This document shows, in pieces, positions 1 through 64,000 of a DNA stretch of 64,000 nt. The stretch comes from Desulfatiglandales bacterium (GTDB lineage: Bacteria; Desulfobacterota; DSM-4660; Desulfatiglandales; Desulfatiglandaceae), in assembly GCA_963662465.1 (NCBI GenBank), contig OY759599.1:3040001-3104000 (forward strand), written 5' to 3'. The notes beneath the pieces were generated by a model. The model did not search any database and was not told where the DNA came from. It saw nothing but the letters and a program-made list of their open reading frames with translations. The position numbers were made by a program, and so were the translations under genes. Within the stretch, counting starts at the first letter, position 1, and every line of letters begins with the position of its first letter.

Positions 1-175
1 CTCTCCTGTATTCAAAATTTTCGGTCTCTTTTAGAATTCTGCAGGTCGTGCAAAAAGCCGCATAATAGGCTCTGCTAACGGAGGCACGACAACACGCTTC
101 TTTATCAGGAAATTTGTCTAAATTCTTCGTAATACATTCAGCGAGTTCAAGGTATTTCTTCCAATCGAAACCCAT
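1..175 (-). CDS. HEPN-domain protein (UPF0332-like), 5' part only; runs off the window edge
   Basis: Not in the ORF track. Manual translation from ATG at 175 gives MGFDWKKYLELAECITKNLDKFPDKEACCRASVSRAYYAAFC; FDW..YL.LA and R..VSRAYYAAF are typical of this HEPN subfamily. The start overlaps the stop of the upstream gene (TGATG). Confidence 0.75.
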   Translation of the reverse strand, partial: MGFDWKKYLELAECITKNLDKFPDKEACCRASVSRAYYAAFCTTCRILKETENFEYRR

Positions 176-978
176 CACAGCCCCACGAATTCGATATTGA
201 AGCTCACGACATTCGTTTTGAGATCATAATCGTTATCAATATACCACTGCTCGAATTGATCAAAAAGCCTCATGCCTTCGTCCATTTCCCCAAACCACTG
301 TATCCAGGCCACCAAATTCGGATTAGAATCCGGGTCCGGCATGACATCAACGACAATATTGAGCGGAACTCCGAAAATGCGCCTTATTTCCGGACCACAT
401 TGTGTAAAAATAGTCCCTGGATCAAGATGCTCAGGAAGCAGAGCGCCTTCAGTTCCATATTTTTCCAGCAGTTCGAGACTCATTTTTTTGTCGGCATCTC
501 TAAACAACGGTCCAATCTCTAATGGATGTCTTTTTTCCATAATCTTGTGCCACATGCATATATATTCCTCGAAATCCACCTTCTTGTTTAAAATGCAAGC
601 CATTTCAATTGCTACGTTTATACATTCCGAATCAAGGGGATATTTTTCATATGCCTCTTTTGCATATTTGTAGGCATCCTCCATTAACTCAAGGCTTTTC
701 AGCGAAACAATAAAATTGAGGACATGTTGTAGCGAACTACAAGACTGCTCGATTGCCCTTTTGAAAAAGCTCTTTACATTTTTTTCGTCTCCAACGAGAC
801 ATGCAATCATACCCAAGAGAGAAAATCCCGAGGCCACATCAAAATTATTTTTGACGTCTTCAGCTTCCTTTTTGAGTCGAACCAAATCAAAGGAGGTATG
901 ATTACGAGTCCCAGCAAAATGGTTCAATTCATAAATCAAACGACTATACTTAGAATTTAGAGCTGGTACGGAATACAT
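175..978 (-). CDS. Hypothetical protein: TPR-like helical N-terminus and acidic alpha/beta C-terminal domain; probable partner of the HEPN gene
   Basis: ORF 175..1137, more plausible start at ATG 978 (MYSVPAL). Helical repeat pattern (A..FFKRAIE, AYKYAKEAYEKYP). Translationally coupled to the HEPN gene. Confidence 0.6.
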   Translation of the reverse strand: MYSVPALNSKYSRLIYELNHFAGTRNHTSFDLVRLKKEAEDVKNNFDVASGFSLLGMIACLVGDEKNVKSFFKRAIEQSCSSLQHVLNFIVSLKSLELMEDAYKYAKEAYEKYPLDSECINVAIEMACILNKKVDFEEYICMWHKIMEKRHPLEIGPLFRDADKKMSLELLEKYGTEGALLPEHLDPGTIFTQCGPEIRRIFGVPLNIVVDVMPDPDSNPNLVAWIQWFGEMDEGMRLFDQFEQWYIDNDYDLKTNVVSFNIEFVGL

Positions 979-2248
979 TTTTTTCTTCTTTAATTTGTTA
1001 TTCGTAAGGGTGAAATTATCCCAAACGATTTCACCATCGTCAAGAGAATTGTGAGAAATCTCACAAAGCATCAAAGAAAAAAAGTGAAGATCCGCGGGAA
1101 ATCGTGTTGTGAAAATTAACGGGACTTGGTGTGACAAAAGAGTGTTTAAGAGGTCGTTCCTGATTTCCGGTTATCTCCTACCCGCGCTTCAGCTCGGAGG
1201 TTTATCACTGGTTTCGTGCCCGCCGCTGGACTTGTCTGAGGTCTTCTTTTAACTGCTCGTATGCGGGCGGGACCTCCACTTTTCCATAACCTCCGCCGCC
1301 CGTAGGTCAGGTTGTCTGGAAAAATTTCCATCTATTGTCATATTCAGACCTCGTTAGAATTTTAAAAGAATGAAGAGTAAACGTATCTCTTCTCACATAA
1401 TATCTTCGCGCTCTTGCTATGGTTCTGCCTATAATCCACTTTTTGACTATGAAAACCATCATATAGGCCGAAAATCGGGCACAGTTATCATCCTATTGTC
1501 AATCATTCTAACCCATTAGCTTGGTCCGACCCCCTGCTGGACACCCCCTGCCGGACTCTCTTATGGCACCGGTGAGTGATATGCCAAATGTACCCCGGAA
1601 TAAAATGTCGCTTTGTTCTTGCCATGATCCCAAGAAAAACGGACTTTTTGATCTCGAAAAGATCAATATAGCCCCGTTTTAGAGGGGTAAATAAAATATA
1701 TTTCTTCGTATATTAAATGCTTACCGTGGTCCGACCCCATCCGAGACTGCTTGCAAGCCGCAGACCTGTTGACTCTAACATATCTCCGGCATCAAGTTCA
1801 TAAAATATACACCAGAAACCCGGCAATGGGCAATTTTTCTCCTATATCCCTGATATATGATTCACATTCTCGCCAGTCCGTGGATGTGTTCGCCACTTTC
1901 ATGCCTCCATAAATTCGGTTTTACCATGCCTCTAGCCTATCCATATTTCCCCATCGTGCGCTTGCAGCGCCCGGGATAAACCAATATTGACGTAATGGAT
2001 GCACCAATATCCGGATGTTGCGATAGGTCTGCTGCTGAAATTCACTAAGCGTCTCGAGGCCAGGTTCCTGGTTGGAATAAATTTTCAATGAAATTTATGA
2101 GAGAGCATGATAATTACTTTTCATCCCCTCAGGGCCATAAGCGAATCTTCAGCCGAATGCCATGCGGAGGCCGGGATGGTGATAACAAGCTCGGAATTGG
2201 CTTCAAAATTGGTCTGATAATGAAAATTATAAGAAAATATGCCGAGGT

Positions 2249-4343
2249 ATGTTGATGGAACCATCGTATATTTACCACTCGAATCTCTTCAATTCCACCT
2301 ATTTTGAACGTGTTCTTTCCGACGAGGCCTTTCCCCGTAAGCGGGAACTGCCGTCTGAGGCGCAGAAACGTTTGGAAAAACTGATCGGACTCTGGCTTTC
2401 CGTTCGCCATGAGTTTGTAAAAGATTTACCGGAAAGCAAACATAAACCTATCCCATGTGTTGGATTGCCGCCTTCTCTCGAAATGAAGTCAAAAGCCATT
2501 GAAGACAGCGTTGAAAACGAATTCTTACTGCCGCTTTACGAAAAAGTGTTGGGCTTCGCATGTAAGAAACAACAGTCCATGGAGTTGACGGGGCTTTCAA
2601 AAGAAATAAAAAATCGAACCAAAAAACCTGATTTTGTCATTTTTTCAGATAAAATGAAAAAAAAGGCTGCCTTGGACCTTGTTGGTAAAACAAAAAAAGC
2701 GGTTTGTGCGCTTTCATTTTGATATACATTCCAGCTTCAAATTTACCGCCTTGACGTTTTCCCGCGAAACACCCGAAGAAGGGCACTCGTTCCCCGCTGC
2801 CTTCATGCTGCGGGACACCCAGGTGCTGGAAGGGAAAATGCAGGAGCGGGTGCTGTATTTGAGCCGGGACTTCATTACGGCCATCAGCCCCGAAAGTCTG
2901 GCCCTGATCGACAACCGTTCCGACATGGAAGTGCGGTTGATTGAACGGCTTCATCAGAGCTTCCCAGCCCTCGGCAGTGCGGATAGCGGCTGGAAGGTAA
3001 CCTATCGCACGGATTTGCATATGACCAATGACGCCTGCTTGTTCAAAACACGTGGGTGGATGGCAGCCAGGGGATTTACCCGCTTCCGGCCGGAAAAAAA
3101 TGAGGAGGGGCAGTGGGTTCGAAAAAAGCATCCGGATTCCAAAATTGTTGTTTTGCCGGATGATTTGCCCCAGGGCGGTGAGTACTGGGTATCCGCCGAT
3201 GAAAACTGGTATCGGACACGCGGGTATGCGGAACGGCAACAGCATTTCAACGGCAAGGAACGGACGGTTTTCTACCACCCGGATGACAATGCAAAAAAAG
3301 ACGGAAAGGGCAATGACCCCAACCGAATTCTCCCCGGCGAAATCTATTCTCCGCTTTATGAGGGCCGGATGGTTCACATCTTTGATCATTCCCAGAAAGG
3401 CTATGTTTCAGGAGAAGGCCGAAAGGCCATTTGGCAAGAGCAGGATATGGAGCGGAAGGTGATTACCCCCCGCGTTTTTGTCAGCAAGGTTGATGCTGAA
3501 AAGGAGGCGGATGATCGGATAGGCTTTTGTGACGTGACCGGAGCAACGAATGAGAGAAGTATTCTTTCAACAATAATAAGCGTTTATGTCCTTTGTGGGA
3601 ATACGGTTGCCACTTTGGAAGGGCTGACAGCAAAAGAAAATCTGATGCTTTTATCTATTTTTGCTTCTTTCTGTGCGGACTATTTAATCCGCCAACGCGT
3701 AAGCCTCCATTTGAACTGGACGTATGTTTCTAACCTTGTGGTTCCAAACTGCAGAGAGACAGCCGAGGACACAATAGGCGATTTAGCCCGTAAAGCCGCA
3801 ACCCTGAGCTGCACCACCCCGGAACTAGCGGAAGCATGGAATGCCGTGTTCCCTGAAGATCCCTGGACGTATGAGAGCGCGGAGCGGGATTTATGGAAAC
3901 GGGCCGAACTCCGGGCTGAGATGGATGCCATGGTGGCTGAGTTGTATGGTTTGTCCGTGGAGGAATACGCCATGGTCCTGACCGGTTTCCCCCTTCTGGA
4001 CCGGGGTCAGCCCGCCCTGCCCGGAGATGCCTTTCTGACGGAGGGGGATGAAAAATCGAAAAAAGGGGTGGAAGGGGAAAATTGGCTGGAAAGGGAGTGG
4101 GGCATTTTTGAAATCAAGCCGAGAAGCTTCATCACCCGTGATTTTGCCCTGCTCACCTACATGAAGCGAAAAGCCTATCCACTGCCGCAGGATCTGAGCG
4201 CATGGTTCCGGGATAAGGCAGGCTTGAATCCCGAGGGCCCACTTTCTCGCTTTACGATCGGGACTGTCGTGGATCTGGAGGAGCGGGTTGCACTCGCCGA
4301 AGAAAAAGGGGCGATTCCGTATGTGCCCTCCACCCGTGGTTAG
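2249..4343 (+). pseudogene. Type IIG (Eco57I-like) restriction-modification gene relic with a large internal deletion
   Basis: N-terminal piece 2249..2722 (E..VENEFLLPL..VLGF, KKPDFVIF) abuts out of frame a C-terminal piece 2679..4343 (FDIHSSFKF, PLYEGRMVHIFDH, DVTGATNERS, RAELRAEMDAMVAELYGL). No methyltransferase motif I or NPPY/W is present. Confidence 0.7.
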
Positions 4344-4369
4344 AAAGGAGCAGGATATTGGATTGGGAA

Positions 4370-6167
4370 CAGCAATTCCCGCTTAGATTCTAAAGGCGCT
4401 AGGACAGTACCTTTTGGCATTTCCTTTTCGTAAAGCTTTACGTTGAATGAATAGCCTGAAAAGGCTTTTTTCTCCAATTTTTAAAATAAAACAGGAATTT
4501 TTTTGGCAATTCTCAGAAAAAGCTGGACTTTCAGATCAACTTGGCCGATGATTACTGCCTATGGGAATCAGAAGCCAAAAAGGAAGAAAAGAGAGAGGCA
4601 AGATTGGAGTTCGCAAGCATCTTAATGCAGATGCAATTTTCAAGCGTCTGCATAAAGATTTTTCTGAAGTCTCTGACTGCCGTGAGGATCCCGATATTAC
4701 TATTGCGGATGCCTTGATGTCCGGGTTTGCAATGTTTTCGCTCAAGGAGCCATCGTTGCTTGCCTTTGATGAAAGAAGAAAAACCGATAGTAATCTTGGG
4801 AACATATACCATATTGGAAAGATCCCATGTGACAGTACGATGCGCACCATTCTTGATGAAGTGCTCGCAGAAGAACTTCGGAAACCGTATAGGAATATCT
4901 TCTGGGAACTGCAAAGGGGAAAGGTGCTTGAACGTATGGTATTTTTCGAAGGTTGTTATCTTCTATCTTTGGATGGAACGGGTTTCTTCTCATCGAAGAA
5001 ACTTTCCTCTGATAGTTGTTTGGTAAAAGTATCGAAAAAAACCGGCGAAAAAACCTATTATCAGCAGATGTTGGGGGCAGCAATTGTCCATCCGGATTTC
5101 AAAGAGGTCATTCCGCTTGCTCCGGAATTCATAGTCAAGCAGGATGGCCAAAGCAAGAACGACTGTGAGCGTAATGCCGCGAAACGTTTCTTGCAAAAGC
5201 TAAAAGAGGAGCATCCCCATCTGCCTATCATTATAACAGAGGACGCGTTAAGTTCGAATGCACCCCACATTGAAGAAATACAAAAGCAAAATTTTCATTA
5301 TATTCTGGGAGTTAAAAAAGGAGATCACCATTTCTTGTTTAATCACGTCGAACAAGCGCGGATAAATGGTGACGTCACTGAATTCGAATTGGTCGATAAA
5401 GAGGATCCGGAAAAAATACATCGTTTCCGATTTATTAACCAGGTACCTCTCAATGCCTCTAACAAGAATATGCTGGTTAACTTTCTGGAATATTGGGAAA
5501 TTACACCGAAAAAAACAAAACATTTTAGTTGGGTGACAGATTTTTTAATAGGAAAGGACAATGCATACCAGCTAATGCGAGGCGGCCGTGCGAGATGGAA
5601 GATCGAAAATGAAACCTTCAATACTCTTAAGAACCAAGGATATCATTTTGAACACAACTACGGGCTCGGCAAGAAGAATCTGAGTGTTGTTTTTGCGATG
5701 CTCATGATGCTGGCATTCTTGGTGGATCAAACTCAACAGCTTTGTTGCCCTCTATTTATAGCCGCATGGCATAAACTCGGCTCAAAAAGGGAATTGTGGG
5801 AACGGATGAGAGCTTTGTTTAGAGATTTTGAATTCAAATCGATGAGGATGCTCTATGAAGCCCTCTATTATGGCGTAAAGTTTCAAGCGCCAGTTATTCT
5901 ATATAACAGTGGTTAAATTTGTCATGCCCAAGTTCGCATACAAAAATGCTCTCATTAATAAAAAACTGGAGATTCCGGAAATGGATATCTCTGCCCTAAC
6001 TCGTGCTTTTATGCTCTTACTCTTGTCAAAGAAGCTCAACCTGCAAGAAATCGAGGGAGGTAATAGTGGATTTAATACAATTTTTCTGAAAAGGATCTGA
6101 TCTCAGGGTTTGTTTTTGAAATATGTTTTTCAAACTCTGTGAGTAAATTCTTGACCGGGAATTGCTG
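4370..6167 (+). mobile_element. Complete insertion sequence, ISNCY/ISDol1-like, 1798 bp
   Basis: 12-bp terminal inverted repeats CAGCAATTCCCG (4370-4381) and CGGGAATTGCTG (6156-6167); perfect 9-bp target duplication GATTGGGAA at 4361-4369 and 6168-6176. Confidence 0.93.
4561..5916 (+). CDS. DDE transposase (IS4-like fold, ISNCY/ISDol1 group)
   Basis: 451 aa; LDGTG, QDGQSKNDCE, TEDAL, GRARWKIENETFNTLKNQGYHFEHNYG motifs; lies between the inverted repeats. Confidence 0.92.
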   Translation: MGIRSQKGRKERGKIGVRKHLNADAIFKRLHKDFSEVSDCREDPDITIADALMSGFAMFSLKEPSLLAFDERRKTDSNLGNIYHIGKIPCDSTMRTILDEVLAEELRKPYRNIFWELQRGKVLERMVFFEGCYLLSLDGTGFFSSKKLSSDSCLVKVSKKTGEKTYYQQMLGAAIVHPDFKEVIPLAPEFIVKQDGQSKNDCERNAAKRFLQKLKEEHPHLPIIITEDALSSNAPHIEEIQKQNFHYILGVKKGDHHFLFNHVEQARINGDVTEFELVDKEDPEKIHRFRFINQVPLNASNKNMLVNFLEYWEITPKKTKHFSWVTDFLIGKDNAYQLMRGGRARWKIENETFNTLKNQGYHFEHNYGLGKKNLSVVFAMLMMLAFLVDQTQQLCCPLFIAAWHKLGSKRELWERMRALFRDFEFKSMRMLYEALYYGVKFQAPVILYNSG

Positions 6168-7025
6168 GATTGGGAATATTTTTTGGATAAATATAGAGGA
6201 CGTCCGGAAAAAACGCTTTTTCATTACACCACTATTCCAAGTTTTAACGGAATTCTGGGTGATAACTGCCTCTGGGCCACCGATACCCGCTATTTGAACG
6301 ACTTGGAAGAATACCGGCATGGGGTAGCACTTTTTCAGGAAGAACTGAAAAAAGTGGCGGAGAAAAAGGAGAACCATGACTTTCTGGTCAATTATCCGGA
6401 ATGTATTGATGAACTATTGAATGTGAGGACCCGGCTTGATGGGAAACATACCTATTGTGTTTCTTTTACCGAAAACGGAGACATCCTCAGCCAGTGGCGG
6501 GGCTATGCCGGTAATGGCGGCCTCAGTATCGGTTTTGCTCCTGAAACCTTGTCATCCTCAGCAAAAAACCAGGGGTTTCGTTTTATGAAATGCCTTTATA
6601 ATGAAATAAAGAAAAAGGCTTTTGTTCATGAAGTGGTTGATGACTTTTTATGGCATTGTGATAAATGGCATAATAACGAAGCGCTCGATCATTTTACTCC
6701 GACACATTTTGGCGTATATTTGAGATCCATGATTTGTTTTTTTTCTCCGGTGCTGAAGCATGAAGCATTTGATGAAGAAGAGGAATGGCGTGCGGTTTAT
6801 AGTTCCGGCCACCTTCCTAATGAGAAGCTATCTTCACACAAATCTAACGAAATTGACATTCCACATGCTGATTTCAAACTGCAGGATGTAAATGTACAAA
6901 AAATCTATATCGGGCCTTCTAACAATATTGACAGAGTTTATCTCAGAATTCTTCATACATTGGACTTAAGGAAATTATCCCATATATGCGAGAAGTCGCG
7001 CATTCCTTACAGAGGTTCGCTGTAA
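6162..7025 (+). CDS. DUF2971-domain protein; original start separated by the IS
   Basis: LFHYT, LWAT...LND.EE, CVSFTENGDILSQWRGYA, K...F..E.EWR motifs. The original RBS and TTG (AGGAG..TTG 4346-4360) lie on the other side of the IS. Confidence 0.8.
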   Translation: MLDWEYFLDKYRGRPEKTLFHYTTIPSFNGILGDNCLWATDTRYLNDLEEYRHGVALFQEELKKVAEKKENHDFLVNYPECIDELLNVRTRLDGKHTYCVSFTENGDILSQWRGYAGNGGLSIGFAPETLSSSAKNQGFRFMKCLYNEIKKKAFVHEVVDDFLWHCDKWHNNEALDHFTPTHFGVYLRSMICFFSPVLKHEAFDEEEEWRAVYSSGHLPNEKLSSHKSNEIDIPHADFKLQDVNVQKIYIGPSNNIDRVYLRILHTLDLRKLSHICEKSRIPYRGSL

Positions 7026-7067
7026 CGTGAATCAATGACGTTGAAAAATATTTGAGGAAAATTTCAA

Positions 7068-7982
7068 ATGGACCTTGATTATGATGAAATGGAAAAAAGC
7101 GGGATTAAAGAGGAAGATTTTGAAATGGCTGTTCGAAAAGGCGAGACAGATTTCATCGCCTATGCGGTTAATATGTTTAACTGGGAGCCTGGCATATTCC
7201 CGAATGGCGGTCACCCGCTTTCCGTCGCGTGCGAGTCTGGATTTCTGGATGTGGCAAAGGAGCTGGTTGTATGGGGGGCCGACATTCACGACAAGGGTGA
7301 AGAACTGCCGACCCCGTTGATTCTCGCTGCCCAGAACGGCCATTCTCATATTGTTTCCTGGCTGGTGGAAAACGGAGTGGATCTCAACTATCACCATGAA
7401 GAGATCGACGCCAATGGAGACTGGGAATGGAGCGGATCCGCACTGGGAGAAGCCATCAGGTATGAACATCTGGATATTGCCGAATACCTGATGGACAAGG
7501 GTGCGGATATATCCGACAGTATTTTAGCGACATTTGAAGACCCATATGGCTTTCCGGGCCATATGATTTGCAAGACTTCATATCCCATTGTCGAATTTGT
7601 GAAGTGTGAGAATTACTATCTGTTTAATAAGGCTGTCAAACTGAATGCTCTGGAAAAGTTGCCGCAAGAGGATCAGAAATCTTTATTGGAAATATGCATC
7701 CGCAAAGGAAGGCTCGATGAAGTCCGCTTGATAGCCGGAAAGCTGCCAAAGCTTTTAAATCAGTGCATGGAAACAGAAGACCAAAATTTTCTGTTTCCTC
7801 TGGAACTTGCCGCGATCAATAAAAACAGCGAAATGCTCGAATTGCTTCTCCAAGAAGGCGCAAGTCTGGGAATACGTAATGAGGACGGAACTTTCATATA
7901 CGTGTCGATAGGCGAAATTTGGCCTGAAAAGGCTGTAGAAATTCTTTCAGCCCTTGCAAAAGAAAATACGGCTGGGTCTTGA
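7068..7982 (+). CDS. Ankyrin-repeat protein
   Basis: Repeats HPLSVACESG, TPLILAAQNG, SALGEAIRYE, FPLELAAINK, each followed by LV/LL..GA/VD; RBS GAGG upstream. Confidence 0.9.
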   Translation: MDLDYDEMEKSGIKEEDFEMAVRKGETDFIAYAVNMFNWEPGIFPNGGHPLSVACESGFLDVAKELVVWGADIHDKGEELPTPLILAAQNGHSHIVSWLVENGVDLNYHHEEIDANGDWEWSGSALGEAIRYEHLDIAEYLMDKGADISDSILATFEDPYGFPGHMICKTSYPIVEFVKCENYYLFNKAVKLNALEKLPQEDQKSLLEICIRKGRLDEVRLIAGKLPKLLNQCMETEDQNFLFPLELAAINKNSEMLELLLQEGASLGIRNEDGTFIYVSIGEIWPEKAVEILSALAKENTAGS

Positions 7983-8214
7983 TAAACACGTTTATGTAAA
8001 ACCGTTTATGCGTTTATGAATTCATGGGCAAAACCGTACCGTGCAAAATAAGAACGAAAAAAGCCAACAGCAAAATCAATGTCCTACCTTGTTTCCACGC
8101 TGCTGTATGAGAGGCCCCTTACTCCCCTAGTTTCCAGAGCATCAACAGGCCCATTCTTTCATGACCAGGGCTGCTGTGATTCCGTGCCTGGCCTCCATTA
8201 GTTGGGCGTTCTCC

Positions 8215-8243
8215 TTGACTTTGAAAAGCAATGGCTTTATAGT
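8215..8243 (+). promoter_or_regulatory. Near-consensus sigma70 promoter
   Basis: TTGACT (8215-8220), 17-bp spacer, TATAGT (8238-8243); no credible protein gene follows on this strand. Confidence 0.7.
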
Positions 8244-8249
8244 TCTCAC

Positions 8250-8560
8250 CTCAAGGGGATATCCGCTGCGTAGGGGGGCCACCCTGGCCTGAACAGTCGC
8301 GGGTAGCTGGTCCGTGAGCCGTATCAGCCGCTGTCCTCTGCCTCTTCCGGGAAAAGGAGGCCGGGACTAAGCGGTAATAAGCCTATGGCCCGCCGGACAG
8401 CAGCACCGGCGGGGTGAAGGACTTATGTCGCACGAACCGGAAAGCCTGCTCACTTTTCCCCATCCTGGGCTTTGCTCTTGTAGTTCGACGTCTGCATCGG
8501 GGGGCCCACCCTGTCAGACAGGTGCAGATGGGCCGGATTGTGGGCGATCCGGCCATTTTA
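8250..8560 (+). ncRNA. Candidate structured non-coding RNA of unknown family (~310 nt)
   Basis: GC-rich, dense hairpins (8271-8286, 8328-8374, 8389-8413, 8491-8528), bounded by a promoter and a terminator-like hairpin; no convincing ORF. Confidence 0.55.
8531..8559 (+). terminator. Intrinsic terminator-like hairpin
   Basis: GGCCGGAT-N8-ATCCGGCC followed by ATTTT. Confidence 0.6.
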
Positions 8561-8624
8561 ATACTATTTCTCCTCCCAGTTTCAACGCCCTCTCCAAGTG
8601 ATCATTACTCCATCTCCATTCGCT

Positions 8625-8963
8625 CTATTCCCATTCTTTCTCATAAAGGTGCACATGCCTTCTAATCTCAAGGTCGGTTGGTTTGCCGTGGATTTCAAGG
8701 AAATTGACAAGAAACCGCCTGACCCTGGTCTGATAAAGTTGGTCAGCTCCTTTGTCTTCTGAAAGGACCCTAAGGAGTGATTCGAGTAACATGGGTGCGA
8801 GATGGGGCTCCTGTTTTTCTTCATGAATGCCGCAGCATTTCACTTGATCGTAGAGCTCATCGCTTGTCCAATGAGCGTGAAACATTTCTTCGGAGCCAAA
8901 ATGATCGAGAGCTTTCTCCCTGGCTCCTGCTTCATATGTGTTTATGGAGCGGGAATAACCCAC
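8625..8963 (-). CDS. Hypothetical protein (112 aa)
   Basis: GTG start with GAGGG RBS, 6 bp downstream of the preceding minus-strand gene; no family recognised. Confidence 0.55.
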   Translation of the reverse strand: MGYSRSINTYEAGAREKALDHFGSEEMFHAHWTSDELYDQVKCCGIHEEKQEPHLAPMLLESLLRVLSEDKGADQLYQTRVRRFLVNFLEIHGKPTDLEIRRHVHLYEKEWE

Positions 8964-8969
8964 CTGCCC

Positions 8970-9377
8970 TCAGTTTTTTTTGTTAGGCCATCGAAACAAC
9001 CACCACATTTCCTTGTTATCAATTGAGGCATCATGGGAACTTGCATCCGCTACGGTTAATTCCTTGAATCGTTGATCCGCCGCCAAAATTCGTTCCTTAA
9101 ACGGTTCGATTTCCGCTTCGCTCGCATATTGCATCACATCATAAAGTGTTTCTCGTATTGAAAGGTCATTAAGATATTCTTCACTTGTATCATCGAAAGG
9201 TATCCATTCAATAACATCTTCCCAGTCCGCAACATACGCCTCAATCCCGTTTCGCTCGATATCCCGAATTTCCGAATCCTTGCATCTTGTCAACAACAAA
9301 TGCTCTATTAACGGTGAGACGGTTCCGTTCTTTGCAAGATACCGCTTAAGCCGCATTTTATCCCTATACTTAGTCAT
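8970..9377 (-). CDS. Hypothetical acidic protein; may carry an in-frame N-terminal membrane segment if started further upstream
   Basis: ORF 8970..9713; ATG 9377 has a GAGGT RBS; the upstream in-frame stretch VFLGIVIAIIITAIFAFACWII is hydrophobic. Confidence 0.6.
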   Translation of the reverse strand: MTKYRDKMRLKRYLAKNGTVSPLIEHLLLTRCKDSEIRDIERNGIEAYVADWEDVIEWIPFDDTSEEYLNDLSIRETLYDVMQYASEAEIEPFKERILAADQRFKELTVADASSHDASIDNKEMWWLFRWPNKKN

Positions 9378-9737
9378 GTTTCCAACCTCACCAGATAGTC
9401 TCTTTCCCGCACATTTTCCATCCCTGGCAGAATCGGATTTGCAAACCCGGCAAATCATCTTCAGCAGAGTTTTCAGCAGGTCAACGATCAAAGAGAAGAT
9501 TATCCAGCATGCGAAGGCAAAAATCGCAGTAATGATGATCGCGATCACTATTCCCAGAAAAACCTCCAAAATGTTCAACCCCCTAAATATTCGCGAATGA
9601 ATCGCATTTACCGTTTTTCCAGCTACACAACCTCCGGCAAAAGGAGGTGGAAGGGTTTGTAGTATGTTCCGTAAGGGCATTGTGTCTGCAACCCGCTGCT
9701 CCCCATCCGGCAAACGTCACGCCACGTGAACGGTTGC

Positions 9738-10415
9738 CTAAAAGTTCAGTCCCGGCACATCAATGTAGAGACCCGGGCTCCCAAAAAGAAGTTCGGCGAT
9801 AGTCGGCTTCCGGTCCGGTCCGTAGATAACCCTTTCATGCTCTCCTATGGGAGTGATCAGGTCGTCCACCCAATCGACCTGATCCATGAGGTTTTCGTAG
9901 AGAAAAATGGAAAAACCCCGGTTTCTCATGCAATCAAAAATAGGATGGCAGAATGGTAAGAGCGATACGGGTATCCTGTTCTCTTTGACAACGTTCACCC
10001 TGCACTCGCGTCCCTCGCCTTTACCATGGGAATTTCTTACATTCCAGTAATGGGCGGCATAATCTCCAAGCCAGCTCACCTCAATAAAAAGAACCCATAC
10101 CACCCCGCCCTTGCTTTTCACAAAGTCATGGTCCTCATATTTGTCGTTCGCATTCGGGTATTTGACTATGCCGGTCTTCTCCTGAAAGTAAATCTCGCAC
10201 ATTGTAGCGTGGGCATAGTAGTCATGCTGATAATGACGACCATCGTTTTCTAAATGGTATTGGCCCCCTGTGACATGGGCCAGACTCTGAATTACCGCAT
10301 GGTACTTCTCAGAAGGTGGAGGGCATCCGTTGATAGCCGCAAATCGGATGTCTTGTTTCATTTTTTCGAGCAATTGTTTATCCATTGGGAGCATCCATGA
10401 TAATGAGATTTTCAC
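9738..10415 (-). CDS. Hypothetical protein
   Basis: 225-aa ORF with protein-like composition; the start may be the internal MDKQLL; no family recognised. Confidence 0.6.
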   Translation of the reverse strand: MKISLSWMLPMDKQLLEKMKQDIRFAAINGCPPPSEKYHAVIQSLAHVTGGQYHLENDGRHYQHDYYAHATMCEIYFQEKTGIVKYPNANDKYEDHDFVKSKGGVVWVLFIEVSWLGDYAAHYWNVRNSHGKGEGRECRVNVVKENRIPVSLLPFCHPIFDCMRNRGFSIFLYENLMDQVDWVDDLITPIGEHERVIYGPDRKPTIAELLFGSPGLYIDVPGLNF

Positions 10416-10598
10416 TTGGCGAAATGGTATTTGCCTTTTATACTAATAGCATTGCCGGATCATCATCGTTGATTTTTCGAATAATATTTCGTAGCTTCAT
10501 GGGAAATTTGAAGGTAGGCGCTTGTGGGTAGAACACTGTCAATAAAGCACTGCATGGGAAAACCAAATTAGGGATTTTCAAAGTGGAGGGCATACAAA

Positions 10599-11405
10599 AT
10601 GAAATCCGTATTATTTCATGTTCAAATATTCGTACTGATGGTTTTTCTCTTTTCATCATGCAGCACGGTTCCCTTGACCGGTAGAACCCAGCTGGATCTC
10701 ATTCCCAGTTCAACAATGCTTTCCATGAGCTTCCAGCAGTATGACGATTTTCTCAAAAACAACAAGCTCAGCACGAATCATGCGCAGACGCAAATGGTCA
10801 AACGGGTCGGTCAAAAAATTCAGAAGGCCGTGGAACAGTATATGGCGGAGAACCATCTGTCCCACAAACTGCAAGATTACCATTGGGAATTTAATCTGGT
10901 GGAGAGCCCGGAGGTCAACGCATGGTGTATGCCCGGCGGAAAGGTTGTGGTGTATACCGGGATACTCCCCATGACGAAAGACGAAGCCGGCCTGGCCGTG
11001 GTCATGGGGCATGAAATCGCCCACGCCGTGGCACGGCACGGGGATGAACGCATGAGCCACGGACTGCTGGTTCAAACGGGAGGCATCGCCCTTTCCGCAG
11101 CCCTGACAAACAACTCGGAAACAACGCGTCAGCTCTGGATGACCGCCTTCGGGGTGGGTTCCTCCGTGGGGGTCATCCTCCCGTACAGCCGCCTGCATGA
11201 GAGCGAGGCGGACCGTCTCGGACTGGTCTTTATGGCCATGGCCGGATACGATCCCCGGAGGGCCGTCGACTTCTGGGAACGGATGGCCCAACAGAAAAAA
11301 GGAGAGGCCCCACCCGAGTTCCTAAGCACCCACCCCTCCGACAAAACACGTATCGAGCAGATCAAGGCAGAAATTCCCGGCGCAATGAAGTACTACAAAA
11401 AATAG
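10599..11405 (+). CDS. M48-family zinc metallopeptidase lipoprotein
   Basis: Lipobox FSSC, VNAWCMPGG, HEIAH, ESEAD, FLSTHP. Confidence 0.93.
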   Translation: MKSVLFHVQIFVLMVFLFSSCSTVPLTGRTQLDLIPSSTMLSMSFQQYDDFLKNNKLSTNHAQTQMVKRVGQKIQKAVEQYMAENHLSHKLQDYHWEFNLVESPEVNAWCMPGGKVVVYTGILPMTKDEAGLAVVMGHEIAHAVARHGDERMSHGLLVQTGGIALSAALTNNSETTRQLWMTAFGVGSSVGVILPYSRLHESEADRLGLVFMAMAGYDPRRAVDFWERMAQQKKGEAPPEFLSTHPSDKTRIEQIKAEIPGAMKYYKK

Positions 11406-11970
11406 CGGGATGTTTGCCTTTTATGGCGGCATAAAAATCCCCGATGGTTTCCATGTCCCTTTCCATACGGCCCGTGACGTAAACCGTCGGTCCGATGCCC
11501 CCGATTTTTTTTCTGTAATCCAGATACCCCAACACCACCGGGACCCCCGCTCCTTTGGCAATATGGTAGAATCCACTCTTCCAGTACGCCGTTTTTCTTC
11601 GGGTGCCGGATGGGGAAACCACGAGAACCATGGGGTCATATTTCCTGAAAACCTCAATTGACTGTGCCACAACATTATGTCCTCTCGATCGATCAACAGG
11701 AAAGGCCCCCAACCATCGCATGAAGGGCCCCATGGGCCATTTGAACCAGGCGCCCTTCATCATGATCACGGGCTTTATACCGAAGATGAGGGCAAGACAA
11801 ATGGTGTAAACAAAATCCCAGTTGGAGGTATGGGGCGCCGCAATGATGACATATTTTGAAATATCGGGTTTTTGCCCGGCGGCCCGCCATCCCGAGACTT
11901 TAAAAATCATCAGCGCCAGCCAACGCATAAGGGTTTTACAGATAAACGTATCGTGTACGGTATTGCGCAT
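11362..11970 (-). CDS. Lysophospholipid/glycerol acyltransferase (PlsC-like)
   Basis: APHTSNWD (HX4D), PVDR, PSGTR, WKSGFYHIA; probable start ATG 11970. Confidence 0.88.
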   Translation of the reverse strand: MRNTVHDTFICKTLMRWLALMIFKVSGWRAAGQKPDISKYVIIAAPHTSNWDFVYTICLALIFGIKPVIMMKGAWFKWPMGPFMRWLGAFPVDRSRGHNVVAQSIEVFRKYDPMVLVVSPSGTRRKTAYWKSGFYHIAKGAGVPVVLGYLDYRKKIGGIGPTVYVTGRMERDMETIGDFYAAIKGKHPAIFCSTSLRREFLP

Positions 11971-11986
11971 TTTTTTATTCCTTAAT

Positions 11987-13606
11987 TTAAGTTTCAGGGC
12001 GGGCACGAAACCTGCCCCCGCGGGTTTTTCGAAGGATGCTCCACAGGATCAAAAGGATTCCCAACCCCAGGGAAATCCGTCCCAGCCAATCGCCATGCCG
12101 GGCAAAGAAGGTGAGCCCCCGGCGAAGGCGGACCTCTCCCGTGAGGGTCGCCTTTTGCCACCAGGGGGTTTGGGCCGTCACCATCCCTTTGGCATCGATC
12201 AGGGCGGAAATACCGGTGTTGGCCACGCGAACCAGATCCCGGCGGCATTCGATGGCGCGAATGGGACTGAAATTGAAGTGATGTTGATACCCCGGCGTGT
12301 TTTTCCACCACCCGTCGTTGGTGATCATGCAGATAAACCCCTTTTGCTCGGTCAGATTTTGAGCGCAGTAGGGGCCGAATACCGATTCAAAACAGACGAT
12401 GGGCAGGATGCTGGTGGAACCGTCGGACAATTCAAAATGAGAACTCGCCTGTCGGTCGCTGTAGGCGCCGTTATACCCCCCAAGCTCAAGAGAGAACCGT
12501 CCCAGAAAGCCCACATATTGCACAAACGGCATTCGCTCGAATATGGGCACCAGTTTGGTCTTGTGATAGAACTGGGGGGCAGCGCCAGGGACCAGGAAAA
12601 GGGCCGTATTAAAGGCCTCGTAGTAAAACCCCTTTTCCCGGTCAAAACGACTCCCCGGCGGAACATCCCGGCCCAGCTTCCGGTAACTGTGGATGCCCAG
12701 GAGGCAATTGAGCCGTGGGTGTTTTTCCCGAAAATCCATTAATTGACGGTAATAGGGCGATGCCAAAGGGTTTTCCTCATCGATCCGTTGTACAATAAAG
12801 GTTTCGGGACCCAACAGATACCGGGTCTCGTCATTGCAAAGCGTCTCCGCAACCCTGAAAAATTCTTCCAGGTGTCGAGCCTGTTTTTCCGGGACAAACT
12901 TTTCCGTGTAGGGATCAAGATTCGGCTGAATCAGAGCGATCTTGACCGTTTCGCCCTCTTCTTGAAAATTGCGGTACAGTTGATACGATAAAAAGGAGGG
13001 GACCCATAACAAAAGAAAGATTCCCACTCCAACAAGGGCCATTGAACCCGCACCCCTTTTTTGACAGATCCCGTATGCCTTGAAGACGGCAAAATTGGTC
13101 AGAATGATCCAGAGGCTTCCACCACGAACACCGGTAAACTCAACCCATTGGATGAGCCCCGGCGCCGTGACCAGGGCGTTCCCCAGGTTAAACCAGGGCC
13201 AGGCCAGATCCCAGATGTTGTGAAAATATTCGTACCCCATCCAGATGAACAGAAAAGGGAAAAACAACGGTATTTTCACGATGGTTCGCACACGGCTTGC
13301 GGACCAGAACACAAGGGCCTGTAAAAGGGCATTGGCCAGGATGATGCATATGGCCCCCAGCCATTGGGCCTGAACAATCCACCAGGATCCCAGGATATTC
13401 CAAAGCAGGAACCCGGCAAAGGCGAGATTAAAGAGGGCGTAAGGGTTCCGGTTGTCAGGATGGTCGTGGATATCCGCTTCCAGTTGAAACAGGGGAACCC
13501 AGGCAATAAAGATCAGAAAGAAAAATACGGGAATAACCCAGGGGATACCCAGCAACAAGCCGCCGGCCAGAGCAAAGGAAAGGTCTTTTCTGATGTTCGA
13601 ATTCAT
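11987..13606 (-). CDS. lnt: Apolipoprotein N-acyltransferase
   Basis: Multiple TM helices; QPN, GPET, YHKTKLVP, IVCFES (E-K-C triad), ITNDGWW, RVANTGISA. Start uncertain (13606 or 13687). Confidence 0.93.
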   Translation of the reverse strand: MNSNIRKDLSFALAGGLLLGIPWVIPVFFFLIFIAWVPLFQLEADIHDHPDNRNPYALFNLAFAGFLLWNILGSWWIVQAQWLGAICIILANALLQALVFWSASRVRTIVKIPLFFPFLFIWMGYEYFHNIWDLAWPWFNLGNALVTAPGLIQWVEFTGVRGGSLWIILTNFAVFKAYGICQKRGAGSMALVGVGIFLLLWVPSFLSYQLYRNFQEEGETVKIALIQPNLDPYTEKFVPEKQARHLEEFFRVAETLCNDETRYLLGPETFIVQRIDEENPLASPYYRQLMDFREKHPRLNCLLGIHSYRKLGRDVPPGSRFDREKGFYYEAFNTALFLVPGAAPQFYHKTKLVPIFERMPFVQYVGFLGRFSLELGGYNGAYSDRQASSHFELSDGSTSILPIVCFESVFGPYCAQNLTEQKGFICMITNDGWWKNTPGYQHHFNFSPIRAIECRRDLVRVANTGISALIDAKGMVTAQTPWWQKATLTGEVRLRRGLTFFARHGDWLGRISLGLGILLILWSILRKTRGGRFRARPET

Positions 13607-13776
13607 TTGATCTCGAATTTCTGGTGCAAGATAAGCCTGATCCGGCAAAAAGCAACGGGTTATTTTCCCTTTCCAGGATTTTACCATGATGAATCGGAAC
13701 TTTAGGTTCGCCTAGCTGCAATACGGGAACCGGCGGTTCTCTCTCTCGGGCGTTATGATAAATAAAACCAGTTTAA

Positions 13777-13811
13777 TATCAACATGTTACGATTATGGCA
13801 CGACAAATGCA
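13777..13811 (+). promoter_or_regulatory. sigma54 (-24/-12) promoter with adjacent IHF site
   Basis: TGGCAC-GACAA-ATGCA at 13796-13811; TATCAACATGTTA at 13777-13789 matches the IHF consensus WATCAANNNNTTR. Confidence 0.7.
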
Positions 13812-13940
13812 GTGTCATACGGGAGAGGGGAATGCAACCCCCATAAAAAACAGGACGAAAAGGCGCCGGGTATTCCGCGTTTGCTTCGGAAGCGGAGTGC
13901 CCTATTATATTTTATGAGAAGCAATGGGAGGCAAGAAATA

Positions 13941-15296
13941 ATGGAAGAGGAGATTCTCACCGCGGATGATAGTGAACCCCCCAATATCAGGGCGGCATTT
14001 GGGGCTTGTTTAGCGGCGAAAGCGTGTTTACCCGCAAAGCGACACCGGGCCAAAAAAGCCAAGGTCACATACCTGAAAAAGGTGGCGGAAGTATCCAGGT
14101 TCCATGTAAGTCCTGCTGCCTGCGATTTTCAAAAAAAGTATTTTCCTAAAATCAGCCCGGCCGAATGGGACGACTGGCACTGGCAACTGAAAAACCGAAT
14201 CACCAGCCTTTCCCAACTGGCCCCCATGATCCATCTTTCCCATGAGGAAAACGAGGCCATCAACCATTGCAGCAGGGGGCTCCCCCTTGCCGTTACGCCC
14301 TACTATGCAAGCCTCCTGGAACAGGACAATCCTTTTCAACCCTTGCGCCGTGCAGTGATCCCCGTTACCGCCGAGCAGCAATCCTTCCCCGGAGAAGCAT
14401 CAGACCCCCTGGGCGAAGAAAACGACAGTCCGGTTCCCGGTCTAATCCACCGTTATCCCGACAGGGTGTTGTTCCTGGTCACCGATTTTTGCTCCACCTA
14501 CTGCCGTTACTGCACCCGTTCACGGATGGTGGGTCAAAAAGGCGGCGGGACCTTTCATAAGGCTCGCCTTGAAAAGGCGCTGGCATACATCCGGGAACAC
14601 CCGGAAATCAGGGATGTTCTCATTTCGGGCGGGGATCCCTTGACCTTGTCCGATACAAAACTGGAGTGGCTCCTTTCCCGGTTGAAACAGATTTCCCATG
14701 TGGAATTCGTGCGCATCGGCACCAAGGTCCCCGTGGTGCTCCCTCAGCGCATTACCCCGGCACTCACCCGAATGTTGAAACGCTATCATCCCCTGTGGAT
14801 CAGCATCCATTTCACCCATCCCGATGAACTCACCCCTGAAACGGTGCAGGCCTGCGGGCGTCTTGCGGATGCGGGCATTCCACTGGGAAGCCAGACGGTT
14901 CTCCTGAAAGGCATCAATGACCAGGTGGACACCATGAAGCGCCTGGTACAGGGTCTTCTGAAGGCGCGGGTAAGGCCGTACTACCTGTATCAGTGCGATC
15001 CGATCACAGGCTCGGCCCACTTCCGCACCACCGTGGAAAAGGGTCTGGAGATCATCAGGGGGTTGCGGGGGCATACAACGGGATATGCCGTTCCCAACTA
15101 TGTGATTGACGCCCCCGGGGGAGGCGGAAAGATTCCGTTGCTCCCGGAATATTTCATGGGCCGGGACGGGGATGATCTCGTGCTGAAAAACTATCAGGGC
15201 AGGCTTTATCGTTATCCGGATCCCGTGGATCAATGCATGGGAGACACTCCCGCCCCCACCCCTTGTCTTAACGAACAGGAGGGACCTGCATGCTGA
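13941..15296 (+). CDS. kamA: KamA-family radical SAM/PLP lysine 2,3-aminomutase
   Basis: HRYPDRVL, CSTYCRYC (CxxxCxxC), SGGDPL, QTVLLKGIND, PYYLYQCD, IDAPGGGGKIP; start ATG 13941 after GGGAGG. Confidence 0.92.
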   Translation: MEEEILTADDSEPPNIRAAFGACLAAKACLPAKRHRAKKAKVTYLKKVAEVSRFHVSPAACDFQKKYFPKISPAEWDDWHWQLKNRITSLSQLAPMIHLSHEENEAINHCSRGLPLAVTPYYASLLEQDNPFQPLRRAVIPVTAEQQSFPGEASDPLGEENDSPVPGLIHRYPDRVLFLVTDFCSTYCRYCTRSRMVGQKGGGTFHKARLEKALAYIREHPEIRDVLISGGDPLTLSDTKLEWLLSRLKQISHVEFVRIGTKVPVVLPQRITPALTRMLKRYHPLWISIHFTHPDELTPETVQACGRLADAGIPLGSQTVLLKGINDQVDTMKRLVQGLLKARVRPYYLYQCDPITGSAHFRTTVEKGLEIIRGLRGHTTGYAVPNYVIDAPGGGGKIPLLPEYFMGRDGDDLVLKNYQGRLYRYPDPVDQCMGDTPAPTPCLNEQEGPAC

Positions 15297-16291
15297 TCGG
15301 GCTGACCTATGACCTTCGAGACGACTACCTCAATGCCGGTTTCAGCAAAGAGGATACAGCGGAATTTGACAGTGAAGCGGTGATTCTGGGCATTGAAGGG
15401 GCACTGGGGGCATTGGGTTACCGCACGGAGCGGATCGGAAACATCCGGAGTCTGATCCGGAAACTGGATCGGGGCGACACCTGGGACCTGGTTTTCAACA
15501 TTGCCGAGGGCCTCAGGGGATTCGGCAGAGAAGCGCAGGTCCCCGCTCTCCTGGATGCATACGACATTCCCTATACCTTTTCCGATCCCCTGGTGCTGAG
15601 TCTGACGCTGCATAAGGGGATGACCAAGCGGGTCATCCGCGACCTGGGGATTCCCACACCGGACTTTCGCGTCATAGAAACCGGTCGGGATGCGGAAAAA
15701 ATCGACCTTCCCCTTCCCCTCTTTGCCAAACCCGTGGCCGAGGGAACCGGCAAGGGCATCGATGCCGCATCGAAGATCTCCCAAAGGGATCATATTGTCC
15801 CGGTGTGCCGTGGGCTTTTGGGCCGGTTCAACCAGCCGGTTCTGGTGGAAACCTTTCTTCCGGGAAGGGAATTTACCGTGGGCATTGTGGGAACAGGTGA
15901 AAACGCCGTCGTCATCGGCGTGATGGAGGTATTGCTCCGTCAAGAGGCGGAGCAGGGCGCCTATTCCTTCTTGAACAAGGAACGATTCGAGGATCTGGTG
16001 GAATACCGTCTCGTGGAAGATGAGGAATCAAAAAGGGCCGAAGAAGTGGCTTTGGCGTCCTGGCGAGGTCTTGGATGCCGGGATGCGGGACGGGTGGACC
16101 TTCGAAGCGACGGGAACGCCGTCCCCAACTTCATCGAAGTAAATCCCCTGGCCGGGCTCCATCCCGTGCATTCGGATCTTCCCATCCTCTCTTATCTGGC
16201 CGGGGTAACTTATCAGGAACTCATTGAAATGATAATGGAATCTGTCGAACGAAGGCTTCGAAACCAGGAATCGCCGAAAACGGAGGCCTGA
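15290..16291 (+). CDS. ATP-grasp ligase, D-Ala-D-Ala ligase-like (copy 1)
   Basis: FNIAEG, KP..EGTGKGI, ETFLPGREF, RVDLR, IEVNPLAG; lacks the Ddl N-terminal GGxSxE motif. Confidence 0.88.
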   Translation: MLIGLTYDLRDDYLNAGFSKEDTAEFDSEAVILGIEGALGALGYRTERIGNIRSLIRKLDRGDTWDLVFNIAEGLRGFGREAQVPALLDAYDIPYTFSDPLVLSLTLHKGMTKRVIRDLGIPTPDFRVIETGRDAEKIDLPLPLFAKPVAEGTGKGIDAASKISQRDHIVPVCRGLLGRFNQPVLVETFLPGREFTVGIVGTGENAVVIGVMEVLLRQEAEQGAYSFLNKERFEDLVEYRLVEDEESKRAEEVALASWRGLGCRDAGRVDLRSDGNAVPNFIEVNPLAGLHPVHSDLPILSYLAGVTYQELIEMIMESVERRLRNQESPKTEA

Positions 16292-16296
16292 TCCCC

Positions 16297-17307
16297 ATGA
16301 AAGCGGTTATCGTTTATGATAAAATCGCCGAAAAGATGACCGATCCGGACCACAAGGATGTGCTCGAACAGGTCCGGGCGGTCGGCGAGGTTCTGGGCGC
16401 CATGGGATATACGCCCCTCGAACTGGGGATCACCATGGACCTGGCTAACCTGGAGGAGAAACTGAACGCTTTTTGCCCCGACGTTGTGTTCAACCTGGTG
16501 GAGTCTCTATCAGGCGCCGGCCGGTTGATCCACCTGGCGCCCGCCGTCCTGGAGTTTCTTGGGTTCCCTTATACGGGCGCCCCCGCGGATGCGTTGTATC
16601 AAACCTCTAATAAGGCCGTTTCAAAGCGGCTGCTGCAAGGATCGGATCTCCCCACCCCGGAGGCATTTTTTCAGGAAGGCGGTCTAAACCATTTAATGCC
16701 CCGGAAGGGAACCCACTACATCATCAAATCCGTCTGGGAACATGCCTCCATCGGGATCGAGGATGATTCGGTGGTGGTGGTTCAGGATAAAGCGCAACTG
16801 GTCCAGGCCATGGCATCCCGAAGAAAGGCCCTCGGAGGGAGCTGCTTTGCGGAGAGATATATTGAAGGGCGGGAATTCAATCTTTCCCTGTTGACGTCCC
16901 CTGAAGGCCCTCTGCTGCTCCCCCCCGCGGAAATCCGGTTTGACCGGTTCCCTCCCGGAAAACGAAAAATCGTGGGGTACACGGCCAAGTGGGATACGGC
17001 TTCGTTTGAATACCATCATACCCCGCGCAGTTTCCAATTTCCCCCGGAAGATGCGCCCCTGCTGGACCGCATGGCGGATTTGGCCAAAAGGTGCTGGCGT
17101 CTTTTCGGCATCCGGGGTTACGCAAGGGTGGATTTCAGGGTTGACCATGACAATAACCCGTGGATACTGGAGGTCAATGCAAACCCCTGCCTGTCACCGG
17201 ACGCGGGATTCGCGGCCGCCGCCGCCCGTTCGGGCCTTCCCTTTGGGGAAGTGGTCGAAAGAATCGTAAACGAAACGCTCAACCGGGAACATTTGCAATC
17301 CCTCTGA
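16297..17307 (+). CDS. ATP-grasp ligase, D-Ala-D-Ala ligase-like (copy 2)
   Basis: FNLVES, KS..EHASIGI, ERYIEGREF, YARVDFR, LEVNANP. Confidence 0.88.
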   Translation: MKAVIVYDKIAEKMTDPDHKDVLEQVRAVGEVLGAMGYTPLELGITMDLANLEEKLNAFCPDVVFNLVESLSGAGRLIHLAPAVLEFLGFPYTGAPADALYQTSNKAVSKRLLQGSDLPTPEAFFQEGGLNHLMPRKGTHYIIKSVWEHASIGIEDDSVVVVQDKAQLVQAMASRRKALGGSCFAERYIEGREFNLSLLTSPEGPLLLPPAEIRFDRFPPGKRKIVGYTAKWDTASFEYHHTPRSFQFPPEDAPLLDRMADLAKRCWRLFGIRGYARVDFRVDHDNNPWILEVNANPCLSPDAGFAAAAARSGLPFGEVVERIVNETLNREHLQSL

Positions 17308-17322
17308 ACAAAGATCGCAACC

Positions 17323-17820
17323 ATGCATCCAAAACCCATGCGCTTTAGAGAAGCGCCCGTTCAGGGCGACAGGAAAAGGGTTCGAGAGATCATTGCCTCC
17401 TCCGGATTTTTTTCCCACGAAGAGATCGAGGTAGCCGACGAGCTGGTGCAGGAGCGACTTGGCAAAGGGATTTCAAGCGGATACCTGTTTCTGTTTGCGG
17501 AAGTGGAAGGCCGCGTCGTGGGATATGCCTGTTACGGTCCCATTCCCTGCACCCTTCAAAGCTACGACCTTTACTGGATTGCCGTGGAGGAGACCCTGCG
17601 GGGGGCGGGGGTCGGCCGGGAGTTGCTTCGAAGATCCGAACAGGCCATGGCACGAGCCGGGGGCACGCGCATCTACGTTGAAACCAGCTCCCGTGAACAA
17701 TACGGATCCACCAGGGCCTTCTACGACGCCTGTGGTTATGGGGAAGCGGCCGTGCTGGAAGATTTCTACTCCCCCGGGGATCACAAAGTGATTTATCTGA
17801 AGGTGCTGCCGGGAAAATAA
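17323..17820 (+). CDS. GNAT-family N-acetyltransferase
   Basis: LYWIAV...LRGAGVG acetyl-CoA motif, YVETSS, RAFY..CGY. Confidence 0.9.
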   Translation: MHPKPMRFREAPVQGDRKRVREIIASSGFFSHEEIEVADELVQERLGKGISSGYLFLFAEVEGRVVGYACYGPIPCTLQSYDLYWIAVEETLRGAGVGRELLRRSEQAMARAGGTRIYVETSSREQYGSTRAFYDACGYGEAAVLEDFYSPGDHKVIYLKVLPGK

Positions 17821-17847
17821 CTTCAGTAACGATCAGGATTCTCTCTG

Positions 17848-18231
17848 CTAATATTCCCCGAGTCCTTGCAGAATACCCTTGGTCAGGGTCACCAGTTGCT
17901 CCATGGTGAGCGGTTTTTTCATGATTTCAAATGCCAGTCCTTCCCGCTTTGCCTGGTTCAGTTCTTCCAGAAATTCACCATAAAAGGCCGTAATAATGTA
18001 AATGGGAACATCCGGATCGATGGCTCTCAATTTTGCCAGGGTTTCCACGCCGTTCATGCCGGGCATTTTAAGATCAAGGTATATCAGATCATATTTCTGT
18101 TCTTTGGCTATTTCAACACCCTTTTGTCCGGACGGCGCGGTGTCTACCTGGAAATCGGTTTCTTCCAGGGCAAGGAGGAAAACCTTCCTGATGGCCTCGT
18201 CGTCATCGATTACAAGAATTCGTTTGATCAT
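17848..18231 (-). CDS. Single-domain response regulator
   Basis: ILVIDDD, YLDLKMP, ITAF, MKKP; ATG 18231 with AAGGAG RBS. Confidence 0.9.
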   Translation of the reverse strand: MIKRILVIDDDEAIRKVFLLALEETDFQVDTAPSGQKGVEIAKEQKYDLIYLDLKMPGMNGVETLAKLRAIDPDVPIYIITAFYGEFLEELNQAKREGLAFEIMKKPLTMEQLVTLTKGILQGLGEY

Positions 18232-20227
18232 CGGTTGTCTCCTTTTTGGATTGTTGATTGTTGATTGTTGATTGGTGATTGTTGATTGGTGATTGGTGAT
18301 TGGTGATTGTTGATTGGTGATTGGGCAGTTCCATGATGAAGGTCGTTCCTTTTCCCAGTTCACTCTCACAGCGTATCTTCCCGCCCTGAGATTCGATAAT
18401 GCTTCTGGATACGGAAAGTCCCAAACCGGTTCCTTTTCCCACGGGCTTGGTGGTGAAAAAAGGATCAAAAATCCTTTCCATCTGTTCGGCGGGGATACCG
18501 CGGCCCGTATCACTGACGGCGATCTCAATCCATTCTCCGGCCGACCGCACTTCAAATCGGATTTCTTTTGTCTTGGTTTCATGCACGGCATCCAGGGCAT
18601 TGGTCATGAGATTGAGGAAGACCTGTTGCAGGCTGTTTCCCTTGGCCCGGATCTCCCGACATTCCTCCGGGATACAGCTTATGACCCGGATGTTGTCCTT
18701 CTCGATCCGGTAGGCCAAAAGCCTTGACACCCGTTCAAAGATATCCGCACAGTCTATCCGTCGAAATCCTTCCGCCTCCAGTTGCCCCATGTGAGAAAAA
18801 GTCAACAGGTTCCGGACCAGGTCCACGCATCTCCCGGTTTCACGCAGGGCATCTTTTAAAATCCCGTGCCGTTTGTCCTCCCGGGGGGTATGTTTGAGGC
18901 AGTACTCGATAAACCCGTTTATGCCCATCATGGGATTGTTCAATTCATGGGCAATGCCGCCCGCCATCATGCCCAGGGCCGTCATCTTTTCCGTCATGAT
19001 CCGGCTCTGCTCCTCAAGCCTGCGAGCGGTCACATCCCTGATGAGCGCCCACAGGCAGCCGGGAGTTCCCTGTCCATCCTTTGTGAGCCAGAGCCTGACG
19101 GCCGCCGCAAAAACAGACCCGTCCTTGCGCACATACTCCTTTTCGTATTCATCCGAGTATCCCCTCCGCATGACCTGCTTCTCGAGTATCTCCGCTTCCA
19201 TGCGATGCCATTTCAAGGGCGTCAAATCTTTGCGGTTGAATTTTGTCAGCTCATCCCTTCCATAGCCGGTCATATCCAGAAATGCCTGGTTTGCATCCAG
19301 GAATCTGCCGTTCATGGCACAAAAGGTAATGCCGTCCCGGCTCGATTCATAGAGGGTTCGATACTTCTCTTCGCTGTTTTTCAATGCCTCCAGGGTTTTG
19401 ATGCGATCCCGCATGTCCCGCGCCACAAGGACGGCGCCGGGAGAATCGTCCTTTCCATGGCTAAGCGTCGAGGCTGATACCTGCACGGGAATCAACACCC
19501 CGTCTTTTGTCCGAAGCTGAACATCGCTGTTCCGGTACATCAGGCCTCTGATTTCATCAGGGCCGGAGAGCGCCGCGGGAGTGAGCAGCAGGGAGGCGGA
19601 TGGGGAATCCTCAAAAAGGCGGGCCAACGGCTTTCCCGTGATCTCGCCCGCTGCATATCCGGACAGGGAAACCAGGGCTTCGTTCACGGTGCGGATCATG
19701 CCGTCGCCGGAAACCACCATCACCGCATCGACCATGGAAAGGAGAATGTTTTCCAGATAACCCCTGGCCTTCTCCACCTCGATCTTTTCCACCAGTTCAC
19801 GCCGTTGCCGATCAAGCTCCAGGAAAACCCTGACCTTGGCCAGCATGATCTCGGGCAGGTAGGGCTTGGTCACAAAGTCCACGGCCCCGGCCGCATACCC
19901 CCTGAAAACATGCTGCTCATCCGAATAAACGGCCGACAGAAAGATGATGGGAAGTCGCCGGGTTTTTTCATCGCCTCTCAGGTATTCGGCCAACTCATAA
20001 CCATCCATCTCCGGCATCTGCACATCCAGGATGGCCAGGGCAAAATCGTGGTGCAACGTGGCTTTCAGAGCCTCATTTCCGCTGCTTGCACGAATGGTCC
20101 GCGCCCCCGTTTCCCGCAACACCCTTTCGAGGGCCAGCAGGTTTTCGGGCCGGTCGTCCACGATGAGGATTTCTTGCGCTTCGTTTGGATTGTTGATTGG
20201 TGATTGTTGATTGTTGATTGCCGTCAT
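18203..20227 (-). CDS. REC-PAS-PAS histidine kinase
   Basis: ILIVDD..ENL, LDVQMP, two PAS repeats, GGIAHELNNP, NL..NA, DTGRGI, FFTTKPVGKGTGLGL; both termini encoded by 7-bp repeats. Confidence 0.93.
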   Translation of the reverse strand: MTAINNQQSPINNPNEAQEILIVDDRPENLLALERVLRETGARTIRASSGNEALKATLHHDFALAILDVQMPEMDGYELAEYLRGDEKTRRLPIIFLSAVYSDEQHVFRGYAAGAVDFVTKPYLPEIMLAKVRVFLELDRQRRELVEKIEVEKARGYLENILLSMVDAVMVVSGDGMIRTVNEALVSLSGYAAGEITGKPLARLFEDSPSASLLLTPAALSGPDEIRGLMYRNSDVQLRTKDGVLIPVQVSASTLSHGKDDSPGAVLVARDMRDRIKTLEALKNSEEKYRTLYESSRDGITFCAMNGRFLDANQAFLDMTGYGRDELTKFNRKDLTPLKWHRMEAEILEKQVMRRGYSDEYEKEYVRKDGSVFAAAVRLWLTKDGQGTPGCLWALIRDVTARRLEEQSRIMTEKMTALGMMAGGIAHELNNPMMGINGFIEYCLKHTPREDKRHGILKDALRETGRCVDLVRNLLTFSHMGQLEAEGFRRIDCADIFERVSRLLAYRIEKDNIRVISCIPEECREIRAKGNSLQQVFLNLMTNALDAVHETKTKEIRFEVRSAGEWIEIAVSDTGRGIPAEQMERIFDPFFTTKPVGKGTGLGLSVSRSIIESQGGKIRCESELGKGTTFIMELPNHQSTITNHQSPINNHQSTINNQQSKKETTDDQTNSCNR
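18249..18325. repeat. Tandem heptamer array GATTG(T/G)T x11
   Basis: 11 contiguous 7-bp units counted directly (last unit GATTGGG). Confidence 0.95.
20188..20222. repeat. Tandem heptamer array GATTG(T/G)T x5
   Basis: Five units (last GATTGCC) within the first codons of the 674-aa kinase. Confidence 0.9.
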
Positions 20228-20297
20228 CGTCCCGAATACCCGTGCCCTTTCCCTTTACGCCTCAAATCAAGAATTCTGAACCCAAAATCCGAAAATT

Positions 20298-20329
20298 CAA
20301 TCGCCAATCATCAATCAACAATCGCCAAT
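20298..20329. repeat. Tandem heptamer array CAATCNN x4-5 (opposite orientation)
   Basis: CAATCGC CAATCAT CAATCAA CAATCGC CAAT; contains the cheB stop codon. Confidence 0.85.
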
Positions 20330-20898
20330 AAAAAATCGCCCATCTCCTCCAATGTCATCACCCGGTCCACCACTCCCGCATCAATAGCCGCCGCCGGCAT
20401 GAAAGGGGTTTCCGCCGTGCCGGGGTCCTGGGCGATGGTCAGTCCGCCGCATTCCTTGATCCTGCGAAGACCACAAGAGCCATCCTGATTGGCGCCGGTC
20501 AGGATGATGCCGATCAGTCCGGCGCCCCACACCTCCGCCGCGCTTTCAAACAACACGTCGATGGAAGGCCGTGAATAGTTGATCTTGGCATCGATGGACA
20601 GGGAAAAGCTTTCATCCCTTTCCACCAGGAGATGGTAATTGGCGGGTGCAATGTACACATGACCTTTCAGAATCGGCGTTTTATCTTCAACCCCCTCGAC
20701 CGGAAGTGGGCATCTCCTGCTTAAGAATTCCGGCAGATACCCCCCTTCCAATGGGTGCAGGTGCTGAACCGCGATGATGGACAACGGAAAGGTCCCGGGA
20801 AGCATCGAAAACAACTTCCCCAAAGCGGCCATGCCGCCGGCCGATGCGCCGATGGTCACGCATCTATAGGCGCTTTTGATAGATTTTTGCCTTGGCAT
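20311..20898 (-). CDS. cheB: CheB-type methylesterase, no receiver domain
   Basis: GASAGG, VQH, APANYHL, RPSIDVLF, LTGANQDG (Ser-His-Asp triad intact). Confidence 0.92.
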   Translation of the reverse strand: MPRQKSIKSAYRCVTIGASAGGMAALGKLFSMLPGTFPLSIIAVQHLHPLEGGYLPEFLSRRCPLPVEGVEDKTPILKGHVYIAPANYHLLVERDESFSLSIDAKINYSRPSIDVLFESAAEVWGAGLIGIILTGANQDGSCGLRRIKECGGLTIAQDPGTAETPFMPAAAIDAGVVDRVMTLEEMGDFLLAIVD

Positions 20899-21688
20899 CG
20901 ATTATCCTGAAATCTCTTCCAGCCCGCGAAAATTGAACCGATTCCTTGGACCCCAGACAGAGAAACCCGCCGCGAACCAGGGCCTCACTGAAAAGAGCGA
21001 GAACCTGGTCCTGGAGTTCCCTGTCGAAATAGATCAGTACGTTCCGGCATAAAATCAGGTGGATCTCGCTGAAAACACCGTCCGTAACCAGGTTGTGGTT
21101 GGCAAAGGTCATATTCTGTTTCAGCATCTGATCCATGGCAATCGCCCCGTATTCGGCATGATAGTATTGGGAAAAGGAACCCGTGCCGCCTGATTTCTGA
21201 TAGTTCTCGGTAAACAGCTTCATACCCCCCAGATCGAATATGCCCTCCCTTGCCTTTTGCAGAACCCGGTCGTTAAAATCGGTGGCATAGATGGTTGTCT
21301 TGTCATAGATGCCCGTCTCCTTCAACATAATGGCCAGGGAATAGGCCTCTTCGCCGCTGGCACATCCCGCATGCCAGACCTTGATGAAAGGGTAGGTTTT
21401 GAGCACCGGCAGCACATTTTCCCGAAGACTTCGATAAACAAAGGGATCGCGAAACATCTCAGTGACGGGGACGGAAAACTGCCCCAGAAAATCCGCGAAA
21501 AAGGCTTCATCGTGAAGCAGTTTCGGAACTAATTCGGAGATGTGGGCACACCCCGCCCTGGGTAGAAACTGCCTGACCCTCCGCTCCACCGAAGCCCTCG
21601 CATAATGCCTGAAATCGTGGCCGTATCGCTGAAATATCGCCTCGAGGAGAAGGTCGATCTCAATGGCTTCGATTTTCAATTCGTCCAT
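20864..21688 (-). CDS. cheR: CheR-type protein-glutamate methyltransferase
   Basis: VTEMFRD, VWHAGCASGEEAYS, YATD, CRNVLIYFD; start ATG 21688. Confidence 0.93.
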   Translation of the reverse strand: MDELKIEAIEIDLLLEAIFQRYGHDFRHYARASVERRVRQFLPRAGCAHISELVPKLLHDEAFFADFLGQFSVPVTEMFRDPFVYRSLRENVLPVLKTYPFIKVWHAGCASGEEAYSLAIMLKETGIYDKTTIYATDFNDRVLQKAREGIFDLGGMKLFTENYQKSGGTGSFSQYYHAEYGAIAMDQMLKQNMTFANHNLVTDGVFSEIHLILCRNVLIYFDRELQDQVLALFSEALVRGGFLCLGSKESVQFSRAGRDFRIIDAKAKIYQKRL

Positions 21689-21691
21689 GGT

Positions 21692-21726
21692 CAATCCCAA
21701 ATCAACAATCAACAATCAACAATCAC
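21692..21726. repeat. Tandem heptamer array CAATCAA-like x5
   Basis: Fills the gap between the large kinase stop (21723-21725, inside the array) and cheR. Confidence 0.88.
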
Positions 21727-24700
21727 CGATATAACCACACCCGCAACATGGACAATAGACGCTTGACATCAACGGGTTTTGCCAGATAATCATTGGCGCC
21801 CGCCTCAATGCAAAGATCCCTGTCCCCCGCCATAGCCTTGGCCGTAAGGGCGATAATGGGGAGCCGATGGAACCTGGCCTGGCGCCTGATCCGCCGCATG
21901 GTCTCATATCCGTCCATAACGGGCATCATGATGTCCATCAGAACGAGGTCCACATGGGGGTCTTTTTCAAGGGCGGAAAGGGCCATTTTACCGTCATCCG
22001 CCTTGACCACTTTCATTCCCTTCTCTTCCAGAATCTTGGTCAGCGCAAAGATATTGCGCATGTCATCGTCCACCATGAGAATCTTCTTATCTTTCAGCAG
22101 CAAATCCGTATCATGCAGGTTAATGATCATTTTGCGCTGTTTTTCCGGCATCTTGTCCACCATGCGGTGCAGGAAGAGAGAGGTTTCATCCAGGAGCCGC
22201 TCATCGGACTTTACCCCCTTGATGATAATGGACTCCGCATACTCCCGCAGTTTCATTTCTTCTTCGCGGGTCAGATCCCTTCCGGTGTATACGATCACGG
22301 GCGGAATCGCCGTGTGGCCATCCCGCTCAAGCGTCTTCAGGAGGTCGAAGCCGGTCATATCCGGCAGCCCCAGGTCCAGGATGACACAATCGTAACGGGT
22401 GGTTCTCAAGGCGTTCAGGGCCGATTCCCCCGTTGCCGCCTCATCCACCCGGATGTCTCCGTTCCCCACCAGACGCACCACGCTGCCGCGCAGGATATCA
22501 TCGTCCTCCACCACCAGGAGGTTTTTCATCTTTCGGTCAAGAATATCCTCGAGCCGGGAGAAGGCCGCTTCCAGATCTTCCTGTTTGACCGGTTTGTTCA
22601 GAAAACCGATGGCCCCCTTTCTGAACGCCTCGATGGTGGGGTCCTCCACGGACATCACATGCACGGGGATATGGCGAAGGGCCGAGTCTTCCTTCAACGC
22701 CTCCAGGACCGCCCAGCCGTCCATGCCCGGAAGCCGGATATCCAGAATGACGGCCTGGGGCAAATGTTCCGACGCAAGGGAGAGCCCCTCTTCGCCGGTG
22801 GCGGACGCCAGGCACTTGAATCCCCTGTCGTGGCACTGCTTCAACAGCAGCGCCGCAAACCGGTGATCATCCTCGATCACCAGGATAACCCTCTCCCCCT
22901 TTACGATATTCTCGCGATCATCGGGGATCGAGGCGATATGCCGGATGCCGGTGGAAGCGGAACGGAGAATACGCGGTACAGGGGATTGCTGAACACCCTC
23001 CACAGACCAATCTCTTCTGCTTTCCGGCTGTGGTGTTTTTTTCTCCGGTTTCAGGGTTCCACTTTCAGGCTTTGGTTTTTCCATATCCATGGGCAGATAA
23101 AGCGTAAAGGTACTCCCCTTCCCCACCTCGCTTTGCATCTGGATTTCTCCCCCCAGGAGATGGGCCAACTCCCTGGAGATGGATAGCCCCAGCCCCGTTC
23201 CACCGTACTTCCGGGCCGTGGTGCCGTCGGCCTGCTGAAATGCCTCAAAAATGATCTTCTGTTTCTCCTCGGGGATGCCGATCCCCGTATCCTTTATGGA
23301 AATGGCCACGGTATTGGAAACGGAAAGCCCGCTGCTGAAAAGGGTCACCCCTTTTTGCGGGCGATCCATGCGAACCGTGATACGCCCTCCCTTATCCGTG
23401 AACTTGATGGCATTGGCCATGAGGTTCCGGATAATCTGCTCGGCCCGTTTGCCATCCGTGTTGATCTCCGCCGGCAGGGTTTCACCCATCTCAACCTCAA
23501 GCCCGATATCTTTTTCCCCGGCCATGTGGGCGAAATGGTCCCGAATATTGCCCGCCAGGATGTCCATTTTGACCTTTTCAAACTGCACTTCCACTTTTCC
23601 GGCCTCGATCCGGCTCAAATCCAGGATCTCGTTGATCAGGGAGAGCAGTTGATTGCCGCTGTCATGGATCACCTTTGCGGATTCCATCTGCTCTTCCGTC
23701 AGGGTCCCCTCCTTATTGTCGGCCAACATCCGGGCCAGCAGGAGGAGGCTGTTCAGGGGCGTCCGGAGTTCATGGGACATATTGGCCAGAAACTCGGATT
23801 TGTACCTGCCGGCAATGGCCAGTTGTTCGGCCCTCTCTTCCACCTGTGCCCTGGCCCGCTGGAGATTCCGGTTGGTCTGCTCCACATCCCGTTTCTGCCT
23901 CTCGAGGGCTTCGGTTTTTTCCTCCAGCTCTTCGTTGGTAACCTCCAATTCCTCCTGCTGGGTCTTAAGCCGCTCTTCCGATGCCTGGAGGGCCTGGGTC
24001 TGTTCCTCCAGCTCCTCGTTGGCGGCCTTGAGTTCCTCCTGCTGGGTCTCCAGTTCCTCGGTAAGGGCCTGGGAACGGGAAAGGGCCTCGGAAAGCCGGT
24101 CCCTGGCCTGTGCCGTCTCAATACTGATGGCCGCGGCCGGCATAACCTGATTCAGGTAGAGAAGTTGAAGGTCGGTCATATCGTCCAGGGTTCCGATCTC
24201 CAGGACCCCCTTCACGCGCTCCTCATAGAGAAGCGGGGTCACGGAGATAAACCGGGGGACGGCCTCCCCCAGGCCTGAGGTGACCCTGATATAATCTTCG
24301 GGCACATTGCGCACCAGGATCGGTTTTTTCTCCAGGGCCGCCTGCCCCACCAGGCCTTCCCCCGAACGGAACCGGTTGGACAGATTCTTCCGCTGGGTAT
24401 AAGCGTAACTCCCGGTCAGTAAGAAAGTTTCCGCCGGCCCCTCCTCGGCCGTAACGTAGATGGCGCCCACCTGGGCGCCCAGATAAGTGGAAACCTCCGA
24501 GATAATCTTTCCGGTCAACTCATTCATGTCCTGCTCGCCCCGCATGACCTCGCTGAGCCTGGCGATACCGGTCTTCAACCAGTCCTGGGCTTCCATCTCA
24601 TCCCGGGATTTTCTAAGGGCCGTCTGCATCTCCCGGATGGAAGCCGCCAGTTTCCCGGTCTCATCTTCTCCTTTTGCCGCCACGGGGGTATCCAGATTGC

Positions 24701-25391
24701 CCTTTGCAATAGCATCGGCCACGCCGACCATATTGTTGAGGCCGGAGGATATGGAGTGGGACAGCATCATCCCGAGGGCCAGGGCGCCGACCAGGGCGCC
24801 CAGGGTCAGGATGATCATCAGGGTAATCGCCCTCTGAACCTCCCTGTCGCCCCGGGCCTTGCTTTCCGCCAGGTCCTTATCGTTTTTTCCCACAATAAGG
24901 GCGATCAACTCTCCGGCCTTCTGCCTGAGTTCGCGCCCTTTTCCCATGCTCAGGGCGGCAGCCTCATCTTTCCGGTCCAGTCCGGCAAACCGTTGCACCT
25001 CCCGGGTTGTCTCCAGGAAACGGCCCCAGACCCGGGCAAACTCATCCAGCGTGCTCTTCTCGTCAGGGTCTGAGAGTTCCCTCAGGCGGCCGGCCGTCTT
25101 CATGAGCTCCGCCTGGAGATCCTCGATGGCTTTTTCAAACTCCTTCCGCTCACCATCCGACTTGGCGAGGATAATATTCTTCTCCCCCCTGACAACTTCC
25201 AGTGTTTGCGCCTGCATCCTCCCGGCCAGCCGGATACTCTCGCTGTCCCGGTCCACGATCAGGTCCAGATTCGTCTCCATCCCTTTCAGAAAATAGAGGC
25301 CACAAAGGGCCACCACCACCTCAGCCGCCACAACAATGAGCAGGATGGTGAGAATCTTTTTGCCGATGGAGAAATTCCTGAAAAAATTCAC
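21723..25391 (-). CDS. Membrane hybrid histidine kinase: four-helix-bundle sensor, HAMP, GAF, Glu/Gln-rich coiled coil, HisKA, HATPase, three REC
   Basis: Two TM helices; EELETQQEELKAANEELEEQ coiled coil; FLANMSHELRTPL; GGTGLGL; REC aspartates in ILDIRLP, ILDLGLP, LMDIMMP. Confidence 0.94.
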   Translation of the reverse strand: MNFFRNFSIGKKILTILLIVVAAEVVVALCGLYFLKGMETNLDLIVDRDSESIRLAGRMQAQTLEVVRGEKNIILAKSDGERKEFEKAIEDLQAELMKTAGRLRELSDPDEKSTLDEFARVWGRFLETTREVQRFAGLDRKDEAAALSMGKGRELRQKAGELIALIVGKNDKDLAESKARGDREVQRAITLMIILTLGALVGALALGMMLSHSISSGLNNMVGVADAIAKGNLDTPVAAKGEDETGKLAASIREMQTALRKSRDEMEAQDWLKTGIARLSEVMRGEQDMNELTGKIISEVSTYLGAQVGAIYVTAEEGPAETFLLTGSYAYTQRKNLSNRFRSGEGLVGQAALEKKPILVRNVPEDYIRVTSGLGEAVPRFISVTPLLYEERVKGVLEIGTLDDMTDLQLLYLNQVMPAAAISIETAQARDRLSEALSRSQALTEELETQQEELKAANEELEEQTQALQASEERLKTQQEELEVTNEELEEKTEALERQKRDVEQTNRNLQRARAQVEERAEQLAIAGRYKSEFLANMSHELRTPLNSLLLLARMLADNKEGTLTEEQMESAKVIHDSGNQLLSLINEILDLSRIEAGKVEVQFEKVKMDILAGNIRDHFAHMAGEKDIGLEVEMGETLPAEINTDGKRAEQIIRNLMANAIKFTDKGGRITVRMDRPQKGVTLFSSGLSVSNTVAISIKDTGIGIPEEKQKIIFEAFQQADGTTARKYGGTGLGLSISRELAHLLGGEIQMQSEVGKGSTFTLYLPMDMEKPKPESGTLKPEKKTPQPESRRDWSVEGVQQSPVPRILRSASTGIRHIASIPDDRENIVKGERVILVIEDDHRFAALLLKQCHDRGFKCLASATGEEGLSLASEHLPQAVILDIRLPGMDGWAVLEALKEDSALRHIPVHVMSVEDPTIEAFRKGAIGFLNKPVKQEDLEAAFSRLEDILDRKMKNLLVVEDDDILRGSVVRLVGNGDIRVDEAATGESALNALRTTRYDCVILDLGLPDMTGFDLLKTLERDGHTAIPPVIVYTGRDLTREEEMKLREYAESIIIKGVKSDERLLDETSLFLHRMVDKMPEKQRKMIINLHDTDLLLKDKKILMVDDDMRNIFALTKILEEKGMKVVKADDGKMALSALEKDPHVDLVLMDIMMPVMDGYETMRRIRRQARFHRLPIIALTAKAMAGDRDLCIEAGANDYLAKPVDVKRLLSMLRVWLYR

Positions 25392-27466
25392 GGCGCACCC
25401 CCTGTCAGCACTTCTCGCACCTTCCGTGCCAGACCCTCAGGCGTAAAGGGTTTCTGGAGGAAGGCGGTATCCTTGTCGAGTATGCCGTGGTGAACAATGG
25501 CGTTGTCCGTGTAACCCGACATGAAAAGAACCTTGATGTCCGGTTGGAGCGTCTTCATACACTCCGCCGCCTCCTTTCCACTCATCACGGGCATTACCAC
25601 GTCAGTCACCAGAAGGTGGATGGTCTCTCCATGGGTTTTGGCAATCTCAAGGGCCGACGGACCTCCTTCGGCCGACAGGACTTTGTACCCATACTTTTTA
25701 AGGATCTTACAGGCCATATTCCTGAGCTGAGCATCATCTTCAACCACCAGCACGGTCTCCGCACCCTGGAGCGACTCCGGCGGGATCTTCAGCGGGTCCA
25801 ACACGGGGTGCGCTTTATCCACCCTGGGCAGATAGATCTTGAAACAGGTCCCTTTACCCGGCTCGCTGTACACCCAGATATGCCCACCGGCCTGCTTGAC
25901 GATTCCATAAACCGTGGAAAGCCCGAGTCCCGTCCCCTTCCCCACCGCCTTGGTGGTAAAGAAAGGATCGAAGATCTGAGACCGAACTGCTTCCGTCATT
26001 CCCTCCCCCGTATCGCTTACGGCCAGCATCACATGCGGGCCTGGGGTAACGGCAATGTGTTTTGCAGCGTATTCCCGGTCCAGTTCCACGTTTGCCGTCT
26101 CGATGGTAAGCCTCCCCCCCTTCGGCATGGCATCCCGGGCATTGACCGCCAGGTTCATGATGATCTGCTCCACCTGCCCCGGATCTCCCTCCACCTGTCC
26201 CAGATCGGAAGAAAGCGTTGTTTCAAGCGCAATATCTTCGCCGATAATGCGGCGCAACATCTTGTCCACACCCAACACCAGCGCATTGAAATTCAAGACC
26301 ACGGGCTGAATGATCTGTCTGCGGCTGAACGCCAGAATCTGCCGGGTCAAGGATGCGGCTCGCTCCCCGGCCTTTTTGATCTCAAGGATACTTTCGCGAA
26401 GGGGGTCGTCTTCCGGGATCATCATCAGGGTCAGATCGGCGTTGCCCATGACAATGGTCATGAGGTTGTTGAAGTCATGGGCAATGCCGCCGGAGAGCCT
26501 GCCCACGGCCTCCATTTTCTGGGCCTGATGCAGCTGTTCTTCCATTTTTTTCTTTTCATCATCCGCGGACTTCAGTTTTTCTTCCCGGTCGACATTGAAG
26601 AGGGCAAAGCCGATATCTTCTCCCATTTCCTGGAACAGCCCCTGCGTTTCGCGATCACGGACAAAGGCTTGCGGCACGGAAGAGGTCAAAACCCCGTAAA
26701 TTCTCCCGTCATGGCAAAGTCTCACGGAAAAAGCAGCCTGGCTCCGACAATAGCGTCTAAGGGGGCATGCCCTGCACTCCGCGAAAACATCTTCGATAAC
26801 CGATATCCCTGTTTGCGCCAGGGCTCTTTGGGCACATGGGGGAAGGCTTCCCCTTTCAAGCCATTCCTTCAACGCCGGGAAAGAAGCCTCATAACCCGCA
26901 TCCGCCCACTGAACGGATTTTTTGGATTCATCCAGGAGACTGATCCAGGTGCTGTTGAACCCCTGGGTTGCCACCAGATTCTCACAGGCCCGCCGGATCA
27001 AGCGACCTCGATCCTTTTCCTTTGTGATCAACTGGTTCACCTTCCGTATGGCACGGATCACCCGGTTAAGATGCCGAATTCTTTCTTCACCTTTCTTTCT
27101 CTCGGTAATATCGTTAAGGGAGGTCAGGAAGCAGCGTCTTCCTTCCCAGTCGATTTCCACCGACCGCATGGCGGCATCCGCCCAGCCCCCCGCCGGCCTT
27201 AGGATCTTGACATCGGAACTTCCGTGCCCGGTCATGGGAAACCCGATATCCATCCCCATCAAGCCTGATACGGAACGACCGAAAAGCGCTTCGGCGGCCG
27301 GGTTGGCGAAATGAATAATGCCGTCACGGCCCACCACAAGGATGGCGTCAGCATTGCTTTCGATGATCATTTTCAACTGTGATTCACTTTGAAGCAACAC
27401 ATCCCGCCCCTCTCCTGACTTCTCAGCATCCAACATCATCTCCTCCATGAGACTTCCATTCCCCAA
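25388..27466 (-). CDS. PAS-GAF hybrid histidine kinase with C-terminal REC
   Basis: QAQKMEAVGRLSGGIAHDFNN, NLAVNARDAM, FFTTKAVGKGTGLGL, VTDVVMP; true start within about 30 bp of 27466. Confidence 0.93.
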   Translation of the reverse strand: MGNGSLMEEMMLDAEKSGEGRDVLLQSESQLKMIIESNADAILVVGRDGIIHFANPAAEALFGRSVSGLMGMDIGFPMTGHGSSDVKILRPAGGWADAAMRSVEIDWEGRRCFLTSLNDITERKKGEERIRHLNRVIRAIRKVNQLITKEKDRGRLIRRACENLVATQGFNSTWISLLDESKKSVQWADAGYEASFPALKEWLERGSLPPCAQRALAQTGISVIEDVFAECRACPLRRYCRSQAAFSVRLCHDGRIYGVLTSSVPQAFVRDRETQGLFQEMGEDIGFALFNVDREEKLKSADDEKKKMEEQLHQAQKMEAVGRLSGGIAHDFNNLMTIVMGNADLTLMMIPEDDPLRESILEIKKAGERAASLTRQILAFSRRQIIQPVVLNFNALVLGVDKMLRRIIGEDIALETTLSSDLGQVEGDPGQVEQIIMNLAVNARDAMPKGGRLTIETANVELDREYAAKHIAVTPGPHVMLAVSDTGEGMTEAVRSQIFDPFFTTKAVGKGTGLGLSTVYGIVKQAGGHIWVYSEPGKGTCFKIYLPRVDKAHPVLDPLKIPPESLQGAETVLVVEDDAQLRNMACKILKKYGYKVLSAEGGPSALEIAKTHGETIHLLVTDVVMPVMSGKEAAECMKTLQPDIKVLFMSGYTDNAIVHHGILDKDTAFLQKPFTPEGLARKVREVLTGGAP

Positions 27467-27505
27467 TCATCAATCGCCAATCAACAATCAACAATCAACA
27501 ATCCC
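27464..27505. repeat. Tandem heptamer array CAATCNN x6
   Basis: CAATCAT CAATCGC CAATCAA CAATCAA CAATCAA CAATCCC; contains the kaiB stop. Confidence 0.9.
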
Positions 27506-27803
27506 TCAGTCCCAGCGCCCCAAGCACCTTTTGTGCATCGCCAAAACTCCCCACTATTCTTTTTCGGGGAGGGTTGGTCTTCATCAAGGTGGGAGTGGCC
27601 AATATCTGATCTCTTTCGGCCCGTTCCAGGTCCTTTGATAAATCGATGCACTCTAAACGGCATCTTCCCGCCAGATGGACTTTTCGGATTTGTTCAACCT
27701 GAGCCATGCTCTCTCTTGATTTTGGCGTATCGCCATAAATGTAAAGGCAAAGTTCCAAGGTCTCTTTTTCTTGATCAAAACCCTCATGATTCACCGCGGT
27801 CAT
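27495..27803 (-). CDS. kaiB: KaiB-like thioredoxin-fold protein
   Basis: LYIYGDTPKS, LECID, AERDQILATPTL.K..PP..RIVG; ATG 27803 after GGGAGA. Confidence 0.85.
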   Translation of the reverse strand: MTAVNHEGFDQEKETLELCLYIYGDTPKSRESMAQVEQIRKVHLAGRCRLECIDLSKDLERAERDQILATPTLMKTNPPRKRIVGSFGDAQKVLGALGLRDC

Positions 27804-27888
27804 ATGATTTCTCCCGAGTTTCTGAGGTCTTACTGCATTTTGAAAAATCCCTGAATTTTTCCCATGTTCCGCATCAAAGTTCCCCGGT

Positions 27889-28458
27889 TTAACCACGCCC
27901 TTTCAGAAGGGACCTTACCTGTTCAATCAAAGGCGCCCTTTCAAGAGGCTTTGGAAGGTAACCGTCGGCGCCCATCGTCATAATGCGATTTCTGTTCTCG
28001 GCTGTATCGTAACCGGTCACCGCCAGAATTTTGATGTGGGAGGTGCCGGGGTCATCCTTGATTTTGCGACAGACCTCAAATCCATCCATCCCCGGCATGA
28101 AAAGATCCAGGATGATCAGTCCGGGTTTGAACGCCATGACTTTTGCCCCCGCCTCAAAACCGTCCGCGGCGATTTGTGTTTGATACCCCTGGTGCGTCAT
28201 TAATTTGCTCAGCATTTTCCGCATTGCGGGATCATCGTCCACGATCAGGATTCTGCGGATTTCAGGCTGATAAATTCCAAAGGGATAAACCCCCCTTTTT
28301 TTCAGGAAGGCCTCCAGGTCTTCCTGGAGTATCCGATAATGCCCCCCCGGCGTCGTGTGAGCTTTCAAATCACCCGATTTCACATACTTCCATAAGGTCA
28401 CCCTGCTGACGGAAGACCTTCTGGCTGCTTCAGGGACGCTTAAAATCCTGTCATCCAC
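27889..28458 (-). CDS. Response regulator with N-terminal excisionase-like HTH
   Basis: LSVPEAAR..VSRVTLWKYVKSG.LKA..TPGGHYRI followed by REC (ILIVDDD, LDLFMP, LPKP). Confidence 0.9.
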   Translation of the reverse strand: MDDRILSVPEAARRSSVSRVTLWKYVKSGDLKAHTTPGGHYRILQEDLEAFLKKRGVYPFGIYQPEIRRILIVDDDPAMRKMLSKLMTHQGYQTQIAADGFEAGAKVMAFKPGLIILDLFMPGMDGFEVCRKIKDDPGTSHIKILAVTGYDTAENRNRIMTMGADGYLPKPLERAPLIEQVRSLLKGRG

Positions 28459-28627
28459 CGGGTTGAATCCCTTCTGTTTGAAAGATCAAAGATTAATTAC
28501 TTTAATAAAAGCAAAGCAAACTATCCAAATAAACCTTCTTAACATTCTAAACCTTACGCCTACGCATATGTCAAGAAAATAATCCCAAAAGAAACCCATA
28601 TTAGACCTTCCAGAAATCGGGAAATTA

Positions 28628-29023
28628 TCAAGGCAGGATGACTCTCAATGAGAAATGATCTGATATGGGTGTAAAATCCTTATCATCATGAAGCAACATC
28701 AATTCATTGACCATACAAAAAGCGGCGATAATGACATCAATGGTTTTTCTAACGGTAATGCCTTTCTTTCGAAGCCCCCGATAAATGCTGACGCTCTTTA
28801 ACGCAACCTCATAACCTCCCAATTCCCGAAAAGGCAATTCTTCGAAGAATGATTTTGCCTTTTCATAGTCGCTGTCCGACCGAAAACCTTGAAGAACTTC
28901 AGTAAATATCAAGTCGCCCATTATGATGGGAACATGGGGGAGCAGTGCGTCAAGCGTGTCCGTTTGCCAGCTGGATATGCCATTGAAATAGTCAATCCAA
29001 ACCGACGAATCTACCACAATCAT
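28628..29023 (-). CDS. vapC: PIN-domain toxin
   Basis: VVDSSVWID, EVLQG, IDVIIA, LLHDDKDF. Confidence 0.92.
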   Translation of the reverse strand: MIVVDSSVWIDYFNGISSWQTDTLDALLPHVPIIMGDLIFTEVLQGFRSDSDYEKAKSFFEELPFRELGGYEVALKSVSIYRGLRKKGITVRKTIDVIIAAFCMVNELMLLHDDKDFTPISDHFSLRVILP

Positions 29024-29214
29024 GGGTCAAGTCTCATGGAATCGAGATCGCCTTCCCATTTCAGTTTTCCGCGCAATCCTTTAAGACGTTCTTGTCTTTT
29101 CAGTTGTATTAAAAGCTTCAGTCCTTTTTCAACGACTGCTTTTTTGGTTTTCAACCGGCTCAGAAGCATTGCATCGGACATGAGTTTATCATCAATCACA
29201 ATATTTGTTCGCAT
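29020..29214 (-). CDS. vapB: VapB-family antitoxin
   Basis: MRTNIVIDDKLM...TKKAVVE.GL...WEGDLDSMR; ATGA overlap with vapC; inverted repeat GTGTATA..TATACAC upstream. Confidence 0.9.
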   Translation of the reverse strand: MRTNIVIDDKLMSDAMLLSRLKTKKAVVEKGLKLLIQLKRQERLKGLRGKLKWEGDLDSMRLDP

Positions 29215-29279
29215 GGCGGCCCCCGTTTGTGTATAATATTGTAAACGTATACACCTATAACGAAAAATACAAGCGAAAA

Positions 29280-30206
29280 TCAAATACCTCTTGTGGGAAA
29301 AACCGTGACGTTTCCGCTCTTGAAATTCACGATCACAATGCCTGAAACAATCAGCGCTAAAGCCAGCAGAAGCTCCCAGGTGATCAGCTCTCCGAGTACC
29401 AGCCCGCCCAGCACGACACCGGCGATGGGCATAATAAAGATGAAAGAATGCAACGCCACGGCGCCGTATTTCAACAGCAGGGTGTTCCAGGCCACAAATC
29501 CGAAGGAGGCGGTCACAAGACTCTGGTAAAGAAGGGCGCACAACACTTTCCCATCCAGATGAAAGACCATGGTTGCATCCATGAAATATCCCGCAACCAG
29601 AAAGACGGGAACACAGAAAAGCATGGGATAGAACACGATCTGAAATGGAGAAAAGAGATGGATGATGCGTTTGGTATAGATCGTATTCACGGCCCAGAGA
29701 AATGCGCTGGCCAGGATCATTAAATCACCCACCTGAATATCCGCGGTAACCCCGTTTTTGCCTGAAAAAACCAGGACCATTCCGATGGCGCCCATTGTCA
29801 AACCCATGACTTTTTTCCTTGTAATCCGGTCTCCGGGAATAAACCGGTGGGCCAGGAGCAGGACGAAAAAGGGTTGAAGGTTCATCATCAATGTTCCCCT
29901 TGAAGCGCTGGTTTTCCCGAGCCCCAGATACAACAGTCCCAACTGCAATGTAAACACAACGGAGATGATCAGAAGCTGAAAGGCCTGTCCCTTTCTCAAC
30001 GCAAAAGGTCTCCCGGTCAATCTGGCCCATAGGTAGATGGCTGCGGCGGCGACGGCAAACCGGATACCCGCGGCCGAAAACGGCCCCAAGCCCGAAAGAC
30101 TGTACTTGATGGCCACGGCATTGGCGCCGAACAGCGTACAGAGAAAACCCGTAAACAGGGCGGCGGGCAGTGGGATATTCTGGTTGCTGAGATTATTCTG
30201 GGTCAT
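29280..30206 (-). CDS. DMT/EamA-family transporter
   Basis: About 10 hydrophobic helices in two EamA-like halves; LGE motif near the C-terminus. Confidence 0.88.
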   Translation of the reverse strand: MTQNNLSNQNIPLPAALFTGFLCTLFGANAVAIKYSLSGLGPFSAAGIRFAVAAAAIYLWARLTGRPFALRKGQAFQLLIISVVFTLQLGLLYLGLGKTSASRGTLMMNLQPFFVLLLAHRFIPGDRITRKKVMGLTMGAIGMVLVFSGKNGVTADIQVGDLMILASAFLWAVNTIYTKRIIHLFSPFQIVFYPMLFCVPVFLVAGYFMDATMVFHLDGKVLCALLYQSLVTASFGFVAWNTLLLKYGAVALHSFIFIMPIAGVVLGGLVLGELITWELLLALALIVSGIVIVNFKSGNVTVFPTRGI

Positions 30207-30381
30207 TTTTTCCTATGGGTCCGTTGAAGCAGGGAGTTCAGGCGGTATTCCTAATGCATTGGAAAACAAGCATGATAGTTTACCACAAATGCATTTGAGA
30301 TGCATAAAAAAGGATTGATCCTTGTGTGGCCAGGGGGCAGAATAAAATTCGAAGCCTTAGATATTTGGAACAAGAACGTTC

Positions 30382-30410
30382 TTGACCTTACGTGGGAGTT
30401 TTTCTATTAT
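30382..30410 (+). promoter_or_regulatory. sigma70 promoter
   Basis: TTGACC-N17-TATTAT, about 70 bp upstream of ATG 30480. Confidence 0.55.
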
Positions 30411-30479
30411 CTTTTTCACGGAAAATGACCTCTTTCACCCCAACCCACCACCGTCAAGAACTAATCAGGAGTACTGGAA

Positions 30480-31166
30480 ATGAAAGAAAAGACATACGGT
30501 GAAAACGCTTTCCCGGGCATCCCCGATGAAAATGAGGCATATGCCAATCAGGTCCTTGACACAACCCTGAGTCATTTTAACATTGCTGTCAATGAACCTG
30601 TTGTGCGGGCGCTCAGAAGACGGATTTGGTCTCTCATCAACATAAAGGAAACCGAAAGTCACCATGTTTCATATCTGGCATTGTATGAACAAAACAAGGG
30701 ACGGGAAATCTGGCATGCATTCCTGAGCGGCAATACGGACCGGGTGTTGATGTCCAACCGCAGAGGGCTGGAAGGCGAGGCATTCAGAAAACGCATTGTG
30801 AAGATCTATCCCAGGGATCAACCTTACGGCGAAGCGATCACCCCGGATATGATGAAGCGGGAAAGGCCTACGGAAGAGCTGAAGGCATACTATGAGTTTC
30901 AAACCGACCAAAATCAATTGATCGGCATCACGGACATTGCAAACATCGAAGTCATTGCACTCAAGGATGGACGCGTTTTCTGCATTTCCCAAGGCGCTCT
31001 CACGCGATCAACGGAAGAAATGCGCATGATACAGGGATTGCTGGTCAAGGTGACACAGCTTGCCGATAGGGTAACCGGCATGGAACAAACCCTCAATGAA
31101 ACGCTTGAAACCCTTGTAAAGGATGTGGATCACCTTCGTGGGAAAACAGAAAGGAGACGACCATGA
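30480..31166 (+). CDS. Hypothetical protein, possibly PAS-like fold plus C-terminal coiled coil
   Basis: 228 aa with AGGAG RBS; beta-strand run ending T.EEM then a heptad-like helix; the fold call is weak. Confidence 0.6.
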   Translation: MKEKTYGENAFPGIPDENEAYANQVLDTTLSHFNIAVNEPVVRALRRRIWSLINIKETESHHVSYLALYEQNKGREIWHAFLSGNTDRVLMSNRRGLEGEAFRKRIVKIYPRDQPYGEAITPDMMKRERPTEELKAYYEFQTDQNQLIGITDIANIEVIALKDGRVFCISQGALTRSTEEMRMIQGLLVKVTQLADRVTGMEQTLNETLETLVKDVDHLRGKTERRRP

Positions 31167-31723
31167 AAACTAAAAGTAAAAGACTTCAAACCCTAAAGAT
31201 GATGATCATGGGGATTATCATTCTCTTCACCGCGGGCGTTGTCAATGCCGCGCAAAGCGAAATCACCAAAGCGGAAATCCTGAAGGCTCAGAAAGCCTGG
31301 GGCGATGCGCTGGTTAATCTTGGAAAAACCTACACGGATGGCCGGGACTATCAAAAAGCGGCGGAGACCCTGGTTGACGATCTATACGCATACCAGACCG
31401 GCCAGGTACTCTTTAAACCCACCAAGGCCTCCGATATCAAGTTTCGGACAACAAAAGAAGGCGCCATATCCTATTTCATAGGACATAACAAGAATTTCCC
31501 GGAAGACAACGGTTTCGCCCTGGCCCCTTGGACGAAGGTCCGATTCAAGAATGCGGCAACCTACATCAACGGCAATATCGCCATGGCCATGGGGAAATAT
31601 TACTTCACGCCCCAAAAGGGAGACACGGTAAAAGTCGAGTACACTTTCGGCTATGTTAAAAACAATGACGGCAAACTTAAGATCGTTTTACATCATTCCT
31701 CTCTGCCATATGACAAAAAGTAA
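31163..31723 (+). CDS. Secreted NTF2-like protein, probable iota-class carbonic anhydrase (COG4337 type)
   Basis: Signal peptide (..VNAA), AQKAWG, VLFKPTKA, SYFIG, EDNGFA..PW, VEYTFGY, C-terminal LHHSSLPY. Confidence 0.8.
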   Translation: MKTKSKRLQTLKMMIMGIIILFTAGVVNAAQSEITKAEILKAQKAWGDALVNLGKTYTDGRDYQKAAETLVDDLYAYQTGQVLFKPTKASDIKFRTTKEGAISYFIGHNKNFPEDNGFALAPWTKVRFKNAATYINGNIAMAMGKYYFTPQKGDTVKVEYTFGYVKNNDGKLKIVLHHSSLPYDKK

Positions 31724-31745
31724 AAGCCTGTTCAATTGTTCAATC

Positions 31746-32015
31746 TTATCGAACGGATTCAACATAATCCTGAAGAACATCGTTGATTTTACATTGCCAC
31801 CCCTTACCCTGTGCCTTAAAGAAATCCAACACCTCAGCGTTAAGTCGAATCGTGGTTGATTTCTTGGTAGGCGCTTTCTGCGGACCCCGAACCCTTGCTG
31901 GGACATGCGGATGCATTTCGGCCACGGGCCGCATTCGAGACAAAAACTCATCCGACAAAGACGGTGATTCAACCGCCTTCAGGTTCTCGCTGGAGACATT
32001 CCTATCCGTTCTCAT
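31746..32015 (-). CDS. brnA: BrnA-family antitoxin
   Basis: RGPQKAPTK..TTIRL..EVLDFFKAQGKGWQ.KIN..L. Confidence 0.9.
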   Translation of the reverse strand: MRTDRNVSSENLKAVESPSLSDEFLSRMRPVAEMHPHVPARVRGPQKAPTKKSTTIRLNAEVLDFFKAQGKGWQCKINDVLQDYVESVR

Positions 32016-32268
32016 AATATTCCATCTCCCTTCCGTTTGCCTTACGCAAGCTGATCACGCGGACATTATCCCCCCGCATGGTATAAATCATGACGTAAAC
32101 CCGAATGCCGATTAATCCCAGCGCAACCCAGCGTTCCTCACCGTAGTCAGACCTGTCATCAAGGGTTTCAACAGCGGTATCCCAACAGAAGCCTTCTGCA
32201 ATATTGAAATCAAGGCCATGTTGCACCCGGTTCGCTGCGTTCTTTCTTTCGTCCCATTCGTATTGCAT
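32002..32268 (-). CDS. brnT: BrnT-family ribonuclease toxin
   Basis: YEWDERKNAAN..HGLDF, DYGEERW, RVISLRKAN.RE; start ATG 32268. Confidence 0.92.
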   Translation of the reverse strand: MQYEWDERKNAANRVQHGLDFNIAEGFCWDTAVETLDDRSDYGEERWVALGLIGIRVYVMIYTMRGDNVRVISLRKANGREMEYYENG

Positions 32269-32274
32269 GATTTT

Positions 32275-32303
32275 ACTGTAGTAACAAAACAACCAATTGT
32301 CAA
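32275..32303 (-). promoter_or_regulatory. sigma70 promoter of brnTA, positioned for a leaderless transcript
   Basis: TTGACA-N17-TACAGT, then 6 nt to the ATG; no Shine-Dalgarno. Confidence 0.7.
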
Positions 32304-32394
32304 ATTGATCCCCATGAAGAGGATATACGCCTGATGATCATCTTTTCCGTGGTCCTCAATACCCAACCGAGACAGGTTTCCAAATCCCAACTCA

Positions 32395-34611
32395 TCAGCA
32401 GACCACCAGGTAAATGATTTCCCCCGTCCATTGAACCTGTTTTCCCATCAGTTTTTGGGTAATATACAAGCGGATTTGATCCACCTCATCCGGGGAAAGG
32501 AAAGCGGTCAGTCTTTTCCTGTAACTGGCCCTCTGGGAGTTTTTTGCTGTCCCGCCCGTTTCCGGGAACCACCGGGAAAGAACAGCGTCCGTCACCAGAA
32601 TTTCCATGGCGGTTCGTTCCGATTGAAAATGCTCAATGAAAAGCCCCGCTTGATCAAAGGCATGGGCAAAATCATCCCGGTTCCAATTCACCATTGGGTC
32701 CTCTGCATCCTCATAGATGGTTTCCTCGGCGGCAATCCATTTCTCCACGAGCCCTTTATCCAATCCCCGGCGGTCCATAAGATTATAGATTCGCTGACCG
32801 CACCGAGGGATTCCCTCCACCAGGGAAATCCTGCCTTCAGGCGCCAATAGTCGAACCACCCCGCCCACAACCCCGGCTTTGTCCCTTTCGGCCAGAAGCG
32901 CATTGCGCCCCACTACCGCGTCAAAGCGCACCCCCCCCTGCCCTTTTGCCGAAACCAGTTTTTCGATTTCTTCCAGGGCGCCGCTCATGATCACGGGACG
33001 ATCCATTTCTTTCAGATTTGAAGCCTGCACACGCAACCCCGAGGCCGTTTTCTTATCTGCCACCAGGGCCCAGACACTCCCCTCCGGCGTACGCCTGACC
33101 GCCTCCCATGTCAACAGCCCAGTTCCGGAATTTAGATCCAATACATTGAAATGGCGCTCAATTTTCGCTGCCGCCAGTATCCGGTCGCGAATCTGCGCCA
33201 ATTGATGTCCACCCTGGTTCACGGCCCGTTGAAGCCATCGGTCCCGAGCCCGGTCCGCGGGCGAGAAGGTCAGCACTTCGGGCGCAGCAGTCAACCCTTC
33301 AACCATGGCAGCCAGTTGGCCTTCCCGACGTTGCGCAACTTCCACACGAATGCTTTTTTCATGGCCTTGATCCGACGGGTGGTAAAACACCTTGCCCTGA
33401 AGCCCATCCGGCAGATACTGCTGGGGGATCCAGTGATCCCGGTAGGCATGGGGATAGAGATACCCCTCTCCATGCCCGGATCCTTTCTTGTCTCGGCTTG
33501 CATCCTTCAGGTGGGAAGGGACCTCCGTTCGTCCTTCTGCTTCCACCGCACGAAGGGCATCGAAAAACGCCAGGATCGAATTGGATTTGGGGGCCGTGGC
33601 CAAATAAAGGGCGGCTTCAGCCAAATGATATCGACCTTCGGGCAATCCCACCCGGTCGAAGGCATCCGCGCAGGCTGTTACCACTCGAATGGCTTCAGGG
33701 TCGGCCATTCCCACGTCTTCACCGGCCAGGATAAGCATCCGCCGAAACATGAAACGGGGATCTTCTCCGGCATAGACCATCTTGGCCAGCCAGTAGAGGG
33801 CCGCATCCGGGTCGGAACCCCGCAAGGATTTGATAAAGGCGCTGATGGCATCGTAATGGGCGTCCCCATCCCGGTCGTACAGTACAGCGCGACGCTGGAT
33901 ACTTTCTTCCGCCACCGACATGCCCACCACAATGGTCCCCTCCTCATCGGGCGGAGTGGTTTCAACCGCCAGTTCCAGGGCGTTCAGAACGCTCCTGGCA
34001 TCGCCGTTGGCCACATGCACCAGGTGATCCAGGGCATCGGGTTCAAGTCGAACGGTTAAGCCGCCATATCCCCGTTCCGGGTCGGCCAGGGCCTGAAGCG
34101 CGACAGCGCGGAGATCTTCGTTATTCAGGGGTTCCAGACGGAAAATGCGACTGCGGCTCACCAGGGGCGGGTTAACGGAAAAATAGGGATTTTCAGTGGT
34201 GGCGCCCACAAGAATCACCGTGCCGTTTTCAACCCACGGCAACAGGGCGTCCTGCTGGGCCTTGTTCCACCGGTGAATTTCATCCACAAACAGAATTGTC
34301 CGCCGGTCATTTTTGTCCCATTGCTTTCGCGCGCCGGAAATGGCCTCCCGAAGGTCCTTGACCCCGGCCAGAACAGCGTTTAAGGGAATAAAACGACTGC
34401 GGGTGGTGTTGGCGATGACCATGGCCAGGGTGGTTTTTCCGGTTCCGGGAGGCCCGTGAAAGATGATGGAAGAAAGCTGGTCGGCCTGAATAGCCCGGCG
34501 CAACAATCGGCCCGGGGCCGCAATGTGCGCCTGGCCCAGGAATTCATCCAGATTTCTCGGGCGCATGCGTGCGGCCAGGGGGGAAGATCTTTGGGTATTT
34601 CGTTGATTCAT
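32395..34611 (-). CDS. rarA: Replication-associated recombination ATPase RarA/MgsA fused to a C-terminal class I methyltransferase-like domain
   Basis: PLAARMRP, GPPGTGKTT, DEIHR, ATTENPYF, SAFIKSLRGSDPDA; then VLDLNSGTG. Confidence 0.9.
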   Translation of the reverse strand: MNQRNTQRSSPLAARMRPRNLDEFLGQAHIAAPGRLLRRAIQADQLSSIIFHGPPGTGKTTLAMVIANTTRSRFIPLNAVLAGVKDLREAISGARKQWDKNDRRTILFVDEIHRWNKAQQDALLPWVENGTVILVGATTENPYFSVNPPLVSRSRIFRLEPLNNEDLRAVALQALADPERGYGGLTVRLEPDALDHLVHVANGDARSVLNALELAVETTPPDEEGTIVVGMSVAEESIQRRAVLYDRDGDAHYDAISAFIKSLRGSDPDAALYWLAKMVYAGEDPRFMFRRMLILAGEDVGMADPEAIRVVTACADAFDRVGLPEGRYHLAEAALYLATAPKSNSILAFFDALRAVEAEGRTEVPSHLKDASRDKKGSGHGEGYLYPHAYRDHWIPQQYLPDGLQGKVFYHPSDQGHEKSIRVEVAQRREGQLAAMVEGLTAAPEVLTFSPADRARDRWLQRAVNQGGHQLAQIRDRILAAAKIERHFNVLDLNSGTGLLTWEAVRRTPEGSVWALVADKKTASGLRVQASNLKEMDRPVIMSGALEEIEKLVSAKGQGGVRFDAVVGRNALLAERDKAGVVGGVVRLLAPEGRISLVEGIPRCGQRIYNLMDRRGLDKGLVEKWIAAEETIYEDAEDPMVNWNRDDFAHAFDQAGLFIEHFQSERTAMEILVTDAVLSRWFPETGGTAKNSQRASYRKRLTAFLSPDEVDQIRLYITQKLMGKQVQWTGEIIYLVVC

Positions 34612-35549
34612 ACGCCGATTTTTCCCGATGCCAGCACTGCCCCGTCGCCGCCCTCATTCTTGGCTTCGTACATGGCAAGGTCGGCTCTCATTTGAAATTT
34701 ATCGGCCTTTTCCCCCTCAGCGAGCTGCGCCAGACCGATACTCATGGTGACGGGCTGCAGCTTCTGCCCCATATAAGCCATTCTACGCGGCCACTGTTCG
34801 GCAAAAACCGCTCTGAAGCGATCCATAACAAGCCTGGCCTTTTCAAGATCCGTTTCCACCAACAAAATCGCGAACTCGTCGCCCCCGAGTCGAAAGGCAT
34901 TATCCGTGGATCTAAACACCGATGCAATACACTCCGCCACAAAGCGCAAGATGTTATCCCCCTCCTGATGCCCATAGGTATCATTAAAGGGTTTGAAATG
35001 GTCCAGATCAAAGGTGGCCAGGCTCAACGGTCTTTCATAACGAATAGAACGTCCCATTTCCTCCAGCAGGGTGGCATGAAAATGGCGTCGGTTATAGAGG
35101 TTTGTCAAACTGTCCGTAATGGAACGTTTTCGAAGCTCTTCCTCCATTTTTTTCGTCTCGGTCAAATCATGAAAAAATCCCACGCTTCCAATTTCAACAT
35201 CCTTTTCGTAAATCAATGCCGCCGAAAGGCGTATGGGGATCTTTCTGCCGCCATCACCTTTCACACACACTTCAAAGCCATCCAACCGGCCCGGCCCCCC
35301 ATATCCCTTACCATAAATTTTCTTCTTGATTTCCCGTGCTATTTCAGGAATATCATAAACCGCTTGAATGGACATCTTCCCGATCACATCTTCGGCGATA
35401 AACCCCGTCAATTTCTCAGCGGCCGTATTGAAGATGATCACGATGCCTTCACGATCGACGCCGATAATGCCATCGGGGCACGTCAAGACCAGTTTATCCA
35501 GAAAATCCTTGCTTGCCATCATGTCCGTCCCTTTTTGTTGAAATCCCAT
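34608..35549 (-). CDS. PAS-GGDEF diguanylate cyclase
   Basis: DSLTNLYNRR, DLDHFK.FND.YGH..GD, RSTD I-site, RLGGDEF. Confidence 0.93.
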   Translation of the reverse strand: MGFQQKGTDMMASKDFLDKLVLTCPDGIIGVDREGIVIIFNTAAEKLTGFIAEDVIGKMSIQAVYDIPEIAREIKKKIYGKGYGGPGRLDGFEVCVKGDGGRKIPIRLSAALIYEKDVEIGSVGFFHDLTETKKMEEELRKRSITDSLTNLYNRRHFHATLLEEMGRSIRYERPLSLATFDLDHFKPFNDTYGHQEGDNILRFVAECIASVFRSTDNAFRLGGDEFAILLVETDLEKARLVMDRFRAVFAEQWPRRMAYMGQKLQPVTMSIGLAQLAEGEKADKFQMRADLAMYEAKNEGGDGAVLASGKIGV

Positions 35550-35588
35550 AGATAACCACCTTTAAAAAAACTGCGTGAACAAAAAAGT

Positions 35589-37199
35589 TTAATCGTTTAC
35601 TGTTTTCACGGAGGGAAAAAGAGACCGGTCCGTGTGGGGCAGAAATTTCGCCGCGCTAAAAAGGTTCATAAACTCCTGGTTCACATTCAATTCCAGGTAG
35701 GTAATCCGATTCCGAATTTGAAAGAGGGACGATTGCACGTCCGTTCCCAGAAGAGCCATGGTCGCTCCCGCAAGAGAGGTATTGCCCAGAGAAACATAGG
35801 TATCCAGCGGCAGATCAGGTATCATTCCGATATTGATGGCAGACCGGGGATTAATATAAGAGCCGAAGGTGCCGGCCACGTAAAACCGTCCGATATCATC
35901 CAGAGGAAGGTTCACGGTTTTGGCAATGGTCGTCAAAATGGTATACATGGCAGCCTTGGATCGAATCAGGCCGTCAATGTCGATCTGGCTGAGGGTCAAC
36001 GCCTCACCGGTCCCGGACACATCCGCCGGCGCCACCACCAAATGCCTTACGCCATCGATCTCCCTTAACCGATCTCCGCACCGGTCCGGCACGAATTTTC
36101 CCCGCAAATCAATCATACCCGTCAGGAAAAGCTGGCTCGCCAGATCGATGAGGCCGGAACCGCAGATGCCGAGGGGGCCATTGTTTTCAGCGGCGCCGTT
36201 AACATTCCGGCCCGGAATGGTCATGATGGTGAAAGCAAGGGTCTCAGGGTCAATCACCACACTGTCAATCACCCCGGGAGCGGCCATCATGCCCATGCCG
36301 GCCACGCCGCCCTCCAGGGCCGGTCCGGCGGCGCCGGCGCAGGCCATGAGCCAGTCCCGGTTGCCAATCACCACTTCCGCATTGGTGCCCACATCCACCA
36401 GGAATGCAACGTCCTCCTGCTCCGTCATTCTCGACGAAAGGATCCCCGCGATCAAATCACCGCCGAAATAGCTCCCCACATTGGGAAAAACCAGCACCGG
36501 GGCTTCAGGGTTGATCTCAAGGCCCAGTTCCCCGGCTTTCACGAGATCCGGCCGGTTTACCACCGGAATATAGGGTTCCCGGCAAATCCAATGGGGGTCC
36601 AGCCCCAGAAACAGGTGGGTCATGGTGGTATTGCCGGCCAGGGACATGCCCACGATGGATTTTCGGGTGATGCCGTTTTGATTCACCAACTCCCCGATTT
36701 TAACGTTAAGCATATCCAGCACCAGAGCCTGGAGCTTTTTGAGCCCCCCCTCACGCCCGGCATAGTGAATTCGGGTGAGAATATCCGCTCCGATCTCAAT
36801 CTGAGGATTGTTAAAGGAAATTTCATCCAGTGTTTCTCCCGTCGTCAAGTCCACCAACCGCAACACCAGCGTTGAGCTTCCCAGATCCAGGGCCAGACCG
36901 TGAATCACCGGCGCTTTTGTGCCATCAAATACATCGATCAGCCGCCGGCAATCCCCATCTCGATAAACCGCACATCCCACACGATAGTCATAGGCCCTGA
37001 GGTCCCGGCTCAAGTGCTTCACCAGGGAAAAATCAACCCGAACATCTTTCCCATCGAGCCCCTGTCGCAATCCCTTGACCAATCGATCTACATCCGCCGT
37101 GTTATCCCCGAGACTCGGGGGGACCAGTTCGGGAGTTATGAGTTTGATCCATGCGTTGTCTTGCGCCGTTTTTTCCATTTCCATTTCTTTTATTTTCAT
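35589..37199 (-). CDS. ASKHA/RACo-family reductive activator of corrinoid proteins (DUF4445), without N-terminal 2Fe-2S domain
   Basis: [52 protein letters not shown]. Confidence 0.88.
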
Positions 37200-37612
37200 T
37201 CTCCGATAATTTTGACCAGTACGCGTTTCCTTCGCCGTCCATCAAACTCCCCATAGAAAATCCGTTCCCAGGTGCCAAAATCCAGGTTTCCATCGGTGAC
37301 GGCCACCACCACTTCCCTGCCCATGACCTGCCGCTTCATGTGGGCGTCGGCATTGTCTTCACCCACATTGTGCCGGTACTGGGAGACCGGCGCGTGGGGC
37401 GCCAGTTTTTCCAGCCACACCTCATAATCATGATGCAGACCCGATTCATCGTCGTTGATGAAAACCGAGGCCGTAATATGCATGGCATTAACCAGAACCA
37501 ATCCTTCCTTGATCCCACTTTCTGCCAGACATTCTTCCACCCGCGGCGTAATGTTGATAAAGGCCCGCCGGGTGGGAACCTCGAACCACAACTCTTTTCG
37601 ATAGCTTTTCAT
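37196..37612 (-). CDS. yjbQ: YjbQ/UPF0047-family protein
   Basis: [35 protein letters not shown]; start ATG 37612. Confidence 0.9.
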
Positions 37613-37834
37613 GACAATTAGGACTCCCCCTTTCATTCCTTGCAACACACCGGCAACAAGGAACCAAAATATGAAAAAAAAATCAATACCAAATATCCAC
37701 AAACCCAGGCAAGGTAAAAGGATGGCGCATCAGAAATTGGAATGTTTCATGGCTATCCGGATGTTGCACAGATGGAAGGTTTACTGGAACTTGGGGTGGT
37801 GGTCACAAGTGGCGTATTTCATACATTCCTTTGC

Positions 37835-38137
37835 TTAAATGGGATCCGGTTCCCCTTTTATTCGCCAAGCCTCCGGCGGTAGGAAAGTGACTTTAAGGCC
37901 GAAGGGCGAAGCGAGTTTTTCCAGCGTCGCCAGGGTCGGGTTACCTGAACCGTTTTCGAATTGGGACAGTATCCGAGGGGAAATGCCGGCGACTTTTCGG
38001 GCATAATCCTTCTGGCTCATTCCAAGAATTTTACGCATCCGCCGTGTCGCTTCCCGCACATCGGTTTCGCCTCGGGCAAGACCCATGTAAAGCGCCTCTT
38101 TCATTCGGGCCATTTCAGCGGGGGTAAATCGTTTCAT
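37835..38137 (-). CDS. XRE-family HTH regulator, probable antitoxin of the upstream HipA
   Basis: MR..LGMSQ.DYA...GIS...LSQFENGSGNPTL.TL; ATGA overlap with hipA. Confidence 0.85.
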   Translation of the reverse strand: MKRFTPAEMARMKEALYMGLARGETDVREATRRMRKILGMSQKDYARKVAGISPRILSQFENGSGNPTLATLEKLASPFGLKVTFLPPEAWRIKGEPDPI

Positions 38138-39435
38138 GGAACGCTCCTCCATGTACACGGCCGGGCTTCTTCAAGACCTGCCGCCACCTCTCCAATCCAG
38201 CCCGCGAGTCTCTGAATGATGTCGTCATCCACATGCTCACATTCCATGACGTCGGGCAATCGTAGGATTTCCTTGCTCAAATCCGCCAACCAGTTTCTGG
38301 TTTCGCTGGGAGGGATAAGATTTTCGAATTTTTCGCAAATGATCCCCCACTCCGGTTGGCTGCCGGGCCGCTCATCCTCCCATCGGCTGACACGGCCGAT
38401 GCCCTCAGGGTCCAGAAACATGGGCGCGAAATCGAAAAGCGGCGAAAGACTCACGTGGGTCCCTGTTCTCAGAATAGCAGCATTCCGTCCATGGTTGTCG
38501 GTGTTGCGCAGGGCCAGGTTAAGAATGTCGCGCAAAATGTATTCCCGCAATTCCCGGGCGGGATTGGAGGCAATCCGCACCAGGGCACGACAATAGACGT
38601 CGTGATGTACCGCGGCGCCGAACCCCGGAATATCGGCCACGGCATACAAGCTGTTCATCCCCAGACGTTCAACGCGCCCATTCGAGACCCTCCGGTCAAA
38701 TCGCGGTACAAACAACACGCCTTCTTCATAAACAAGCGGCTCCCCGGTACGGATGCCGAAATCCCTGGCAACTTCCAGGTAGGCGGCTTCATTGCGCAGC
38801 ACCTGTTGATTTCGCTCGTCTGTACGGCGACCCCGTGGAAATTTTACCAGCCAGAATTTATGGGCTTTTTCGTCGGGCAAGACGCCCTCCGCATGAAAGA
38901 GCCCGGCATGATCCTCCACGAGAAGGTACTTTGGCGCTTCTCCCTGTACACTGGAAGCCCCTGCCACGTAGGCGCCGCGTTCCTCTGCGTAATCCAGGAA
39001 TCGTTCGCCCTGTTCGATGATGTCCCCGCGGGGAAACCCCAACCTGAAGTGGTCAGGCGGGGGTGATGGAACCGCTTCCGCGATCCTGAGGTTGCCCGGG
39101 GGAGTACCTGCGCCCTTTAAAAGCAACTGCCAATCCATTTGCGGACCATCTCTTTCAACCTGCAAGCGCCTGAGCCATGCGGCCCGACCTGCGCCTCCCG
39201 GCAGTAGATCCACGAGCACCGGCGGCCATTTATCATACGAGAACAATTCAAAACCGACCGTAAGCCCGGGGACAAGTTCCGCGGCACTGTCGCCCAGGTA
39301 CTTCACGGCGTAATCGATGTCGTATTGCAGCCAGCCACGGCCACCGATTCCCAGATCCAGAGCCCGACTATCGGGTTCAAAAACCGCGGCCGTTATCCAG
39401 CGGCCATCCATAAATATTTCGATGTGACAGTTCAT
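38134..39435 (-). CDS. hipA: HipA-family kinase toxin
   Basis: SVQGEAPK, LVKF, RFDR, NTDNHGRN, LSPLFD. Confidence 0.9.
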   Translation of the reverse strand: MNCHIEIFMDGRWITAAVFEPDSRALDLGIGGRGWLQYDIDYAVKYLGDSAAELVPGLTVGFELFSYDKWPPVLVDLLPGGAGRAAWLRRLQVERDGPQMDWQLLLKGAGTPPGNLRIAEAVPSPPPDHFRLGFPRGDIIEQGERFLDYAEERGAYVAGASSVQGEAPKYLLVEDHAGLFHAEGVLPDEKAHKFWLVKFPRGRRTDERNQQVLRNEAAYLEVARDFGIRTGEPLVYEEGVLFVPRFDRRVSNGRVERLGMNSLYAVADIPGFGAAVHHDVYCRALVRIASNPARELREYILRDILNLALRNTDNHGRNAAILRTGTHVSLSPLFDFAPMFLDPEGIGRVSRWEDERPGSQPEWGIICEKFENLIPPSETRNWLADLSKEILRLPDVMECEHVDDDIIQRLAGWIGEVAAGLEEARPCTWRSVP

Positions 39436-39540
39436 TTAAGTGGTCTAAACCGCACCGAGAGGAGTAAAATAATTCACTTTAGTGGTCTTAGGATAATATT
39501 TGAAACGGGCGTTTGTCAAGAATTATTCACTATAGTGATC
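39431..39540. promoter_or_regulatory. Three related 15-bp operator-like sites around the hipA promoter
   Basis: TTCATTTAAGTGGTC (39431-45), TTCACTTTAGTGGTC (39473-87), TTCACTATAGTGATC (39526-40); minus-strand TTGACA at 39514-39519. Confidence 0.7.
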
Positions 39541-39705
39541 CAAATAAAGACCCGCTAAGGAAGAAAAATCCCAGACGACGCGATTGGCCAAAGCGCTCGC
39601 ACAATTCGCCGGATTTCACGTTAATCTGAGATGAGCCACTATTGTTCCCAGACTATCCAGTGACCGCCCCCGCCAGTTCTTGCTTCGGGGGCTGTTCCGG
39701 TTTTA

Positions 39706-40083
39706 CTATGCTTTGAGTATGTTTACATCATATCCGGCTATTGATTCATCCCGAGTCAGCAACACCAGTTTTTCTATAATGGCCTGTGCAATAAGCATCC
39801 GATCAAAGGGATCTTTGTGAATATAGGGTAGTTGTCCCGCAAGTTGCGCATGATCTGCATTGATATGGAGCGGGGTAAATCTATGCACTCTGATTTCTTC
39901 CAACAGGTTGTCCGGGGCCTCCAGCTTTCCAAGTTTCTGTTTAATGCTTATTTCCCAAACCGAGGCAGAACTGACAAAAACCATATTGTTGCCATCAACA
40001 ATGGCATTTACAGCACGCTCAGTCAGCGTGGGATTATTTTCCAACGCCCATATTAATACATGGGTATCAAGCAGAATATTCAT
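39706..40083 (-). CDS. vapC: PIN-domain toxin
   Basis: LLDTHVLIW, VSSASVWEISIK, HKDPFDRMLIAQA, LLTRD. Confidence 0.93.
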   Translation of the reverse strand: MNILLDTHVLIWALENNPTLTERAVNAIVDGNNMVFVSSASVWEISIKQKLGKLEAPDNLLEEIRVHRFTPLHINADHAQLAGQLPYIHKDPFDRMLIAQAIIEKLVLLTRDESIAGYDVNILKA

Positions 40084-40340
40084 GATTCATCCGGAAAAAT
40101 AGATGAATTGTAAAAACTGTCTTCAATCTCCTGATCAACGTCATCAAAGTCTGAGCTAATTTTGACCTTCCCTTCCCAGCTTCCACCAAGTTGACGGGGA
40201 GAATTATTTTCCTTAAAAGCGGAAAGAATCGCCACAGGTTTCCCTGCCTTACCGATTATGATAGGCTCATCCGTTTCCTGAACTGTTTTTATCAGAAAAG
40301 ACAAATTGGCCTTTGCTTCTGAAATATTGGTTATTTGCAT
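40080..40340 (-). CDS. Phd/YefM-family antitoxin
   Basis: NISEAKANLS.LI, IIIGKAGKPVA; AGGAG RBS; ATGA overlap with the toxin. Confidence 0.9.
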   Translation of the reverse strand: MQITNISEAKANLSFLIKTVQETDEPIIIGKAGKPVAILSAFKENNSPRQLGGSWEGKVKISSDFDDVDQEIEDSFYNSSIFPDES

Positions 40341-40384
40341 AACAGACTCCTTTGAGTATTCATAAACCATTATCACCTCATAGT

Positions 40385-40413
40385 AGTCTAGTCAGGTCTG
40401 GTCTGATTGTCAA
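40385..40413 (-). promoter_or_regulatory. sigma70 promoter of the Phd-VapC pair overlapped by 5-bp repeats
   Basis: TTGACA-N17-TAGACT with AGACC AGACC TGACT AGACT across the spacer and -10. Confidence 0.65.
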
Positions 40414-40653
40414 TGGTAAGTACCCAGATCACATTTAGGGCATTGTCTGATATTTATACCGGTTGATCACTGCCAAATATCCATAAAGCCCATAAAACCT
40501 GAAGGGTCAAAACACGCAAGAAAGTCCCTTGACCCCGATAATGCCATGCATTAATGTAATTGACAGTCAATTTAAGTTTAAGAGCCTGTTTAAAAAATTA
40601 TCTCGTCGCGAGGTTGAGCGAAGATTTTCGAGGGCAAGGTAAAAGGGAAAGTT

Positions 40654-41103
40654 ATGGACGATTATGAACAATATGAAGTCGATTGTGAGAAAATCCGGAA
40701 AATTAACGAAAAATTATTGCAAAACTTCGAGACTTGGTTAAAAGCATCGAAACTAAAGGAAAAAACGATAAGTAACCATATCGAGAACGTTGATTTTTAT
40801 ATCAATGAATTTCTCCTGTATGAAGATGCCGTGGAAGCGAAAGATGGCGCATCGGACATTGGAATGTTTTTGGGATACTGGTTTATCAAAAAAGCAATGT
40901 GGGCCAGTCCTGCGCATATCAAAAGTAATGCCGCAAGTTTGAAAAAGTTCTACACGTTTCTCTTTGAAAATGAACAGATCGACAAAGAAGATCTTGACGA
41001 TTTAAAAGCAAGCATTAAAGAGGACATGCCGGAATGGATCGCAACAGTAAAGCGTTACGATGATCCATCAATTAATGATATGGAAGAAGTTTGGGGATTA
41101 TAA
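40654..41103 (+). CDS. Hypothetical protein resembling the N-terminal SAM-like domain of tyrosine recombinases (no catalytic domain)
   Basis: FETWL...L.EKTI..H...VDFY, ASLKKFYTFL pattern; 149 aa. Confidence 0.6.
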   Translation: MDDYEQYEVDCEKIRKINEKLLQNFETWLKASKLKEKTISNHIENVDFYINEFLLYEDAVEAKDGASDIGMFLGYWFIKKAMWASPAHIKSNAASLKKFYTFLFENEQIDKEDLDDLKASIKEDMPEWIATVKRYDDPSINDMEEVWGL

Positions 41104-41166
41104 AACGCTCCTAACCCACCCCATTAAAGTTTCACAGTTTTCATCAAAACATGTACCCATAAAAAA

Positions 41167-41757
41167 ATGAGGGAAATTTTGGCAAAGTGTTCAGCATGCA
41201 AATCAAAAAAAGGTAAGCGGAAATGTCAACTTGTGGAAGGAATGATTTGTAGCCTATGTTGTGGTCAAATAAGGGATAAAGAAAAGTGTAAAGGATGTGT
41301 ATACTATAAAGAGACAGTTCCAAAAAAAAATTATAATGAAATACCAAAATATTCAACACGGGAAATGGAGGCTAACCTTCAATTGCAGGAATATTCAAAC
41401 GCCGTTGAAGGGGGTTTGTGTGCGTTTGATAACGAAACAGGAAACCAAATTAAAGATGATGTAGCCATTAGAATTCTGGAGTCTCTGCTTGATAAATATT
41501 ACTTCAAAGAGGAAATTTTAGAATTTTCGGATAGCATCATAGAGCAAGGATTTAACAAACTAAATAGTGTCATAGAAACTGATTTGAGGAAAGTTTCTGA
41601 GGAAGAAATAATAAAGATATTGGCCGTAATCCGATTTGTCGCCAAAAGAAGAAGTCGGGGAGGAAGAGACTATTTTTCAATCATCCATAATTATGTCGGC
41701 GAAAGAGTTGGGGAAGGAATGAGAATATTACCAAAAAGTTTTTTTGATCATCACTAA
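41167..41757 (+). CDS. Hypothetical protein with Cys-rich N-terminus (putative zinc binding)
   Basis: CSAC..KGKRKC..ICSLCC..CKGC; AT-rich. Confidence 0.65.
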   Translation: MREILAKCSACKSKKGKRKCQLVEGMICSLCCGQIRDKEKCKGCVYYKETVPKKNYNEIPKYSTREMEANLQLQEYSNAVEGGLCAFDNETGNQIKDDVAIRILESLLDKYYFKEEILEFSDSIIEQGFNKLNSVIETDLRKVSEEEIIKILAVIRFVAKRRSRGGRDYFSIIHNYVGERVGEGMRILPKSFFDHH

Positions 41758-41878
41758 TGATGATCCGTCAATAACAGATATGGGATGCAAGAGGCTATCA
41801 GAAAACCATTCCGGATCCCAAGGGCTTGTTTGATCAGTTTGATGATGACCTCGATCAGAAATACATAAGGAGTAAAAT

Positions 41879-43444
41879 TTGAGCAAACCCAAAACAAAGA
41901 TAACAACCCGAAGGTGGCGTTTGGAAGATATTCCGGAGATCATTGAGTGCAGCAGAGCCACTTACCATGATTATCCGGAGGAATACATATACACCCAACG
42001 TCTGTATGAAATGCAGTTCGCCGCGTTTCCCCAGGGACAGTTTGTGGCCGTCCTCGGCGATAAAATCGTCGGCTACGCCACCAGCATGATTGTCAGCATC
42101 GATGATGATTTCTGGTACGACGTGGACGAACTGACGGGCGCCGGCACGTTCAGCACGCACAACCAGGACGGCGACACCCTTTACGGCGCGGATATCGGCG
42201 TTCATCCGGACTATCAGCGCCGCGGCGTCGCCATGTTGCTGTATAAACGGCGGCTGAGCATTCTGAAACGGTACAATCTGAAACAAATGATTGCCTACGG
42301 AAGGATCCCCGGATACAAAAACCACGCGGGAAAAATGACCGCCGAGCAATATGTGGAAAAGGTGAAGAACGGCGACTTGCGCGATCCTGCCTTGAACACC
42401 CACCTGAAAGCAGGTTTTCAGGTCAAAAAGGTTCAACTGGATATCACCATCGACCGTTCCAGTTTGAATTACTCAACCTTCCTGACCATGCCCAACCCTG
42501 ATTTTGATTTGGCCAAAAAAAAGATATCTTCGGCTGTCTTTCCAAAAATTCAGGCCCGAAGGGTCAGGGTATGCGCCGCCCAATACCAAATGCGGTCCAT
42601 TCAGTCTTTTGAAGACCTTGAACGTTCGGTTGAATTTTTTGTAGATACAGCGGATTCCTATCACTGCCACTTCCTGCTGTTTCCGGAGTATTTCACTTAT
42701 CAGCTGTTAAGTTTCAAGCGCCGGATGTCCATGAAGGAAGCCGCCGTGGAACTGGCCGGTTATGCGGACCAGTATGTGGAAATGTTTAAGCGATTCGCGC
42801 AAAAATATAACATTTATATTGTCGGTGGCTCCCATCCGATACTGAGGGATGGAAAATGTTACAACAGTGCCCACCTGTTCACGCCCACCGGCAATGTTTA
42901 CACCCAGGACAAGCTCCATATTACACCGGCGGAGCGAAATGAAGGTGGAATCGAACCGGGGATGGCCTTACGAATTTTTCACACCCCACTGGCCAGAATT
43001 GCAATCCAGGTATGCTATGATATCGAGTTTCCAGAAGCGTCTCGCCTGCTGACACTTGCCGGAGCGGAAATCCTTTTCGTGCCTTTTTATACCGAAGAAA
43101 AAAAAGCCTACTATCGCGTGAGACATTGCGCCCAGGCCAGGGCTGTTGAAAACTTTATTTACGTGGTCATGACGGGAAGCGTCGGCAACATGCACACCCA
43201 ATCCGGTTCCTTTTTAAACTACAGCCAGGCAGCCATTCTCACCCCCAGTGATTTTTCCTTCCCGGAAAAAGGGATAGAAGGAGAAGCCGACCCCAATGTG
43301 GAAGCGGTTGTCGTATCTGAACTGGCTCTCTCTTCTCTATCACAGCAACGACACGTGGCAACCGTTCGGCCGCTTCATGACATGCGTCCGGATCTTTATG
43401 ACCTCTGTCCGAAAACTAAAATTGAGATTGTTCGCGTCGATTGA
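41879..43444 (+). CDS. Bifunctional GNAT / carbon-nitrogen hydrolase (YhcX-like)
   Basis: VHPDYQRRGVA in the N-terminal half; FPEYF, QDKLH, VCYDIEFPE (E-K-C triad), ARAVEN. Confidence 0.9.
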   Translation: MSKPKTKITTRRWRLEDIPEIIECSRATYHDYPEEYIYTQRLYEMQFAAFPQGQFVAVLGDKIVGYATSMIVSIDDDFWYDVDELTGAGTFSTHNQDGDTLYGADIGVHPDYQRRGVAMLLYKRRLSILKRYNLKQMIAYGRIPGYKNHAGKMTAEQYVEKVKNGDLRDPALNTHLKAGFQVKKVQLDITIDRSSLNYSTFLTMPNPDFDLAKKKISSAVFPKIQARRVRVCAAQYQMRSIQSFEDLERSVEFFVDTADSYHCHFLLFPEYFTYQLLSFKRRMSMKEAAVELAGYADQYVEMFKRFAQKYNIYIVGGSHPILRDGKCYNSAHLFTPTGNVYTQDKLHITPAERNEGGIEPGMALRIFHTPLARIAIQVCYDIEFPEASRLLTLAGAEILFVPFYTEEKKAYYRVRHCAQARAVENFIYVVMTGSVGNMHTQSGSFLNYSQAAILTPSDFSFPEKGIEGEADPNVEAVVVSELALSSLSQQRHVATVRPLHDMRPDLYDLCPKTKIEIVRVD

Positions 43445-43609
43445 ACCGAACCCATAATGGACCAATGAAAGGTTGATGTTGCTTGACCCCCATAACGCCA
43501 TGTATTACAATATATTTTTTTAGGTGGCATACGGAAACTCTACATCGCCCCCGCTTATGACGACTGTTATAGGATTCATAAATTCTGCAATATTTTTAAT
43601 GGTGAAAAG

Positions 43610-43897
43610 ATGAAAAAAAAATTTGATGGTCAAAAATCGGGAAAATTAGGGACTGAAAAAAAGCCCGCCGTTGTCAGGGTACAAACGGAAGAAAGATTGA
43701 AAGAAATCGCATCCATGTTTGAAAAAAATGGTTGGCAGTTTGTAGCTGGGATAGAACCCGATAAACCGGAAGATATTACCGATTTGGAAATATTATTGCA
43801 TCCACAAGAACCAAAGATCGCCGAAAAAAAAGTTGGCCGCAATGAACCCTGCCCATGTGGAAGCGGGAAAAAATACAAAAAATGCTGTGGCAAATAA
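43610..43897 (+). CDS. SEC-C metal-binding motif protein
   Basis: [20 protein letters not shown] at the C-terminus. Confidence 0.9.
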
Positions 43898-43932
43898 GGC
43901 TTTTTTGCATTTCAATAAGGAGAATCATATTC

Positions 43933-45390
43933 GTGGATTTCAGTAAATGCCATGGCCTTAATCTATCTAAAATAGACCTCAATAACATAGAATGGCCCAA
44001 GTTTCGTATCCCTAAAATGGGATGGCCTCGAATATCTAAATTGAGGATCGGCGACATTGTCGCAAAGCTGCCGATCGTGCAGGGCGGCATGGGGGTTGGC
44101 ATATCGCTTTCAGGCTTGGCCTCGGCGGTCGCCAATGAAGGGGGCATAGGGGTTATCGCCGCCAACTCCATAGGGATGCTCAACCCTGATTATTACGCGA
44201 AAAACAGTGACGCCAATGCCATCGCCCTGAGAAGGGAGATCAGAAAGACGAGAGCGAAAACCACCGGCATTTTCGGCGTCAACATCATGGTGGCCGTCAA
44301 CGATTTTCAATCCCTTTTAAGGGTCGCAATCGAGGAAAAGGTGGATTTGGCATTCCTCGGAGCGGGACTCCCCATAAAGGGGATTCCGGTTGAAGATCTC
44401 AGATCGGCGGGGGTCAAGGTGGTCCCTATCGTGAGTTCCGCAAGGGCGGCAAGCCTTATCTTCAAATCCTGGGTGAAAAGATACGCGGATATCCCCGACG
44501 CGGTCGTTGTGGAAGGACCAAAAGCAGGCGGTCACCTGGGATTTAAAGAGAATCAGATCGACAATCCCAATTTCGCCCTTGAAAACATCCTGCCCGAGGT
44601 CGTTGCCGAGATAAAGAAATACGAGGATGAGTGGCACAGGGTCATTCCCGTCATCGCCGCGGGAGGCATTTATACAGGCGCTGACATGCACAAACTCTTC
44701 AAGCTGGGCGCAAGGGCCGTCCAATTGGGGACCAGGTTCGTGGCAACACATGAATGCGACGCGAATATCAGGTTTAAGGAGTCCTATATCTCGTGCGGGA
44801 AGGATGACATAAAAATCATCAAGACGCCGGTGGGCATGCCCGGCAGGGCCATCGGAAACCGTTTTCTGACGGACGTGGCGTCAGGCAAGAACCAATCCCA
44901 CAAATGTGCCTGGCGGTGCCTTAAGAGCTGCGACATAAAGACCGCCCCCTACTGTCTCTCCCTGGCGCTCAATAATGCCAGAAAGGGGATGCTGGATAAG
45001 GGTTTTGCCTTTGCCGGAAGCAATGCCTACAGGGTCGATAAGATCGTATCGGTAAAGGAACTGATCAAGGAACTCAAGGCGCAATACCTCTGCGCCAGGG
45101 AGAACAGCATCAGCTGCCTGCGTGGTGAATACGAAAAAACCCTTGAAAGGCTCAGCTCCTTTAAGGAAGCCTACCTGATTGGGTTGAAAGTGGGTCTAAA
45201 TTCACTCAGGGATGAATATGAAAGGGGCATGGAAAGGGGGGGGGCGTTTCGCGAAGAGCTTTTGACGAAGATGGATCAAATGACTTCCTTAAAAAATGAA
45301 TACCGCAATGCCCTTGAAAAAGCGTACCTGCTCAAACAAGAGCTTATGGCGTTTTTTTCGGTCGGGCGCCCGGCCAATCTAACCGCCTAA
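43933..45390 (+). CDS. Nitronate monooxygenase/FabK-like flavoprotein with C-terminal helical extension
   Basis: PIVQGGMGVG, VEGPKAGGH, IAAGGI, VQLGTRF, CAWRCLKSC..YC; probable GTG start 43933. Confidence 0.85.
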   Translation: MDFSKCHGLNLSKIDLNNIEWPKFRIPKMGWPRISKLRIGDIVAKLPIVQGGMGVGISLSGLASAVANEGGIGVIAANSIGMLNPDYYAKNSDANAIALRREIRKTRAKTTGIFGVNIMVAVNDFQSLLRVAIEEKVDLAFLGAGLPIKGIPVEDLRSAGVKVVPIVSSARAASLIFKSWVKRYADIPDAVVVEGPKAGGHLGFKENQIDNPNFALENILPEVVAEIKKYEDEWHRVIPVIAAGGIYTGADMHKLFKLGARAVQLGTRFVATHECDANIRFKESYISCGKDDIKIIKTPVGMPGRAIGNRFLTDVASGKNQSHKCAWRCLKSCDIKTAPYCLSLALNNARKGMLDKGFAFAGSNAYRVDKIVSVKELIKELKAQYLCARENSISCLRGEYEKTLERLSSFKEAYLIGLKVGLNSLRDEYERGMERGGAFREELLTKMDQMTSLKNEYRNALEKAYLLKQELMAFFSVGRPANLTA

Positions 45391-45437
45391 GCGGACCCAT
45401 CCCATGATAGAGAATACGATAACTCCAACAGGTAGGT

Positions 45438-46880
45438 TTGATGGAAATATCCGGTCTTATAGCGGCGGTTAAAAAGGAAGTCGAGACTTACGAAGTCCCG
45501 GTGGTCGATCTGATTGCCACACAGACAAAGGACCCCTTCAAGATTCTTGTGGCAACAATACTGTCTGCCAGGACCCAGGATAAAACCACCGCAGAGGCCT
45601 CCGCAAGGCTCTTCAAAAAGGCCCAGGACCCGCTCTCCCTGCAAAAACTTTCCGAAGAGGAAATCCGCGGCCTGATCTACCCGGTTGGATTTTACAAGAG
45701 TAAGGCGGGCTATCTTGCTAAACTCCCCCGGGCCCTTGAAGCGTTTTCGGGGAGGATCCCGGATGATATTGAATCCCTGGTAAAACTCCCCGGAGTTGGC
45801 CGCAAGACCGCCAATCTGGTGCGAAGCGTGGCCTTCGGTAAACCGGCCATATGCGTTGACACCCACGTCCACCGGATCATGAATATTTGGGGGTATGTGA
45901 AAACCAAAACCCCCCTTCAAACCGAAATGGCCCTGCGAAAAAAGCTCCCTGAAAAACACTGGATGGAAATCAACGCTATTTTGGTTGCCTTTGGCCAGGG
46001 AACCTGCAGACCCATATCGCCCCACTGCGACCGGTGCGTCATAGAATCCGCCTGTCCGAAAATCGGCGTGACCCCACGTAAAATCAAACCCCATAAAAAC
46101 AAAACCCGAATCCAGGGCGCCAAAACAATGATTTCCTGGAATGTCAATGGTATTCGGGCCGTGGAAAAAAAAGGGTTTGTGGATCTGGTCAAAGCGTTGT
46201 CGCCGGATATCTTTGCAGTCCAGGAAACCAAGGCCCATCCGGATCAGCTGTCAAAAGACCTGCACGAAATCGACGGCTACACCTCCTACTGGCACAGCGC
46301 GGTCCGCAAAGGATATTCAGGCGTGGGCGTATACACCCAGTCAGAACCCCTTGAGATCATCTACGGGCTTGGCGACAAGCAATTCGACAGCGAGGGACGG
46401 GTCCTCTCACTTGAATTTGAAGACTTCTACCTGATCAATGCCTATTTCCCAAACGCCCAGCATGGGCTTAAAAGACTCGACTACAAGCTTGCCTTCAACA
46501 AGGCCCTTCACGATTTTGCAACGTCATTGGCAAAGAAAAAATCCATCGTCGTCTGTGGTGATTTCAATGTGGCCCACAAGGCCATTGATTTAAAAAATCC
46601 CGAATCCAACGTAATGAATCCCGGTTATTCCCCTGAAGAGCGTGCATGGATGGATCGTTTCACCCAAGCCGGTTTTATCGATACCTTCAGGAAATTCGAC
46701 CCTGAACCCGAAAATTATACATGGTGGAGTTATCGCTTCAATGCCAGGGCCAGAAACATCGGCTGGCGTATTGATTATTTCTGCGTAGACCCGGGAAGCG
46801 ACAACAGGGTTGTGGGCGCCGCAATACTCAAAGACACACCTGGATCGGACCACTGTCCTATTCAGCTGGATTTCAAATAG
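45438..46880 (+). CDS. Endonuclease III (Nth) - exonuclease III (Xth) fusion
   Basis: LPGVGRKTA, VDTHV, C-X6-C-X2-C-X5-C; then SWNVNG, QETK, GDFN, WRIDY, SDHCP in one reading frame. Confidence 0.92.
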   Translation: MMEISGLIAAVKKEVETYEVPVVDLIATQTKDPFKILVATILSARTQDKTTAEASARLFKKAQDPLSLQKLSEEEIRGLIYPVGFYKSKAGYLAKLPRALEAFSGRIPDDIESLVKLPGVGRKTANLVRSVAFGKPAICVDTHVHRIMNIWGYVKTKTPLQTEMALRKKLPEKHWMEINAILVAFGQGTCRPISPHCDRCVIESACPKIGVTPRKIKPHKNKTRIQGAKTMISWNVNGIRAVEKKGFVDLVKALSPDIFAVQETKAHPDQLSKDLHEIDGYTSYWHSAVRKGYSGVGVYTQSEPLEIIYGLGDKQFDSEGRVLSLEFEDFYLINAYFPNAQHGLKRLDYKLAFNKALHDFATSLAKKKSIVVCGDFNVAHKAIDLKNPESNVMNPGYSPEERAWMDRFTQAGFIDTFRKFDPEPENYTWWSYRFNARARNIGWRIDYFCVDPGSDNRVVGAAILKDTPGSDHCPIQLDFK

Positions 46881-46909
46881 ACCGGAAAGGCACGGTTTTT
46901 AAACAGGCT

Positions 46910-49519
46910 CTAAACGCTTTCCGAATTCTTGACAGCGCCCACGGCTTCCGCATGGCGCGTTGAAAAAACCTCCCCTGCCCTGGCCTTGGCCGCTTTCCGC
47001 TCCATCCTGTGCGCCTCGTCAGACGCTTCCCGAGCCGCTTCCACAGCCACCTCGATCTTCATCATTTCTTCCCGGTCAACCCCCGGCTGCGCAGCCGCCA
47101 TGGTCTCGCTCAACCGGATTTCGGCCTCTTGCGCTTTCTCCCGGGCCTGGGCCGCTGCCTTTTCCGCCTGTTCAGCCTTGTTTTCGGCATCCGTAAGGGC
47201 ATCCAGAGCGGCGGCCACCTCCCCATGTTTTCCCTCTTCCGGCTCCGCATCCAGGTCGATATCCTCGGCCGCCAACACCAGGGCAACCATCATCCCCCGC
47301 TCGGCCAGGCTGTCGATATCCGTATTGTAGGCCCCGATAATTTGCCCGCTCCCAATGCGAAAGGGCATTAATACCAGGGTCGCTTCCCCGGAGTTTGAGG
47401 CAATGGATACCTCGTCCGGATCCATGACCACCTGGGGATACGCATCTATTCGAATGTCATCCAGCATCCGACCAAGACTTTCCTTGAGGGTTGCAAGATC
47501 CTTTTCCGGTCCCGAGGCGGCAGCCATCAGGCAGATCCGGGCGTCTTCCCATGCGGGGTTCCGCGTCATGAGGTGGGCCAGCAGAAGCATCAACCGTCCG
47601 CTTCGATCATCCCGCCACCATAGGTCGATACGCCGATTAGAAGGAGGAACCGTTTCCAGCTTTGCCCAGGCCTCCGGCGGGGCCACCAGCAAAAGGATAT
47701 TGCATCCCAATCGAAAGGCCGCCTTGATATTGTTGGCATAGGCGGTTTTTCGAATGCCTAAAATCCCTTTCCGAAGGGACCCGGACCAGTTGAAAAGGGC
47801 CATATTGGCCTTTAAGGGGCCCACGCCGAAAGATTGAATCAGGGTCGGAAGACTCTCTTGAAGGTTTTGGGCCGTCACCACCAGCGGGAAAGCTTTGGAG
47901 CGATTTTCGGCAATGTCTTTTTCAAGTTCCCCCCTTGCCACTTCCCCCATACGCGCCGTCTTCATTGCGTCCCCTTCCAGCATACGCACCGCCGTGACCA
48001 GACCGCTTCCCCCATGAATCCATGAGGCAAAAGTCAACAGGGACTTTCGCCGCTCCGCATGGTTTGAAAACACCAGCATCTGGGGACGCCAGTCCCGGGG
48101 ATGCTCCGTTTCCGCGGATGCCGCCAGTAGATGCTCCCGAACCTGCTGAAGATGATGGGATCGGCGGCTGTCCGCCCATCGGGACGGCCCGCCGGTTCGT
48201 TTCAAGTATTGAAATATCGCAAACAGAACCGCCACCGCCGCAATTCCAGCGGTAAAATCGATGGCCAGCATAACCCCCAGACAGGCCATGGCGCCGACCA
48301 GACTGAGACGGGGGTGAAACCACCGAAATCGGGGACGAAAAGAGGGACTGGCCGATCGTGCTTCAAAAAAAGTGGCATAATTCAAAAGGCCGTAGCTGAT
48401 GAGAAAAAACATGCTCACCACGGGAGCGATGACGTTCAGGTTGCCCAGGGCAATGGTAGCAAAAGCAATGCCGGTACTCAAAAGAACGCCCCGACGGGGA
48501 TTGTTATTGGGGCCGGCGCCTTTTGAAAAGGGCAGGAGAAATGGAAAAATACGGTCGGAAGCCAGGGATTGAAGGATGCGGGGCGCCCCCAGAAAGGAAG
48601 CCATGGCCGATGAGAGGGTGGCCGCGATAACGCCCGCGTCAATGAGAAAGGCAAAATGGGCCGCTTTGGCCATGGCCCCATAGTCCCCCGCCAGAATCCC
48701 CTGGGGCAGAGCCCCCGCAAACACCAGGGCCACCCCGAAATAGACCAGGATGGAGATCCCCACTGCCATAAAGGTGCCCATGGGCAGGCTCTTCCCGGGA
48801 TCCTTCAGGTCCCCGGACATACTGACCCCTTGGGTGAATCCGGTCACCGCGGGGAAAAAGATGGCAAACAACGCCCAGAAAGGAAGGCCCGACGAGGGTC
48901 TCTGCCAGCTTTCGGAAAAAACAGCGGAGTCCCACAAGGACAGCCCTCCCCAAAAAAAAGAGACCAGGGCCGCAGAGATCAGGATCATAACCCCGTATTG
49001 AAACCGGGTGGCCCAGTCGGCGCCCAGCCAGGCCAGGACGAAAAGGAGGGAAACGGCAATCCCCGCAATCATCCGCGTGGACAGCCAGGGGACGCCGGCC
49101 AGGATGTCGGCCATGGCTTCCCCGAAGCCCATGCAATAAAATGCAATGGAAACGGATTGGGCCAGAAACAACACAATGCCGATGGCCCCGCCGAACTCCA
49201 CGCCCAGGGTTCGGGAAATCAGGTAATAGTCCCCGCCGCCTTTCACCTTGAGATTGGTGGAGATGGCCGCTAAAGAGATACTGGTCAACACTGAAATGGC
49301 GTTGGCCAGGCCGATCATCATCAAGGCCCGGGTCAAACCCGCGTTCCCCACCACATAGCCCAGTCGAAGGAACAGGATTATCCCTAGAATGGTCAATACA
49401 CTGGGGGTAAACACACCGGCGAATGTTCCCAGTTTACCGGTTGAAGATTCGGACGTCAGATTCGGGAGCGTGTTTTGTTTCACGAATTGTTCTCGGGGAG
49501 GAATTCTATTCACCGACAT
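46910..49519 (-). CDS. Cation-chloride cotransporter (SLC12/APC superfamily) homologue
   Basis: GVFTPS..ILGIILFLR, GGGDYYLISRTLG.EFGG, FFPAVTG..MSGDLKDP, WRPQ and a large cytoplasmic domain; Ala/Glu-rich coiled-coil tail. Confidence 0.88.
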   Translation of the reverse strand: MSVNRIPPREQFVKQNTLPNLTSESSTGKLGTFAGVFTPSVLTILGIILFLRLGYVVGNAGLTRALMMIGLANAISVLTSISLAAISTNLKVKGGGDYYLISRTLGVEFGGAIGIVLFLAQSVSIAFYCMGFGEAMADILAGVPWLSTRMIAGIAVSLLFVLAWLGADWATRFQYGVMILISAALVSFFWGGLSLWDSAVFSESWQRPSSGLPFWALFAIFFPAVTGFTQGVSMSGDLKDPGKSLPMGTFMAVGISILVYFGVALVFAGALPQGILAGDYGAMAKAAHFAFLIDAGVIAATLSSAMASFLGAPRILQSLASDRIFPFLLPFSKGAGPNNNPRRGVLLSTGIAFATIALGNLNVIAPVVSMFFLISYGLLNYATFFEARSASPSFRPRFRWFHPRLSLVGAMACLGVMLAIDFTAGIAAVAVLFAIFQYLKRTGGPSRWADSRRSHHLQQVREHLLAASAETEHPRDWRPQMLVFSNHAERRKSLLTFASWIHGGSGLVTAVRMLEGDAMKTARMGEVARGELEKDIAENRSKAFPLVVTAQNLQESLPTLIQSFGVGPLKANMALFNWSGSLRKGILGIRKTAYANNIKAAFRLGCNILLLVAPPEAWAKLETVPPSNRRIDLWWRDDRSGRLMLLLAHLMTRNPAWEDARICLMAAASGPEKDLATLKESLGRMLDDIRIDAYPQVVMDPDEVSIASNSGEATLVLMPFRIGSGQIIGAYNTDIDSLAERGMMVALVLAAEDIDLDAEPEEGKHGEVAAALDALTDAENKAEQAEKAAAQAREKAQEAEIRLSETMAAAQPGVDREEMMKIEVAVEAAREASDEAHRMERKAAKARAGEVFSTRHAEAVGAVKNSESV

Positions 49520-50052
49520 CTCCCCCTTCCGCCTCTTCCCATGCCTTTGCCCCTCCCCATCCCTTTTCCTCTCCCCATACCTCGGCTTTGCCTTTGCCCG
49601 CCGGTCGGCTCAAATGGCGTCGTCCGGGTGCGCATGGGCTCATTTGAAGTCCCTTTCGCCGCGTTTAAGCTGTCCAGGGCTTTGGAAAGGAAAGTCCACA
49701 AACTCGAAAAGAAATTGGCTTTGGGCTGGATTTCCACATTGGGTTTTGGGGCTTTCTTTGTTTCCGTTTTCGCTCGGCCGGCCGAATAAAACACCTCTGC
49801 CTCCGGCTGTTCACGAGGTTTTTTTTGCACTGTGGGCGGTGTTTTTGGCCGGGAGGACAAAAAAGAGCTGAGTTCCTCATAGGAAAGGTTGATTTCTTTC
49901 AATTTTTCTTCCGCTTTCTTCTTCAGCCTGGGATTATCGCCCACACGATCCGGGTGCCAGATATTGACCAGATCCTTATAGGCTTGGCGTACGTCTTCAA
50001 TAGAAGCGTCTTTTGGAAGCTCAAGGGTTTCAAAACATCGCTGTATTTCCAT
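49510..50052 (-). CDS. J-domain protein with Gly/Arg-rich tail
   Basis: AYKDLVNIWHPD, KLKEIN..YE; tail (GMGRGK)2GMGRGG. Confidence 0.88.
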   Translation of the reverse strand: MEIQRCFETLELPKDASIEDVRQAYKDLVNIWHPDRVGDNPRLKKKAEEKLKEINLSYEELSSFLSSRPKTPPTVQKKPREQPEAEVFYSAGRAKTETKKAPKPNVEIQPKANFFSSLWTFLSKALDSLNAAKGTSNEPMRTRTTPFEPTGGQRQSRGMGRGKGMGRGKGMGRGGRGRCR

Positions 50053-50333
50053 TTTAATAGTCCTATTTTTTGTGTGAACAGATTATTCAAAATTGCAGGA
50101 TTTTTTCAAGATAACGGATCATACGCCAAAACGCCTCACTGTCAAAGAGATTTCAAAGCATCATATACGATGATAGAAACGATTTGACAGAAAATTACAA
50201 AAAAAATAACTTCCGATTTTAGATTTTACGATGGGATCTTAAAATCCCATACAATTTTTTTGCGCTATTCAGAAAAGACACCGGTACACGTATTGGGCTT
50301 GGTCCTAACTTCGCCCACTATCTGCTTCAGCCC

Positions 50334-50550
50334 GGGTGAGAATCAAGACTGTTGGAGAGTCCCTCGATTCCATTGCTCTCGGGAACGAAGGAAAAATGTG
50401 CGAATGAATTCGCACCTACATCCCGAGACCAGTGATGCACCGTTGTAGGTGCGACTTTAGTCGCACAACAAATGTGGCCACTTGCGACCAAACCACCGAC
50501 ACTCTGAAGCAGTTGACAGCCTAATTCTCCAACAGCCGTGATTTACACCC
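50334..50550. mobile_element. 217-bp MITE (inner)
   Basis: 25-bp inverted repeats (21/25) at 50334-50358 and 50526-50550; perfect 9-bp duplication CTTCAGCCC at 50325-50333 and 50551-50559. Confidence 0.85.
50398..50466. repeat. Pair of GTAG-type REP palindromes
   Basis: GTGCGAATGAATTCGCACCTAC (50398-50419) and GTAGGTGCGACTTTAGTCGCAC (50445-50466), in inverted orientation. Confidence 0.75.
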
Positions 50551-50554
50551 CTTC

Positions 50555-50751
50555 AGCCCTGAAAGGGCACTACATATTAGTCCAGGGCAACGCCCTGGGT
50601 GAGGATTCAACAACAATATGAGCCCTGAAAGGACGTTACATAAATTTAACCAGCCTATATCCTAATTCTTATAATGTCACGCCAGGGCTCAACATGTGCA
50701 ACCTGCCCCCAGAGCGTTGCCCTAGGCTGGTATGTTACGGCCTTTCAGGCC
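50555..50751. repeat. Palindromic repeat element with GCCCTGAAAGGGC and CCAGGGCAACGCCCTGG hairpins
   Basis: The left arm is mirrored by CCCAGAGCGTTGCCCTAGG..GGCCTTTCAGGCCT on the right; resembles Y1-transposase-associated repeats (inference). Confidence 0.65.
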
Positions 50752-51201
50752 TAAAATATACACAATCTTCCCATCGATTTGAAATATCCCGCACTTTCTC
50801 AACCTGAACTTTCTTTAGTCCAAACGGGCAAGGTTAGGACCAAGCCCGTCATTGGGCTCAAATCCGGAACACCTTACGGAACAGGGTGTTACCGGTGCTC
50901 TGAAAGGGGCTGTTTTTTCGTCTCTTGTGGTAATCATACTTAATCGTATGGTACCGCAAGCAGCTTGCCAACACGCCAAAGAATATTGGAAGTGTGAAAT
51001 CTTCTTTTAATAACAGCATATTATATTAATGAATGAGAGCAGCGGAAAAATATTGAAAGATTCGTTTGACCTCCATATATGGAGGTTCCACCAAATATTG
51101 AGGGCAGGCGATTTGTTCAACCTTGCAACGATTTCTCTTTATTTAACCTAATAATTTGTTCTTAAAGGATAATTTCAAATCCGTCACTTTTTTTTGATTC
51201 T

Positions 51202-51217
51202 TGGCAGGATAGTTGCA
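51202..51217 (+). promoter_or_regulatory. sigma54 promoter
   Basis: TGGCAG-GATAG-TTGCA, 80 bp upstream of the GNAT gene, preceded by an AT-rich region. Confidence 0.65.
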
Positions 51218-51296
51218 TGTAATATTAAGGTGAAGGCAAGTTGTATTTTTTTCATCGACCCTATTTGCATAAACACTCAAAGAGGAGATTAAAGGC

Positions 51297-52385
51297 TTGG
51301 AATCGAATCTTCCTGGTTTGCCAAGAACATTTTCCCTGATGGAATTTATCCCAAAGGAAGCTTCTGAAGATCTGTGGAATGCCTATTTCACCCTTTCGGA
51401 AACAATTTTTCGTGAGTTTAAACAAAAAGGCCGTCTGCCTGATCGTGATGTAATGAGGCGGCTTTTCCTGTCTCCCAACCCCCTCTATTCAGTCAATAGA
51501 TGGATGGTGTTTGATAAAGCCAAAAAGGCTGCCGCCTTTGCTTCCATCTCATATGATACGGAAATATCCCCGGATTACGGCAGCAATCGGCATCTCTGCC
51601 GGATTCATATTTCGGTTGCTCCCGCCTATCGGAGAAGAAAGATTGCAACGGTCCTGCTGAAACACCTGGTGGAAACAGCGAAACTTCTTGAAAAAACAAC
51701 CCTTATGACGGAGGTGGATAACCCTCTGGGTTTGGAATTTCGGAAACAGCTTCGGGGCGAACTGGTCCATGAAGAAGTTCAATATAGACTGGACATGGAG
51801 GACGTGAACTGGCAGGTGGTGGACAAATGGCTTCAGAGAGGCAGAACGAAACACTGGGACACAAAAATGGAGTTTTTTAAAGAATGCCCTGAGAAGGATA
51901 TCGAAGAATTCAGCCGCGTCTACACGGAAATCATCAACCAGCGCCCCACCGGTGATATGGGAGAAGAACTCATTACAACGCCGGAATCCAGGAGGATTGA
52001 GGAGCGCAATTTAAAGAAAAGAGGCATTCAATGGTACACAATGATCAGCCGTGAGCATGATGGCGGAATCAGCGGACTGACGGACATCATGTACCATCCC
52101 GAAGAGCCCCATCGGATGAATCAGTATTTCACGGGCATTTTGGTAAAGTACCGTAAAAGGGGGCTCGCCAAACGCCTGAAAGCTGAAATGCTTGCAGTCA
52201 TCAAAAACAAGTTCCCGGCGGTGGAATACATTACCACCAGCACGGCCAGAAACAATCGGCCCATGCAGGCGATCAACAAGGAACTGGGTTTTCGCCCTAT
52301 CAAGACCTGTTTTATGTTCCAATGGACCCGGCGGGAGTTGAAGAAGCAAACCGATGGGATGCTCTCAAACAATGAATTGTCATAG
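51297..52385 (+). CDS. Tandem-domain GNAT acetyltransferase
   Basis: V.PAYRRRKIAT and TGI..KYRKRGLA..LK, N.PM.AIN..LGF; GAGGAG RBS with TTG start. Confidence 0.85.
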   Translation: MESNLPGLPRTFSLMEFIPKEASEDLWNAYFTLSETIFREFKQKGRLPDRDVMRRLFLSPNPLYSVNRWMVFDKAKKAAAFASISYDTEISPDYGSNRHLCRIHISVAPAYRRRKIATVLLKHLVETAKLLEKTTLMTEVDNPLGLEFRKQLRGELVHEEVQYRLDMEDVNWQVVDKWLQRGRTKHWDTKMEFFKECPEKDIEEFSRVYTEIINQRPTGDMGEELITTPESRRIEERNLKKRGIQWYTMISREHDGGISGLTDIMYHPEEPHRMNQYFTGILVKYRKRGLAKRLKAEMLAVIKNKFPAVEYITTSTARNNRPMQAINKELGFRPIKTCFMFQWTRRELKKQTDGMLSNNELS

Positions 52386-53396
52386 ATCAAAAGTAGAAAA
52401 TGGGTTATCAAAAGGGTTGCCTCTTGTGATATGAAATTGGAGGCGCTCCAGGTCCATGATGATAGAGGTCACCGTCATGGAGGTGTCATCCGTAAGCCAC
52501 GGGTGAGAAAATCGTTTGCGACAGATGGGATGCTCTTCATCCGCGCGATCTCTCAAGATGTCCTTCATGGATTGTATGGAAGGATCATCGAGCATTTGCA
52601 ACAACTCCTTGGCGCGACGATACCGCCCCATGGTATTGGGAAATAGTTTGAGATCGTAATCCACTTTCGTCAGGAAATGGTTCGTGTGAGCAAAGAGGTC
52701 TTCCACCGGGATCGAAAAAACTTCATCGCCCCCGATTTCGATGTCTTCAACCCTTCCGGTCTGATCCGCGATCAGGATATTTCCGACTTTTCCCATCAGA
52801 TGGGGTTCAATCAGAGAGAGTGCCTCTTCCATGGTCTTGCTGTCAAGGATGGCCCTTAATATGACATGCAGCGGAATCCCGTATGGCCGGTACTCCTCGA
52901 TGCTCATGAAATTCAGACAAACACCGAGACCGCGGCGATTCATCCCGATTTTGCCGATCATCCCGGGTTCGGTCATGGTGATAATCCGATGGCCATCTTC
53001 CTTTTCAATATCGAGAATGACCGCCAGCTCCTCCACTTCCAGGTCCCAATCCCAATTCTGACCGATCAACTTCTCTTTCCTGAAAGCCAATGTGGTGCAT
53101 TCCATGGGGTTCAGATTTAAAAGCTCAGTGCGGCCATTTAAGGCATAAATCCATAGGGGTTCGGCTTCCGCCGCCTGGGCCATTGCTTCGATTTCAAGGT
53201 ACAGGTCCTCCCGGAAAGCCTTGGTGGCGTACCTGAATTCGTTGGCAATTCTTAGGATCTCCTCTTCAGGGATGAGGAATTGTTTTTTGTAAAATTCAAT
53301 CGTTTTGTGGATTCGCTCTTTTAACAGTTGTCCTTGCTGTCGGCCGAGATCTTCAGGCCCGCCCTGGATTTTAATGAGAGGAAAGTATCGGTCCAT
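52380..53396 (-). CDS. C45-family autoproteolytic acyltransferase/hydrolase (Ntn hydrolase)
   Basis: LN.RTE, ECTT, GQNWDW, KIGMN..GLGVCLN, HTNHF; start ATG 53396. Confidence 0.88.
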   Translation of the reverse strand: MDRYFPLIKIQGGPEDLGRQQGQLLKERIHKTIEFYKKQFLIPEEEILRIANEFRYATKAFREDLYLEIEAMAQAAEAEPLWIYALNGRTELLNLNPMECTTLAFRKEKLIGQNWDWDLEVEELAVILDIEKEDGHRIITMTEPGMIGKIGMNRRGLGVCLNFMSIEEYRPYGIPLHVILRAILDSKTMEEALSLIEPHLMGKVGNILIADQTGRVEDIEIGGDEVFSIPVEDLFAHTNHFLTKVDYDLKLFPNTMGRYRRAKELLQMLDDPSIQSMKDILRDRADEEHPICRKRFSHPWLTDDTSMTVTSIIMDLERLQFHITRGNPFDNPFSTFDL

Positions 53397-53771
53397 GGTT
53401 TTATGCTTTCTCGGAGTGTCAATTAATTTCGGCGCAGTTAGCAACGCCGGATGGCATATAAGGCTTTCAATGATATTAACATAATTTTTGGAAAGAAGCA
53501 TTGATTTTTCATAATATGCAGCAATTCTAAATTTGAATGGAGCCTAAACCGTTTTCTAGCTTATCCGCCGGTTTTAGATTGGGATATCCTCATTTTTTGA
53601 ATGCGGGCATTGGTATCAATCCGGGGAAATGAAGCATTATGGTCCGGCGAAAGAAAAAGAATATTGGCATTGGAATTAGGCACAGAAAAAGGCATAGTAC
53701 TCCCTGGGTGGTGTACTAATTTTTCGACGTATTGCACTGGGAAGGTTATTTTTAGCTTGTATCTGGGAGAT

Positions 53772-55097
53772 CTAGCTCGAGGCCCGGGCCATGAACGTCA
53801 GCATTGCCTCCCAGCTATTGAAGCAGACATACCGAGTTAAAGCTCGAATGTCTTGGAAGAAGGTTTTTCGAGTTGGCAAATCTTCTCGAATCCGCCTATA
53901 AACGTCGTCAAACATTTCCAACGCAGTATGGAAGAGAAAAGCCAGAAGATTTAACGTCAATAATAAATTTGATAGATGTTTTTTGCCATGGCCAAAATTG
54001 TGTTCAAGATGATAACATTTTGTTTTTAATACGTTGTTGTTTTCATTTTCAATTTGCCAGCGCGCCCGACCATCGGCGACGATTTGTTTCACATTGTCTT
54101 TGGATATGGTGAAATCGGTTGTAAACGCGTTTTTATATAAGCGCTTACCCGCAGCGGAAGTAATGGTCAGTTCACACCAGTTAACTTCCAAAGCCTTTTT
54201 GCCATCACGCAAAGGGACCTTATTTACGAAACGGTATGTATGTATATGATGAGTATTACCTCTCCGTATCTTTTCCACGACCGTTTTGACGGCATTCATT
54301 GCTTGGAGCTCTTCGACCCATTCATAGAGTATTTTGTGCGAGTTAGGTTTGCAAACGAGGATGAAGTGGAGGCCCTTATCCAATATCAACGTGCATATGG
54401 GTTGCCGACAATACAGATCGTCGCCCAAAATGATAATACCAAGGTCTTTGTATAATGGTGCATACTGCTTTATCCAACGTTTCGCGGCAACATTTTCACA
54501 GTCCTGTTTTTGGTATCCATCCTGAGGCGTTACAAACTCGGGGGGCAATGAAATAACCTTTTTCTGACCTGGAGCGACAAGTACGGGTGTAATTGCCGAG
54601 TGAAAATAGGTTATGGTTCCGTTTTTATGTTCTTTGCTGCTGCAATTTTTGCAATGGATCTTGTCGGAAGAAAAGGAATAAGTTCCATCCAGTGCGCACA
54701 ACAAATTGTTGCCGTAAGAACGAAATGTATTTAGTTGTTTTGATTCCTTTATTCCATCAAATACATAATGGAACATCGGATATGCTTCGGAGGGTGGAAC
54801 TTCATCCATCAAATTTCGAATGTGGTTATCAGAAGGAATTTCATCCATGTTAAACAGGGTTTGGGCATTGCTTATTCCTTTATTTTTCTGCATATCGCTT
54901 TGAAATGCCAGGAAAGAAGGGCTTTGAGTAAAAAAAATAGAAAATGCACCCAAGGCTGCGTCCTCAATGCTGTAGTGGCAGTTGGACCCTGTTCGTATAT
55001 AATGTATTATATGATTCAGATATGAAACAGTCAGAACACCTGGTATACGGCATTCCACCACGATTTCTAGTAGCTCTGAAAGCGGCGCCACAAACAC
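53772..55097 (-). CDS. ISNCY-family DDE transposase, 5' end uncertain or degraded
   Basis: RTG.N..Y, QSPSFLAFQ, ALDGT, QDG..KQDCE, LGDDLY, GRARWQIENENNNVLK, HLEHNFGHG. Confidence 0.85.
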   Translation of the reverse strand: MFVAPLSELLEIVVECRIPGVLTVSYLNHIIHYIRTGSNCHYSIEDAALGAFSIFFTQSPSFLAFQSDMQKNKGISNAQTLFNMDEIPSDNHIRNLMDEVPPSEAYPMFHYVFDGIKESKQLNTFRSYGNNLLCALDGTYSFSSDKIHCKNCSSKEHKNGTITYFHSAITPVLVAPGQKKVISLPPEFVTPQDGYQKQDCENVAAKRWIKQYAPLYKDLGIIILGDDLYCRQPICTLILDKGLHFILVCKPNSHKILYEWVEELQAMNAVKTVVEKIRRGNTHHIHTYRFVNKVPLRDGKKALEVNWCELTITSAAGKRLYKNAFTTDFTISKDNVKQIVADGRARWQIENENNNVLKTKCYHLEHNFGHGKKHLSNLLLTLNLLAFLFHTALEMFDDVYRRIREDLPTRKTFFQDIRALTRYVCFNSWEAMLTFMARASS

Positions 55098-55129
55098 ATC
55101 TCGTTACACATCCAGTTTTATGTCGCGTC

Positions 55130-55220
55130 GTAGGGGCAATCCCCCCGCGGTTGCCCTGCTTGTCCTTTCTTTCGGTGCTTAGACAGCATCAGCAGGGCAG
55201 GCGCAGGGGCCTGCCCCTAC
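55130..55220. repeat. 91-bp REP doublet (REPIN-like) inside the IS
   Basis: GTAGGGGCAATCCCCCCGCGGTTGCCCT ... AGGGCAGGCGCAGGGGCCTGCCCCTAC; inverted GTAG-REP pair. Confidence 0.8.
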
Positions 55221-55371
55221 AATAACATCCAGCGCCTAATGTTTTTCCCCTTATCCCCGGGCAGAATATGGGAATAAGGGGAATGCGACGTCCGTGAATG
55301 GCAACGAAAAAAACAAACCGCAGCCTATCTCAAAAACCATAATTAGAATTGCTGAGGCGCTGAGGGAGTCC

Positions 55372-55400
55372 TTGACAGATACGCCCTTTTTCCCTACATT
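55372..55400 (+). promoter_or_regulatory. sigma70 promoter
   Basis: TTGACA-N17-TACATT upstream of the kinase-USP genes. Confidence 0.6.
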
Positions 55401-55472
55401 ACTTCTTGTGCCGGACTGCGTTTCACCTGACAGTAAGAACGGATACCCTTATTGCAATAGAGACGGTTGATC

Positions 55473-56438
55473 ATGACAACCCCTTCCCAGGAAACTCTCA
55501 AACGAATGGTTTCCCGCTGGCTGCCTCCCCATCAGGCGCCCCAACGTTTTATAATCCATACGGATACAACCAACTTTGTCAGGGTGGAATATGACGATGT
55601 GGTAATCCTGGACGGGCGGCCCTATCTCATTCGCCATAATGCCAAGGAACAACGATTCGGGCTTGAAGATGAAGTCAAGTTCTGGGTCAAGCGGGCGATT
55701 GATCTGGAAGACGGCAGTCTGAAGATCATGAAACTTGTGTTTTACGAGAAGTTCATGTCCCGTATCGGGGATGTTGAATTTGAGCGTTTTCGAAGCCCTC
55801 AAAAGGAGGCCCGGATCCTCGATCTGGTCTCCGGTCACAAAAACTTCATGCACGGATATTCGATCCGGGATGAAAAGGGCAATCTCATCCGCATACTGGA
55901 TTTTATTAAAGGGAAAACCCTGGCCGCCCATGTGGAAAACATGGCTATGGATCATGAGGCCTATTACCATGAGCGCTTTCCTGGAATCCTGGACCATTTT
56001 TTTGAATGCGTGCAGGCCATCCATTTCCTGCATGAAAATGGCGAACGACACGGAGACCTTCGGCGGGATCATATCCTGATCGACCGGGAAACAGGTGATC
56101 ACCGCTGGATCGATTTTGACTTCAATTATCGGCACAGGGAAAACATATACGGCTTTGATCTGTTTGGTCTGGGCAATATCCTGGTGTTCTTAGCCGGCAT
56201 GGGAGATGTTCTCCCGCGGGATCTCAAACGGAAAAAACATCCGTCTCTCAGCGCACTGAGCGATACGGACCTGAATATCGTTTTCAACAATCGGGTCGTG
56301 AATCTCAAAAAGATTTACCCATACATACCCGAATCCCTTAACCGTATCCTTATGCATTTTTCAAAAGGCGCCAATTGGTTTTATGAGAACACGGTACAAC
56401 TTCTGGACGATCTGGAAGAGGTTAAAAACGATCATTAA
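55473..56438 (+). CDS. Atypical Ser/Thr protein-kinase-like protein
   Basis: IMK, KEARIL, ILDFIKG, AIHFLH..G..HGDLRRDH, WIDFD, DLFGLG. Confidence 0.75.
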   Translation: MTTPSQETLKRMVSRWLPPHQAPQRFIIHTDTTNFVRVEYDDVVILDGRPYLIRHNAKEQRFGLEDEVKFWVKRAIDLEDGSLKIMKLVFYEKFMSRIGDVEFERFRSPQKEARILDLVSGHKNFMHGYSIRDEKGNLIRILDFIKGKTLAAHVENMAMDHEAYYHERFPGILDHFFECVQAIHFLHENGERHGDLRRDHILIDRETGDHRWIDFDFNYRHRENIYGFDLFGLGNILVFLAGMGDVLPRDLKRKKHPSLSALSDTDLNIVFNNRVVNLKKIYPYIPESLNRILMHFSKGANWFYENTVQLLDDLEEVKNDH

Positions 56439-56519
56439 TTTTATACCGTATCCCTTACATGACTTTTTGTTCCGCCACAAACCTTGGCCACGGAAATTTG
56501 GCCGCTAAGGAGAAAAAAC

Positions 56520-56990
56520 ATGACCGAGGAAAAAAAGGTTTTTAATAAAAATGTCCTGATCGCAGCAGATGAGTCAGACAATGCCCGTCGGGCAGTCTCC
56601 TATGTCGGGCAACTTTTGGGGGGTCTGCCCGGCTTTAAGGTCACGATTCTGCACGTGGTTCCTGAACCGGAGGCAGATTATTTTCCGACATCTACTCAGA
56701 AAGAAGAATGGCTCACGCAATACATCCTGAGAATGGATGCGTTGTTGGAGGACTACCGCCAGATCTTGATCCAGAAAGGATTTGACCCCAAAAATGTCGC
56801 CGTCCGGTCAAAGCTTCGCTACTGTCCGTCCATGGCGGCATGCATCCTGTCGGAAAGGAATGAAATTGGATACAGCACCATTGTGATCGGAAGGCAGGGG
56901 CTTTCACGGAGTGAGGAGTTTCTCTTCGGCAGCATATCGAGCAAGGTTGTCAACCATGCACGCAACTGCACGGTCTGGGTGGTGGAATAG
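56520..56990 (+). CDS. Universal stress protein
   Basis: VLIAADES.NA.RAV, ILHV, IVIGRQG, FGSISSKVV; AAGGAG RBS. Confidence 0.9.
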   Translation: MTEEKKVFNKNVLIAADESDNARRAVSYVGQLLGGLPGFKVTILHVVPEPEADYFPTSTQKEEWLTQYILRMDALLEDYRQILIQKGFDPKNVAVRSKLRYCPSMAACILSERNEIGYSTIVIGRQGLSRSEEFLFGSISSKVVNHARNCTVWVVE

Positions 56991-57180
56991 CCGGCTGGAA
57001 GGGAGACATAAAAAGAATTTTTAAAAGCAAGCCAAATTTTAGCACTTTAAATGTTGCATAAAGGGACAATCACCGCTGGTTGAAATTAATATTTGGCGCC
57101 AAGAAACATTATGGATTAAGAGCCTGTTAAGCTACAGGGTAAACGCCACATACATCTTATTATGAAAGGCGGTTGTCCCA

Positions 57181-59964
57181 ATGAATGCCAATGCCTGCGA
57201 AACCGGCGAGTTTTTCCGAAAGCAGACCTGCCCCGTTACGGGTCTGTCCGTCTTGCATCGACCCGAATGGGCCTACGCCAATCCCAACTCCGATTACCAA
57301 ATGAAAATCAGTATCCTGGGGGCATGTGTGGTTCTGAGTCAGCCCTCGGGTTATGCAACTCTCGAGGACGTCAAGGCTGCCATGGAAATCATCGAGCGAG
57401 CCGTGACGGAAGGGATCCCCGCAGAAAGCCCCTACATTCAGATAGAGGACTACACTCGGCTGAAAGGGGTCTCTTTTGCGGGCCGGAAATTCTTTATCGA
57501 TTCCCGGAAATCGAATCCGCGGATTTCCGCGATTCTGTTCTGCGGGGTGTCGCCGCTGCTCAAAATGAGCGTAAGGCTTGCCAAATATATCAATCCCACT
57601 AAATTCCCGGTTTTGATTACAGGAGATTGCGCCGAGGGTCTCAAGAAAGCCCGAGAAATACTTCAGGATATGCCGCTCCATGAGGGAAATGGGGATGCCG
57701 CCGACATACAGGGCTCCGAATTGACGACGGTCCCGTTGGAATTAAATGCCAAACCTGAATGGCATCTTCGGTTGGAGGGGTTTTCCGTACAATACGGGGT
57801 CATTAACGGCAGGGTCATTCATGGGGTTTCAAAGGGCTTCCTGGAGGAACATCACATTCAACCCACCATTCGGATGATGGAGACCGTATATGCCGCCATG
57901 GGCTCTCCACAGGGTTCCTGCTACTGCCTCAACGGGGTGTCGGACGTCAGCGGCAGTACGCGCAAAGCCAGACAACTTTATTACAACACCATGAGAGAAT
58001 GGTTTTTGGCTCATCCCGGATTTCGTATGTACATATTCTACGGCGCAGGCAGGTTGCTTACGGCAGCCATCCGAATGACCAGCACCTTTGTCTCCTTTTC
58101 GGTTCACACCGCAAAGGACCTCGAAAGCGGGCTTCGAATAATCGACCATGACCGGCGGACAAAGGCGAAGACCCGACCGGCGCCCCTGGAGCAGAAGGCA
58201 AAGACGGATGGGAAGATTCCTTTTTCAGCCTATGTAAACGAATTGTTACAATATCTGGGATCCGTGGATTGGGAGGCAAAAGAAAACGCCTCCGGCAAGC
58301 CCGCCGACCCTTTCCATCCCTTTCTTCCGGTATTTGATGGCATAGACCTCATCAAGAGCGATCTGGATGCCGTACTTATGGAACGAAACCAGGTTGAACG
58401 ATCCCTGGTCCGGGAAAAACAGCTCAGCGAATCCATTATCGATCATATCCCCGCGGGCGTTGCCTTTCTGGATAATGATTTCATTCTCCGTAAATACAAC
58501 TCTTCCTATGCCCGGTTCATTAAGGCCTATTCCCCCTATTCGCCGGAGGCGTGTTTGGGAATGTCCTGTTCCGAATACCTGCCCGGATCTTGGGAGCAGG
58601 TGGAGGAATGGTACAAATCCGTCCGGGATACGGGCATGCCGGAGCGCCGCCACAATTTCACGCTAACCTTTAAAAAAGGGGGGGAACAGGTGGATACCTT
58701 CTGGGACAGATCCATTGTTCCCGTCCGGAATGCCTCCGGAAAGGTGGAGGGGATTCTGATTTTGACAACGGATGTTACCGAACAAAAAGCAGCTGAGGAA
58801 AATGCCGAGAAACTGAAAGATCAACTGAGACAGGCCCAGAAGATGGAAAGCATCGGGACCCTGGCGGGCGGCATCGCCCACGATTTTAACAATATCCTTT
58901 CCGCTATTCTCGGATATACAGAGATCTCACTAATGGGCCTCGCCGCGGATTCCCGGTTGAAGGCGAATCTTGAAAAGATTTTTCAGGCGGGAGAACGGGC
59001 AAGAGACCTGGTGCGGCAAATCCTCGCCTTCAGCCGACAGGGCAATCCGGAAATGGCGCCATTTCAGCTAGAGCAAGTCGTCAAGGAGGCACTCCAGTTG
59101 ATCAGGGCCTCCCTTCCCACAACCATTGATATCCGGTTTCTAGGCGGAAGCGCTGCCGTGGTGATGGGGGATTCCACCCAGATTCATCAGGTACTCATGA
59201 ACCTCTGCACCAATGCGGGTCACGCCATGAAGGATGGTAAAGGCATTCTGACGGTGGAAATCGCCGATGTAGCGGTGTTGCGCAACGAATTCGACGGTGA
59301 GCAACGGAATATGTTACCCGGCGATTATGTGCGGATCAAGGTCGGGGATACGGGACAAGGGATGACGCAGGATGTGATGGAACGGATTTTCGACCCATAT
59401 TTCACCACCAAGAGGAAAGGACACGGCACGGGGATGGGGCTGGCCGTAACCCACGGAATCGTCAAAAGCCACGGCGCGACCATCACCGTTGAAAGCGAAC
59501 TTGGAAAGGGTTCCATCTTTACTATTTTCCTCCCGACGGTGGAAAAAAGAACAGGGCCTGCGTCAGAGTTCCATGCGCCCGCAGCCAAAGGCAACGAGCG
59601 AATTTTATTGGTTGATGACGAGATGAGCCTGGCGGATATGGGGAAGCAGATGCTGGAAAATCTCGGTTATCGCGTGGAGGCCAGGACATCCAGCGTGGAG
59701 GCCCTTGCGCTTTTCAAAATGGATCCGGACAGGTTTAACGTCGTGATTACCGACATGACCATGCCCAACATGACAGGCGTCGAGCTGTCCCAACGGATCA
59801 TGGAAATCCGTCCGAACATCCCGATCATTCTCAGTACCGGTTTCAGTGAACTGATCACGGAGACCCAGGCCAAAGCCCTTGGCATAAACGCCTTCATCTC
59901 CAAGCCTATTCTCAAGGCGGATCTGGCCCGGACTGTGCGGGATGTTCTGGAAACCCTTCGGTAA
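57181..59964 (+). CDS. Cytoplasmic hybrid histidine kinase: two STAS/SEC14-like domains, PAS, HisKA, HATPase, REC
   Basis: QAQKMESIGTLAGGIAHDFNN, NLCTNA, YFTTK..GHGTGMGL, ITDMTMP; duplicated ~150-aa N-terminal unit (fold call is inference). Confidence 0.9.
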   Translation: MNANACETGEFFRKQTCPVTGLSVLHRPEWAYANPNSDYQMKISILGACVVLSQPSGYATLEDVKAAMEIIERAVTEGIPAESPYIQIEDYTRLKGVSFAGRKFFIDSRKSNPRISAILFCGVSPLLKMSVRLAKYINPTKFPVLITGDCAEGLKKAREILQDMPLHEGNGDAADIQGSELTTVPLELNAKPEWHLRLEGFSVQYGVINGRVIHGVSKGFLEEHHIQPTIRMMETVYAAMGSPQGSCYCLNGVSDVSGSTRKARQLYYNTMREWFLAHPGFRMYIFYGAGRLLTAAIRMTSTFVSFSVHTAKDLESGLRIIDHDRRTKAKTRPAPLEQKAKTDGKIPFSAYVNELLQYLGSVDWEAKENASGKPADPFHPFLPVFDGIDLIKSDLDAVLMERNQVERSLVREKQLSESIIDHIPAGVAFLDNDFILRKYNSSYARFIKAYSPYSPEACLGMSCSEYLPGSWEQVEEWYKSVRDTGMPERRHNFTLTFKKGGEQVDTFWDRSIVPVRNASGKVEGILILTTDVTEQKAAEENAEKLKDQLRQAQKMESIGTLAGGIAHDFNNILSAILGYTEISLMGLAADSRLKANLEKIFQAGERARDLVRQILAFSRQGNPEMAPFQLEQVVKEALQLIRASLPTTIDIRFLGGSAAVVMGDSTQIHQVLMNLCTNAGHAMKDGKGILTVEIADVAVLRNEFDGEQRNMLPGDYVRIKVGDTGQGMTQDVMERIFDPYFTTKRKGHGTGMGLAVTHGIVKSHGATITVESELGKGSIFTIFLPTVEKRTGPASEFHAPAAKGNERILLVDDEMSLADMGKQMLENLGYRVEARTSSVEALALFKMDPDRFNVVITDMTMPNMTGVELSQRIMEIRPNIPIILSTGFSELITETQAKALGINAFISKPILKADLARTVRDVLETLR

Positions 59965-59968
59965 ACGA

Positions 59969-61291
59969 TCATTCATCAAAAAAATACCTGACCCGCAGTT
60001 CAACCTTATAATCATTCTGCTTTTCCCCGAATTCAGAATCATTGCCGCCTGCCAGAACACCGCCGCGCAATCTTAATTGCAGATTGGTTATGGGTTCGTA
60101 CAAAAGCTCCGGGGTAATGGACAAACTTCGATCGTTTAAATTGATTATCGAAAAAACCGCCGGGGTAAAGTAAAGGATATCGAAGGGTTCATTCCAACCG
60201 ACTCGAAAATAGAGGTAGTCGCGCATGGGTTTGAAGGCGCCTATGGATCCCTGGGATAACCGTGCCGCCTTATCAAGCCCGAAACTGTTTCCGGTGGAAA
60301 TATAGGCGTCGTATGCCCCATCAACAAACCTGTAAAAATGATCAGCGTCGTTCTCGTCAAGACCTGCGCCATTATGGTAGTATTCAGCGATGAGCGTCAT
60401 ATTGTTGGTGGTAAGATATCGAATGCCTAAGAGATATTTTATGATATCCGATTTTTCGGTGAGGAGAGTTCCCTCGCTGTCTATGGATTTCTTATCAAAC
60501 CCGGGGAGCCATGCAAATTCCCCGTGAACCGCAACGTTCGATGTTATATTCCTGGCAAAATCAAGGCCGTAACGGGTGGTTCTGCTCTTTCCGGTAAAAA
60601 AAAGCAAGTCGATATCGGTGTCCCATAGCAGGCCGTAAAGTTTGGCGGCAAAATTGATGTGGTCCGGTTCACCAAACGGGTCGTTTATGGATTTTGCGAC
60701 CGGCAGGATTACCGGCGTGAACGCCAGGGTTTTTAAGGGACCGCCAAAGCTCTTGATCCAGTCGGCAACGGCAAGATAGTACCCCTCTACCGGCTCGGTA
60801 GGGTCATCAGGGTCTTTGGAGCGTGAAACAAAATTCACGGTATTGAAAGCATACCCCTTCCCCCATAACAGGACCTTTTTACCGGCCTCAAGGGCGAAAC
60901 CGGGGTTCGGTTTTAAGGCAAAATAACCTTCGAGAAGCGTAATGTCCCCGTCCCATCCCTCATAGCCGTACCAAAGGCTGCTGTCGGCTCTAAAAAAAAG
61001 ACCTGCAATGCCCCTGTGACAGCTTCCCTCGAGGCGAAGACGAGAATTGTATTGTTCCAGGGTTGATCCCTCGTCTTTATCATAGAATTTAATCTTGTAA
61101 AACGCAGAATCGCGGTCGAGGCCGAAAAGAACAGGTTTGAGCTCAAAAAATCCCCCGAAATTGTAGGGTTTTTTCTCAATTTCATTTTCGATTTCCGACA
61201 AATCAAACGTGTATTCATCCTCTGAAAGGGCCGGAAAAGGAAAAAACCAGACCCATAATGCAACGCCTGCGAAGATCAGAATTTCCTTCAT
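59969..61291 (-). CDS. Putative outer-membrane beta-barrel protein
   Basis: Signal peptide, WGKGYAFN, amphipathic strands, terminal ELRVRYFF; coupled to the upstream gene. Confidence 0.7.
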   Translation of the reverse strand: MKEILIFAGVALWVWFFPFPALSEDEYTFDLSEIENEIEKKPYNFGGFFELKPVLFGLDRDSAFYKIKFYDKDEGSTLEQYNSRLRLEGSCHRGIAGLFFRADSSLWYGYEGWDGDITLLEGYFALKPNPGFALEAGKKVLLWGKGYAFNTVNFVSRSKDPDDPTEPVEGYYLAVADWIKSFGGPLKTLAFTPVILPVAKSINDPFGEPDHINFAAKLYGLLWDTDIDLLFFTGKSRTTRYGLDFARNITSNVAVHGEFAWLPGFDKKSIDSEGTLLTEKSDIIKYLLGIRYLTTNNMTLIAEYYHNGAGLDENDADHFYRFVDGAYDAYISTGNSFGLDKAARLSQGSIGAFKPMRDYLYFRVGWNEPFDILYFTPAVFSIINLNDRSLSITPELLYEPITNLQLRLRGGVLAGGNDSEFGEKQNDYKVELRVRYFFDE

Positions 61292-62016
61292 CTAAGGCTC
61301 TTGATTCCGGGGAGAAAGTTAAGCGTGAAGGCCTCATCCGGGAGATCCCGCGCTTTGATTTTGGCGAAGATCATGATGGACCTGTAGCCCTTGTAGAGAG
61401 GGCTGTCTGTTTCTATGACGGATGGTCTGACAATGCCCTCTCCAAAGTCTCTTACCTTTTTTAAATAGAGGGTCTTAATGAGCATATCGGCCTCCGTAAG
61501 GCACTCAACCTTGGTTGGCAGCAAATTCCCCTTGTCAACCCACATTTTCAGTTTGTCATAGGCAATGGCTTTTGTTTTGGCCTTAAGGTGCAATAAATAT
61601 TTATCCCCGCTCTCTTCTACCTGACTCACCCGGTATTCAGCGGCATAATCGAGCCGCAATATGTCAGAGTTGTTGAACACGCCTCCCACAACCGACTGGA
61701 TGCTTGTTATCCTGATCGGTTTTCCCACATTGGGAATATAGAGCCACATGTTCTCTCCAAGTCTTAAGGTGCTTCTCCCCTTTTCGCTCGCGGGTGAAAG
61801 AAATAGCGATGCAACCCTGTCATCTCCTTTCTTCACGGTAAAAAGGATAAACTCCCTTTTCCTCCCATCAGGTTCCATATTGATGAGTTTTCGATATGAT
61901 TCATACGCCTCAGGATTGAGATTTCGGTCTATCTTTTTTAGAAGTTGGTCCCCGTCTATCGCGTAAACAGGCGCCGCCAACAAAATTGCAATGCTGATAA
62001 GGACAATTCTTTTCAT
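61288..62016 (-). CDS. Outer-membrane lipoprotein-sorting (LolA-like) protein
   Basis: Signal peptide, FLSPASEKG..TL, MWLYIP, GG.F.NSDI, AYDKLKMWVD. Confidence 0.82.
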   Translation of the reverse strand: MKRIVLISIAILLAAPVYAIDGDQLLKKIDRNLNPEAYESYRKLINMEPDGRKREFILFTVKKGDDRVASLFLSPASEKGRSTLRLGENMWLYIPNVGKPIRITSIQSVVGGVFNNSDILRLDYAAEYRVSQVEESGDKYLLHLKAKTKAIAYDKLKMWVDKGNLLPTKVECLTEADMLIKTLYLKKVRDFGEGIVRPSVIETDSPLYKGYRSIMIFAKIKARDLPDEAFTLNFLPGIKSLR

Positions 62017-62028
62017 ATGAAATTTCTC

Positions 62029-63267
62029 CTATACATGCCTCAGGGCATCGATGGGCGCCATCTTCGACGCCTTGTATGCAGGCTGAAGACTCGCCAAAAC
62101 AGATACCACAATGACGATTGCCGAGATTACAAAGATATCCGATAAATTTATTGTGGGGGAAAGAATCAGGCCTGTTTGTCTCCCAAAATCAAAGGTAAGC
62201 CCAACCCTATTCAAAACATATAGAACCCCGGAATTGAGGATAACGCCTGTCAGCGCACCCAGAACGCCAAGACAAAATCCCTCAAGCAAAAACATCGAAA
62301 GAATCTTCTCGGGCATGGTGCCGATGGCCGCTATGGCGCCGATCTCTCTGATCCTTTCATATACCGCCATGATCATTACATTCATGATGCTCACAAGCAC
62401 GATGGCAATGAGCATGATCTTGATAAAGAAGGTCATCACATCTATCATCCTTGCAATATTGAAAAAGGGGGAGAGTTTTTCCCACGTATGCACCTCAAAG
62501 ACAGGTTTGCCGGCCTTGTTTAGCGCCGTTGAGAGTATCCCATTGATTTTGTCATGGACCTCATGAAGACGGCTGAAGTCGGAGAGCCTAAGGGCTATCT
62601 CGCTGACATCCATCTTTTCCATCCTGAGGACTTCCATGGCGTCCTGAATATGCATATAACCATCCCTGCCGCCGGGACCCGTGGCACTCTCAACGATCCC
62701 TCCGATCTTGAATTGCTTTCCGTTAACGGAGCCGTCCTTATTGGTGGCAATCACAACAACCGTGTCGCCGACCTTAACTTTCATTCCCCTGGCGATCAAC
62801 TCAGGGACAAGGATCTCCCCCCTCCTTATGGTCTTATCCCCCTCTTTTATCCTCGAGAAAAGGAGCGGCACCGTTTTTATTTCATCTTCGGGGGATACGC
62901 CGTTTAACCGGATATTGGTTGTCTCAACGAAATTGCTGAACAGACCGCCAAATTTTATCCTCTTTGAACAGGCCTCGATACCCGCGGTTTCCTGGATCGC
63001 TTTTTCTACTTTTTTTAAGGCCCCGGGGCTCAAATTCATGGTAAGGGGGAGGTTATCCATGGATGCTAAATACCCTTTTTTGTGGATCTGGAGATGACCG
63101 ACAAAGGAATCCGTTATCTGCCCGATCATCATGTTCTTGAATGACCCCGTGACGGCAATAAAGACAAGGACAAATACAACCCCCACTGTGATCAGGGAAG
63201 CGGTCAGGAATGTCCTTCTCTTGTATCTGGTCAGGTTTCTCAGGGCGATCTTAAATATATTAAACAC
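62029..63267 (-). CDS. ABC transporter permease, LolC/E-MacB-FtsX type
   Basis: ALRNL.RYKRRT, MAVYERIREIG..AIG, PAYKASKM.PIDALR. Confidence 0.9.
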   Translation of the reverse strand: MFNIFKIALRNLTRYKRRTFLTASLITVGVVFVLVFIAVTGSFKNMMIGQITDSFVGHLQIHKKGYLASMDNLPLTMNLSPGALKKVEKAIQETAGIEACSKRIKFGGLFSNFVETTNIRLNGVSPEDEIKTVPLLFSRIKEGDKTIRRGEILVPELIARGMKVKVGDTVVVIATNKDGSVNGKQFKIGGIVESATGPGGRDGYMHIQDAMEVLRMEKMDVSEIALRLSDFSRLHEVHDKINGILSTALNKAGKPVFEVHTWEKLSPFFNIARMIDVMTFFIKIMLIAIVLVSIMNVMIMAVYERIREIGAIAAIGTMPEKILSMFLLEGFCLGVLGALTGVILNSGVLYVLNRVGLTFDFGRQTGLILSPTINLSDIFVISAIVIVVSVLASLQPAYKASKMAPIDALRHV

Positions 63268-63964
63268 TGCCTTTTCCCCCTTTCACATGTCGATCGGCCA
63301 ATTCTCCATCTTCCAGCATATAGATTTCCTCAACCTCCCCAACAATTTTCCGGTCATGGGTGGAAAATATAAAGGTTGTCCCAAACGCTTCCTTCATCTT
63401 TTTCATGATATCGATGACCCGATAAGCGGTTTTATGGTCTAAATTAGCAGTCGGTTCATCCGCGAGAATAAGCTTTGGCGCTGTCACCAGCGCCCTTGCC
63501 ACAGCCACTCTCTGCTTCTGTCCACCTGAAATCTGATCCGGATATTTGTCTTTCTGCTCAATCATCCCAACAGCGTCAAGGAGGTCCATGACCCGTCTTT
63601 TTCTTTCATCTGAAGGCGTGTTTTGCACCATAAGCAGGGGGTATTCCACATTCTCAAAGACTGTCAGCACGGGGAGCAGATTAAAGTCCTGAAATATGAA
63701 GCCGATGTTTTTACCTCTGAAAGAGGCGGCCATGCGTCTGTTAAGATGGGAAATATCCGTATCGCCAACCCTTAAGGTTCCATGGGTCGGCTTGTCAAGA
63801 CAGCCGATGAGATTCAGGATTGTGGTCTTTCCACTGCCGGAAGGCCCCACAAAAGAAACAAAAGAGGCCGCCTCTATTTCGAAACTCAACCCCTTTAGGG
63901 CCTCAATTTTGATATCGCCGCTCATATATGTTTTGGAAACATCCGTTGCCGTTACTAAGCTCAT
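63260..63964 (-). CDS. ABC transporter ATP-binding protein, LolD-like
   Basis: GPSGSGKT, GFIFQ, ISGGQKQRVA, LADEPTANLD, STHD. Confidence 0.93.
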   Translation of the reverse strand: MSLVTATDVSKTYMSGDIKIEALKGLSFEIEAASFVSFVGPSGSGKTTILNLIGCLDKPTHGTLRVGDTDISHLNRRMAASFRGKNIGFIFQDFNLLPVLTVFENVEYPLLMVQNTPSDERKRRVMDLLDAVGMIEQKDKYPDQISGGQKQRVAVARALVTAPKLILADEPTANLDHKTAYRVIDIMKKMKEAFGTTFIFSTHDRKIVGEVEEIYMLEDGELADRHVKGGKGSV

Positions 63965-64000
63965 ATCTTTCCTTTCAAAGATCGTAAAACAGATGAACTT

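Follow-up and report, generated by a model that had tools for sequence, protein, structure and literature searches.

Tandem array of three pseudoknotted RNA modules in a Desulfatiglandales genome, with relatives beside phage MuF-PBECR2 nuclease genes: candidate orphan RNA antitoxins

A 64,000-nt stretch of a Desulfatiglandales bacterium genome (GCA_963662465.1, contig OY759599.1, positions 3,040,001 to 3,104,000; "the window", to which coordinates refer) contains a conserved unit at 8212..8558 on the plus strand, in which a promoter is followed by an RNA built of three modules from two structured-RNA families. The source genome (8.16 Mb, a single contig) carries the stretch as a single copy. 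Relatives of both families occur in Mu-like phages, behind genes for MuF minor head proteins that end in a PBECR2 domain. Sequence comparison leads us to favor the view that the unit is a set of orphan RNA antitoxins, probably collected as immunity against RNases that phages deliver with their virions. The three-module anatomy and the nuclease linkage are established by comparison among homologues; expression of the array, toxicity, binding and protection are steps that we infer, and we hold them to be somewhat more probable than not.

The sigma70-type promoter (TTGACT-17-TATAGT, 8215..8243, plus strand, as are all parts of the unit) has a predicted start near 8250, and the three-module RNA is probably transcribed independently from it. 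Module A (8254..8339) is a family-1 three-way junction, supported by a phage-sequence profile, model R2 and covariation. It comprises helices P1 (8254-8261/8332-8339), P2a (8262-8269/8297-8304), P2c (8274-8277/8282-8285) and P3 (8306-8314/8320-8328), and a pseudoknot with one bulge between loop 8278-8281 and loop 8315-8319. A linker (8340..8348) leads to module C (8349..8461), a family-2 RNA supported by a profile from five phage sequences and by covariation, with P1 (8349-8360/8449-8461), P2 (8361-8364/8437-8440), an apical hairpin (8389-8396/8406-8413) and a pseudoknot of 8399-8403 with 8446-8450. After a second linker (8462..8488) comes module B (8489..8559, or to 8554 without the T run), a family-1 RNA without P1, which is supported by the phage-sequence profile and model R2. 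Its helices are P2a (8489-8498/8521-8530), P2c (8500-8503/8509-8512) and P3 (8531-8539/8546-8554, then the T run), and its pseudoknot joins loop 8504-8508 to 8541-8545.

As a single sequence the locus is at chance level: promoters number 1 against 0.8 expected, terminators 2 against 1.9 expected, and the folding z is -1.17. The RNA gene is taken as real because homologues support features that a single sequence alone cannot. The first-pass annotation, made from the letters alone, had described an unrecognised RNA of about 310 nt with twin hairpins, and many of its readings hold. The letters of the promoter, of hairpins A (8271-8286) and B (8498-8513) and of the reverse-complementary GGGCC (8276-8280) and GGCCC (8503-8507) were confirmed, although the promoter by itself is no better than chance. 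A helix proposed at 8389-8413 is the apical hairpin of module C. The non-coding, structured character of the RNA is borne out by helices and pseudoknots that covary among homologues in both families, and a suspected link to mobile or defense systems by relatives that lie beside phage MuF nuclease genes. The terminator-like hairpin exists as a stem with a T run (8531-8554); its identity, however, is P3 of copy B, which may double as a transcription terminator. The absence of a credible ORF was overstated in that the 3' half shares sequence with an 83-codon GTG frame (8414-8665); conservation does not extend to this frame, since the match to the second copy of the array ends at 8558.

As the annotation had supposed, the RNA lies outside Rfam: no Rfam 15 covariance model reached gathering level in window positions 7800-9000 (best E 2.2), and the relatives' RNAs (4, 20, 10 and 1 further loci) also gave no match. 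Group I and II intron cores, SRP Alu, twister, HDV-like, pistol and omega RNAs were rejected for want of an Rfam score or fitting features, a retron or DRT RNA because no RT is present among the ORFs scanned, and a riboswitch because there is no consistent downstream gene. An IS or MITE end was rejected as well, given the single copy and conserved borders that coincide with promoter and terminator.

Family 1 is an 85-90-nt three-way junction. A pattern for either hairpin gave 12 metagenome matches, five of them real, and these show that the homologous unit is a short module of which the window holds copies A and B. The refined pattern returned nine viral matches and 13 genome matches; the five real ones among the latter are in bins titled Syntrophus, Syntrophaceae, Syntrophobacterales, Solibacteraceae and Methanolinea. 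On this comparison, the twin hairpins represent a single module that is present twice, as homologous copies. A profile of phage family-1 sequences, the membership of which was picked by a model that included the window copies, found module A at E 1e-10 and module B at E 5e-7 in the whole 8.16-Mb genome. Model R2 scores them at 70 and 45 bits. In an alignment of 25 distinct sequences, pairing holds in 90.8% of cells and two-sided changes occur in 23 of the 26 pairs, which exceeds every one of 500 shuffles and every slid control; having been fitted to the model, this alignment leans towards structure. Members of the same set differ widely in the unpaired core. In 29 of 36 family-1 RNAs the fold of the promoter strand is more stable than that of the reverse complement, and a similar promoter (relaxed pattern) precedes 27 of the 36.

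The inner-hairpin loop is complementary to the P3 loop in all 35 parsed sequences of 36, with one bulge allowed, compared to a shuffled mean of 25.2 and maximum of 31 (20,000 shuffles). Of the distinct types of loop pair, all ten fit, where shuffling gives 3.3 on average. The loops are constrained by the patterns used for parsing, and the relatives are not independent; L214 was mis-parsed, yet its loops are complementary either way. In the covarying register the stem moves one step inward (e.g., GGAG/CTCC in L228 and L277), which gives loops GCCA (8278-8281) in A and GCCCA (8504-8508) in B. As the complementary partner lies in the same module, the twin hairpins pair within each module and the supposed terminator is P3 of B. 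Kissing-loop pseudoknots are thus present, but inside each module. One 310-nt RNA closed by a long-range kiss between A and B, as first proposed, is consequently extremely improbable: GGGCC and GGCCC are complementary, an alternative stem register is possible in both copies and both ends are invariant in the second copy of the array, yet the intra-module pairing holds in 35 of 35 cases and most sequences are single copies without a twin. The A-B complementarity arises because both copies share a near-palindromic GGCC. A search of IMG/VR for the twin hairpins at 198-228-nt spacing gave one match, a tandem repeat, so no second A...B element was found there.

Family 2 is an RNA of about 110 nt that lies behind six other MuF genes. 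A profile from five phage sequences alone matches the window at 8357-8464 (E 3e-12), the only significant match in the 8.16-Mb genome. In a plain MAFFT alignment of eight sequences, 92.3% of cells pair and 20 of 34 pairs show changes on both sides. The 5-bp apical-loop pseudoknot pairs in 95% of cells with 10 two-sided changes, with two of five measures failing to beat shuffles. The comparison exposes at least two well-supported structured-RNA families absent from Rfam. Instead of a single fold of about 310 nt, it holds a tandem array of three modules. A helix formerly drawn at 8328-8374 spans two different modules, and its 5' strand carries five substitutions and one deletion in the second copy, three of them pair-breaking as judged by hand. 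The modular fold of the whole array is calculated at -116 kcal/mol versus -136 for a cross-module minimum-energy fold, with pseudoknots not counted.

A second copy of the array occurs on a contig (X1/X2) from two runs of one sample, labelled as probably DNA; four runs were aligned on 7700-9100. Identity is 90-95% across exactly 8212-8558, from promoter to terminator, the upstream flank is different and the downstream flank has a 364-nt skip. From these exact borders we conclude that the unit runs from promoter to terminator. The contig lists 21 substitutions and two deletions, with no listed substitution in 8250-8309 or 8490-8558. Three substitutions are adjacent in the A-C linker and three lie in the C-B linker. 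By hand assignment of the 19 substitutions within the RNA, 10 are in loops or linkers, five keep or improve a pair and four break one; three compatible substitutions make P1 of module C an unbroken 12-bp helix. A 3-nt deletion removes an insert that phage family-2 members lack. The last base of the -10 hexamer is altered, which weakens the -10 box. We count this sequence pattern as suggestive of selection on the array, against which stand the four pair-breaking changes of 19 and the weaker -10 box. This is the one independent copy of the three-module array that was found.

These data bear on the possibility that the array is debris, left by phage fragments and without function. The surrounding region is variable and IS-containing, the array is present once, model R2 has no match in 150 genomes of the class, module B has no P1 and cross-module misfolding is possible. 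Debris is nonetheless very unlikely, given that three modules are joined without toxin or gpG coding sequence and that the second genome keeps exactly the interval from promoter to terminator, with changes mostly in linkers.

The unit lies between an ankyrin-repeat gene (7068..7982, plus strand; Pfam), which is upstream context outside the unit and absent from the X1 contig, and a convergent 112-codon ORF (8625..8963, minus strand) with no known family and no PBECR match, which is mostly absent from X1. A segment of the window around the start of this ORF (8923-8992) is also present in the X1 contig. The array thus holds its place beside a minus-strand gene run, though most of the ORF is gone in X1. 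Atlas gave no usable match for two ORFs downstream of the array. Further upstream, window positions 2249-5916 carry a type IIG restriction-modification-like ORF (2679-4343, plus strand; PADLOC) and a DDE transposase (4561-5916, plus strand; Pfam), and the region 2679..5916 is variable and defense-island-like. Downstream, at 13755-17820, a radical-SAM lysine-aminomutase-like gene and three further ORFs form an ordinary-looking, operon-like run. Two CRISPR-like arrays of the genome are far from the locus.

Other searches yielded little. By BLAST-type methods, the whole stretch has no homologue in 60 relatives and none in cultured phages; the matches in 208 genomes of the class are short and due to chance, and those in plasmids are chance matches too. 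A core pattern selected 117 viral stretches, all rejected as chance coding matches, and two further patterns gave chance matches only (8 and 2). Model R1 matched 2 of 150 other genomes of the phylum, model R2 none of 150 genomes of the class and model R3 none of 150 of the phylum. The sequencing runs listed as carrying the stretch include no RNA dataset.

Viral family-1 RNAs lie between a Phage_Mu_F gene that ends in PBECR2 and a gpG (Phage_tail_S) gene. The RNAs are on the strand opposite MuF, with their 3' end at the MuF stop codon. The linked proteins match Phage_Mu_F and PBECR2 (PF18810), with no ToxN-like or Abi_2 family listed. The gap to gpG is typically ~110-135 nt and is filled by the convergent RNA. 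No small immunity ORF directly follows MuF in family-1 loci, and a conserved frame in the gap is excluded because the alignment has single-base indels. In a family-1 pattern scan that was blind to the toxin, nine of nine viral matches were beside it. A corresponding family-2 scan gave 12 pattern matches, of which seven were profile-confirmed, and all seven lie beside the family-2 nuclease clade.

We also fetched MuF loci by protein, taking the best 80 of 383; seven are cut off or broken before the gap, leaving 73. Within this best-80 set, 34 of the 73 have a PBECR2 of the main cluster or the sister pair L253/L254, and R1 matches 33 of these 34, in each case once, at the MuF stop and on the minus strand. 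In the remaining locus, L231, model R2 gives a weak family-1 match at that position (E 0.014). Six of the 73 pair a second PBECR2 clade with family 2, seven pair a third clade with a loop-pairing family E RNA (recognised by eye and by the loop test), and six pair a tail of no listed family with a family D RNA (by eye). R1 has no match (0/20) behind the 16 short MuFs without nuclease and the four MuFs with unrelated tails of the same sample. A convergent promoter pattern is present in 39 of 53 RNA-bearing gaps versus 2 of 20 others, again among the best 80 of 383 loci. The MuFs with unrelated tails are L262, L269, L270 and L271; three of the four are closely followed by protein ORFs, with no RNA gene. 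These tails carry what we take to be an HExxH-like motif. At L179:244-1494, a PBECR2-type tail with RNA ends an ORF whose start resembles a Mu protease gene rather than MuF; this ORF may be a fusion or an assembly artefact.

The convergent arrangement could indicate a cis-antisense or convergent silencer, type I-like, of muF and gpG in the lysogen, with the window copies as captured remnants. The 3' end of the RNA overlaps the last MuF codons, and in many loci the promoter lies over the gpG ribosome-binding region. Such a silencer would need no tertiary fold, yet helices and pseudoknots covary, and the fold switches with the nuclease clade. Moreover, the orphan copies have no target gene in their genome, and antisense would be powerless against an injected protein. 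We regard it as quite unlikely. In keeping with this, the window unit is a single copy with no MuF or PBECR2 match and the phage RNA overlaps the last codons by its 3' end only, whereas a type I antisense RNA has long complementarity to a toxin mRNA of its own genome.

RNA type requires three changes on a tree of 37 nuclease tails, which is the minimum; on a quickly built tree of 56 MuF head domains it requires 17, where 6 would be the minimum. Near-duplicate loci were left out. L214 and L227 have near-identical head domains with different tails and RNAs. From these counts, tail and RNA move together. Such co-transfer is expected from adjacency alone, and this counts against the antitoxin reading.

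Several more structured-RNA folds, judged by eye, each match a protein clade. A loop-loop complement of at least 4 bp occurs in 13 of 17 further PBECR2 gaps (8 with p <=0.04) versus 0 of 12 controls; the other four of the 17 have none. Family D passed in one of four cases, with a test span too short for that family. By eye, family D is a fourth convergent structured RNA, just past the MuF stop in L227, L236, L239, L244, L259 and L267. The MuF tail at these loci is ~145 aa with no significant Pfam or NCBIfam match, and its predicted fold (pLDDT 42) is unusable. Further two-hairpin, complementary-loop RNAs follow the MuF stop behind distant PBECR2 domains in L238, L249, L257, L265, L286, L287, L289, L297, L299-L301 and L303, a set that includes the cultured phages RcapMu, RcWaterboi and RR1-B. 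R2 matches none of these RNAs, and Rfam none of those that were scanned against it. In the source genome, there is no match to the profiles of family D, of family E or of the L287/L289 type.

Could the modules be self-cleaving ribozymes that process phage transcripts or the array? Small pseudoknotted RNAs near phage structural genes resemble ribozyme-associated motifs in their context, and family 1 has what we take to be a superficial resemblance to a permuted twister. The idea is highly improbable, as no Rfam ribozyme model scores, the unpaired core varies widely and an autonomous ribozyme would not switch family with the neighboring nuclease clade.

PBECR2 tails have an invariant Lys, a conserved His/Arg and mostly Thr/Ser. 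A structural model of the tail (pLDDT 91.6) gives weak matches to RNase toxins (best Z 3.0-3.8), and Foldseek gave no match to it at E 0.001. The tail is a predicted RNase domain, and the weak fold matches count against the antitoxin reading. MuF-PBECR proteins have been predicted to be virion-packaged, injected RNases, and inactive PBECR domains have been proposed to bind RNA, in one study (PMC5512222). We contrasted active-site states in eight records taken from 125 phage-collection matches and partly read by eye. Where the Lys/basic motif is conserved (five records, RcapMu and RR1-B among them), a gap of 92-117 nt holds two hairpins with complementary loops; three records with a decayed motif (JBD25, L298 and L302) have no such gap or RNA, so that the contrast consists of three cases. 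In phage JBD25 (L296:742-2557), the decayed-motif tail is separated by a 1-nt gap from gpG, with no RNA and no immunity ORF.

An activating or packaged cofactor would explain linkage of this kind roughly as well as an inhibitor would. The RNA might be a positive partner of the nuclease (a cofactor, a guide, or cargo packaged in the head as a ribonucleoprotein), and host copies might be decoys or passengers. This explanation would account equally for the linkage, the clade-matching and the loss with nuclease decay; conserved unpaired bases suggest protein recognition, and RNA binding has been proposed for inactive PBECR domains (PMC5512222). We consider it unlikely, as the alignments show no variable guide-like segment, a sigma70-type promoter opposing the late operon would suit lysogen protection over assembly, and three orphan modules in a genome without a nuclease match are hard to explain.

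The source genome has no MuF match and, in a search that was positive in G256, no PBECR2 match. Free copies also occur elsewhere. At L167:2990-5360, next to a CRISPR array, a convergent RNA-like element follows each of two solo PBECR2 tails, and family 1 is present as one free copy and one partial copy. Where the first of these tails begins lies a degenerate repeat that belongs to a different CRISPR type. In L170, a tandem family-1 pair is present with no MuF gene among the listed ORFs; a second promoter and more complementary-loop hairpin modules, seen by eye and without an Rfam match, precede the pair at 430-900, which is possibly another mixed orphan RNA array. In G224, a promoter and a complete family-1 RNA (L277, G224:C1:1107933-1108020, minus strand) lie within a CRISPR array, as a 167-nt unit compared to the 61-nt array period, in a genome with no PBECR2 match.

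We return to the antitoxin reading. By analogy with type III antitoxins, each folded RNA would bind and block its cognate PBECR2 domain, and the convergent promoter would supply the RNA in the lysogen, independent of late transcription. The source genome, with no nuclease match, would have placed two variants of family 1 and a single family-2 RNA under the control of one promoter, and the array would neutralise nucleases of two clades carried by infecting phages. Direct inhibition is the simplest reading because an RNA in the immunity slot tracks the nuclease clade, is lost where the toxin or its conserved motif is lost, and stays as an orphan. Counted against it are the cross-module fold, ~20 kcal/mol more stable than the modular one, module B without P1, the weak match at L231, the four of 17 further gaps with no loop-loop complement, the three cases of the decayed-motif contrast and the single independent copy of the array. 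More tentatively, Mu-like phages may in general carry PBECR2 RNases with pseudoknotted-RNA immunity, one fold per clade, and bacteria may join captured RNAs or store them in CRISPR arrays (as in G224); we place this a little short of an even chance.

If the antitoxin reading is correct, a large group of predicted virion nucleases would gain the immunity partner that it has lacked, and the function of these proteins would become testable: a toxin tail, for example from the cultured phage RcapMu, could be cloned under the protection of its RNA. RNA antitoxins would be extended from intracellular addiction modules to polymorphic, particle-delivered toxins, and a host would be seen to assemble RNA modules from different phages into one immunity transcript, an acquired, RNA-only defense against injected phage enzymes. 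Even with another function, the families offer a natural series for the study of RNA-protein co-evolution. No account of RNAs associated with MuF or PBECR turned up in the literature covered, which takes in a minority of subscription journals.

In type III toxin-antitoxin systems (toxIN, cptIN, tenpIN) the antitoxin RNA is pseudoknotted, and its tandem repeats precede the toxin gene in the same orientation and are co-transcribed with it. The present RNAs are similar in that a structured RNA is proposed to bind an RNase toxin, motifs can be repeated in one transcript, the setting is phage or prophage, and loop-loop pairing covaries in families 1 and 2. Unlike in those systems, the predicted toxin is neither ToxN-like nor Abi_2/HEPN; it is a domain of BECR fold that forms part of a virion protein. 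In the MuF loci (the best 80 of 383), each of the 33 R1 matches stands alone, downstream of the toxin gene and on the strand opposite to it. A separate promoter, the lack of an Rfam match, folds that track toxin clades and toxin-free mixed arrays are further differences. Orphan immunity cassettes are a feature of CDI, Rhs and T6SS loci, and the array resembles them in that putative immunity elements have been brought together at a variable site, apart from the toxin; here, however, these elements are modules of a single RNA, and they would act against an attacking phage particle. GOLLD, ROOL and raiA, as portrayed in passages of PMC5737381, are likewise independently transcribed, structured and phage-linked, but the array has no Rfam match and its length comes from joined 70-115-nt modules.

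A functional parallel is AbiF, which is directly inhibited by the folded RNA RCd22, as we propose here for a structured RNA and an RNase toxin in a phage setting; RCd22 has two motifs (PMC12373285). For PBECR domains, the likeness lies in the PF18810 match, the His/Arg at the helix position and the C-terminal Ser/Thr; the description of these domains in passages of PMC5512222 names no associated non-coding RNA or inhibitor. The phage relatives, MuF loci with a variable C-terminal tail, fit the MuF polymorphic toxin arrangement. In passages of PMC5576092, 89.4% of MuF toxin genes are followed by a small putative immunity ORF, and MuF-RelA_SpoT is an example of a MuF toxin with protein immunity (passages of PMC11806420); the MuF toxin passages of both papers mention no RNA immunity. 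As in the polymorphic toxins outlined in PMC5576092, the carrier is the same, the C-terminal tail is swappable, the element directly behind the toxin gene swaps with the tail, and orphan tail cassettes occur (L167). Here, however, the element is a structured RNA on the opposite strand, where that system has an ORF on the same strand. An RNA-filled immunity slot would, by analogy, join two known kinds of system, the type III antitoxin and the MuF polymorphic toxin.
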